NCBI GenBank assembly: GCA_022562795.1
Contig: JADFOP010000014.1
Coordinates: forward strand, 1-47,424
Length of the DNA stretch: 47,424 bases
From: Nitrospinota bacterium
GTDB lineage: Bacteria; JADFOP01
Direction of reading: 5' to 3'
Numbering within the stretch: the stretch's first letter is position 1; each line of letters begins with the position of its first letter. Of this stretch, positions 1 to 47,424 are shown piece by piece. The notes below the pieces were generated by a model. It was not told the DNA's origin, did no database searches, and worked only from the letters and a program-made list of their open reading frames with translations. Made by a program: the position numbers and the translations under genes.

Positions 1-426
1 GAGACGACCCTCAAGCAGACCTTCACCCGTCGCAGCGCCGTGGGCATCGATCGGGCCGGACGCATCCTCCTCGTGCTGGCCATGACCACCGGACCAGAAG
101 CGACCATGACCCTGGCGGAGCTCGGAGCCATCCTGAGGATGCCAGAGGCCGAAGGAGGTCTCGCCTGCCTCGATGCGCTCGCCCTCGACGGGGGCGGCTC
201 ATCACAGCTCCTGGTCAACGCCGGGGGGGCTTCCTTCTTCGAGGTCTCAGGCGAGTGGCCGGTGGTCACCGCCATCGGCGTGTTCTACCCAGCCGCGGTG
301 ATGCCGCCTGTGGAGGAGGCCCCGACGATCGAGCAGCTACCTACTGGCCCTGGCCCCTCGGCCCCCTCGGCCCCCTTGATCCCCCCGAGGCGAAAGCGAC
401 CCTCCATCTTCCGGCCCTGGGAGTAA
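1..426 (+). CDS. Phosphodiester glycosidase (NAGPA-like) family protein, 5'-truncated by the window edge
   Basis: Frame is open from base 1 (ETTLKQTFTRRSAVGID...). Contains RSAVGID and ALALDGGGSSQL, typical of this family. Pro-rich tail. Confidence 0.75.
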   Translation, partial: ETTLKQTFTRRSAVGIDRAGRILLVLAMTTGPEATMTLAELGAILRMPEAEGGLACLDALALDGGGSSQLLVNAGGASFFEVSGEWPVVTAIGVFYPAAVMPPVEEAPTIEQLPTGPGPSAPSAPLIPPRRKRPSIFRPWE

Positions 427-470
427 TGGGCTTTAAGGGGTCCTCACGTTCGACCCTCGGCAGAGCCGCC

Positions 471-1052
471 TCAAAGCGAGCCCGGCTCCCTGAAGCAAAG
501 GTTAAGAAACTGATAGAGGATCCTCCCCGTGGTGCCCCAAATGACATGGCGGGTGGCCTTAAAAAGATACTGGGGCTGGGGCTTGCCCGGTCGTATGGCC
601 GTCACCACGTGGAAGTTCTCCTTGGCGAGGAGGGAAGAGACGGACACTGTAAATAGCTCGTGAATCTCGAAGTCGCTGATGGTAAAGTCGTAGGGGTGGG
701 GAATGAGGCCCACGAAGGGCGAGACCACATAGTTCGACATTGTGACGGTGTCGTCGAGGGCCCCGAGAACCTTTACATCCGAGGCCTTCAGGCCGATCTC
801 CTCCTCAGTCTCCCGAAGGGCAGTCCCCAGTAGGCTGGCATCCGTGGTGTCGCGGCTTCCACCGGGGAAGGAGACCTGGCCCTTGTGATGGTCGACGGTG
901 TCGGAACGCTTGGTAAAGACCAGGTGAGCTTCGCCGTCGGCCTCAAAGAGAGGCACGAGCACAGCGGCGCGCCTAAAGTGAGGCTCCTCTAGGGTGCGCC
1001 TCGTCCTGCTGTTCAGCCGCTGGCGGATGGCCTCTTCGAGGATTAGGGTCAT
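471..1052 (-). CDS. Nudix hydrolase, CoA pyrophosphatase (NudL-like)
   Basis: AAVLVPL, FTKRS..V.HHKGQVSFPGG, Nudix box ALRETEEEIG and IWGTTGRIL. Start placed at ATG 1052; the track starts at 1091. Confidence 0.85.
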   Translation of the reverse strand: MTLILEEAIRQRLNSRTRRTLEEPHFRRAAVLVPLFEADGEAHLVFTKRSDTVDHHKGQVSFPGGSRDTTDASLLGTALRETEEEIGLKASDVKVLGALDDTVTMSNYVVSPFVGLIPHPYDFTISDFEIHELFTVSVSSLLAKENFHVVTAIRPGKPQPQYLFKATRHVIWGTTGRILYQFLNLCFREPGSL

Positions 1053-1260
1053 GGCGGTTTCGTTGCAAGAGGTTCGAGAAGGCCGGGGCATATGCCTGGT
1101 GCATCTCGCTCGGCCTCATTGTAGAGGGGCTTTGGGGTTGAATCAAGGACCATGTGTGGGTGCGCATAAGGGTTGCGCCACCGCCCCAAATGGGCCATAC
1201 TAAATCTACTGTTTAGCGGCGGCGGGGTGTGCCCGCCCTTTGCATTGAAAGGGCTTACGG

Positions 1261-2010
1261 ATGCCTTTAGCAGGACGGTTCGCCCTGGTGACGGGGGCTT
1301 CCCGTGGTATTGGACGGGCCTGCGCCTTGGAGCTGGCCCGCCGTGGGGCCAGTGTGGCCATCAACTACCTGAAGCGAGAGAAGCGGGCCCTTGAGGTGGC
1401 CGAAGAGGTCAAGGCCCTAGGTGGTAAATCGGTGGTGTTACAGGCCGACGTTGGCAAGCCCGATGAGCTCATCGGCCTATTCGCCGCTGTTAGGGACCAC
1501 TTCGGCGGGCTCGACATCTTCATCTCCAATGCCGTCAACGCCGTCATCAAGCCCGTTGCCGAAATAACGCTGGCCGACTGGGAACGGACGTTTACAATAA
1601 ATGCCACCGCCTTTTTTCTGGGCGCCCAGGAGGCGGCCAAGCTCATGGACCCGGAACGGAAAGGAACCATAATCGCAATCAGCAGCGTCGGCTCCCAGCG
1701 GGTCATTCCCAACTACGCCGCCCTCGGTGTAGCCAAGGCGGCGATCGAGAGCCTCACCCGGTATCTGGCCTGCGAATGGGCCGACCGTAACATTAGGATC
1801 AACGCGGTTAGCGGGGGGCCAGTGGAGACCGACGCTCTAAAGGCTTCCTTCGACTACCATCAGGTGGCGGCCTGGGCCGATGTCACTCCCATGGGCCGGC
1901 TGGGGGCTCCCGAGGACCTGGCCCAGGTAGTAGCGTGGCTATGCACTGACGAAGCCAGATGGATTACGGGCCAAGTCGTTCTAGCCGACGGTGGTATTAC
2001 GCTACGCTAA
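1261..2010 (+). CDS. SDR oxidoreductase, FabL-like enoyl-ACP reductase
   Basis: TGASRGIG Rossmann motif, ISSVGS, catalytic Y-x6-K (YAALGVAK) as in FabL/FabI-type ENRs, and VSGGPVETDAL. Confidence 0.8.
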   Translation: MPLAGRFALVTGASRGIGRACALELARRGASVAINYLKREKRALEVAEEVKALGGKSVVLQADVGKPDELIGLFAAVRDHFGGLDIFISNAVNAVIKPVAEITLADWERTFTINATAFFLGAQEAAKLMDPERKGTIIAISSVGSQRVIPNYAALGVAKAAIESLTRYLACEWADRNIRINAVSGGPVETDALKASFDYHQVAAWADVTPMGRLGAPEDLAQVVAWLCTDEARWITGQVVLADGGITLR

Positions 2011-2032
2011 TGCTCCATCTACCCCCATCTGC

Positions 2033-2061
2033 TTGACAGTCTAAGCCAACTGCCTCATATT
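2033..2061 (+). promoter_or_regulatory. Sigma70-type promoter for clpC
   Basis: TTGACA-17 nt-CATATT, about 35 bp before the ATG at 2096. Confidence 0.5.
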
Positions 2062-2095
2062 ACGAATACCTTTTTCACCGGCTGAGGTTTATGCT

Positions 2096-4582
2096 ATGCA
2101 GCGCTTCGCCCACCTTTTTACCGAGAAAGTCATGGAGGCCATCAACATTGGCCTTATGGAGATGGCCCAGATCTCCCAGAACACCTTCACGCCCGATTTC
2201 GTACTCATCGGCATGCTCCAGCAGGAAGAGAGCCTCCTGCTCAGCGTATTCGAGCGGATGAACCTCGATCCCGGTGGGACGAAAAAAAAGCTCCTTGAGC
2301 GACTCTACGCCACCCAAGAGCGCCAGCCCAAGATCAGAGTGGATGGGGATCTAGTGCCCGTAATGTCGGGAGAGATAGAAGCGCTAATGCGACGGGCCAA
2401 GGTCGAGACCGAAAAGCTCCAAGACGATTACATCGGCACGGGGGCAATGTTCCTCGCCATGTTCGACAAGGCCGTTGGTGCGCCGGCGTCCATTCTAGCT
2501 GAGGCGGGCCTCGCCTACGAGCCGGTCAAGGAGGCTCTCCTAGCCGTCCGGAGCGGGCGTCAAGTCACCGACCGGCAGGCCGAGGCGAAATTCAAGGTCC
2601 TGGAGCGCTACACAACCGACCTGACCCGGCTCGCGGAGGAGGGAAAGCTCGACCCCGTCATCGGTAGGGAGAGGGAAGTCAACCGGGTCATACAGGTGTT
2701 GTCGCGCCGAAAGAAGAACAACCCCGTTTTGATCGGTGAGCCGGGAGTGGGCAAGACCGTCATCGTAGAGGGTCTAGCCCAGCAGATTGCCAATGCCGAG
2801 GTTCCGGAGACCCTCCTTAACAAACGTCTCCTTCAGCTCGACATGAGCGAGGTTGTAGCCGGAAGCAAATTCCGGGGGGAGTTCGAGGAGCGCCTCAAAA
2901 ACATAAAGGACGAGATTATCCAGGCCTCCGGCGAGGTAATCCTCTTCATCGACGAGCTCCACACTGTCGTCGGGGCCGGGGCGACTGAAGGGGGTATGGA
3001 CGCCTCCAACATGCTCAAGAGCGCCCTGGCCCGTGGCCAGCTCCAGTGCATCGGGGCCACAACGCTTGAGGAGTTCAAACGTCACATCGAGCGGGACAAA
3101 GCCCTTGAGAGGCGATTTCAGAAGGTCCTCGTACGGGAGCCTTCGGTGGAAGAGACGGTCCAGATTCTCGAAGGCCTCAAGGAAAAGTACGAGGAGCATC
3201 ATGAGGTCTCCTTCGAAGCCGATGCCTTAAAGTCCGCCGCCAAGCTCTCGGAACGGTACATTACAGACAGGTTTTTGCCGGACAAAGCCGTCGACCTCAT
3301 CGATGAGGCGGGCAGCAAGAAGCACCTCGATCTTATTTACGCACCACCCGCCGTCCGTCGTCTCAAGAAGGAGCGTGAAGAGCTTCTCCAAGAGCAGCGG
3401 AGCGCCTTCGGCGACCAAGAGTTCGAGCGGGTGGCGACCATCCAGCAGAGGATCGTTCAGCTCGACAAAGAGATGGATGAGGCCGTCGCGGGGAGCCGGA
3501 AGAGTCGCGACATGGAGGACGCCAGCGTGGGCGACGAAGACATAGCCGCAGTCGTGGCCACGTGGACTGGCATCCCCGTGGACAAGATGCTGGAGTCGGA
3601 GGCCGAGAAGCTTATTAGGATGGAGGAGAACATCCACCAGCGCATCGTAGGGCAAGAGGACGCCGTGAAGGCGGTCTCAAACGCCATCCGCCGCAACCGC
3701 GCCGGGCTCAAGGAGCGCGACCGGCCCATCGGCTCCTTTATTTTTCTCGGCCCCACGGGAGTGGGCAAGACGGAGCTGGCCAAGGCCCTGGCCCAGTTCC
3801 TCCTGGACGATGAGAACCGCATGGTGCGCATTGACATGAGCGAGTTTCAGGAACGCCACACAGTAAGCCGCCTCATCGGAAGCCCTCCCGGCTACGTCGG
3901 CTACGGCGAGGGGGGCCAGCTCACCGAGCGGATCCGTCGAAACCCCTACTCTGTGATCCTGCTGGACGAGATTGAGAAGGCCCACCCCGACATCTTCAAC
4001 GTACTGCTCCAGATTCTCGACGACGGGCGCCTGACCGACGCCGAGGGCCGGACCGTGGATTTCCGCAACACCATTCTAATTGGAACCTCGAACATCGGCA
4101 GCGAGCGCATCACCCGCGAGGTCTCAACCATCGGGTTCGGACGCGAAGAGCTCTCAGATCGCTACGAGGATATCAAGCGAGGCGTGATGGAGGAGGTGAA
4201 GAAGTTTTTTAAGCCTGAGTTCTTAAACCGCATCGACGACCTCATAGTTTTTCACCAGCTCTCAGAAGACCACATCAGGCGCATAACCGATCTCCTGCTT
4301 GGGAGGCTCGCAGACCGACTCTCCGAAAAGCAGTTGACGATCGAGGTATCCGATGCCGTTAAGGAGCGGCTTGCTAAGGAAGGGTTCGATCCCATTTTCG
4401 GCGCACGGCCCCTCAAGCGAACCATTGAACGGAAGATTGAGAACGAGCTGGCCACCCTCATCATCGAGGGCCAGTTCGCCGAGGGCGACACAGTAGCCGT
4501 GGAGCTGGCCGACGGAGAAATCACCTTCGCCAAGGCCGCTACTAAAACCGCCGCAGCCAGTGGAAGCGACGGCTCATCATAG
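2096..4582 (+). CDS. clpC: ATP-dependent Clp protease ATP-binding subunit, ClpC-like
   Basis: Clp N-domain, two AAA+ modules ([16 protein letters not shown]), short UVR-like middle domain ([12 protein letters not shown]) and an IGF ClpP-docking loop (STIGFGR). Confidence 0.85.
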
Positions 4583-4733
4583 CCCTTGCACTATTTTTAT
4601 CCCCGATAGTCTAGGTGGTGCACCTTCCCAATGGGTGCCGGACCTCCCTTACTCTCGACGTCCGTTCCGCCAGCGAATGTTACCCCACCTGAAGGCTTAC
4701 ACGACCTCGGTCTCTCCCTCTACCGCTGTGGTG

Positions 4734-4791
4734 CGTCATTTGTACGGCAGCAATTGCCAACCTTGCGGCATATAGTGTCAAGGTTTGAACA
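4734..4791 (+). promoter_or_regulatory. Three phased putative enhancer (bEBP UAS) sites
   Basis: 16-mers CGTCATTTGTACGGCA (4734), TGCCAACCTTGCGGCA (4755) and TGTCAAGGTTTGAACA (4776) at an exact 21-bp period. The last is a TGT-N10-ACA site. Confidence 0.55.
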
Positions 4792-4859
4792 TATCGTACA
4801 TATCTATAATTGCCTCGGAATCGGCCCCTCTGAAAACGGATATAGGATAACATTATATG

Positions 4860-4872
4860 AATCAAAAGATTG
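4860..4872 (+). promoter_or_regulatory. Putative IHF binding site
   Basis: AATCAA-AAGA-TTG matches WATCAANNNNTTR and lies between the enhancer-like sites and the -24/-12 element. Confidence 0.55.
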
Positions 4873-4912
4873 GTGAGTTTTTAAAAGGGTACGATGCCGA
4901 ACGATTGGACTT

Positions 4913-4928
4913 TGGCACGCTCTTTGCT
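4913..4928 (+). promoter_or_regulatory. Sigma-54 (-24/-12) promoter
   Basis: TGGCACG-CTCT-TTGCT with exact GG-N10-GC spacing. Confidence 0.8.
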
Positions 4929-4938
4929 TAATTTATGG

Positions 4939-5141
4939 AGTGGCTACTGTTCATGGGTCTCTCACGACATCCGTAACGGAGCCTCGCAGAATTGGGTCAG
5001 CCCTCTCCTGCGGGATCCTACCCCCTAAGACGGGGTCGCGGGAGGCTCCCTACCGTATGCCTTCAAACCTTCCTCCGGGGAGGGGGTGCGATATGATTGG
5101 TGTGGCCATATCAAAAACGCCCCCTCCCTCCCTCCTTTTCT
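4939..5141 (+). ncRNA. Candidate sigma-54-dependent small RNA
   Basis: Begins at the predicted +1 of the sigma-54 promoter. Stems GGAGCCTC/GAGGCTCC, ACCCC/GGGGT, and GGGAGGGGGTG/CGCCCCCTCCC with inner GATATG/CATATC, followed by TTTT. No ORF with an RBS inside the transcript. Confidence 0.5.
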
Positions 5142-5387
5142 AGGCATTTAAAGCTCTTTTCGATGGTGTTCATCTGCTTCTTAGCCTTGCCTTTGCGCTC
5201 GACCTACCATCATATTTAAACGAGATAAGCCCACTCCCACGATAATTCCAGCCTTACCCGTCTTATCACAAAATTTCCAGGTGCGCGGGCATGCTTGAGC
5301 CCCTTATTAACTGCACAGTACGGGTACCCATCGACATGCCCGCCATGCAACACCGTCACTTGGGGCAGGTAGACGGTGGAGGTGGGT

Positions 5388-5441
5388 TTGACGTGGGAGA
5401 ACCAGTATTTTATATTCTAAATAGTTTGACTTTCTAAAGTA
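5388..5441 (+). promoter_or_regulatory. Sigma70 promoter of the marR-RND operon with a probable MarR operator
   Basis: TTGACG-17-TATATT (5388-5416), followed by the AT-rich imperfect palindrome ATAGTTTGACTTTCTAAAGTAT. Confidence 0.55.
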
Positions 5442-5489
5442 TTCCGGTTTCTAAAAATTAGACGCCAAACCGATGGGAGGCGCACATCA

Positions 5490-5936
5490 ATGACCTTGGA
5501 GCGGAAGGCCCGCGAGCTCAACCGCTACATAAACGTTATGGTGGAGCGCTTCATCTACGCTGAGGGCGCCATGGGCCCTTCGGCCGAGCTCTCCCGGCAA
5601 GAGCTCATCGCCCTAAGGCTGTTGGGCTTCCACGGCCGCCGGACGATGACCAAGCTCGCCGAGGAAGCGGGGGTGGCGCCGGCGACGATGACCGGCATAG
5701 TGGAAAAGTTGGTGACCCGGGGCCTTCTCGTACGCCAGAGGCGCGCCGACGACCGCCGCGTGGTGGAGGTCACCTTAACCCCCCAAGGCGAGGTGGCGTT
5801 CAAAGATAGCGTAGAGCTCCACATGCGGATGGCCCGCGAACTGCTGCTGGCCCTCGACGAGGGGGAGCAGGAGGCCATGCTTATGACTCTTAGGAAGATC
5901 ACCGGCGTCGGGCACTTGGACGAGTCAACGTCGTGA
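5490..5936 (+). CDS. MarR family transcriptional regulator
   Basis: wHTH with TMTGIVEKLVTRGLLVRQRRADDRRVVEVTLTPQG. Confidence 0.9.
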   Translation: MTLERKARELNRYINVMVERFIYAEGAMGPSAELSRQELIALRLLGFHGRRTMTKLAEEAGVAPATMTGIVEKLVTRGLLVRQRRADDRRVVEVTLTPQGEVAFKDSVELHMRMARELLLALDEGEQEAMLMTLRKITGVGHLDESTS

Positions 5937-7216
5937 GCGCATTGGCCGAAAAGGGGGCCATACGAGGCCCCGCTCGGGTAGTGGCCGCGGGAGCCGTCGT
6001 GGCCATGGTGGCAGCCACGGTGGCTATCGCCCTTTGGATTATCTCGGTGAAGAATACCCCTCCTGAGGCTCCTTCGACCCCGATGAAACGAATTCCGGTG
6101 GAGACGGTCGTCGTCCGGCATGAGACGTTCACCCACCAGATGCATGCCCTCGGGACCGTCACGCCTATACGCGAGGCCTCTGTCGCCTCCCAGGTGGTAG
6201 GGCCCATCGTGGCTATCCCGGAAGGAGTCGAGCTGGGAGCCCCGATAGAGAAAGGTCAGTTGCTGGCCCAGATCAAGCCGACGAGCTATGAGATTGCCCA
6301 CCAAGAGGCCGAAGCCCTGCTTGCCCAGCGGCGGGCCGCCTACCAGGAGCAGCGCCGCGAAAGCGAGAAGCGCACCGTGCTCTTCAAGATCGCAGAGGAG
6401 AACGTCGGGATCGTCAAGGCTGAAGCCAATCGGATCGAAAATCTATTCAAGCAGGGAGTGGTATCCCACTCGGAGAACGACGCCGCGCGGGGGCGGCTGA
6501 CCCAAGCTCGCATCGAGTATGAACGCCTCCGTAGCGAATACCGATCGGCCGATGCCGCCTTAAGCCGCGTGGCCGCAGAGATCGCCCAGGCCGAGGCCAG
6601 ACTCGCCGGGGCGAAGGAGGATCTCGCAAACACCCGTGTTACGGCCCCATTCGCCGGCCTCATCGCCAAGAAGGTCGCCGAGGTAGGCGACCATGTTGCC
6701 GTGGGCCAAACCATCGTTCGGCTCGTCGACATCGCACGGGTCAAGGTCCTCATTAACGTCCCCACCGAGGATATCCACGCCCTGCGGCCCGGCTTGCCCG
6801 CCGAGGTGACGGTAGCACCATTTCCCGATCGACCCCTGCTAGGGATGGTCGCTCATGTGGGCTTCGAGGGCGAGGTCACAAACCGCACCTTTCCCGTCGA
6901 GGTTATCGTGGACAACCCGCCCGGCCTGCCTCTGCGAGCGGGAATGTTCGCTAAGGTCCGCGTGGCGGTCCGCACATACGAGGAGATCATCCTAGTTGAC
7001 CGCCGGCTCATCCAACGCGGGCCAGACGGGCCAATACTCTTCGTCGCCGACAAGGAGGAGCAGCTTGCCCGTGCCCGGCCTATCCGTTTGGGCCGCCTCT
7101 TCGGTGAGCGCTACCAGGTCCTAAGGGGCCTTGCTCCCGGCGACGCTCTCATCACCGAGGGGGTGGAGCTGCTGAGCGACGGGGCCCCCATCACCTTGCC
7201 GGCCGTCACCAACTAA
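5933..7216 (+). CDS. RND efflux periplasmic adaptor (membrane fusion protein)
   Basis: N-terminal TM, lipoyl halves (VASQVVG; VTAPFAG), long helical hairpin, LRAGMFAKV. Start overlaps the marR stop. Confidence 0.9.
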   Translation: MSALAEKGAIRGPARVVAAGAVVAMVAATVAIALWIISVKNTPPEAPSTPMKRIPVETVVVRHETFTHQMHALGTVTPIREASVASQVVGPIVAIPEGVELGAPIEKGQLLAQIKPTSYEIAHQEAEALLAQRRAAYQEQRRESEKRTVLFKIAEENVGIVKAEANRIENLFKQGVVSHSENDAARGRLTQARIEYERLRSEYRSADAALSRVAAEIAQAEARLAGAKEDLANTRVTAPFAGLIAKKVAEVGDHVAVGQTIVRLVDIARVKVLINVPTEDIHALRPGLPAEVTVAPFPDRPLLGMVAHVGFEGEVTNRTFPVEVIVDNPPGLPLRAGMFAKVRVAVRTYEEIILVDRRLIQRGPDGPILFVADKEEQLARARPIRLGRLFGERYQVLRGLAPGDALITEGVELLSDGAPITLPAVTN

Positions 7217-7220
7217 GGTC

Positions 7221-10200
7221 ATGTTCACTACTCGCATGTCGGTCAACAACCCCGTCTTCGTTAACCTCGTGGTCGTCGTAATCCTTGCCCTCGGCATTGG
7301 GCTCGCTGTGACAACCATGAACCGGGAGATTTTTCCTGAATTCTCCCTGGATATGATTAGCGTTACCACCACCTTCTCCAATGCCTCTCCCGAGGAGATG
7401 GAGAAGCTCATCACCATCAAGCTCGAAGACGAGATCGACGACGTCGACGGAATCGACACCATCGAGAGCGAATCCCGCGAGGGCATAAGCCTCATAACCT
7501 TAAAGCTCCAAAGCGGAGTGGAGGACGTCAGCCGGGTCATCAACGACGTCCAGACCGCAATCGACAACATCCGAAACGAGCTTCCCCGGGAGGCCGAGAA
7601 CCCCATCGTCCAAGAGCTCAAGAGCCGATTCCCGGTCATCGTCCTCTCCATCTACGGTAAGGTCAACCCCTTCACCCTCAAGAACATCGCCGACGAGGTT
7701 GAGGAAGAGATTAAGCGCATCCCTGGCGTAAGCCGGGTCCGCGTCGTTGGAGTTGGGGACCGGGAGGTTTGGGTAGAGGTGGACCCGGCGGCGCTGGAGC
7801 GCTACGGGCTTGCCATTGGCGACATAGAGCGAGCCATAGAGGCGAAAAACCTAAACCTCCCAGGCGGAACGCTCAAGACTGCCCGTGGCGAGTATCTCGT
7901 TAGGACCGTAGGCGAGGTGACTCGGGCAGAGGAGCTGGAGCAGGTGGTGTTGAGAGCCACGCAGGAAGGGAATATCTTGACCGTGGGCCAGGTAGCCACC
8001 GTTCGGGAGACGTTTGAAGAGCCCACCACCCTAGGCCGCTTCAATGGCCGGCCGGCCATCAACCTCCAGGTGAGCAAAGAGAAGAAAGGCGATACCATCG
8101 CCATCGCCAACGCCGTCCGCCAGCTGGCCCAAGGCTACGAACGAAGGCTCCCTCCGGGGGTCCACCTTGGGGTCTACAACGACTTCTCCATCTACATCCG
8201 AAACCGCCTCAACACCCTCAAGCAGAGCGGATACATCGGGCTGATATTCGTACTCCTCGTGCTGCGGCTCTTCTTGGCGACCCGTGTCGCCATCCTGACG
8301 GCCCTAGGCATCCCGGTGGCATTTTGTGGGGCGCTGGTGATGATGTACCTCTACGGCATTTCCATCAACATGCTCTCGGCCTTCAGCCTCATCATCGTGC
8401 TCGGCATGGTTGTTGACGATGCGATTGTCGTTACAGAGAACATTTACCGCCACATGGAGGAGGGCGAAGAGCCCGAGAAGGCGGCGGTCGTTGGGACCAA
8501 CCAGGTCTTTATGCCTGTGGTCGCCTCGACCCTGACCACCATCGCTGCCTTCATCCCCATGCTAATGGTGCCTGGCACCATGGGGAAGTTTATCGCCGTC
8601 ATCCCGCTTGTAGTCTCATTTGCGCTACTTGCCTCACTCGTGGAGGCCCTCATTGTCCTTCCGTCCCACATGGCGGAGTTCGTACGGCTGAAGCCTTCGG
8701 GCAACCCCGCTAAAAGTCCGTCCGACCACTGGTTCCAGAGCGTGGTGACCGTCTACGGTCGCGTGCTGGAGCGCGTCCTTAGGTGGCGGTACGTCTTCAT
8801 CACAGGGGTGCTTTGCTTCTCAATTCTGCTCGTATTGTTCGCCAGATACCGCATTCCCTTCACCCTCTTCACCGCGTTTGAGTCCGACCAATTTTTCATC
8901 AACATGGAGGCGCCCGTTACCTATAAGCTGGAGGACACGAGCAGGGTCGCCCGGGCCGTGGAGACCATCGTCCAGCAGCTACCTCCGGAGGAGCTCTCGA
9001 CCATCGTGACGAATGTAGGGATGATCTACCTCGACGCCAACAAGGTAAAGACGGGCAGCCACCTCGCCCAGATCATCGTCGAGCTCAAGAAGATACCGCC
9101 CCGACGACGCAACTCCGACGAGGTCATCAATGCCCTCCGAGACAAGGTGGCCATGGTGCCGGGCATCAAGAAGGTCCAATTCCTCTCGCCCCAGGCCGGC
9201 CCCGGGGGGCCAGCCATAGAGATCAACGTCGAGGGCGAGGAGTTCGCCGTCCTAGGCGCCTTAGCCGGGAAGGTAGAAGATTATCTAGCTACCATACCGG
9301 GGGTGCGAGATATCCGTAACACGTTCGAGCTGGGAAAGCCCGAGCTAAAAATTTACGTCAAGCCCGAGGCCAGGGCCCTGGGGCTTACGGTCCAGGCGAT
9401 TGCGCGCCAGGTGCGCGACCGGTTTCGTGGGGCGGAGTCGAGCAAGATTCAGCTCTCCAGGGAAGATGTTCAAATTCTCGTCAAGTACCCAGAGGCGTCT
9501 CGCCGGAGCCGGCTCGACGTGGAGCGGATCAAGCTCGATGCGCCCGGGGGCCAGAAGGTCGCCTTCTCCGAAGTGGCCTACATAGTCGAGGAGAGAGGCT
9601 ACACGCAGATTTCCCGGATCGACAAGAGGCGAGCCATCACAGTGTTGGCCGACGTGGATAAAACTCAGGGCAACGCCCTGGAAATCTCCCGCTTTGTAAC
9701 GGCGCGGTTCGCCGATCTGCAAGACCGCTACCCAGGCTACCGGCTCCGTCTCAAGGGCGAGCAGAAGGACTTCGAGGAGAGTGTGGTCTCCCTCGTTAAG
9801 GCCTTCATTGTAGCCGTGCTGCTCATCTATTTCATTCTAGGAAGCGCCTTCCGCTCTTTCATCCAGCCTCTCATCATTATGGCCGCCATCCCCTTCGCTG
9901 TTGACGGCGTCATCGTTGGCCACATCGCGATGGGGATGAACCTGACGTTCCTCTCCCTTATCGGGACGGTAGCCCTGGCCGGGATTGTCGTTAACGATAG
10001 CCTCGTCCTTGTGGATTTTATCAACAACCTCCGCCGCCGGGGTCTCGAGCTGACCGAAGCCATTGTGGAGGGCGGAAAGCTTCGCATCCGGGCCATTTGC
10101 CTGACCTCCCTTACAACCATCGCGGGCCTCTCGCCGCTGGCCTTCTTCGCCTCGGGCCAGGCCCGCTTCCTCATGCCCATGGCGCTGTCCATTGTCTGGG

Positions 10201-10334
10201 GTCTGGCCTTCTCCACCGTTTTGATACTCCTCGTCATCCCGTGCTTCTATGCCGCCGTGGACGACCTGAAGCGGGCCTCGCGCCGACTTGTAGGACTTAA
10301 CGCACGCCGTAGGGCCACCGTTACTCAAGGGTGA
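7221..10334 (+). CDS. RND efflux permease (AcrB/AcrD/AcrF family)
   Basis: 1037 aa. GMVVDDAIVVTENI, GIVVNDSLVLVD, RIRAICLTSLTTIAGLSPL. Confidence 0.93.
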   Translation: MFTTRMSVNNPVFVNLVVVVILALGIGLAVTTMNREIFPEFSLDMISVTTTFSNASPEEMEKLITIKLEDEIDDVDGIDTIESESREGISLITLKLQSGVEDVSRVINDVQTAIDNIRNELPREAENPIVQELKSRFPVIVLSIYGKVNPFTLKNIADEVEEEIKRIPGVSRVRVVGVGDREVWVEVDPAALERYGLAIGDIERAIEAKNLNLPGGTLKTARGEYLVRTVGEVTRAEELEQVVLRATQEGNILTVGQVATVRETFEEPTTLGRFNGRPAINLQVSKEKKGDTIAIANAVRQLAQGYERRLPPGVHLGVYNDFSIYIRNRLNTLKQSGYIGLIFVLLVLRLFLATRVAILTALGIPVAFCGALVMMYLYGISINMLSAFSLIIVLGMVVDDAIVVTENIYRHMEEGEEPEKAAVVGTNQVFMPVVASTLTTIAAFIPMLMVPGTMGKFIAVIPLVVSFALLASLVEALIVLPSHMAEFVRLKPSGNPAKSPSDHWFQSVVTVYGRVLERVLRWRYVFITGVLCFSILLVLFARYRIPFTLFTAFESDQFFINMEAPVTYKLEDTSRVARAVETIVQQLPPEELSTIVTNVGMIYLDANKVKTGSHLAQIIVELKKIPPRRRNSDEVINALRDKVAMVPGIKKVQFLSPQAGPGGPAIEINVEGEEFAVLGALAGKVEDYLATIPGVRDIRNTFELGKPELKIYVKPEARALGLTVQAIARQVRDRFRGAESSKIQLSREDVQILVKYPEASRRSRLDVERIKLDAPGGQKVAFSEVAYIVEERGYTQISRIDKRRAITVLADVDKTQGNALEISRFVTARFADLQDRYPGYRLRLKGEQKDFEESVVSLVKAFIVAVLLIYFILGSAFRSFIQPLIIMAAIPFAVDGVIVGHIAMGMNLTFLSLIGTVALAGIVVNDSLVLVDFINNLRRRGLELTEAIVEGGKLRIRAICLTSLTTIAGLSPLAFFASGQARFLMPMALSIVWGLAFSTVLILLVIPCFYAAVDDLKRASRRLVGLNARRRATVTQG

Positions 10335-10410
10335 GCGTCTTGCCGGGGTCGGGCGTGCCGTGATAGGGTGCGTGTTGCCTGGACAAGGCACTATGAGGCG
10401 ATCTTAAGCC

Positions 10411-10800
10411 ATGACCGTTCTCAATACACTTGCCATCGTGCTGGGGGTTCTGGCGGTTGCCAAGAGCCTTACTGCGGCGATTTGGCCCAAGGGCTACCGC
10501 GACTTTACTAAGAAGATGCTCGAGAGCGATGTGATACTTCGCGTATTGGCCGTCGTCCCCATCCTAATTGGTGGCATCATCGTCGTGGCCCTCCTCAAGG
10601 GTCGAACGTGGTTGGAGGTTGTTCTCGTCGCCATGGCATTCGTCTACCTCCCGCTTGGGGCGATGTTGATCTGGGACCCAGACCCATACCGGCGGTTGGC
10701 CACCAAGCTCCTGCACTCCGGTGACCTCACCTTTCGGGCTTTGTGCGGCATCGGCATCCTCATCGGCATCCTCCTCTTTTTGCTCGGCATCTTCGGGTAG
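10411..10800 (+). CDS. Small 4-TM membrane protein (internally repeated, DUF2065-like)
   Basis: Two repeats of hydrophobic helix-P..YR...K.L.S....R-helix. RBS-like GAGG upstream. Confidence 0.55.
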   Translation: MTVLNTLAIVLGVLAVAKSLTAAIWPKGYRDFTKKMLESDVILRVLAVVPILIGGIIVVALLKGRTWLEVVLVAMAFVYLPLGAMLIWDPDPYRRLATKLLHSGDLTFRALCGIGILIGILLFLLGIFG

Positions 10801-10865
10801 AGAGGGCAAAAGTGCTCCGTCTCTCCCGGTAGTGGAGCGATCAGCCCCGTTGCCAGACCAGCCAC

Positions 10866-10894
10866 TTGTCAAACCCCCTTTCTGGGAGTATCTT
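10866..10894 (+). promoter_or_regulatory. Sigma70-type promoter for the small selenoprotein gene
   Basis: TTGTCA-17-TATCTT. RBS GAGGAG at 10931-10936. Confidence 0.55.
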
Positions 10895-10943
10895 AGTAAA
10901 AGAAAAGGTGATTCGAGACACCGTTCGAGAGAGGAGAACTTCC

Positions 10944-11123
10944 ATGTCCGGTTGGCTAGCGCTTGGATTATTGGCGGTCTTCGTCGCCCTCTTATACAAA
11001 AAGGGGGTGTTGGGCTGACGCCCCATCGGCTCGCAGGTCTGCGGGCTTAAGTCGAAGGAGAATGGAGAAGAAGCCGCCGTCCCGGAGGGGACGGAGAAAG
11101 ACCCCGTGGAAGTCTCCCGCTAG
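10944..11123 (+). CDS. Putative 59-aa membrane-anchored selenoprotein (Sec25)
   Basis: MSGWLALGLLAVFVALLYKKGVLG-U(TGA 11016-11018)-RPIGSQVCGLKSKENGEEAAVPEGTEKDPVEVSR*. Strong RBS. fdhF-like SECIS immediately after the TGA. Confidence 0.7.
11019..11047 (+). promoter_or_regulatory. Bacterial SECIS-like hairpin
   Basis: Stem GGCTCGCA/TGCGGGCT with loop GGTC starting 18 nt after UGA. The core GCAGGTCTGC matches the E. coli fdhF SECIS apex as I recall it. Confidence 0.7.
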
Positions 11124-11154
11124 AGATAAGGCGGGAGGCTGAAATCTAACCTCC

Positions 11155-11189
11155 ACCCCCCTTGCGCCTTGGCGCTTGGGGGGTTTTTA
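11155..11189 (+). terminator. Rho-independent terminator between convergent genes
   Basis: ACCCCCC-TT-GCGCC-TT-GGCGC-TT-GGGGGGT followed by a T run. Confidence 0.65.
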
Positions 11190-11196
11190 TTATCAG

Positions 11197-11742
11197 TTAG
11201 AAGCCGAGCTGGCGAAGCAGGGTCTGGTAGAATGGGTCCCTAAGATAGAGTTTTTCGAGTTGGAGCCCGGCCACACAGGCCTCGAAGCGGTCGGAGAGCT
11301 CGCGAAACAGTGGGGCGTAGGGTTTCAAAGGGTCTATCCGGGCGAGGAGGGCGTAGGAGGCCTTGCCCCGCTCTATGTAGTAAATGGGCGATGCGGGCCG
11401 CCCGGCCCGCTCCAAGTATTCGGGGAAAAGGCCAGTCATGAAGAGCGCGTAGTCTCCCAGGTGCTTGTATGCGCGCCTATGTCCCATCTCTCCAGCGGAT
11501 TCGGCAGCCTCCACCATCTCGAAGAGATATTCGAGGCGATGGCCTTCGGCGTCGGTGAGCTTGAAGAGCCGCTCGATGTGGACGAATTCCACCAGCACCC
11601 CGGCCACGTAATGTGCTAGGTCTTCGCCCCCGACTCCCACCGAATGAAAGCAGCCCACCGTGAGGCGCCTCAGGAGACTAACAAGCGGATGGTCAGGGGG
11701 AATGGGGCGGGCTGGAGAGGGGTCGAACCAGAAGCTCCCCAT
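11197..11742 (-). CDS. Conserved hypothetical protein
   Basis: Protein-like ORF with KHLGDYALFMTGLFPEYL and YYIERGKASY. Directly downstream of hflX on the same strand. Confidence 0.7.
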   Translation of the reverse strand: MGSFWFDPSPARPIPPDHPLVSLLRRLTVGCFHSVGVGGEDLAHYVAGVLVEFVHIERLFKLTDAEGHRLEYLFEMVEAAESAGEMGHRRAYKHLGDYALFMTGLFPEYLERAGRPASPIYYIERGKASYALLARIDPLKPYAPLFRELSDRFEACVAGLQLEKLYLRDPFYQTLLRQLGF

Positions 11743-11789
11743 TGCATCGGGGGTGAGCAGGGCCGTCCACCTCCTTCGATCCAGATTTC

Positions 11790-13484
11790 TCAGGAGGACA
11801 GACTGGCCGAGGCCTTATTAAGCTCGGCGGCCGCCCGCTGAACGGAGTCCGAGAGGTCCAGGAGCTCGAATAGCCTCTCCTCCACCGCCTCGATGAAAGC
11901 AGGTAAGGTCGTCCCATCGAGGGCGCTGATCGCCACGCCTCCGTGGCGGCGGACGACGTGAACACTTTGGGCGGGATCGACCAGGTCTGCCTTGTTGAAG
12001 ACCACCATACGGGGAATCTCTCCGTATCCCAGCTCAGCCAGGATCTTCTGGACGCTTCGCATGTGGTCCTCGTAAGAGGGGCTCGAGAGATCAACCACGT
12101 GGAGCAGGAGGTCGGCCTCTGCGAGCTCCTCCAGGGTGGCGTGGAACGCTTGGAGGAGATCCTTGGGGAGGTCGCGGATGAAGCCGACCGTGTCGGTGAT
12201 GATGACCTCCAGATCCCGTGGAAACCGGAGCCGGCGGGAGACCGGGTCGAGGGTGGAGAAAAGGCGGTTGTCCACGGCGACCTCTGATCGGGTTAAGGCG
12301 TTGAGAAGAGCGGACTTACCGGCGTTGGTGTAGCCGATTATGGAGAGGACCGGCATACCTGCGCGCTGGCGTCTGGCCCTCCTCTGGACACGGGCCCGCC
12401 CAATCCCCTTGAGCTGCCGCTCCAGGCGATGGATACGAGCCCGGATGCGGCGGCGGTCGATCTCGAGCTTTGTCTCGCCGGGGCCCCGGCCGCCGATGCC
12501 GCCGGTCAGACGGGAGAGGGCCTCGCCCTTGCCCACCAGCCTCGAGAGCCTGTAGCGCAGCTGCGCCAGCTCGACCTGCATCTTCCCTTCCCGGCTGGCC
12601 GCCCGCTGTGCGAAGATGTCGAGAATGAGTTGAGTCCGGTCGAGAATCTTGAGCTCGGTCCCATCGGTCAGGGACCTAATTTGGGCCGTGGTGAGCTCCC
12701 CGTCAAAGATGAGCATATCGGCCTCGCGTTGCATACTCCTGATTGATATCTCTTGCAGCTTCCCACGGCCGACCACGAATTTGGGGTCCACCCGACCCCT
12801 TGTCTGGACGACGGTGTCGACAACCACGACACCCGCCGAGCGGGCCAGCTCTACTAACTCTCCCAAAGAGGCCTCCGACTCGGTTTGGGATCCTGTAGAG
12901 ACGTGGATGCAGATCGCCCGGTCCCGCGCGTCGCCGATGGGCCGGGCGCTGGTGGCCCGGGCAAGCTCTTCTTCCAGCGAGGCGATGGTCTCAGCAAAAT
13001 CGAGGTCGAGGTCGTGGACCAGCGATGGCTCCAGCAGCCGCCAGGGGTCCGCCTCGTTGCCGTCGGGCATGAGATGGGCCGAGTGGACGAGCCCCGGAAG
13101 ACCATCCTCGGTAACCTCAAGAGCCGTCATCATGTCGAGTCTGAGGACCGCGAGATCGACAAGGTCGTCTCGGCTTAGGCCCTCTTGGCCGAGGTGGGTA
13201 TGGAGGCATCGAAGGCCCCTGAGCCGCTGCCTGCCCGTCCGGAACCGCTTGAGGGGTGGGATTTCAATCTCCCTGGGGGTCCCGACGATGACGGCCTCCA
13301 CGCGGCCGCGACGGTTCACGAGGAGGCCGACCTGCCGGCCGGTCTCCTGCGTGAGGTCGACCATGCTGCGGGCAAGCTCTGGGGTCAGTAGCTCCTTGGG
13401 CGGGATACGGCGTCGATAGAGCCGTTCAAAGGCTTTTAGCTGGCTGGGTTTCAGGCCGACGAGCGAACCGTAAAGGGTGCTGAT
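11790..13484 (-). CDS. hflX: GTPase HflX (long form), predicted ATC start codon
   Basis: GGRGPGET, G1 GYTNAGKS, LFSTLDP, DTVGFI, NKAD. The reading frame extends 40 codons above the track ATG (ISTLYGSLVGLKPSQLKAFERLYRRRIPP) to an ATC 9 nt after GGAGG. Confidence 0.88.
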   Translation of the reverse strand: MSTLYGSLVGLKPSQLKAFERLYRRRIPPKELLTPELARSMVDLTQETGRQVGLLVNRRGRVEAVIVGTPREIEIPPLKRFRTGRQRLRGLRCLHTHLGQEGLSRDDLVDLAVLRLDMMTALEVTEDGLPGLVHSAHLMPDGNEADPWRLLEPSLVHDLDLDFAETIASLEEELARATSARPIGDARDRAICIHVSTGSQTESEASLGELVELARSAGVVVVDTVVQTRGRVDPKFVVGRGKLQEISIRSMQREADMLIFDGELTTAQIRSLTDGTELKILDRTQLILDIFAQRAASREGKMQVELAQLRYRLSRLVGKGEALSRLTGGIGGRGPGETKLEIDRRRIRARIHRLERQLKGIGRARVQRRARRQRAGMPVLSIIGYTNAGKSALLNALTRSEVAVDNRLFSTLDPVSRRLRFPRDLEVIITDTVGFIRDLPKDLLQAFHATLEELAEADLLLHVVDLSSPSYEDHMRSVQKILAELGYGEIPRMVVFNKADLVDPAQSVHVVRRHGGVAISALDGTTLPAFIEAVEERLFELLDLSDSVQRAAAELNKASASLSS

Positions 13485-13615
13485 GGTCGGTTACCTCCCA
13501 CAATCCATTATACTCGACTGAGCTTCTTTGTCAACGGATTAGGGTTGAGTGGCGAACCTGAGCTACCCAAATAAAGGGTAGTCCCGCCTTCCCCCAGCCA
13601 TTCACAGTGCCCCGG

Positions 13616-16430
13616 TCATCGGGCTTGGGATCCCTGTAGCCGCTCCAGCGCCCTTTGGACGGCCGCGCGGACCGCATCGTTCCGGGTAGTGGAGCCAAGC
13701 CGCTCCAGGGGTTGGCGGGCCGCCGGGTCGCCCAATCGCCCGAGAGCTTCGACCAGCGCCGCCTTAACGGGCGGGGGGTAGCGGCGCTCCAGGTGGTCGA
13801 TGAGCAACGGGACCACCTGCCTGTCGCCCAAGGCCCCCATCGTTAGGGCGGCCCGCTGGCGCTCCCCGTCGTCGGCCGCGTGGAGAAACCGCCTCAGGAT
13901 GGGCCGAAAGGCCCCAGGGGGCCGCCTGGCGGCCACCCACTGGAGCAACCGGTCGCTGACGGCCGGCGGGAGGGAATCGGGCGAAGCCAACGCATTGAGG
14001 TACGACGATGATGCCATTCCTATGCGCTCCTCGCGTTCGTGAACGAGCCCGAGCCCTACCCACGCCCCGGGGTGTTCATCGTCCAGGCGGACCGCTTTCT
14101 CAAACTGCTGGCGGGCGCGTTTGAGGAGACCCTTCTCGAAGCAGATCCGCCCTGCCCGGACGGACTTCCGGACGGCCTCGTCCACAGCGATTTGTCGATC
14201 TAAGAGAGTCTCTAAACGCTTCACAGGACGCCCCTGCCGCGAACGGACGGCCTTTAGGCCCTCGAGGGCGGGTCGCCACCTGGGGTCGGCGACCAGGGCC
14301 CGGGTGAACCAGGCCGCGGCGGCGTTACGGTCGCCTGCGGAGAGGGCGAGCTGTCCGAGGGCGGCCGCCGGGGCCGGCACGTCAGGGTCGCGTTCGACGG
14401 CGGCTCTGTAATTCGCCTCGGCCTTATCCTTTAGCCCCCTGCTTCGGTAGTGGTCACCCAGGGCGACCAGGGCGGCCGTCCCCTCTTTTTCCAGGGCCGA
14501 GGCCTGCTTGAGATGCTTCTCGGCGGCTTTGATGTGGCCCTCCTCACGCTCGAGGGCCCCGAACGCCAGGTGGTTGGCGAAAGAGGAGGGGCTTAGGCGC
14601 AGGGCGGCCGTGAGGTGTCGCCTGGCGGCTTTCCTGTCGCCCCGGCCCAGGGCCGTCCGGCCCAGGATTGTGAGCAGCTCAGGGTCCCGCCCTCGGCTTT
14701 CGGCCCAGGGCTGGAGGACCCGGCTTGCGGCCCCGGCCTCACCAGCCTCAAGAAGGAGCGCCGCGTAAGCCACGCCCGCCGGCCGGTGGTCGGGCATGAT
14801 GGCGTGGGCGCGACTGAGGTGTGTTAGGGCTTCGTCGGCCAAGCCCAGGTCCTTCATGTGGCGGCCGAGCTCGAAGTGGGCCGGCCCCAGGGAGGGCTCC
14901 ACGACGGTTGCATGCGTTAGGTGGTCGATGCCCTCGGCGAAGGTGGCCTCCTCCACTGTAAGAATGGAGCCCAGGAGGTAGCGGGCCTCGGCGTCTGAGG
15001 CCGACAGGGAAACGGCCTCTCTAGCAGCGAGGGCCGCCTGCTTGAGATCGCCCCTCTTCCAGTGCGCCTCGGCCACCAGGCGGAAGCGCTCACGGCGGGC
15101 CAGGCCCATCGTCGGCGGGGAGCCGCCGGCTGGCGGGGGGGCTACCTCGGCAGACCAGCCTAGGGACCGGAAGGCCTCCAAGTCCTTCGGTGGGACCCCT
15201 TCGAGGATGAGCACCCGGTCGCCCCGTCGCTCGATGACGCCCAGGCCCTGGGCTCTACGGGCCTTCCATGACAAACCGCCGAATCCTGACGCGCTCGCCT
15301 CCGTGGACGGACGGGCGGCGGCTCCGCGCCGATAGGCCTCGACGAACTCTTCTGCGTCCCGCTCTGTGTCCCAAACGAATGCCACAAGAGCGACGGCCCG
15401 GCCCGCCCCCTCCACCTCTTCCAATACGAGGTAGCGGTCGCCTCCCCATCCGGCGGCCGCCTCCAGCGCCTCGATTTCATCGGCCGCGAACGGCTTCACC
15501 AGAAGGTAGGCTCCGAACTCCCCGAGGGTGTTGGCATCGAGTCGTCGCCACCTGCCCCTTAGCGCTCCTGGCACGGCGGGCCATCGAACACGCCTCGGCG
15601 GGTCGGGGGTCACTAGGAAGCGTTCCGGGTGGAGCACCTGTTCGGCCGAAGCGGGTGGCGCATCGTAGAGCTCGTCGACCCCGCTCCAGGGCCGCCGCCG
15701 ACGGACGGCCTTGATGAAGGGCAGCCCCGCCTCGTAGGGGAAGTAGATGAAGTCCCGCATGACGGGCGGCTCGTCCTTGAAGGCCTCCTGCTCCCTCCAG
15801 GTAAGCGAGAAGCTCGTCGGTGGGCACGGTGTAGAAGCCCTGTCCGGATAGCCCCAAGGTGAAATCGAGCATAATGGCTGTGGCTTCGCCTTCGAGCAGG
15901 GCCTGGAGGGCCGTCCTGGCGTCCTCATCATCCTTCAGGGCCTTGAGGCGCGCGTAGACGTGGAAGTGCTGGTCCTGGAGGGCGTGGACGAGCTCATGTA
16001 GGACGACGGGGGCGTGGAGCGAGGCATCGGCCTTGGTCGAAAGGAAGAAGGTTTTGGCCTTGAAGTCGTAAAAGCCCAGGGCCTGGGAGGCCAGCAGCGC
16101 CACGTACCTGCCGACCAGGTCGTAGTCGGTCGGGATGAGGCCCGTCAGGGCCAGGAGCCGCTGGAGGGCGGTCAGCTGCCCGGTCGTGTACTCCTCCTCG
16201 ATCCGCTTCTTGAGCAGGACTTCAAGAGCCTCCGGGCTTCGCTCGGCGATGCCTACAGTGCCCTTGGGCTTTAAGCCCCGGATACGTTTGACTTCCCTAA
16301 ACATGGCGAAGGTAAGGTCCGAGAGGGATTCACCCCAGGCCGGGGCTGAAGCGAAGGGGAGAGCCAAAGCGAGCACCAGCGCCGCAACTAGACGGGGGCG
16401 GAGCAAAAGGGAGGGGCGGTGGGCGACCAA
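13616..16430 (-). pseudogene. Secreted HExxH metallopeptidase-like + TPR + HEAT repeat protein, split by a frameshift near 15790-15800
   Basis: N-terminal frame: signal peptide, VVLHELVHALQDQHF, ALLEGEAT. It continues in a second frame as QEAFKDEPPVMRDFIYFPYEAGLPF...PPASAEQVLHPE...AAAGWGGDRY, then TPRs and HEAT repeats. Confidence 0.7.
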
Positions 16431-16562
16431 GGGGCGGCTCCACGTGGGCGGTTTTTTCTCAGGTCAGACGGCCCCATTCTAGCAGAGCCTGCGGGAGCCG
16501 GGCAAGGCGCCGGAGACGAGGGGGGAGGGCCGGAGGTGTGGGTTGTCGGGCCGACTTGTCCG

Positions 16563-17213
16563 TTACAAGTGCTCGACAAGCCTGTCAGCCATATCCTGGT
16601 TCAGCTCTTCGAGAACGGCATGCTCACCCATCGCCGCTTCGCGGTCTCCGAGCTTTGCGTAGACCAGGCCCAAAAAGTAGTGGGTTTCTGCGTGGTCGGG
16701 CTTCAGGCGGATCGCCTCTTTGAGAGCCTCGAGCGCCTCGTCGTCGCGGCCGAGGCCGAGGCAGGCTACTCCCAAACCGTAGTGGGCCCTGGAATTGTCC
16801 GGCTCCAGGAGGGTTGCCTCTCTGTGGGCCTCCACCGCTTCTTCGTTGCGGCCAAGGCCGATGTAAGCGACCCCCAGGCTGGCGTGCGCCTCGGCATCGT
16901 CGGGCTCAAGGCGGACGGCCTCGCTGCATTCAGCCTGCGCTTCTTCATACCGGCCAAGCAAGCCGTAGGCGAGCCCCAAATTGTAATGGGCCTCGGCGTA
17001 GTCTGGCTTAAGCTGCATTGCCACCTTGTACGCCTCGACCGCCTCCTCGTTTCGGTCGAGGCCCCCGTAGGCCTTCCCCAAGTGCATGTAGGCATCGGCA
17101 TCGTCGAGCTTGAGGTGGACCGCGACTTTGAGGGCCTCAAGCGCTTCTTCGTAGCGGCCGCGCTTCAGGTACGAGACTCCCAAATTGTAGTGCGCAAAGG
17201 CGCCCCCAGGCAT
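16563..17213 (-). CDS. Tetratricopeptide repeat protein
   Basis: About six 34-aa repeats (AHYNLG...GRYEEA...A..L.PD). Start at ATG 17213 after GGGAGGT. Confidence 0.85.
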   Translation of the reverse strand: MPGGAFAHYNLGVSYLKRGRYEEALEALKVAVHLKLDDADAYMHLGKAYGGLDRNEEAVEAYKVAMQLKPDYAEAHYNLGLAYGLLGRYEEAQAECSEAVRLEPDDAEAHASLGVAYIGLGRNEEAVEAHREATLLEPDNSRAHYGLGVACLGLGRDDEALEALKEAIRLKPDHAETHYFLGLVYAKLGDREAAMGEHAVLEELNQDMADRLVEHL

Positions 17214-17367
17214 GAGGTCTCGTACCTCCCTATCGCCGCCGTTGCCCTCGCGGGCCGAGTTGCGGCGCTTTAGTTCTACGATCAGCAACTAATTGGATAC
17301 CTTATGCAGACTCTCCTTCTATATAGGCCCTGGGATCGGCTTGGGCAACATGCGGTCTCCCCAAGGG

Positions 17368-17544
17368 TCATCCCCGCTGGCGCTTTTCGTTTTCCTCCCG
17401 GATTTGGAGCAGGCCGTTTACGGGGAGAGCGTCCAGGTATACCGTGGTCGAGCCGTCCTTATTCTCAAAAGCCCGGCCGATTCTCACCCAGTATTTCTTC
17501 TCTTGCTCTTTCCGTCCCTCAACGATCGTAAAGACCGACTTCAT
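17368..17544 (-). CDS. 58-aa small protein, possible ssDNA-binding beta protein
   Basis: GGAGGAGG RBS. MKSVFTIVEGRKEQEKKYWVRIGRAFENKDGSTTVYLDALPVNGLLQIREENEKRQRG. Below the 60-aa cutoff of the ORF track. Confidence 0.75.
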   Translation of the reverse strand: MKSVFTIVEGRKEQEKKYWVRIGRAFENKDGSTTVYLDALPVNGLLQIREENEKRQRG

Positions 17545-17586
17545 GGGATCCTCCTCCCTCTGTAGTGGACGTCTGTGGTACGGTCC

Positions 17587-19116
17587 TCATCCACTCCTGT
17601 CGAGGCTCCGGTACTGTATTGCCTCGGCGATGTGCTCGGCCCCGATGTCCTCGGCGCCTGCGAGGTCGGCTATGGTCCGGGAGACTTTCAGGATGCGGTC
17701 GTAGGCGCGGGCCGAAAGCCCGAGCCGCGTCACAGCGGCCTCGAGGAGGGCCTGCGAGGGCTCGTCCAGACGGCAGGCAGCCTTGAGCTCTTGGACCGCC
17801 ATCTGGCCGTTGCAGTGGGTCGAGGAGTCGGAAAATCTCCTCCTCTGGCGGTCCCTGGCCTCCTCGACACGGGCACGGATGGCCGCCGAAGGCTCATCCT
17901 GGGCTTCGGTGGCCAGGTCGCGGTAAGCCACCGGGGGGACCTCGATCTGGAGGTCGATCCTGTCCAGAAGGGGGCCCGACAGGCGGGCGCGGTAGTTCGC
18001 GATCTGCTTGGGCGTGCAGAGACATGCACGCCGGGGGTCGGTCAGATACCCGCACGGGCAGGGATTCATGGCCCCCACCAGCAGGATGTGGGCCGGGTAG
18101 GTGAGCGTCATTGCGGCCCGGGCGATGGTGACTACCCCGTCCTCCATGGGCTGGCGGAGCACCTCAAGGACGTTTCGGCGAAACTCGGGAAGCTCGTCGA
18201 GGAAGAGAACCCCGTGGTGGGCGAGGGAGACCTCGCCCGGCATGGGAATGGTCCCCCCGCCGATGAGCCCTGCATCGCTGATCGTGTGGTGCGGCGCGCG
18301 AAACGGCCGCCGCGTGATGAGGGCGCCATTGCTCCGGGTCAGGCCCGCTACGGAATGGACTTTCGTAGCCTCGATCGCCTCTTCCAGGCTCATGGCCGGA
18401 AGGATCGTCGGCAGGCGCTTTGCCAGCATGCTCTTGCCCGCCCCCGGCGGGCCGATAAGCAGAACGTTGTGCCCGCCCGCGCAGGCGACCTCCAGGGCCC
18501 TCTTGGCCGAAGGCTGGCCTTTGACATCGGCGAAATCCATAGGCGGCCTCTCCACCTGGGCGGATTCGGGCTCGACACCGGAGCGGGCCCTTTCGACGGA
18601 CCGGTTGCCGAGCATGAAGTCCACCGCCTCGGTGAGTGTCGCCACCGGGTAGACGGCCACATCCTCGACCACCGCCGCCTCGGTGGCGCTGATCGCCGGG
18701 AGCACCAGGCCGCGCAGACCCGATCTTCCCTGGAAGCCCGCGGCAATGGGCAGCGCTCCTTTGATGCCCTTGACCGACCCATCAAGCGAAAGCTCGCCCA
18801 GGACGACGTAGCCCTCCAAGTCATCCTGGGAGACAAGGCCAGAGGCGGCGATAATCCCAAGGGCGATGGGAAGGTCGAAGGAGCTACCCTCCTTTCGCAT
18901 GTCCGCCGGGGCGAGGTTCACGACGATCCGTCGAGAAGGGAAGACAAAGCCGGAATTGACTATGGCGGCCTTCACCCGGTCACGGCTCTCCTTCACCGCC
19001 GCGTCGGGCAGCCCCACCGTGTCGAAGCGGGCCAGCCCCGGGGAGAGGTTCACCTCCACCTCCACGGGATGGGCGTCAATCCCCAGCACGGCGCTCGATA
19101 GCACCCGGGCGAGCAT
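17587..19116 (-). CDS. comM: YifB/ComM family Mg-chelatase-like AAA+ ATPase
   Basis: VGLPDAAVKESRDRV, NLAPADMRKEGSSFDLPIA, GPPGAGKSMLA, PFRAPHH, MNPCPCG, LSGPLLDRID. Confidence 0.92.
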   Translation of the reverse strand: MLARVLSSAVLGIDAHPVEVEVNLSPGLARFDTVGLPDAAVKESRDRVKAAIVNSGFVFPSRRIVVNLAPADMRKEGSSFDLPIALGIIAASGLVSQDDLEGYVVLGELSLDGSVKGIKGALPIAAGFQGRSGLRGLVLPAISATEAAVVEDVAVYPVATLTEAVDFMLGNRSVERARSGVEPESAQVERPPMDFADVKGQPSAKRALEVACAGGHNVLLIGPPGAGKSMLAKRLPTILPAMSLEEAIEATKVHSVAGLTRSNGALITRRPFRAPHHTISDAGLIGGGTIPMPGEVSLAHHGVLFLDELPEFRRNVLEVLRQPMEDGVVTIARAAMTLTYPAHILLVGAMNPCPCGYLTDPRRACLCTPKQIANYRARLSGPLLDRIDLQIEVPPVAYRDLATEAQDEPSAAIRARVEEARDRQRRRFSDSSTHCNGQMAVQELKAACRLDEPSQALLEAAVTRLGLSARAYDRILKVSRTIADLAGAEDIGAEHIAEAIQYRSLDRSG

Positions 19117-19428
19117 GGCTTCTCCTCCATGGTGGTGTTGGAGCCTTTATGGTCAAAAGACGTCCCTGAGGCTCTATTTCTTACTATTTAATTGCGACGC
19201 GGTATGGTAAAATTCGGATGTCTGCATGGCCCGGGGCCATTCACCCTCCATTTATTATTGGGCTCTTGAGGAAAAAGTCCTATTATGTTACATTGTGTTA
19301 TATAGTGGGTGTCCTAAGAAGCGTAGTATGCACCCATCATAAGTCCACCGGGGTCGAAACAACCAGAGGTTACATTCATCAGCATCAGGCAATATTGCCT
19401 GATAGACCATAGGGAGGAGGCAACGAGC

Positions 19429-21264
19429 ATGTTTCGGGTGGCTCATAGGGCAGCCGGTTTCATGAGGGTCCTATACATCGGCCTAGCCCTCGGCGTCATG
19501 CTCCTCGTGGGCGGAGTGTTTGGAGCGTACGTAGTCGAGAGCCAGGAGTTGCCACAAGAGCGGAGGAAGTTATCCATCGGCGGAGCTTTAGTGGACGCCT
19601 TGGCGGACTTTCAACGCATTGGCGGCGAGGTGGACGAGGTCACCCCCGAAGAACTAGGCGAAAAGGGTCCGAAGACCGTCGGCCAGTTGAACGGACGCTC
19701 CATCTTCGCCGTCCCCTCGGGTGAGCCGGGCAAGATTGTCGGCATCGTGTCAGCCGACGGGGGGGCCATCAAGGCTAGTATTACCCGCAAAGGCTTCCTT
19801 CAGCTCCAGCCGGCATCGGCTGGGTTCCGTACAAGGAACATCGAGCTCTTCAAGGCGCTCTACCCCGACAAGGAGGCTCCCGCCTACACTCAAGAGATCC
19901 TCCTTGAATATATTGACGACAGTGGGGCGCGCCTGATGCTGGGTGGCGCAGAGGCCGATAAGACCACCGCCTTTCTATTCAAGAAGGACCCCGAAACAGG
20001 AGAGATTATCTTCAAGATGAGGCGCGACATCCTAAAAGAGAAGAGCACCGGGGATTACTTGGCCCCCGACGTTTCATCGACATTTCCTACAACGGTGAAG
20101 ATATGCGACGTGCGGCGGGCCAACTGTGAGACCCGGATCATTATTAAGAAGCCGGGCGACGAAATCCGCCTTGACCCGCTCACTCGACATATGAATATCG
20201 TCTTCAACAAAGACAATCTCTCATATAAACAAAAGTTCCGCTCATCCCAGCGGTTGAGCTGGGCCTGCGAGTATCAGGGCCGTGGGTTCTTCATCACCTA
20301 CCGCGAGGGTTCTCTGGGCGGATTCCGGAAACCCGGCCGCAACGATACCGGGACCCTCTCCTGCATCAATGGAGTGCTTAGGTGCGAGAGGTCCGCACCC
20401 GGCCAGAAGTGCAACTTTGACTTTCGCGATTACCTGGCGAAGCCAGCCGAGGCCGCTCTCTTCGGGCTCGATTGGCTCTTGGCGCGCAAAGACCCCCACA
20501 CCCATTACTTCACCCTCGCCCCCGACCCCTCGATCGAGCGGCACATCCGTATCGGGAATCTGGAAAATCTGGATACCATCCACGAGGTCGCACTCCGGGA
20601 CGGGGTGATCGACCACGCCAGCGATATTGTGGACCCCGCCGATGGTGGGGCAATGGACTCCTGGGTCACCGAACGGCTGCAAAAGGCCCTTTGCGCCAAG
20701 CCTTCGGCGGCCTGCACCGGAACCCCTGAGTTTAAGATTCTGGAGGTCACGTCGGTCAATGACGGGCTATTCTTCATCGACGAGCGAACCGGCACCAAGC
20801 TCAAGAATGTAGAGCGGGCACGGCTATACAGCCTCCGGCAACCTTACGGCTGGGGCAAGCAGGGTGATTTCATCGCCACCCTCATTACAAACAAAAAGGG
20901 AGCCGCAGAGGTGGCGGCCCTCGAGCGGCTGAACGAAGAGCTCGAAGCCCCCCTCTTCGAGGATAAGGTGGAAGATGAGCCCTCCGACCCCGTCAAGGCC
21001 ATGTTGAAAGGACTGGAGGATGAGGCAAAGTGGGAGACCCGCCGGGTGAAGCTGGCCGCGGAGACCCACGCCCTGGTCATATTCCCCACGACCCACGTGG
21101 AAGATATGAAAGGGTACTTTGGTTTTCCGGTGAAACAGCCACCACCCGTGCCGGCTCATATTCTTTCTCTAAATCAGGACGAGCGAGCGTCCGCTGCACG
21201 TCATCAATCTCCTTCAAGGAGCCCCCGAAGGCCCCTACCTCCTGTCCCGCCGCCTAGCTACTAG
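19429..21264 (+). CDS. Hypothetical exported or membrane-anchored protein, 611 aa
   Basis: Strong RBS GGGAGGAGG, N-terminal hydrophobic helix, several paired Cys and a Pro-rich tail. No family recognised. Confidence 0.75.
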   Translation: MFRVAHRAAGFMRVLYIGLALGVMLLVGGVFGAYVVESQELPQERRKLSIGGALVDALADFQRIGGEVDEVTPEELGEKGPKTVGQLNGRSIFAVPSGEPGKIVGIVSADGGAIKASITRKGFLQLQPASAGFRTRNIELFKALYPDKEAPAYTQEILLEYIDDSGARLMLGGAEADKTTAFLFKKDPETGEIIFKMRRDILKEKSTGDYLAPDVSSTFPTTVKICDVRRANCETRIIIKKPGDEIRLDPLTRHMNIVFNKDNLSYKQKFRSSQRLSWACEYQGRGFFITYREGSLGGFRKPGRNDTGTLSCINGVLRCERSAPGQKCNFDFRDYLAKPAEAALFGLDWLLARKDPHTHYFTLAPDPSIERHIRIGNLENLDTIHEVALRDGVIDHASDIVDPADGGAMDSWVTERLQKALCAKPSAACTGTPEFKILEVTSVNDGLFFIDERTGTKLKNVERARLYSLRQPYGWGKQGDFIATLITNKKGAAEVAALERLNEELEAPLFEDKVEDEPSDPVKAMLKGLEDEAKWETRRVKLAAETHALVIFPTTHVEDMKGYFGFPVKQPPPVPAHILSLNQDERASAARHQSPSRSPRRPLPPVPPPSY

Positions 21265-21415
21265 CGTATCCGGGCCGAGCGGCGCCCGTCCCCTCCCCCC
21301 CCAAGGGCCTAAGAGGTGGGTTAATTGTGCGCTTCCCCCTTGCTTTTTTCACCAAGTTAGACATAATGGGGTGTGATTGACCGCTCCCCCATATGTGCCT
21401 AACTCGGGAGAAACA

Positions 21416-22402
21416 ATGGCCGATAGTGCTCAGGGTGAAATGGGCCGTTTAATCGTGGCGGCGCCACGAGGATTTTGCGCCGGCGTGGATCGGGCAATAG
21501 ACATCGTGGACCTGGCCCTCGAGGCCTTCCCTCCGCCCCTATACGTCCGCAGGGAGATTGTCCACAACAAGGCCGTGGTGGATGGGTTTCGGGAGCGGGG
21601 GGTTACTTTTGTCGAGAGCCTCGATGAAGTCCCGTCCGGCAGCTTGGTCATCTTCTCCGCCCACGGGGTCTCCCCCGCAGTCTGGGAGAAGGCCCGGGCG
21701 CGCGATCTCCAAGTCATCGATGCCACCTGCCCCTTGGTCACCAAGGTACATCTGGAGGTCCGCCGCTTCACCTCCAAAGGCTACGACATCGTCCTCATTG
21801 GCCATGACGGCCACGACGAGGTGATTGGCACCATGGGGGAGGCGCCGGACAGGATCCACCTCGTTGGCACCCCCGAGGAGGTCGAACACCTCCAGATACC
21901 CGATCCCGAACGGGTGGCTTACACCACCCAGACTACCCTAAGCGTCGATGAAACCAGGCAGATCATCGAGGCTTTGCGCCACCGGTTTCCCTCCATCATA
22001 GGCCCAAAGAAGGACGACATCTGTTACGCCACCCAAAATCGCCAGGACGCGGTTAAGGCCTTGCTTAAAGAGGGGATTGAACTCTTGATCGTGGTCGGCT
22101 CCGACAACAGCTCCAACTCCCTGCGGCTCTGCGAAGCGGCTGAGGCACAAGGAGTCGAAGCTCACCTGATCGACAGCCCCGAGGAAGTTGAGGCCGCCTG
22201 GCTGGAGGGCCGCCGAACGGTGGGGCTCACCGCTGGGGCGAGCGCACCTGAGTTCCTGGTCGAAGGCGTAGCCGATCTCATCAGGGGATTGGGCTACGTG
22301 ACGGAAGAGCACGTAGTGGTCCAGGAGGATGTCCGCTTCTCCCTCCCGCCGGGCCTGAGTGAGGCGGCCCGCGCTCGAGGCACCGCATTACCCACTTCTT
22401 GA
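21416..22402 (+). CDS. ispH: 4-hydroxy-3-methylbut-2-enyl diphosphate reductase
   Basis: PRGFCAGVDRAI, IVHN, SAHGV, DATCPLVTKVH, DICYATQNRQ, SSNS, TAGASAPE. Confidence 0.95.
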   Translation: MADSAQGEMGRLIVAAPRGFCAGVDRAIDIVDLALEAFPPPLYVRREIVHNKAVVDGFRERGVTFVESLDEVPSGSLVIFSAHGVSPAVWEKARARDLQVIDATCPLVTKVHLEVRRFTSKGYDIVLIGHDGHDEVIGTMGEAPDRIHLVGTPEEVEHLQIPDPERVAYTTQTTLSVDETRQIIEALRHRFPSIIGPKKDDICYATQNRQDAVKALLKEGIELLIVVGSDNSSNSLRLCEAAEAQGVEAHLIDSPEEVEAAWLEGRRTVGLTAGASAPEFLVEGVADLIRGLGYVTEEHVVVQEDVRFSLPPGLSEAARARGTALPTS

Positions 22403-22530
22403 ACATCGACGCCGCCTGCCGTATCATTGCCTGGTGAATCCCAACTCACCACGGAGCCCTGTCACACAACCAAGTGCGAAGAAGAAGTCTACGGTAAGGC
22501 CCGTCCTCAGGCCTGCGGAGGGGTTGCTTC

Positions 22531-23169
22531 TTGAGGGGCCGTAAGAATCTAGGCGTTCGGCTCGCCTTCGCTATAACCATCGCGGCCGTGACCTTCGGCG
22601 GCGGTCTCGGGCTGAAGGGACTCTTTGGACCCCGACCCGTTGTCATCCTGGGGGACAATCCAATCTTGGGAGAGGTCACAGCACCAATCACGATCTACGA
22701 GTTCAGCGACTATGGCTGACCCCACTGCCGAGAGGTGCAGGGTCCGCTGCATCAGCTATTGACTAAGTACTCGGGCCGGGTGAAGCTTGTCTACATCAAT
22801 GCGCCACTCTCGCCCCGCTCCACACGGGCGTCGGAGATTGCCGAATGTGCCTACCTGCAGGGTAAGTTCTGGGAGTACAACGACCTCGTGTTTGAAAACC
22901 AACCCGTCTGGGGGCCGGCCGAGGACTGGCGGGAGCGGCTGTTCTCCTACGGCAAGGAGGTCGGCCTCGACATGGCCGCCCTTGGAGATTGCCTAGAGAA
23001 GGGTATCGCCCGGCGAGCGCTAACGGCTGATATCCGCGAAATGGAGGACCAGGCGATCATGTTCACCCCCACAATCATCATGGACGACGGGCGGCGTTTC
23101 GTAGGCTCCGACCTGGAGGAGCTTCAATCGGCCCTGGAAGGGGCCCTGAGCCTGAGGAGCGGCCGGTAG
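22531..23169 (+). CDS. DsbA-like thioredoxin-fold selenoprotein (UxxC)
   Basis: The track ORFs 22531-22719 and 22735-23169 are in frame across TGA 22717-22719, giving APITIYEFSDYG-U-PHC. Also AECAYLQGKFWEY and the cis-Pro loop FTPT. SECIS-like hairpin downstream. Confidence 0.85.
22734..22753 (+). promoter_or_regulatory. SECIS-like hairpin of the dsbA gene
   Basis: GGTGCAG-GGTCCG-CTGCATC. The G-initiated loop begins 22 nt after UGA. Confidence 0.6.
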
Positions 23170-23648
23170 TGGCTGCCACGAAGAGCGGGGCGTGGAGCTC
23201 CCCGGGCACAGTGGCGGCAGCCCGGCTCCTGGTGGGGGGGGTATTTCTTGTCGCAGGGGTCGGAAAGCTATTGGAGCCTGCAGGGGCGTTTGCCCAGATC
23301 TTGGGGGCTTACCGTCTCGTGCCCGCCGAGGCTGTCCCGCTCATCGCGACATGGCTCCCGTGGGGGGAACTCGTCCTAGGCATCTACCTGATTGTGGGTT
23401 TCGAGACCCGTTGGGCCGGCGCTGCTGCGGCCGTCTGCTTCGCGGTTTTCTCCGCCGCCATCGCCACAAACTTGATTCTCGGCGCACCCCTGGAAGATTG
23501 CGGCTGCTTCGGTACCCTGCTCAAACGTGAGGGGGCCACCATCACGCTAGTCGGCGACCTCGTTCTCGGGGGCGTGAGCCTCTGGCTGGTGCGCCACCCG
23601 GTGAGCCGGACAAGCCTAGACGGATGGCTGGAGGCCAGGGGCTGGTAG
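23169..23648 (+). CDS. MauE/DoxX family membrane protein
   Basis: ARLLVGGVFLVAGVGKL, LPWGELVLG and the DCGCFG motif. Overlaps the dsbA stop. Confidence 0.88.
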   Translation: MAATKSGAWSSPGTVAAARLLVGGVFLVAGVGKLLEPAGAFAQILGAYRLVPAEAVPLIATWLPWGELVLGIYLIVGFETRWAGAAAAVCFAVFSAAIATNLILGAPLEDCGCFGTLLKREGATITLVGDLVLGGVSLWLVRHPVSRTSLDGWLEARGW

Positions 23649-23797
23649 GCCATTCCCGCCTACGGCAGGCCCCCCGGGTGGTTCGAGGTCGTATCTGTCT
23701 CCCCGGGTGTTAAGAGCACTATGAACATACCATAACCGGTCCCGGTTGCCGTGGCACAAGGCCACAGTGGGCCGAACGCAAAAGGAGGGAAACGGCG

Positions 23798-24292
23798 ATG
23801 TTCAGCAAGAAAATGCAGGATGCAATGAACGACCACCTCAATGCAGAGCTCTACGCCGCCTACCTGTACCTCTCGATGGAGGCTTACTTCTGTTCGATCC
23901 ACCTCTCAGGCTTTTCAAACTGGATGCGCCTACAGTCGAGGGAAGAGATGAGCCACGCGATGCGGTTCTTTGAGTTCATCTACGATCGGGGCGGGCGCGT
24001 GGTGCTCCAGGCCATTGACGAGCCGCCCGTTGACTTCAAGTCGCCCCTCGATGCGTTCGAACAGACCCTCGAAAACGAGCGCGCCGTTACGGCAGAGATA
24101 AACAAACTCTACACGCATGCCGTTAAGGAAAAAGACTACGCCAGCGAGGTTTTTCTGCAGTGGTTCGTGACGGAGCAGGTCGAGGAAGAGAAATCCGCCG
24201 GGGAAGTCGTCGAGGCGCTCAAGATGATCGGCGACGCGGGCCCTGCCCTGCTCATGTTCGACAGGGAGCTGGGCAAGCGGGAGGCTGAATAG
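23798..24292 (+). CDS. ftnA: Ferritin (non-heme)
   Basis: ELYAAYLYLSM, QSREEMSHA, FLQWFVTEQVEEE. RBS AGGAGG. Confidence 0.92.
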   Translation: MFSKKMQDAMNDHLNAELYAAYLYLSMEAYFCSIHLSGFSNWMRLQSREEMSHAMRFFEFIYDRGGRVVLQAIDEPPVDFKSPLDAFEQTLENERAVTAEINKLYTHAVKEKDYASEVFLQWFVTEQVEEEKSAGEVVEALKMIGDAGPALLMFDRELGKREAE

Positions 24293-24394
24293 CCGAGATC
24301 GAGGGGGTCGTGGCTTGGCCCACAACCGCCAGCTTAGTCATCCGTAACCACTGCCGCGACATTTGGTCTGGGTCTCCTAACTGCCCGAAACGCC

Positions 24395-24428
24395 TTGACA
24401 AGTCTTCATGGGCCCGATAGACTTGTCA
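24395..24428 (+). promoter_or_regulatory. Sigma70 promoter overlapped by a perfect 10-bp inverted repeat
   Basis: TTGACA-17-TAGACT. TGACAAGTCT-N13-AGACTTGTCA. Confidence 0.6.
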
Positions 24429-24531
24429 CGTTGTGGCTCGGTGTATAGTCCGGGCCACACGGATTTGACACCCCACTTGCTCCCACACCAATCCAGCCTC
24501 TCATAAGGAGAGGCCCATAAAGCAGGGATTC

Positions 24532-25506
24532 ATGGATTTCGAGAGCATTCTCGCACGGTTCCAAAGCGACTTGGCCCGGGTGGATGAGGCAATGCGGGAG
24601 CACATCGCCTCCGACGTCCAGCTCATCCCTACAGTTGGGCGTTACCTTTTTTCAGGCGGAGGCAAGCGCATCCGCCCTTTGTTGCTCCTGACCTCGGCCA
24701 AACTGTGCGGCTATGAGGGGCCACGGGCCATTACTCAAGGCTGTGTGGTGGAGCTCATCCACACTGCTACCCTGCTCCACGACGACGTGGTGGACGATGC
24801 CAAACAGCGTCGTGGAGCGCCGACGGCCAACGCCACTTGGGGCAATCATGGATCGGTCTTGGTCGGCGACTTCCTCTTCGCTACGAGCATTTCCCTCATG
24901 GCCCAAGACGGCGACTTTCGCATCGTTCAGACCATGGCGGGCGCCATCAAGCAGCTCGCCGAGGGCGAAGTTCTCCAGTTGCTCTCCACCGGGAAGCTTT
25001 CCGAGGACGAGGACGAGTACTTGAATGTGGTGTCACGCAAGACGGCGGGGCTCATCTCGGCCGCCTGTCGCACGGGGGCCCTCCTGGGCGATGCGCCTCC
25101 CGATAGGCAAGAGGCTTTGAGCCTCTTCGGCCGGGAGATTGGGATCGCCTTTCAACTGGTGGACGACGCCCTCGACTACAACGCCGAAGAGGCCCGTTTC
25201 GGAAAGACCGTTGGAAAAGACCTCATGGAAGGCCACGGGACCTTGCCGCTCATCTACCTATATCGAAACGCAACGGCGGCCGAGAGGCAAACCATCGCGG
25301 GGATCCTGGCTGCCGAAGAGGTAACCCGGCGGCAGGTCGACCAGGTGATCGGGATGATGAAGGATTACAAAGCCATCGACTACACGCTCCAAACCGCCTC
25401 TCGGTACGTGGCTCAGGCCAAGCAGCGTCTGGCGGTCTTCGGGGCATCCCCAGACCTAGAAGTTTTGACCACTATAGCCGACTACATTGTGGCGCGCGAC
25501 CGATGA
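24532..25506 (+). CDS. Polyprenyl diphosphate synthase (IspB/HepT-like)
   Basis: GGKRIRP, HTATLLHDDVVD..QRRG, KTA, AFQLVDDALD, GKDLMEG. Confidence 0.92.
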   Translation: MDFESILARFQSDLARVDEAMREHIASDVQLIPTVGRYLFSGGGKRIRPLLLLTSAKLCGYEGPRAITQGCVVELIHTATLLHDDVVDDAKQRRGAPTANATWGNHGSVLVGDFLFATSISLMAQDGDFRIVQTMAGAIKQLAEGEVLQLLSTGKLSEDEDEYLNVVSRKTAGLISAACRTGALLGDAPPDRQEALSLFGREIGIAFQLVDDALDYNAEEARFGKTVGKDLMEGHGTLPLIYLYRNATAAERQTIAGILAAEEVTRRQVDQVIGMMKDYKAIDYTLQTASRYVAQAKQRLAVFGASPDLEVLTTIADYIVARDR

Positions 25507-25521
25507 CGCCCGCCGGAACCG

Positions 25522-26040
25522 ATGACTATTCCGAATCATCCGATCGCCCTCCTGGCGTGGGAGGCCATCCGGACCTATATTAATCGGGGCGAAATGATGC
25601 GGCTTCCCGCCGATGTACCCCCGGAGCTGATGCGCCCGGGGGGCGTCTTTGTGTCCATAAAAAAGGATGGTAAGCTCCGCGGATGCATCGGCACAATCGA
25701 GGCCGACCAGCCCACTCGCGCCGAGGAGGCCATCCGCAACGCAATTCACGCCGCCACCATGGACCCCCGGTTCGCGCCAGTGGAGGCATCGGAGCTGGAG
25801 GCCCTGGACGTGTCGGTAGATCTTCTGAGGCCCCCTGAGCCTGTGGCCGACCTCGACTCCATCGACCCTCGGCGCTTCGGCGTCATCGTCTCCTCAGCCG
25901 AGCGGCGTTCTGTCGTGTTGCCCAACGTCGATGGTGTGGAGACCGCTGAAGGGCAGCTGGCCCTCGCCCGCCAAAAGTTGGGCATAGGACCCGACGAGCC
26001 GGTGACCCTGGAACGCTTCGAGACGGATCGCTTTCGCTAG
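25522..26040 (+). CDS. amrA: AmmeMemoRadiSam system protein A (AMMECR1 domain)
   Basis: GVFVSIKKDGKLRGCIGT, AATMDPRF.PV...EL, SVDLL. Confidence 0.88.
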   Translation: MTIPNHPIALLAWEAIRTYINRGEMMRLPADVPPELMRPGGVFVSIKKDGKLRGCIGTIEADQPTRAEEAIRNAIHAATMDPRFAPVEASELEALDVSVDLLRPPEPVADLDSIDPRRFGVIVSSAERRSVVLPNVDGVETAEGQLALARQKLGIGPDEPVTLERFETDRFR

Positions 26041-26051
26041 GGCTAGATTTT

Positions 26052-26315
26052 ATGCGAGGAAAAGGGTTTTTCGTCTTTCTCATCCTGGCGGTAATAGGAG
26101 GGATCCTCGGCGGCCTTGGCGCCATTGCACTAAACCTTACCCTCTCGGGGACCCGCGTCGTGAAATACTTGACCACGCCCTTCTCTTTTGGCATGGACCC
26201 ACCGTGGCAGCTGTCGCTCAACGTCCTCCACCTCACTTTCGGCCTCAAGCTCAAACTCAGCCCTATTGTCATTCTTGGGGGGGCGATAGGCGGACTCTTC
26301 TACCGCAAGTTCTAG
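26052..26315 (+). CDS. Small membrane protein (DUF4321-like)
   Basis: TM helix, LSLNVLHLTFGLKLKLS beta segment and a C-terminal TM ending YRKF. Precedes maf. Confidence 0.65.
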   Translation: MRGKGFFVFLILAVIGGILGGLGAIALNLTLSGTRVVKYLTTPFSFGMDPPWQLSLNVLHLTFGLKLKLSPIVILGGAIGGLFYRKF

Positions 26316-26320
26316 GCACC

Positions 26321-26938
26321 ATGAAAGCCGGGGCACCTAAGCTCATCCTCGCCTCCAACTCCCCCAGGCGTAGGGCCATACTGGGGCGGCTCGGCCTGCC
26401 TTTTGAGGTCGTGCCGGCTGGCTTGTCCGAGCAAGACGAGACCGCTGCCCCAGAGGGCCGGCCCGCTGAAGTGGCCGAGTTCTTGGCCCTTGCCAAGGCC
26501 GATATCGTGGCCGCCGTCCACCCTGAGGCGCTGGTGTTAGGGGCCGATACCCTCGTCTTCGTGGGGCGGCGGCGCTTCGGAAAGCCGGCCGACGTCAGCG
26601 AGGCTCGCTCGATGCTGGAGGTCCTCTCCGGACGCACCCACACGGTGGTCACCGGTGTGGCGCTCATCGGGCTCGATCGGGGCCTTAGAGCCTCCGCCCA
26701 CGAAACTACAGCCGTGACCTTCCGCCGCCTCTCCGCCCGCGAGATGGACTCGTACGCGACCAGCGGCGAGCCCGCCGACAAGGCCGGGGCCTACGCCGTT
26801 CAGGGAAAGGCAAGCCTTTTTGTGGAGCGGGTCGAAGGCAACTACGACAATGTGGTAGGCTTACCCCTGAAAACGGTGGCCTTCCTGTTGGGGGCCGCAG
26901 GCGTTGAGTTATGGCCAGGGACCGAGGAGGAGGGCTGA
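26321..26938 (+). CDS. maf: Maf-family nucleoside triphosphate pyrophosphatase
   Basis: LILASNSPRRRAIL, LGADT, GKP, LSGRTHTVVTG, DKAGAYAVQG, NVVGLP. Confidence 0.93.
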   Translation: MKAGAPKLILASNSPRRRAILGRLGLPFEVVPAGLSEQDETAAPEGRPAEVAEFLALAKADIVAAVHPEALVLGADTLVFVGRRRFGKPADVSEARSMLEVLSGRTHTVVTGVALIGLDRGLRASAHETTAVTFRRLSAREMDSYATSGEPADKAGAYAVQGKASLFVERVEGNYDNVVGLPLKTVAFLLGAAGVELWPGTEEEG

Positions 26939-28827
26939 TGCGGAGCATTCCAGCCCGGATTGCCCAAAGCGTCGAGCGCTTTCGTGGCCGGCCGGCGCTC
27001 AAAGTCCGCCGGGACGGTGGCCCCTTCATGCCCATCACCTACGGAGAGCTCTGGAAAGAGGTCCTTGAAATAGCTACGGGGCTTCTCGCCCTCGGGGTCG
27101 GGCCGGGCGACCACGTGGCCCTCATTGCAGACAACCGCCCCGAGTGGATTGCGACCAACCTTGCCATCCTCACCATAGGCGCGGCCGATGTCCCCCGCGG
27201 AGGCGATACCACCGTTGATGAGCTTGCCTACATCCTGCCCCATTCCGACTCCGTGGCCGTCTTCTTCGAAGACAAGGTCCAGTGGGCTAAATGGGAGGAG
27301 GTCCGCCAGCAGGTCCCGGCGGTGCGGAAGACCATCGTCATCGATCCCGTTGGATTGCCACGGGGGGACTTCATCTCCTACGTCGAGCTTAGAGCCAAGG
27401 GAGCCGCCCGCAGGGCCGAGGGGAACCGGCAGGCCGAAGAGCACATGAGCCGTGTCGCCCCCGAAGACCTTGCAACAATCATCTACACCTCCGGCACGAC
27501 GGGGACCCCCAAGGGGGTCATGCTAACCCACGCCAACATGCTCCACAACATCCGGGTGGTCGCGCCAGCCTTTCTCCTCACCGAGCACGACCGGTATTTA
27601 TCGATTCTGCCCTCCTGGCACAGCTTCGAGCGGATTATCGAATACCTCCTGCTGAGCGTAGGGGCCTCTATTGCCTACAGCCGCCCCGCACGCCCGGTGT
27701 TGCTCGAAGACATCGCCGAAGAAAAGCCGACCTTCCTCGTGGCTGTGCCACGTATCTGGGAGGCTATCTACCAGGGTATTATGACGGAGCTTCGTCGGGC
27801 CCCCATTGGCCAACGCTTGCTGGCCCAAGTGCTCTTGAGCTTTGCTGAGGCCCACGCCAGGGCTCGAAACCGCTTGACCGGCAGAGAGCCCATATTCCGC
27901 CTTGAGGAGGGCGTATGGGCCAGGGCCGCCCTCAAGCCGCGGGTGGTGAAGCTGCTCACGGCTGGGTTTGTCGCCCTGGCCGAGCGAACCCTCCTCCCAA
28001 CTCTTGGGGCCGTCGTGGGCAAGCATCTTCGAGCCGCGGCGAGCGGTGGAGCTCACCTGCCGCCGCAGGTGGATGAGTTCTTCGACACGATCGGCATAAC
28101 GATTCTCGAGGGCTACGGCCTGACCGAGACCTCCCCCGTGGCCTGCTCGCGCTCATTTGAGCGGGCCGTCATGCACACCGTCGGCCGGCCTTTACCCGAG
28201 GTTGAGGTTAAAATCGTCGATCCAGACACTGGCGAGCGCCTCCCGCCGGGCGAGCGCGGCGTAGTCCACATCCGAGGGCCAAATATCATGATTGGATACT
28301 ACAAGGACCCGGAGGCCACGAGACTGGCGGTGGATGCCGAGGGCTGGCTGGACTCGGGAGATTTAGGGCGGCTCACTGTGGGCGGCGACCTCCAGATTGT
28401 CGGCCGGGCCAAGGACACCATCGTGCTCTCCAGCGGTGAGAACGTCGAGCCCGACCCCATCGAGGCCAAGCTCAAGGAGAGTCCCTCCATCGACCAGGTC
28501 TGTGTCGTGGGCCAAGATCACAAGCTCGTTGGGGCCCTCATAGTGCCCAACGCCGAGGCGGTCGCTCGCGACATAAAGCTCCCTGATGCCGACCTTAAGG
28601 CGGTGGCAGCCCATCCCAAGGCCCACCGCCTCATCATGCGCGAGGTCCGGCGCCTCATCAGCAAGGGTAGCGGCTTCAAGCCCCACGAGCAGGTGAAAGT
28701 CATTGCGCTGCTTTCGAGCGAGTTCACTCCCGGTCGGGAGCTAACTCATACCATGAAGCTTCGCCGGAACGTCATCCACGACCTCTACGCCGAGACAATT
28801 GAGAGGCTCTACAGGCGGGAGCAGTGA
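26938..28827 (+). CDS. Long-chain fatty acid-CoA ligase (AMP-binding)
   Basis: YTSGTTGTPKGVMLTH, EGYGLTETSP, GWLDSGDLG, GRAKDTIVLSSGENVEP. ATG overlaps the maf TGA. Confidence 0.92.
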   Translation: MRSIPARIAQSVERFRGRPALKVRRDGGPFMPITYGELWKEVLEIATGLLALGVGPGDHVALIADNRPEWIATNLAILTIGAADVPRGGDTTVDELAYILPHSDSVAVFFEDKVQWAKWEEVRQQVPAVRKTIVIDPVGLPRGDFISYVELRAKGAARRAEGNRQAEEHMSRVAPEDLATIIYTSGTTGTPKGVMLTHANMLHNIRVVAPAFLLTEHDRYLSILPSWHSFERIIEYLLLSVGASIAYSRPARPVLLEDIAEEKPTFLVAVPRIWEAIYQGIMTELRRAPIGQRLLAQVLLSFAEAHARARNRLTGREPIFRLEEGVWARAALKPRVVKLLTAGFVALAERTLLPTLGAVVGKHLRAAASGGAHLPPQVDEFFDTIGITILEGYGLTETSPVACSRSFERAVMHTVGRPLPEVEVKIVDPDTGERLPPGERGVVHIRGPNIMIGYYKDPEATRLAVDAEGWLDSGDLGRLTVGGDLQIVGRAKDTIVLSSGENVEPDPIEAKLKESPSIDQVCVVGQDHKLVGALIVPNAEAVARDIKLPDADLKAVAAHPKAHRLIMREVRRLISKGSGFKPHEQVKVIALLSSEFTPGRELTHTMKLRRNVIHDLYAETIERLYRREQ

Positions 28828-29228
28828 AGGGGCGAGGAGGAAAGTGGAGGATGTTTGAGTTACTTTCAGCAAAATATTATAGGGGTTTCTTTTCCTTCCA
28901 GGAGGTGATAAACTGTTGGGCACCTCACTGACAGGTTTGTCGCATCTTCATCGGCGGCCTTCCCTTGAGGGGTAAAGTGGCTACATCGATTCGCTCGAGG
29001 AGTTGCATACCGTGGAAGAGACGAAACCTTGTGCAACCTGCTTCGTTACAAACATTCTCTTGACTTCCTTCGTCATTTGTTATTACGAATAAGTCCAACT
29101 GTGGCCATCTAAATATTAATGGCCGCTCACGTTTGAGGGGAGATACAAAGCGATAAGCCTGGAGCGGGGACCAGACCTCCTGTGCAAAGGGTAGAGGACA
29201 GTACTCCACCGGCGCCGCGTGCAATTAC

Positions 29229-30239
29229 ATGAGTCAATTCACCGAACTTAGACAGATCATTAATCAGAAAGGGCTGCTGAACAAGCAGCCTGCCTATTAC
29301 ACTTATAAGATTCTACTTAATTTGGGCTTTTTAGGTACAGGCCTCATCTTACTGATTGTCATAGACAACATTTGGCTGCAGTCGCTGAATGCCGTCTTTA
29401 TGGCCTTCGCCTTCACCCAGGTAGCCTTCATGGGTCACGACGCAGGCCATCGGCAGATTTTCCTCGGCGCGCGGAAAAACGACATCATCGGCCTGATTGT
29501 TGGGAACCTACTGGTTGGAATCAGTTATGGTTGGTGGTGCGATAACCATAACGCTCATCACAGTAATCCTAATCAGCCTGACCTTGACCCTGACATTAAG
29601 ATTCGACCCCTGGCCTTTTCCGAAGAACAGGCCCGAGGCAAGCGGGGATTATCCCGCTTTATGGTGAAATACCAGGGGTATCTCTACTTTCCGCTTATAC
29701 TACTTGAGGGGATCAGCAAGCGGTGTAGCAGCATCCGGTATTTGCTAATGGAGCAATCAAGGAATCGTATGGCCGAATCCGTGCTCCTGCTCGCTCACTA
29801 TTGTATTTATCTGGGCCTCTTGTTCAGCCTCCTGGGTGGCTGGCAGGCTTTACTGTTCATCGCCATTCATCAAGCGATGTTTGGCCTATACATGGGTTCG
29901 GTCTTCGCCCCAAACCATAAAGGCATGCCAATTTTGGAAAGCGACCACAAGCTGGACTACTTGCATATGCAAGTGATTACCGCTCGAAATGTCAGGGCTC
30001 ACCCTATTACAGATTTCATGTACGGCGCCCTCAACTACCAGATCGAACACCATCTCTTTCCAAACATCCCCCGAAACAAACTGAGAGAAGCTCAGGAAAT
30101 CATCAAATCATTTTGTCGAGAGCATTCTATCGCCTATCATGAGACCAGCGTGCTTCAATCCTACAGGGAAATTCTCGGACACTTTCATGAGATCAGTGCT
30201 TTGATTCACGACGAAAAGCCTCACATCCCTCCTCCATAA
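29229..30239 (+). CDS. Membrane fatty acid desaturase (front-end/Delta6-like, no cytochrome b5 domain)
   Basis: His boxes HDAGH, HNAHH and QIEHHLFP. Confidence 0.9.
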   Translation: MSQFTELRQIINQKGLLNKQPAYYTYKILLNLGFLGTGLILLIVIDNIWLQSLNAVFMAFAFTQVAFMGHDAGHRQIFLGARKNDIIGLIVGNLLVGISYGWWCDNHNAHHSNPNQPDLDPDIKIRPLAFSEEQARGKRGLSRFMVKYQGYLYFPLILLEGISKRCSSIRYLLMEQSRNRMAESVLLLAHYCIYLGLLFSLLGGWQALLFIAIHQAMFGLYMGSVFAPNHKGMPILESDHKLDYLHMQVITARNVRAHPITDFMYGALNYQIEHHLFPNIPRNKLREAQEIIKSFCREHSIAYHETSVLQSYREILGHFHEISALIHDEKPHIPPP

Positions 30240-30555
30240 TTTGTCTATCAAAAGGCCAAGGGTAAGCCTATTGATTGATCCATCTGGTCGTAATACAAGC
30301 TGGAGGACGTAAAAAAGAACGCACATCTTTATCAATATATTACGTCCAAAATGGACACTTCTGCGCAAATGTCAACTGTGTCTAAAAATGTCTAATGTGT
30401 CAAAGAGCGCTGAGAGGGTCGGATGGGCGCGGCGGGCTTTTCCTCTGGATGCCCATACCAAGATTGACGGTTAATCCCACCTCGCTGTGGCCGATTGGTG
30501 CCAGGGGCTCCTTTGCCTACGCTTATCCCTTGAAAGCTATTGTCAGAGAAAGGGC

Positions 30556-30584
30556 TTGACACCCTCAAGGGGTGGAATTAAGAT
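30556..30584 (+). promoter_or_regulatory. Sigma70 promoter upstream of sodA
   Basis: TTGACA-17-TAAGAT. Confidence 0.6.
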
Positions 30585-30758
30585 TAGTCTCGATTATCTA
30601 TTCGACACGACTGAGCTCTTTTCCCTCATCTAATTGATGAAGGACTGACGTTTGAACTCCTCACGTGAGAGGAGCATTGCGAAAAACGTGATTCACGGAG
30701 TCCCCGGTTTATTCCAGGGCTCTCGGTCAGAGCCAGACAATTTTAAGGAGGCCTAATC

Positions 30759-31373
30759 ATGGCGCACGAACTTCCTCCCTTGCCGTACGACTACAACGCC
30801 TTAGAGCCGCACATCGACGCTCGGACGATGGAAATCCACCACTCGAAACACCACAACGCTTACGTGGCCGGCCTGAACGGGGCCCTTGAGGGCCACGACG
30901 ACCTGGCCGACATGAGCGTCGAAGCCCTGCTCGCCGACATCAACCGCGTGCCGGAAGGTATCCGCCAGGCCGTGATCAACCACGGCGGCGGCCAAGCCAA
31001 CCACTCGTTGTTCTGGCAGATTATGGGCCCCGGAGCGGGCGGGGAGCCGACAGGTGCGTTGGCCGACGCCATCAACGCAACCTTCGGGAGCTTCACGGCG
31101 TTCACCGAGCAGGTGACCCAGGCGGGGATGACGCGGTTCGGCAGCGGCTGGGCGTGGCTCGTAGTGGACGGCGGCGGAAACCTCCTCGTCTACAACACGC
31201 TCAATCAGGACTCGCCAATCATGCAGGGCCACACGCCGATACTCGGCCTCGACGTCTGGGAGCACGCCTACTATCTCAACTACCAGAACCGCAGGCCCGA
31301 CTACATCGCCGCGTGGTGGAACGTCGTTAACTGGGACAAGGTCGCCGAGCTGCACTCAGCCGCTCAGGGATAG
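30759..31373 (+). CDS. sodA: Superoxide dismutase, probably Mn-type
   Basis: [37 protein letters not shown] and [11 protein letters not shown] plus NQD suggests Mn. Confidence 0.93.
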
Positions 31374-31440
31374 CCGGCCAGACTTCGCCGGCCTCCGTCC
31401 TGCAAGCTGAAGTCACCCAACTCACCTGGCTGGAGAGGAT

Positions 31441-32427
31441 ATGGCCCCGGCCATACGCCACGATTGGACCACCGAAGAGGTCCTGGAGATTCTAGGAGCT
31501 CCACTGCTCGACCTCGTCCACCGCGCCCAGGCCGTTCACCGGGAGCATCACCCGGCCAACGCCATCCAGCTCGCTAGCCTGCTCAGCATCAAGACCGGCG
31601 GCTGCCCGGAAGACTGCGCATATTGCCCTCAGTCTGCCCACTACGAGGTTCCGCTTCAAAAGGAGCGTTTTCTCGCTCTTGAGCACGTCCTCGAGGCGGC
31701 CCGGCGCGCCAAGGAGAACGGCGCGACGCGGTTTTGCATGGGGGCGGCGTGGCGCGAGGTAAAAGACGGGCCTGAGTTCGACGCCGTCCTCGAGATGGTC
31801 CGCGGCGTTCGGGCGCTCGGCATGGAAGCGTGCACCACGCTCGGGATGCTGACCGAGGATCAAGCCCGCCGTTTGAGCGAGGCGGGCCTCACCGCCTACA
31901 ACCACAACCTCGATACGGGGCCGGAATTTTACGGCTCGATCATCACAACACGGGTCTATGAGGACCGTCTGAAAACCCTCGAGCGCGTGCGCAACGCGGG
32001 GATTACGGTCTGCGCAGGCGGCATCATCGGGATGGGCGAGACCGTGCGCGATAGGGCGCAATTGCTCGAGGTCCTGGCCAATCTCGACCCGCACCCGGAA
32101 AGCGTCCCCATCAACGCGCTGGTCGCCGTAGCCGGAACACCCCTGGCCGAGCGGCCTCCGGTCGATCCGCTAGAGCTTGTGCGGATGTGCGCGACCGCCC
32201 GAATTCTCATGCCGAAAGCCTTCGTCCGCCTGAGCGCCGGCCGGAGCGCGCTGAGCCGCGAAGCGCAAATCCTCTGTTTTATGGCAGGCGCCAACTCGAT
32301 TTTTTACGGCGAGAAGCTTCTTACGACGAAGAACAACCAGATGAACGAGGATTTGCAAATGCTTCGCGATATCGGCGCCGAGGCCCTCATACCCACCCCG
32401 GAGACTCCCACCTCCAGCAGCGTCTAG
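31441..32427 (+). CDS. bioB: Biotin synthase
   Basis: [16 protein letters not shown] radical-SAM motif, [43 protein letters not shown]. Confidence 0.95.
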
Positions 32428-32509
32428 CCCAGTACCCTCCCGCTCTACGGCTGTACCCCATAATAGTGCGGAAAGCCGTGCCTGTCAGGCTCACGAGGCC
32501 GGGCCCGCC

Positions 32510-33649
32510 CTACTTTGTGTAACTGATCCGGTAGATGGCGCCTGCGTGGTCGTCTGAGACCAGAAGCGCCCCGTCGGGCATGACTAGAAGGTCCACGGGC
32601 CGACCCCACGCCCGGCCACCCTGCAGCCATCCCTCGGCGAAGACCTCGTAGGCCACCGCCCGCCCTCCTTCGAGTCGAACGAGGGTCACGCGGTAGCCGA
32701 TAGGCGTTGTGCGATTCCAGGAGCCGTGCTCGGCGATGAAAATTTGCCCCCGGTACTTCTCAGGGAACATCTCCCCCGTGTAAAATCGCATGCCAAGAGA
32801 GGCGACGTGGGGGCCAAGCTCACGGGCCGGGGGCGTGAATGCCCCGCACCTGCGCGACTTTCCAAATTCCGGGTCGGGAACGCTCCTGCCGTGACAGTAA
32901 GGGAAGCCGAAGTGGAGCCCTTTACGCGGAGCGTGGTTCAACTCATCCGGCGGCATGTCGTCCCCCATCCAATCCCGCCCGTTGTCGGTGAACCAGAGCT
33001 CCTCAGTAGCCGGATGCCAGTCGAACCCGACCGAGTTTCGAACGCCGAGGGCGAACTGCTCCAACCCCGTCCCATCGGGCTCCATCCGAAATATACCGCC
33101 GTAGCGCCCCTCAACGGGCTCGCAGATATTGCACGGAGCGCCCACCGGCACGTAGAGCTTCCCGTCCGGCCCGAAGCGAATGAACTTCCAGCCGTGGTGC
33201 CTATCCGTCGGGAACGTGTCGTTTACCACGACAGGCTTTGGAGGATCGTTGAGGGCGGCCTCGATATTGTCATATCGGAGCACTCGATTCACCTCAGCCA
33301 CGTAGAGAGCGCCGTCTCTGAAGGCGACGCCGTTCGGCATATTGAGCCCCCTCGCCAGGGTGATGACCTCCTCGGCGGCGTTGTCCCGGTCGCGATCAAC
33401 CAGGGCGTAGACGGCACCCAGCGTCCGCGTGCCTACGAACAGCGTCCCGTTGGGGCTCAAGGTCATCGAGCGCGCGCCGGGCACATCCCCAGCGTAGACG
33501 CTGATTTTAAAGCCGGGAGACAGGGAGATTTTATCAAGCGGCAACCGCTCGCCATTCGCTGCCGGTGGGCAAATTAATAAGAGCAGCAGAACCGAAGCTG
33601 TGAGAAGGAGGATTGGTGGGTTCCACAGGGCCCGCCTGAGTGCCTTCAT
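32510..33649 (-). CDS. Glucose/sorbosone dehydrogenase family beta-propeller protein
   Basis: Signal peptide, HHGWKFIRFGPDG.LYVPVGAPCNIC, GVRNSVG, AEHGSWNR, GRPVD. Confidence 0.9.
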   Translation of the reverse strand: MKALRRALWNPPILLLTASVLLLLLICPPAANGERLPLDKISLSPGFKISVYAGDVPGARSMTLSPNGTLFVGTRTLGAVYALVDRDRDNAAEEVITLARGLNMPNGVAFRDGALYVAEVNRVLRYDNIEAALNDPPKPVVVNDTFPTDRHHGWKFIRFGPDGKLYVPVGAPCNICEPVEGRYGGIFRMEPDGTGLEQFALGVRNSVGFDWHPATEELWFTDNGRDWMGDDMPPDELNHAPRKGLHFGFPYCHGRSVPDPEFGKSRRCGAFTPPARELGPHVASLGMRFYTGEMFPEKYRGQIFIAEHGSWNRTTPIGYRVTLVRLEGGRAVAYEVFAEGWLQGGRAWGRPVDLLVMPDGALLVSDDHAGAIYRISYTK

Positions 33650-33923
33650 AGCCTATTGTAGCATCATGACTCTCTGTTGGCGATTAAGGGGGCGGAGCAG
33701 CCAGGCCACCTGAGGGGCAATTTTTGGAGAAGTATTGACTTTTTAATAAGTTATTAGCAGTCAAGGTTTCCTAGGATAATCGGGCCTGCAAGGCACCAGG
33801 AAAAAACAGCTGGTTGAATCGCTCCAAGAACCAGGCCTGCGCTGGACGCCTCTTTCATGGCTCATCACATTTGGATGCCGTCATGTAACGCCTTACTGGG
33901 GGGGGTCAAAGGCTCCCTCGTGA

Positions 33924-35669
33924 TCACTCACCTGTTTTGCGGCGACGGCGGTAAAGGGTGCGGGCGCCCCAGATGGCCCCGACCACCAACAGGACCATAA
34001 ACGGACCTGTCCAAAGCATGAAGTTCGTTCGGGAGGCGGTCCGGTGCGCATCGCGGAGCTGCTCGGCCTCGTCCCTGATCTTGATGAGATGCCCTAGAGT
34101 CTCAGCGTAGCCGTACCACCAGGCGTAATCGGGACTCATATGGAAGGCGCCCTTATAGGACTTCAGGTTGGCGAAGAAGAACATGTCGAAGTACTCACGC
34201 TCCACGGATGAGACATCATAATAGAGTCCGGCTGGCCAAAAGGTGCCCCCTTGGGTCTCGGTGGCAACGAACTGCTCACCAGGTAGGAGCCCCGCGGACC
34301 GCGAACGTCGAGAAGGCTCGATGATCTTGTCCCGATAGAGACTGTGGAGGATATCCCGAGCCTCGATAACTAGGGCGTCACCCATCAACTTGTGGGCGTC
34401 GGACGCCTCCAGGTAGCCTCGGGCCTTCGCCTCTGAGTGGCACGTCAAGCAAACCTTGATCATTTCGGCGCGCTTAACCTGGTTCTCCGGCTTCACGGTA
34501 ATGTCGGCGAGTTGCCCTAAGGCAGGCTGAACCCCCATCCCCCAGATGATTTTCTTGCTCATATTATGGCTTGACGAGCGGTTGCCCGCCTCGTCGATAT
34601 AGAGCATGTGGCAGTACGCGCAAGTGGGAGCGTTGTAGGCCGCTTCCTCTAGCGGGGCCTTCCAATCCCAGTTTCCTCCGTCGGTCAGGTAGATGGCGCC
34701 GTGTTTCGAGGTGGAGTAGGCCTCCCAATTTGGGTGATCGGGTCCCATGTGGCAAGTCATGCACGCCTCCGGCCGGCGCGCTTCGGCAGGGTCGAACCGA
34801 TGGCGAGTGTGGCAGGCGATGCAGCCATTACGATAGGGAAGGCTTGAGAGGTCCACGTACTGCTTCTTTTTTGGGTCCCAAAACGGCTCGTCGGTGGCCC
34901 CGGCCTGTGTGTGGCATGGGTCGCACCCTACTTCCATCACCTTCCGCGGCATTTGGGCATAGTGGGGAACCTTGATGTTCCGCTCCCAATTGATCCCGAT
35001 TCCCGCAGGTCCAGGGCCGTATGAGTGGCCGGCGTCTAGAACGTGCTCCTTGTAGATCTTGGCGTGGCAGGCCGCACAGACCCTTTCGGAAACCCGGCCC
35101 TTGACCTTTGTTATCTCAGTGTGGTCGGCTCCGTGACAGACAGCACAGGAGTTTGGCTCGGGCAAGCCCGCAGGAATCCGGGGGTTCTGTCGGCCGGGCT
35201 TGAACATAGAGGAAGACCGGTATTGAGCAACTAACCCTGGGTGATGTTTAGTGTGGCATTCGATGCAGGATGCGGCGCTCTGAGCGCCTTCCGGAGGAAC
35301 GGCACTGACTCGTGGCGGCGCTGGCGGCGCGGCTTTGAGGAAAGCATAAATTTCCACGGCCTCGGACTCAGAGACTGCGTTGGGGGGAAACGGGGGCATC
35401 TGTGCTCGGGGGGCCCTGAGCTGTTTTAGAAACTCCTCGAAGGAAAGGCCTGTCCCAGCTAAATCAGGTCCTGCGCCGCCGCGGCCAGATATTCCGTGGC
35501 AGCCGATGCACCCTTTTTGGATGAAGAGTCGCTCCCCGTTCCCCGGTGTCTGGGCGAGTGCCCCAGATAAGGGGAAGACCAGGAAGAAAAGGAGACCAAA
35601 GAATAATGCTCTTTTCATCCACTTAAGCCTAGTGGAGCTATGAGGCGGATTCCTTAGTTTTTGGCTCAC
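33924..35669 (-). CDS. Multiheme cytochrome c: N-terminal monoheme domain plus HAO-family octaheme core
   Basis: Nine CxxCH motifs. HAO-like CIACHTRHRF, CMTCHMGPDHP..E.Y..SKHG, APTCAYCH and GAFHMSPDY. Signal peptide and C-terminal TM. Start may be ATG 35618. Confidence 0.85.
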   Translation of the reverse strand: MSQKLRNPPHSSTRLKWMKRALFFGLLFFLVFPLSGALAQTPGNGERLFIQKGCIGCHGISGRGGAGPDLAGTGLSFEEFLKQLRAPRAQMPPFPPNAVSESEAVEIYAFLKAAPPAPPRVSAVPPEGAQSAASCIECHTKHHPGLVAQYRSSSMFKPGRQNPRIPAGLPEPNSCAVCHGADHTEITKVKGRVSERVCAACHAKIYKEHVLDAGHSYGPGPAGIGINWERNIKVPHYAQMPRKVMEVGCDPCHTQAGATDEPFWDPKKKQYVDLSSLPYRNGCIACHTRHRFDPAEARRPEACMTCHMGPDHPNWEAYSTSKHGAIYLTDGGNWDWKAPLEEAAYNAPTCAYCHMLYIDEAGNRSSSHNMSKKIIWGMGVQPALGQLADITVKPENQVKRAEMIKVCLTCHSEAKARGYLEASDAHKLMGDALVIEARDILHSLYRDKIIEPSRRSRSAGLLPGEQFVATETQGGTFWPAGLYYDVSSVEREYFDMFFFANLKSYKGAFHMSPDYAWWYGYAETLGHLIKIRDEAEQLRDAHRTASRTNFMLWTGPFMVLLVVGAIWGARTLYRRRRKTGE

Positions 35670-35758
35670 TAATTAATATGTGCCATCATGTTATACTTCC
35701 CAGGGTCTGTCAACGGGATTTCGGCCGCTGGCCGCCAAAAAAGGTGTCGGGGTGCTGA

Positions 35759-35965
35759 CCGCCTGAGGCGGAGCTGGCGACTCCGACTACCCATATATAA
35801 ACCCCCTCCGTATACACGACTCGCACTTCGAACCCACGGACAGGGGGTCGCAAGCGACCTTTGGTCGGCCCTATCCTTACACTGGTTGTGCCGGGGTGAT
35901 CCGCCTTGGGCGGAAGGCGGATCTGCTCGGGGGATGCGGACAAGGAGGTGTCCGCCTCAGGCGGA
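35759..35965. repeat. Cluster of REP-like GC-rich palindromes
   Basis: CCGCCTGAGGCGG (35759) and its reverse complement CCGCCTCAGGCGG (35952). Also GATCCGCCTT-GGGCGG-AAGGCGGATC (35898) and GGTCGCAAGCGACC. Confidence 0.55.
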
Positions 35966-35977
35966 GCCATGACGGGC

Positions 35978-37939
35978 TCAGCCTTCCAGACGCGTCAAGA
36001 CACGGAGGAGCTCGGCGACGCTCCAAGCCTGCGCGGTGCAGCCCTGGGGCGCGTGAGGGGGATCGCCGTCGAAGAGCTCCGACACTGTGCCCAGGCACGC
36101 CTCTTGGAGGTGATCCAGCAGGGGTTCGAGGAGTCGGCGGGCGTGATCGCGGACGTTTGGGCCCTCGCCGTGTACCGCAAGATAGGCGTCGATGTACGGG
36201 CCCATCAGGTAGGCCCAGACGGTTCCCTGATGGTAGGCCGCGTCTTGCTCCCAGAGGGTTTTGCCGTGGCGCCCCTTGTAGCGGGGGTCGTAGGGAGAGA
36301 GCGTGCGGAGCCCCATGGGGGTAAGCAGGTGGGCCGTCACCACCGCAAGGACGCCGGCCCTCCGGGCCTCGTCCAGCATGGGGTAAGGGAGGCTTAGGGC
36401 GAAAATCTGGTTTGGCCGAATGGAGACGTCTCGCTCATCACCCCGAACCAGGTCGTAGCAGTGTCCCCCATCGTCGTACCAGAAGGCCTCATCGAAGCGT
36501 TCCCGGACCCGCCCGGCAAGGGCCGCCCAACTCTCGGCATCGCTTGACCAACCCAGCCGCTCGGCGAAGGTGGCCCCGATGCTGAGCGCATTGTACCAGA
36601 GGGCGTTGACTTCGACGGGCTTGCCGTGGCGCGGGGTGATGACGACTTCGCCCACCTTGCCGTCCATCCAGGTGAGGTGGCTCCCCGGCCCGCCGGCCGT
36701 CAAAAGACCATCGACATCCATCCGGATGGCCGAGGTGGTCCCCGCTTCATAAGCCGAAAGGATGGCCCGAGATGCCTCGCCCAGCCGGTCCTTGAGGAAT
36801 ACCTCATCGCCGGTGGCCTCCATGTATCGGTGGGCGGCCACGATGAACCAGAGGGCGGCATCGACGCTGTCGTAGCTGGGAGGGCCGCCGTCTTCTGGAA
36901 AGTAATTGGGCAGCAGGCCGTCAGCCAGCAGCCCGGCATACGTCTCGAGAATGGAGCGTGCGAGGGTGGGCCGGCCCGCGGCCAGGGCGAGCCCGGGGAG
37001 GCTGATCATCGCATCCCTGCCCCAGTCTGTGAACCAAGGGTAGCCGGCGATAACGTTCGTTCCCTCTGCGCCCCGCCGGACGATGAAACGGCTTGTTGCA
37101 TGAGAGAGGGTCTCAACGGCCTGCGATGCGCCGGGCCGCACCAGGCTCGAGCGGCGTTCGCGCTCGGCCTCCATCAGGGCTTCACGATCGACGGAGCCTG
37201 GGCGCTGGGCGGAGGCCACGACGGTCAACCAGCCTCCCGGCTCGATGCGCCCGATGAGGGCGAGGGGGCTGTAGAGGTCCTCTTCGTCGGCCAGCCCCCG
37301 CTCCGTCTCCCACGGATAGGTAAGCTGATGGTACCAGAAGGCGGACGTATCGACCCTGCTTCCTGTGTGGGCCACGTAAAGTGGATGCAGGCCGGAGGGC
37401 GGCTCCACGACGACGATGTCGTCCTCTTGGCGAATCGTAGTCTCCATGGAGGTCTCTTCCCCCCTGAGCTCGTGGTGGCCTCGGAAGCCGACCATGAGCC
37501 TGAGGTGAATGTCGGCCGGCTCCTCGGCCTGGCGAAGGTGGTAGGCGACTACGGTGGTGGGCTCCCCGTGGACCATGAAGCAGTGCTTGTCAAGGAAAGC
37601 CTCGCCCATCCGGTAGGTGAAGATGGGCCAGGGGGCGAGGCGGAAGAGGTCGAGGTGGGTGTGGCCGTGGGGGTAGATGGTGTCGGGGTAGCAGTTGGCC
37701 GACAGCAGGAATGGGGTGCCGCCTAAGCTGACGGTCTCCTCGATCTTGGCGAGCAGGAGGAGGCGGTCCACCGGGGGTGTCGCCGCGGCGATGAGCAGGC
37801 CATGGTAGCGGCGGGTGTTGATGCCGAGGACCGTGGAGGAGGCGTAGCCGCCCATCCCGTCGGTCTCGAGCCACTCGAGGGTGATGGCCCTGGAGAACTC
37901 CCGTAGGGCGGTATGGTCAACAGTAACAAGGGGCTTCAC
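35978..37939 (-). CDS. Glycogen debranching enzyme (amylo-alpha-1,6-glucosidase, archaeal-type GDE)
   Basis: EWLETDGMGGYASST..NTRRYHGLL, IAGYPWFTDWGRD, TWMD, GKPVEVNALWYNAL, RPNQ, YHQGTVW, QAWSVAE. Start placed at GTG 37939. Confidence 0.92.
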   Translation of the reverse strand: MKPLVTVDHTALREFSRAITLEWLETDGMGGYASSTVLGINTRRYHGLLIAAATPPVDRLLLLAKIEETVSLGGTPFLLSANCYPDTIYPHGHTHLDLFRLAPWPIFTYRMGEAFLDKHCFMVHGEPTTVVAYHLRQAEEPADIHLRLMVGFRGHHELRGEETSMETTIRQEDDIVVVEPPSGLHPLYVAHTGSRVDTSAFWYHQLTYPWETERGLADEEDLYSPLALIGRIEPGGWLTVVASAQRPGSVDREALMEAERERRSSLVRPGASQAVETLSHATSRFIVRRGAEGTNVIAGYPWFTDWGRDAMISLPGLALAAGRPTLARSILETYAGLLADGLLPNYFPEDGGPPSYDSVDAALWFIVAAHRYMEATGDEVFLKDRLGEASRAILSAYEAGTTSAIRMDVDGLLTAGGPGSHLTWMDGKVGEVVITPRHGKPVEVNALWYNALSIGATFAERLGWSSDAESWAALAGRVRERFDEAFWYDDGGHCYDLVRGDERDVSIRPNQIFALSLPYPMLDEARRAGVLAVVTAHLLTPMGLRTLSPYDPRYKGRHGKTLWEQDAAYHQGTVWAYLMGPYIDAYLAVHGEGPNVRDHARRLLEPLLDHLQEACLGTVSELFDGDPPHAPQGCTAQAWSVAELLRVLTRLEG

Positions 37940-38217
37940 GAAGCTCGGCGCTCCCTCCAGGGGCGGTCGGCCCCTATATCTTAGGGGATGGTGGGCCGAA
38001 GGGCAAGGGCCTAGCGATTTAATTGACCCCATGCAGCATAAACCGAGCCGAGTTGTCTCTACGTGCCACCTAATGGCACGGTTTTGCTTGCTTTTCCTCG
38101 GTTTTCTCCACGGCCCTCGATATTTCCCATGGTTATGGCGCATACCGCTTGATTTTACTTAATGGGTTTGTTATTGGTGATGATGAAGGTATTCCCACTA
38201 ATACAGAAAGAGGCCCG

Positions 38218-38580
38218 ATGATCGCCGAGTGGATTTCCATTATTACGTCTCAACTGCAGCCGGCCCTCGTGGGGGCCGCCTGCGGGCTCATTACAGGTCT
38301 TATTCTCAAGCGCCTCGTCAAGTCCCTGGTGGTGACGGTCGCGTTCGCCCTGGCCATCTACACGATCGTCTCCTTCGCGACTAATTGGCTCGAAGGGATC
38401 GACCTCCTCACCGTCAGCAACGACGCCATCGCCTACGCGAAAGCCCAACAGGAGGGCATTAAGGAGACGGTGATGGGCTTCGCCAAGACTAATGCGAGCG
38501 CCTCAATCGGCTTCGCCGTCGGGCTCATCGCCGGAACGGTCCTTAAGGCCTGGCGACGGCGAGGCCGGCCTTCTTCTTAG
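38218..38580 (+). CDS. FUN14-like membrane protein
   Basis: G...GLITGLILKRLVK and the C-terminal SIGFAVGLIAG pattern. ATG after GAAAGAGG. Confidence 0.6.
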   Translation: MIAEWISIITSQLQPALVGAACGLITGLILKRLVKSLVVTVAFALAIYTIVSFATNWLEGIDLLTVSNDAIAYAKAQQEGIKETVMGFAKTNASASIGFAVGLIAGTVLKAWRRRGRPSS

Positions 38581-38737
38581 AACACCCAAACCACATGACG
38601 GCAAGCCTGGAGTCGAAAACGCTGAGCTGTCTCCTGGGCGTGGCAATCGGGGACGCCCTCGGAGCTCTCCATGCGGGATGAGATTGAGGCCGTATCCGCC
38701 GACCTCTATCGGGCCGCCGAGGCCAAGGAGGCAGCCG

Positions 38738-39157
38738 ATGCGCGTACTAACGAGTGAGTTTACCAAGGAGACCAAAGGTTTCAACGATACCCACGACATC
38801 ACCGACCGGGTGGCCGAGGCCGTCAGGGAGAGCGGGTTGAGCGGTGGCGTGGCGGTGGTCTTCGTGCCGGGAAGTACGGCGGGGCTCACCTCCATCGAGT
38901 ACGAGCCCGGCGCCGTCGCCGACTTGGCGGAGGCCGTCGGCCGGGCCGCGCCGACCGACATCCCCTACGCCCACGACGCCGCCTGGGGCGACGGCAACGG
39001 CTTCAGCCACGTGCGGGCGGCCCTCATCGGACCCTCCCTCACGGTGCCCTTCGCAAACGGGGCGCTGATCCTCGGCACCTGGCAGCAGATCGTCCTTATC
39101 GACTTCGACAACCGTGCCCGCACCCGCCGCGTTATCATCCAGATAATGGGCCAGTGA
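38738..39157 (+). CDS. yjbQ: YjbQ/UPF0047 family protein
   Basis: DITDRV, VPGSTAGLTSIE.E, Y.HD...GDGNGFSHVRA, LGTWQQI. RBS AAGGAGG. Confidence 0.9.
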   Translation: MRVLTSEFTKETKGFNDTHDITDRVAEAVRESGLSGGVAVVFVPGSTAGLTSIEYEPGAVADLAEAVGRAAPTDIPYAHDAAWGDGNGFSHVRAALIGPSLTVPFANGALILGTWQQIVLIDFDNRARTRRVIIQIMGQ

Positions 39158-39172
39158 GGGGAGACACCGTCT

Positions 39173-40195
39173 TCACCGTTCGCCGGCCGGAGCTGTCTCG
39201 CCAGGCGCCTTCGGCTCGGCCTGGCGCACGATGCAGGCTGCCTGGTGGCCCGGGGAAATTTCTTTAAGCTCCGGGACGGTCTGCTCGCACTCCGGAATTT
39301 TCAGGGGGCAGCGCGGGTGGAAGACGCAGCCCGACGGGGGGTTGATGGGACTCGGAACGTCGCCGGGCAGAAGCACACGCGCCCGTTTGGCGGTCGGGTC
39401 GGGGATGAGCACGGCGCTGAGAAGCGCCTCGGTATAAGGGTGCTGGGGGTTGGCGTAGATGTCCTCGGCCGAGGCAATCTCCACAATGCGGCCCAGGTAC
39501 ATGACCGCCACCCTGTCGGCGATGTGCTCCACGACGCTTAAGTCATGAGAGATGAGCAGGTAGGCAAGGCCTAGCTCAGCCTGGAGGTCCTCTAGGAGAT
39601 TGATGACCTGGGCGCGGATGGAGACGTCGAGGGCGCTGACCGGCTCGTCGCAGATGATAAACTTCGGCTGAAGGGCGAGGGCCCTGGCGATCCCGATCCT
39701 CTGGCGCTGCCCTCCGGAGAACTCGTGGGGATAGCGGCGCATGTGATCCCTTGTCATGCCCACCTTCTGTAGCAGGGCCGCCACCCGATCCTCCTTTTCC
39801 TGGCCCTGTGCCAGCCCGTGAATCTCGAGGGGCTCACCGACAATCGCCCCCACCGTCATCCGGGGGTTGAGCGAGCTGTAGGGGTCCTGAAAAATTATCT
39901 GCATCTGACGCCTAAGGACCCGAAGCTCCTCCTTGCCGAGGTCGAAGACGCTGTGGCCGTCGAAGCGCACCGAACCGCTTGTGGGCTCGATGAGCCTCAA
40001 AATAAGCCGTCCGGTGGTCGTCTTGCCGCAGCCGCTCTCGCCCACCAGCCCCAGCGTCTCTCCTTCGCTCATGGTAAATGACACCCCGTCGACGGCGTGG
40101 ACCTTGGCCACCACCCGGCCCATGAATCCCCCTTTGAGGGGAAAGTGCTTGACGAGGTTCTCGACGACGAGGAGCTCGCGGTTGGTGGTATCCAT
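39173..40195 (-). CDS. Oligopeptide/dipeptide ABC transporter ATP-binding protein (OppF/DppF)
   Basis: [33 protein letters not shown]-terminal GCVFHPRCP. Confidence 0.92.
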
Positions 40196-40203
40196 AGTGG
40201 AGC

Positions 40204-41208
<1,005 letters not shown>

Positions 41209-41376
41209 AAATTCACCTGCCGGCCGAATCAGGATCGTTGTTCTTTGCAATGGCCATAGTTAGAATAGCCTGGCCATCGTGAATTTCAACATCGGCGCAT
41301 GCAGTATAGACGGAGAGGCAAAGCAGCGTCAAGGCTATGGCTGGTGCGTGCCTATACGATTAAGGAACAATCTATC

Positions 41377-41422
41377 CTACAAGATGTTGTAAAATGCGTA
41401 CGTATGTATACAAGATGTAGTA
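41377..41422 (+). promoter_or_regulatory. Tandem NrdR-box-like operators
   Basis: ctaCAAGATGTTGta and ataCAAGATGTAGta, 31 bp apart, resembling acaCwAtATaTwGtg. Confidence 0.65.
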
Positions 41423-41429
41423 TTTTTCC

Positions 41430-41458
41430 TTGACAAGAGGCGAGAGAAAGGATACCTT
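41430..41458 (+). promoter_or_regulatory. Sigma70 promoter for the lipoprotein-rbsK operon
   Basis: TTGACA-17-TACCTT. Confidence 0.55.
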
Positions 41459-41521
41459 GCTTCAAGGAAGGGAGCGAGGTGTTCCGAGCGGCCTGGATCG
41501 GTTGCCTACGGAGGGGAGGCT

Positions 41522-42010
41522 ATGGTTGCCAAAAGGAGAGGACATTGGTCCAAAGTGCTCAATTACGCTCTGCTTGCTGGGATTATGCTTTCACTGATCG
41601 CGACCACCGGTTGCCAGCAGCTTTCGATACCTAGGGCCATCTCAGGCGCGCCCCCGGAGCAGCCCATCCCTGCCGGCCGCTTCCACGACGTCCCGGTCCC
41701 CTCCACATTCCGCCCCATTTCCGACCGCACATTCGTCTTCGAGAATCCGAGCCTCAAGGCGGGCATCCTGGTCTACAAGGGGAAGCTGTCGCTCACCGAC
41801 ACGGTCAATTTCTTTAAGGATCATATGCCCGCTAACGGATGGCGCATGGTCTCCAGCTTGGAGGTCAAGGACGTCATTATGAAGTTCGAGAAGGTGGGCT
41901 GGACCTGTGACGTCACCGTCCGGCGCGGCTTCGAGCGCGAGATCACCATCTATATAGGCCCCACCGGCAACGGATCCGAACAGGCCGTTCTCGTTCCACC
42001 TCCCAGCTAA
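41522..42010 (+). CDS. Putative lipoprotein
   Basis: Signal peptide ending in the lipobox-like TTGC. RFHDVPVP...FFKDHMPANGW pattern. Strong RBS. Confidence 0.75.
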   Translation: MVAKRRGHWSKVLNYALLAGIMLSLIATTGCQQLSIPRAISGAPPEQPIPAGRFHDVPVPSTFRPISDRTFVFENPSLKAGILVYKGKLSLTDTVNFFKDHMPANGWRMVSSLEVKDVIMKFEKVGWTCDVTVRRGFEREITIYIGPTGNGSEQAVLVPPPS

Positions 42011-42018
42011 ACAGGCCC

Positions 42019-42942
42019 ATGGGCCGAGTCGTCGTCGTCGGCAGCGCCAACGTCGACATGGTTATCCCTGTGCCCCGCCTGCCGGGGTCAGGTGAGACGG
42101 TCCTCGGCGGGCCCCTGGAGCAGTACTTCGGGGGCAAGGGCGCCAACCAGGCGGTTGCCGCCCGGCGGGCCGGGGCCACGGTGGCTCTTGTGGCCCGGTT
42201 CGGCCGAGACGACTTCGGCCGACGTTACAGAGCGTTCCTCGCGAGGACGGGCATCAATTTGTCAGCTTCCACCACAGCCGTCGGCGCCTCGACGGGGGTG
42301 GCCCTCATATCCGTCGATAAGGCCGGACGAAACCAGATCGCCGTCGCGGGCGGGGCCAATTCCACCTTGGAAGAGGACCACATAGAGCGGGCCGTAGGAC
42401 TCCTTCGCCGGGCTGACGTTTTGCTCTGTCAGCTGGAGGTTCCCATGCCAGCTGTTGGTGCGGCCCTGCGGGCGGCAAAGGCTTTCGGAGTCAGGACCAT
42501 TCTCAACCCAGCCCCCGCCCGCCCGCTACCCCGACGGCTCTTGAAGTACGCGGACCTACTGACCCCTAACGAGAGCGAGGCCGCCAGCCTAACCGGCCTA
42601 CCGACCCGAACCGTTGGCGAGGTGCGCCGGGCGGCCCAGGCTCTCCTGGCCCTCGGCTGCGGGGCTGTCTGCGTGACCCTGGGCGCGCGAGGCGCCCTCT
42701 TGGCGGAGGAGGAAGGGGTGGAGCAGCGCATTCAAGCGTTCAAGGTCAAAGCCGTTGACACGACCGGCTGCGGCGACGCCTTTAACGGGGCGCTGGCGGC
42801 AGCATGGGCTACGGGCCGCCCCTTGAGTGATGCCATTCGGTGGGGTGTGGCGGCGGGCGCGCTTGCGGCCACGGTCAAGGGCGCACAGCCATCCCTCCCA
42901 CTGGCTCGCGCCATAAAGCGCCTCCTTGCGGGCCTACGCTAA
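42019..42942 (+). CDS. rbsK: Ribokinase
   Basis: VVGSANVD, GGKGANQAVAA, QLE, LNPAP, PNESEA, VDTTGCGDAFNG. Confidence 0.9.
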   Translation: MGRVVVVGSANVDMVIPVPRLPGSGETVLGGPLEQYFGGKGANQAVAARRAGATVALVARFGRDDFGRRYRAFLARTGINLSASTTAVGASTGVALISVDKAGRNQIAVAGGANSTLEEDHIERAVGLLRRADVLLCQLEVPMPAVGAALRAAKAFGVRTILNPAPARPLPRRLLKYADLLTPNESEAASLTGLPTRTVGEVRRAAQALLALGCGAVCVTLGARGALLAEEEGVEQRIQAFKVKAVDTTGCGDAFNGALAAAWATGRPLSDAIRWGVAAGALAATVKGAQPSLPLARAIKRLLAGLR

Positions 42943-42974
42943 ATCATCCAAGAGAAGGAAACAGGGCGAGGGAA

Positions 42975-43826
42975 TTAGGGCTCGCTCCCAGCGAGACGGT
43001 CCGGGTACGTCTCGATGGTGGCATTTGTCGTGGCCTCTTCGAGGAAGGCTCGAACAGCTTCCTGCTGGCGCTCGGCCTGGAGGCGCTGATGAATCCGCTC
43101 CGAAACCTCGCTGAATTCCATCTGGATGGGTGGGATGTGGTCGGTGACCTTGATGATGTGGAACCCAAACGGGGTCTTGACGACTTCGCTGATGGAGCCC
43201 ACCGACAAATTGAATGCGACCTGGTCGAATTCGAGAGGCATCTCGCCCCGAGTGATGCTGCCAAGGGAGCCCCCCTGAGCTGCGCGGGGGCCGTTAGAGC
43301 GCTCCTTGGCCAGGTCCACAAAGTCCTTTCCTTCCCGGAGGGCCGCCTGGACGGCCTTAGCCTCCTCCTCGGTCTTGAGGACTATGTGGCTCGCGGTGAT
43401 TTTCTCCGGCGTCTTGAAACGGTCTTTGTTCTCTAGGTAATATCGCTCGGTGTCGGCCTCGGTTACGGGCTTGGCCCTCTCGACAACTTTGCCCAGGAAG
43501 GCCTGCGTGACCACCTCTTTCTTAAATTTTGCCATCAGAGAGACCACGTCGGGGTCGGTGTCGAGGCCGCCGCTCATCGCCTCTTGGAAAAAGAGCTCCT
43601 TATTGACCAGACTATCGAGAACCCTCTCGCGGTTTCTGAAGGCCAGGTGCTGCTGTTGGGGCGGCAAGCCGGCCACTAAATCGAGGAAGTCGCTCATAGT
43701 GATGTTCGTCCCATTAACCTTGGCCAGGACAATTTGAGATGGCTCCGAGGCGGGGGCTTCTTTTTGGGCGAAGGCCTGGCCGACCAACACGAGGACAAGG
43801 GCGCAAGCGAGTGCTATTGGGCGCAT
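42975..43826 (-). CDS. Parvulin-type peptidyl-prolyl isomerase (PrsA/SurA-like)
   Basis: Signal peptide, LAKVNG..IT, ASHIVL, F..LAKERS, GGSLG, EFDQVAF, VKTPFGFHIIK. Confidence 0.9.
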   Translation of the reverse strand: MRPIALACALVLVLVGQAFAQKEAPASEPSQIVLAKVNGTNITMSDFLDLVAGLPPQQQHLAFRNRERVLDSLVNKELFFQEAMSGGLDTDPDVVSLMAKFKKEVVTQAFLGKVVERAKPVTEADTERYYLENKDRFKTPEKITASHIVLKTEEEAKAVQAALREGKDFVDLAKERSNGPRAAQGGSLGSITRGEMPLEFDQVAFNLSVGSISEVVKTPFGFHIIKVTDHIPPIQMEFSEVSERIHQRLQAERQQEAVRAFLEEATTNATIETYPDRLAGSEP

Positions 43827-43980
43827 GAGGAGCTCCACTGGCGGTATATGAACGAAGCCCAAACCTACTCGACGACTTTGTTCTTGTCAAGGAAATCCCG
43901 GAAAGGACGTTTGTTTACACCCGTCGCCGGCGTGTGATAGGGTTTGAGACCTCTGGATTCGTGCGTTAGGAGACCGCCGC

Positions 43981-44634
43981 GTGATTTCCGCAGACGCTCT
44001 TTGCTTCGACCTCGACGGCACCCTCATTGACTCAGCCGACGACCTTGTGCAGGCCACGATTCACAGCCTCCACGGCCTCGGGATCGACCCGCCCCCTCCA
44101 GAGGTGATAATTGGCTACGTCGGAGGCGGAGCCCGTGCGCTCTTGCAAGGCTCTATGGGCGAGGCTGCCACACCGGAGAGGCTGGAGGCGGGGCTGGCCA
44201 CGTTTATTGACTACTATGGAGCACACTTGCTAGACCACACCCTACCTTACCCCGGCGTGGAGGAGGTGCTGAGACATTTCTTCGCCACGAAACCCATGGG
44301 AGTGGTCACCAACAAGCCGGAGGCCTTCAGCCGAAGCATCCTCGAGGGTCTGGGGCTCGCAGGCTACTTCCGGGAGATTCTCGGCTACGACAGCGTGGAG
44401 AGGAAGAAGCCCCACCCCGAGGGAATATTACAGGCGCTCCATGGCTGGGGCGTGGAGCCCACTCGGGCCGTTATGGTGGGCGACAGCGACCACGACATCC
44501 TGGCGGGCAAGGCCGCCGGGACGGTGACGGTGGCGGTCGCCTACGGCTTCAAGTCCTCGGAGGAGCTACTCTCCGCCGGGCCCGACTATCTCATCCATGA
44601 TATCCGGGAGCTTATTGAACTCGTCGCACCCTGA
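43981..44634 (+). CDS. gph: HAD hydrolase, phosphoglycolate phosphatase-like
   Basis: FDLDGTLIDS, VVTNKP, KKPHP, MVGDS..DI.AGKAAG. Confidence 0.85.
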   Translation: MISADALCFDLDGTLIDSADDLVQATIHSLHGLGIDPPPPEVIIGYVGGGARALLQGSMGEAATPERLEAGLATFIDYYGAHLLDHTLPYPGVEEVLRHFFATKPMGVVTNKPEAFSRSILEGLGLAGYFREILGYDSVERKKPHPEGILQALHGWGVEPTRAVMVGDSDHDILAGKAAGTVTVAVAYGFKSSEELLSAGPDYLIHDIRELIELVAP

Positions 44635-44799
44635 AGGTCTCACGCCAAAGCTCCGCCTTTCCCACCGAATACTTTAAGGAAAAATTTGCAAATTTGGACT
44701 ACACCGATCCGGCTGATATCCGACTATATAAATAGACGGTATTATAGATTAGCCAAAGAAGGAAAGGGATTTTTCTGCCTCTTGCTGGGAGAGCCCGAA

Positions 44800-45024
44800 A
44801 TGTCCAATTTCTACAGAGTCGCCTTCTTCTGCCACGGCTGCGGACTGGAAAACTATTTCACCTACCATTGTGGGAATGAAGACATCTTAGTGGCCGTGAG
44901 GCAAGCCGCCAACTTCGACTGCCCTTCGGGATGCGACCCCCACATCGAAGACTTCGAGCTGACCAGCCTCCAGGAGGTTGCATGGCAGGCGGCAGTCGAG
45001 GCAGTAGGCGCCGTCTTCCACTAA
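44800..45024 (+). CDS. Small Cys-rich hypothetical protein (possible Zn ribbon)
   Basis: GGGAGAG RBS. 74 aa with CHGC...CPSGC. Confidence 0.6.
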   Translation: MSNFYRVAFFCHGCGLENYFTYHCGNEDILVAVRQAANFDCPSGCDPHIEDFELTSLQEVAWQAAVEAVGAVFH

Positions 45025-45083
45025 CGCCACCAAGTAATTTTCCATCCTTAAGAGCGTCCGTAGCTGTTTCGAAACCTTTGGGC

Positions 45084-46151
45084 CTAGAGGCTCGCCAAAG
45101 CGGCCTCATCGAGGCGTGTGACCAGGGCCGTAAGGAGCCTAAGGGTCGCCTCGTAGTCGGCCAGGTCGAGGATTCCGTAGTGGCTGTGGATGTATCGGAC
45201 GGGCACCCCAAGGACGATGGAGGGAACCCCCGTGCCCGATATGTGGATGCTGCCGGCGTCGGTGCCGCCTGTGTCGCGCACCACGAGCTGGTGGGCAATC
45301 CCCTCCTCTCGCGCCACGGCGATGACCATATCCTTAAGCGGCCCATGGACCACCATGGTTGGGTCGAAGCAGCGGATTTGGACCCCGCCGCCGAGGGCCC
45401 CCTGGGGATCGTCCTTGGCAAGGCCGGGCACATCGTCGGCCGGCGGCCCCTCCAGCACGATAGCCAGGTCGGGCTCGATCGCACGGGCGGCGGTCCTCGC
45501 CCCACGCAGCCCAACCTCCTCCTGCACCGTCGCCGCGGCGGCCACGGTATTGGGATGATCGAGCCTATGTAGGGCCTCAACGAACTCCACCAGCAGAGCG
45601 CACCCCACCCGGTCGTCGAAGGCCTTCCCCAGGATGCGACCTCCCCCGGCCAGGTGAACGAAGCTCGGCGCTGCGAAGATGAAGTCCCCGACGGAAATTC
45701 CCAGGGCTTCGACCGCCTCTTTGTCCGGAGCGCCGATGTCGATGAGCATCTCATCCAGGGGGGTCATGACATCCCTGTCGCGCTCCGAGGGCTTGCGTGA
45801 ATGGGGCGGCGTGGCTCCGATGACGCCTTCGACGAGCCCCTCTAAGCCTTTGAGCACGACCCGATGGCCCAAGACGGTCTGCGGGGACCAGCCGCCCAAC
45901 GGCTGGAAGCGTAGAAAGCCCCCCTTCGTGATTGACTTCACCATGAAGGCGATCTCGTCCATGTGGGCGGCGATCATGATGACCGGACGGGCCGCCGTCC
46001 CCTCTTTGGTGAAAATGACGCTGCCGAGCTTATCGCCGCTCACCGACGCCTTGCCGGCGAGCCGCTTCTTGATGAGCTCGGCCACGGACCCCTCGTCACC
46101 TGGGGCCCCAAGGGCCTCGGAGAGCTCGCGGAGCAGCTGAATACGATCCAT
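45084..46151 (-). CDS. M42 family aminopeptidase
   Basis: AAHMDEI, KAFDDRVGC, TVQEEVGLRGA, GGTDAG, PVRYIHS. Confidence 0.93.
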   Translation of the reverse strand: MDRIQLLRELSEALGAPGDEGSVAELIKKRLAGKASVSGDKLGSVIFTKEGTAARPVIMIAAHMDEIAFMVKSITKGGFLRFQPLGGWSPQTVLGHRVVLKGLEGLVEGVIGATPPHSRKPSERDRDVMTPLDEMLIDIGAPDKEAVEALGISVGDFIFAAPSFVHLAGGGRILGKAFDDRVGCALLVEFVEALHRLDHPNTVAAAATVQEEVGLRGARTAARAIEPDLAIVLEGPPADDVPGLAKDDPQGALGGGVQIRCFDPTMVVHGPLKDMVIAVAREEGIAHQLVVRDTGGTDAGSIHISGTGVPSIVLGVPVRYIHSHYGILDLADYEATLRLLTALVTRLDEAALASL

Positions 46152-46315
46152 ATTCCGGTTGCCTCTAAAGGGGGTGGTAAAACCCTTTGGACTCTAGCAG
46201 ATTTACACTCCGCCCTCAAGACGGCGCGTTGTCCGAGCCCATCGCCTGTGGTAGATTGAGGTAGATTAAGGTAGGGTCGGGGGATGTCCCGAGGCCTCGC
46301 CTAACTGGTGAGACT

Positions 46316-46489
46316 GTGAGCAAGCGCAAGGCAAAACCCAGGCGGAAGAAAGGGCCCCCGGTGCGACTGGCGGTCCCACCCCCCGGTGGGGCTGTTGGGA
46401 CCAGACGGGGCCGCAAGGGATACGAGCGCTCCCGCGACCAGAAGGAAGTCAAGCGGCGGATCGATGAGTTGGAGGATGAGGAGGGCTAG
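46316..46489 (+). CDS. 57-aa basic small protein
   Basis: MSKRKAKPRRKKGPPVRLAVPPPGGAVGTRRGRKGYERSRDQKEVKRRIDELEDEEG. Its stop overlaps the GTG of the next gene. Confidence 0.55.
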   Translation: MSKRKAKPRRKKGPPVRLAVPPPGGAVGTRRGRKGYERSRDQKEVKRRIDELEDEEG

Positions 46490-47020
46490 TGATAGCGGAG
46501 GTTGTCGCTGGCATGTTTGGCCGCCTAAGCCAATGGGCTAGCTCGGCCATCAGCAAGATAGGGGTAGAGTTCGCCTCCCCGGGCTATTACTACGAGCTCT
46601 TCGGGAAGGAGGCCGCCGAGGAGTGGCTGCCGATCGTGGACTGGCTTTATGGCGTGATGGGGCTTTTATACCTAGCCGCGCTCATCTACGTGTTTTATCG
46701 CTTCCGCTATCTCAGGCAGCTGCGGGACGGATGGGCGGAGTCCCGCCGGCGTCGGTCGTGGGCCAAGGCTGCGAAGGCCGAGCGGCTTAAAAAGCTGAAA
46801 GCCGCCGAGGCGGAGGCCGCAGGGGTCAGCTACGAGGCCTTCCAGGCCCTTCGGAGGGCCAATCGCGCCTTCGACGATGGCCGGTACGCCGAGGCCCTGG
46901 TCGCCTACGAGGAGGCGGGCCGCGCCACCCCGCCGCTCTCGTCAGCGTGGGTGGGCCGAGGGGCAGCCCTGGGCCGGCTCGGCCGCCACGAGGAGGCCCG
47001 CGAGGCCTTCGGGCGTGCCG
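46489..47020 (+). CDS. Membrane-anchored TPR protein, truncated at a probable chimeric junction
   Basis: TM helix, then TPRs ([38 protein letters not shown]). The rest of the track ORF is antisense trpS. Confidence 0.65.
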
Positions 47021-47424
47021 GGCAAGGGGTCGGCGTCGGTGCGCGCCTTGCGGATCTTGAGCGCGATATCGTCGGGCCCGTCGGTCATGTTGATGCGCGA
47101 ATAGTCCGAGGCGTCCGACTTGGACATCTTCTTGGTGCCGTCGCGCAGGCTCATGACGCGCGTCGCCGCGCCCTGGATCAGGGGCTCGACGATGGGAAAG
47201 ATCTCGGTGCCGAAATCGTTGTTGAACTTCTGCGCGATGTCGCGCGTCAGCTCCAGATGCTGCTTCTGGTCGTCGCCCACGGGCACGTGGGTCGCCTTGT
47301 AGACGAGGATGTCGGCGGCCATTAGCACGGGGTATGCATAGAGCCCGAGCCCGGCCGCGTCGCGCCGCTTGCCCGCCTTCTCCTTGAACTGGGTCATGCG
47401 GTTGAGCCAGCCCAGCGGCGTGAG
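46995..47424 (-). CDS. trpS: Tryptophanyl-tRNA synthetase, internal fragment
   Basis: [35 protein letters not shown] and KMSKS. Similarity ends after [12 protein letters not shown]. 5' end is outside the window. Confidence 0.9.

Follow-up and report, generated by a model that had tools for sequence, protein, structure and literature searches.

A candidate gene for a membrane-anchored, 59-residue selenoprotein with a SECIS-like hairpin in a Nitrospinota bacterium

Bacterial selenoproteins are made through an established mechanism in which SelB and a SECIS hairpin cause an in-frame UGA to be recoded as selenocysteine (Sec); for SelB of Escherichia coli, the bulged U of the hairpin and the G and U of its loop matter for binding. 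The known bacterial families share this mechanism, and most of them combine a Sec with a nearby Cys and have Cys homologs. Among eukaryotic selenoproteins, K and S are single-pass membrane proteins that consist of an N-terminal helix and a cytosolic tail of Gly, Pro and charged residues that is predicted to be disordered, with one Sec at the C-terminal end. BSepDB holds 111 bacterial selenoprotein families. A table in a review ties such families to Pfam and NCBIfam models, and the consensus bacterial SECIS model given there has a loop of 3–9 nt, a stem of 4–16 bp, a G in the first two loop positions, a distance of 16–37 nt from the UGA and a free energy of -7.5 kcal/mol or lower (PMC13188914). 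In BSepDB, the ten genomes with the most selenoprotein genes include some labelled Nitrospinae or Nitrospinota and assigned to GTDB phylum UBA8248, which may or may not be the phylum of the genome considered here.

The locus described here lies in a window of 47,424 nt, the whole stretch of contig JADFOP010000014.1 (assembly GCA_022562795.1, Nitrospinota bacterium) that was analysed. On comparative sequence evidence we consider it to be a genuine, unannotated, monocistronic gene for a 59-residue selenoprotein, and put the probability of this at about 0.78. A selenoprotein with an intragenic SECIS is of a well-known kind; what is new is the membrane-anchored layout and the family. If true, it would bring a new architecture to selenoproteins, a family that lacks known domains and has one membrane helix with the Sec beside the membrane; standard annotation is blind to such a gene, since gene callers halt at the TGA and the 24-residue remnant is too short to keep. 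Its relevance for the selenoprotein and small-protein fields would be moderate to high, limited by a narrow distribution.

The candidate gene occupies positions 10944..11125 of the forward strand, with ATG at 10944, the putative Sec codon as codon 25 and a TAG stop at 11123-11125. Its frame is open on both sides of the TGA (11016-11018), for 24 codons upstream, which read MSGWLALGLLAVFVALLYKKGVLG, and for 34 codons downstream, which read RPIGSQVCGLKSKENGEEAAVPEGTEKDPVEVSR and end at the TAG. Residues 3-20 (10950..11003) are modelled by AlphaFold2 as a helix and make up the predicted N-terminal transmembrane segment; the helix sequence MSGWLALGLLAVFVALLY is followed by KKGVLG, and then by the TGA. 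Beyond it come Cys33 (TGC, 11040..11042) and a charged, Pro/Glu-rich tail of residues 34-59 (11043..11122) that is predicted to be disordered (pLDDT below 50). The ATG is preceded by the ribosome-binding site GAGGAG (10931..10936), 7 nt away, and by a sigma-70-like promoter-like site (10866..10894) composed of TTGTCA (10866-10871), a 17-nt spacer and TATCTT (10889-10894), which is the sole such site found by a scan of 10300-11800, where shuffled sequence gives 0.3. Downstream, between the candidate gene and a convergent gene ending at 11197, a terminator-like GC-rich stem is followed by TTTTTATTAT (11155..11193); the stem itself (11155-11184) folds with a z of -2.5, one of 200 shuffles being as good. 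All of the elements named in an earlier, sequence-only reading of this DNA, from promoter, ribosome-binding site and ATG through the helix, KKGVLG and the TGA to the 34-codon open frame and the TAG, are present where it had placed them. It had also proposed that the gene forms its own transcription unit. This is suggested by promoter-like and terminator-like sequence that is conserved in the congener described below; a rule-based scan called no terminator at the locus. Elsewhere in the window TGA terminates genes in the normal way, as it does for the RND gene at 10332, which excludes a reassigned genetic code.

Immediately after the TGA, within the coding frame, is a SECIS-like hairpin (11028..11047) with an 8-bp stem and a GGUC loop (11036-11039) that begins 17 nt after the UGA. 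These 20 nt fold at -11.4 kcal/mol (z -2.7; 5 of 200 shuffles fold as well), and the hairpin agrees in every respect with the SECIS model of PMC13188914, having a loop of 4 nt beginning GG, a stem of 8 bp, a distance of 17 nt and an energy of -11.4 kcal/mol. Longer segments around it do not fold significantly better than their shuffles (z -0.5 to +0.2), and a hairpin of equal geometry with at least 8 pairs follows 3.4% of TGA triplets, as estimated from 20,000 sampled out of the 57,607 in this genome. Hence, the hairpin by itself is modest evidence, and the case must rest on comparison with relatives. No Rfam family reaches its gathering score anywhere in the window, and at E values up to 10 there are just four sub-threshold, chance-level matches in 10850-11250.

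The sequence-only reading had likened this hairpin to the SECIS of E. coli fdhF, and the fdhF sequence that it gave proves to be exact when set against that of strain MG1655. When the window, the ortholog described below and MG1655 fdhF are aligned, 22 of 47 columns are invariant, including the 10-nt apex GCAGGTCTGC. In RNA terms the apex GCAGGUCUGC, with its GGUC loop on a GCA/UGC stem top, is identical in the window and in fdhF; in both cases the hairpin comes straight after the UGA and inside the coding frame, and the spacing is indeed nearly the same, the loop lying 17 nt after the UGA here and 18 nt after it in fdhF. Because of this shared apex, read-through should be simple to test in E. 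coli. The lower stem, however, is not conserved between the two. The predicted fold of fdhF is interrupted, whereas the 8 bp of the hairpin here, two of them G.U pairs, follow one another without a bulge, and it so lacks the bulged U of the upper stem that is a feature of the fdhF type.

The read-through peptide was searched against 41 genomes, comprising this one (G000) and 40 relatives. Matches at E < 1e-3 were confined to G000 and its single congener, G001, those in the rest having E values of 0.009 or more and the appearance of chance; there is one match in G000 itself, meaning that this genome has no Cys paralog, and no ortholog was found in the class-mate G002. The G001 ortholog (E 1e-9, 52% identity over residues 1-58) contains one in-frame TGA and reads MTGFEALGIGAVLAAVILIYRKRGSV-U-GLFGSQVCEQKPTEKGQEPAVPEGAERHPVEASHDR. 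It shares the promoter hexamers, both of which are identical within surrounding sequence that differs, as well as a ribosome-binding site (GGAGGG), the terminator-like stem and a 16-nt hairpin core without a single change, a U.G pair elsewhere in the stem of the window being U-A in G001. Homologs ending at this position in TAA or TAG would have spoken against recoding, as the sequence-only reading had recognized; the sole ortholog found (1 of 1) keeps TGA at the same position. The U-x7-C pair noted earlier has the same spacing in both Sec forms, which are known from two genomes, both of one genus.

Coding conservation past the TGA is borne out by this comparison. Over the 34 codons at 11019-11120, dN/dS relative to G001 is 0.30; 28 of the 102 bases differ, distributed 7, 7 and 14 among the first, second and third codon positions, and there is no indel. 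The same bases read in the two shifted forward frames give dN/dS values of 2.04 and 1.29, with a stop in one genome in each case. When the 28 changes were placed at random 2000 times, 1260 placements made a stop, and among the other 740 the number of non-synonymous changes was as low as the real one in just 0.7%. Before the TGA, dN/dS is about 1 in an ungapped comparison with G001, so that the helix evolves faster than the tail, which is the opposite of what would be expected of a gene for a 24-residue peptide. Two overlapping reading frames were considered as alternatives and rejected: an ORF in the +1 frame (10963-11142) contains a stop in G001 and has a dN/dS of 2.0, and the start of an antisense ORF (10841-11026) is not conserved there.

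Since the hairpin overlaps the S-Q-V-C codons, the same bases would carry both an RNA signal and a peptide, and the codon for the putative resolving Cys33 is at once part of the 3' arm at the hairpin top. If both roles are real, this is a compact case of overlapping signals. Third codon positions within the hairpin core are unchanged in G001 (0 of 5 differ), as against 14 of 29 differing in the rest of the tail (Fisher one-sided p 0.056), which hints at an added constraint at the RNA level. However, a hairpin with the loop GGCC also occurs at the corresponding place of a Cys paralog in G001 (P0005), and for this reason the stem may partly be a by-product of the conserved S-Q-x-C peptide, or else the fossil of a Sec ancestor. 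A genome-wide scan for the apex motif returned 546 occurrences; ten of these form hairpins, and three of the ten have an upstream TGA, namely selD, the candidate gene and one spurious case. Chance gives a similar fraction and the scan is not counted as evidence.

Ten studies of sediments, marine or other, account for the 20 DNA runs in which the stretch is present, and no RNA run with it was listed among 24 runs. In contigs assembled from four DNA runs of four studies, no variant is listed in 10922-11126, compared with five variant sites and one indel in the 5' flank (10883-10921) and nine variant sites and five indel places in the 3' flank (11127-11220), these counts deriving from few variant haplotypes and from contigs, which drop rare variants. 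The variant-free block ends just past the TAG at 11125 and not past the TGA at 11018.

Eight homologs without a TGA were found, comprising two G001 paralogs, which are situated 1.9 kb apart on a different contig from the ortholog, and six database proteins. When 5.8 billion protein clusters were searched with a profile, seven of 47 candidates were matches, these being the six further proteins and one of the G001 paralogs (P0004). With small variations the Cys homologs read M-[TI]-EALWIGLA...LLYKKG-CGC-AGG...[GA]S[QK]xC-E[IL]KP..., and have in common the helix and the YKK motif, followed by CGC, or by one C only, in the Sec column or beside it, and by an invariant downstream Cys. A MAFFT alignment of all ten family members places the U of the window on the second Cys of the CGC motif in seven of the eight Cys homologs; in the remaining one it coincides with the only Cys present there. 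This correspondence requires gaps in the Gly-rich loop, and by ungapped BLASTP the Sec position is preceded at a distance of two residues by the nearest Cys. The Cys33 column is invariant in 10 of 10, while the first Cys of CGC is dispensable. One Cys homolog (P0006) runs on in an uninterrupted frame into ...APAPEDAEKHPVEAYGER, a clear match to the tails of the two Sec forms; the tail is thus translated wherever no TGA intervenes.

All database matches are Cys forms; gene callers halt at the TGA, and Sec forms of this kind are therefore absent from protein databases. A profile search of 1.84 billion representative proteins gave two clusters and one hydrophobic chance match, and scans of metagenomes and of a genome collection returned one relative among 110 and one among 85 matched stretches respectively, both being Cys forms; Sec forms may be missed by these scans because the peptide patterns fit Cys forms and not the window sequence. 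None of 8000 candidates that were scored, with E values of up to 1 allowed, was a longer or fused form, which is weak evidence, and the top score in the ESM Atlas, 0.83, is below a meaningful level.

The sequence-only reading recognized no named family, and this is also our result. None of four members tested has a Pfam match at E up to 10, and NCBIfam at the same threshold gives the same four one chance-level match only (E 0.16, far below the cut-off). Nor does the candidate match any Pfam or NCBIfam model that is tabulated for bacterial selenoprotein families in the available part of PMC13188914. The word 'transmembrane' is absent from the available text of a selenoprotein review and of the BSepDB and deep-Sep papers (PMC13188914, PMC13326102, PMC12013277), where a lone membrane helix with an adjacent Sec goes unmentioned, and a full-text literature search combining selenocysteine with terms for small membrane proteins listed no paper with both. 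The family is very probably new and genus-restricted, having been seen so far in a single genus of marine-sediment bacteria.

Recoding at this locus presupposes that the organism uses Sec. A check for selA, selB, selC and selD, proposed in the sequence-only reading, was answered in part: the tRNA-Sec (77.6 bits, anticodon TCA) and selD are present, the latter scoring 307 bits, containing one in-frame TGA at its active-site motif and being cut off by a contig end, whereas searches of this assembly with TIGR00474, TIGR00475, PF03841 and PF09107 revealed neither selA nor selB. The assembly consists of 84 contigs and is estimated to be 97.1% complete. Both genes are side by side in the congener G001 and in the class-mate G002; the sequences on either side of the pair in G001 correspond to separate contigs of G000, and one of these contigs ends 845 nt past the flank. 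We read the missing pair as a putative assembly gap, though the genes may have been lost. A second Sec candidate that had been noticed in the window, a DsbA, is real, with the motif UPHC and matches to Thioredoxin_4 (E 1e-25) and DSBA that extend across the TGA. Genome-wide there are 132 CxxU or UxxC candidates, from which seven read-through frames were chosen by eye for a Pfam test; five of these have domains across the TGA, comprising AhpC/TSA twice, thioredoxin, DsbA/Thioredoxin_4 and GrdB (E 1e-154). In total, the genome contains at least six other recognisable selenoprotein genes in addition to the Sec-containing selD.

In the mechanism that we propose, the hairpin downstream of the UGA at 11016 would recruit SelB with Sec-tRNA(Sec), selenocysteine would be inserted as residue 25, and translation would proceed to the TAG at 11123. 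The product would possess a short N-terminal membrane helix (residues 3-20) and a KK-flanked C-terminal part facing the cytoplasm, an N-out/C-in orientation that we infer by the positive-inside rule from acidic or neutral N-termini and from the KK or RKR that follows the helix. AlphaFold2, with a mean pLDDT of 56, gives the helix 73-77, the rest less than 55 and the tail less than 50. Sec25 would be situated a few residues from the membrane surface and would pair with the invariant Cys33 across a Gly/Pro-containing loop, beyond which the disordered acidic tail would extend. The function we prefer for such a protein, tentatively and at slightly less than even odds if the gene is real, is that of a membrane-tethered, reversible selenenylsulfide/selenol redox centre. 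It is favoured because all members retain [U/C]25 together with C33, the first Cys of CGC being dispensable.

That the TGA is a true stop is improbable. Under this explanation the gene encodes a 24-residue hydrophobic peptide, and the hairpin and sequence downstream serve the mRNA, in its stability or regulation. In its favour, bacteria commonly have single-helix membrane peptides this small, folding of the whole segments is not significant, and selA and selB are missing from the assembly. Yet dN/dS is 0.30 after the TGA and about 1.0 in the helix, neither genome has an indel or a stop in the tail, homologs without a TGA translate the equivalent region together with the tail, and the variant-free block extends to the TAG at 11125 rather than stopping with the TGA at 11018. 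Some of the same facts could be turned in favour of a decaying pseudogene, derived from a member of the Cys family by mutation of a sense codon to TGA: TGA and TGC are one base apart, this genome has no Cys paralog, and again selA and selB were not found. Decay nonetheless seems very unlikely, given that the same TGA occurs in a congener copy that is only 52% identical, that the downstream frame is still intact and under purifying selection despite this divergence, and that the promoter-like site, ribosome-binding site and terminator-like stem are conserved in G001.

If the selenoprotein is real, the main rival to a redox centre concerns its chemistry: Sec and Cys, possibly across a dimer, may bind a metal ion or cluster without redox cycling. 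We regard this as doubtful even on the assumption of a real gene, and as somewhat unlikely once the uncertainty of the gene itself is included. Sec is a metal ligand in some enzymes, and the Cys forms, with three cysteines (CGC and C) just after the helix, are reminiscent of the FeoB-associated Cys-rich membrane proteins (PF12669), to which the family can be likened by layout only, both being small with an N-terminal helix, basic residues and a Gly/Cys motif. However, PF12669 has no match in four members of the family at E up to 10, nor in either the G000 or the G001 genome at E up to 1, no feoB was seen among the neighbouring genes scanned and no metal transporter among 20 window genes scanned, and the Sec forms keep only two candidate ligands. 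A Cys paralog that shares an operon with a thioredoxin-fold gene points to redox chemistry instead. A further possibility is that the selenoprotein assists the neighbouring RND efflux pump as an accessory subunit, by analogy with AcrZ, a small accessory protein of AcrB. An AcrB-family gene precedes the candidate gene by about 600 nt on the same strand, and the candidate product would have a single helix and a cytoplasmic tail; but the MarR-MFP-RND block (5490-10334) is missing at the syntenic site in G001, the candidate gene has its own promoter-like site, and there is no Pfam family match. We consider this the least credible of the explanations, in keeping with the sequence-only reading, which had seen no functional link to that operon.

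A more far-reaching version of the selenoprotein reading, which we regard as speculative and improbable, makes the product a bacterial counterpart of selenoproteins K and S and places it among the smallest selenoproteins known, with a selenol at the inner face of the membrane acting on targets embedded there, such as oxidised lipids, quinones or partner membrane proteins. The layout is alike in its N-terminal helix, predicted disordered cytosolic tail and single Sec, but there is no sequence relation (no Pfam match at E up to 10), the candidate Sec is beside the membrane at residue 25 of 59 and not at the C-terminal end as in K and S, and the candidate SECIS is of the bacterial type and inside the coding region. 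In this version selenium supply would also decide between products of 24 and 59 residues; with the UGA directly after the helix, it would toggle between a bare membrane peptide and an active form.

A link of the candidate gene to a DsbH/DUF255 gene was considered and rejected, since it fails in G000, where the homolog of this gene has only repeat-rich, non-coding sequence upstream and the linkage is absent. In G001, by contrast, one Cys paralog runs into the beginning of a signal-peptide ORF, and after this ORF comes the DsbH/DUF255 thioredoxin-fold gene; the linkage holds in one metagenome contig as well. This neighbourhood fits thiol chemistry, although the predicted topologies differ. At the locus of the Sec form the G001 flanks correspond to those of the window, in that a 129-residue membrane protein is encoded upstream, while a 181-residue gene and hflX lie downstream in convergent orientation, and the ortholog there is framed by Clp, the 129-residue membrane protein and HflX.

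The window's own genome (G000) carries tRNA-Sec and selD, together with at least seven genes for selenoproteins. Within the window, a DsbA-like selenoprotein gene (22531-23170, + strand) has an in-frame TGA at 22717, and its active site reads U-P-H-C; this TGA falls inside matches to both DSBA and Thioredoxin_4 (E 1e-25), a hairpin with the loop GGUCCG lies 21 nt 3' of it, and a MauE/DoxX membrane protein gene (23169-23648) follows directly. The family of this gene, DsbA-like form 1 (UxxC), is already known among selenoproteins. Pfam domains also bridge an in-frame TGA in five further frames of the assembly (C68:11008-12351, - strand; C1:42342-42893; C29:27258-27728; C48:7470-7988; C61:15389-16204), comprising one GrdB-like domain (E 1e-154), two AhpC/TSA, one thioredoxin and one DsbA-like, this second DsbA-like frame carrying U-P-F-C.

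The selD gene itself contains an in-frame TGA and is truncated at a contig end (C41:1-672, - strand), while its C-terminal part is fused in frame behind PAS/histidine-kinase-like sequence on another contig (C77:16036-16257, - strand), an arrangement that looks like an assembly join. Neither selA nor selB was found in a search of the whole G000 assembly. The two genes are adjacent in the one congener genome compared, G001 (C277:5976-9259), and the flanks of that pair correspond to two G000 contigs, C52 and C3.

Immediately 5' of the candidate membrane-anchored selenoprotein gene lies a gene for a 129-residue multi-helix membrane protein (10411-10800, + strand), for which no Pfam match above threshold was found. 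It is kept in this position in both G000 and G001; the class-mate genome G002 also has it, but there another gene comes next. Further upstream, MarR, membrane-fusion and AcrB-family RND genes form one block (5490-10334). In G001 this block does not separate the gene for the 129-residue membrane protein from that for the Clp ATPase, and it was therefore either inserted in the window genome or deleted in G001.

In P0005, one of the two cysteine-containing, TGA-free paralogs in G001, a hairpin with a GGCC loop (L038:1515-1545 on C199, - strand) covers the A-S-Q-A-C-E codons, at the position that the SECIS occupies in the two Sec forms. This hairpin may be the relic of a former SECIS, or it may follow from the peptide motif itself. 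In G000, a short palindromic repeat recurs several times and fills the region 5' of the DsbH/DUF255 homolog, counterpart of a thioredoxin-fold gene near a G001 cysteine paralog (repeat region: C27, about 15900-16700, - strand).
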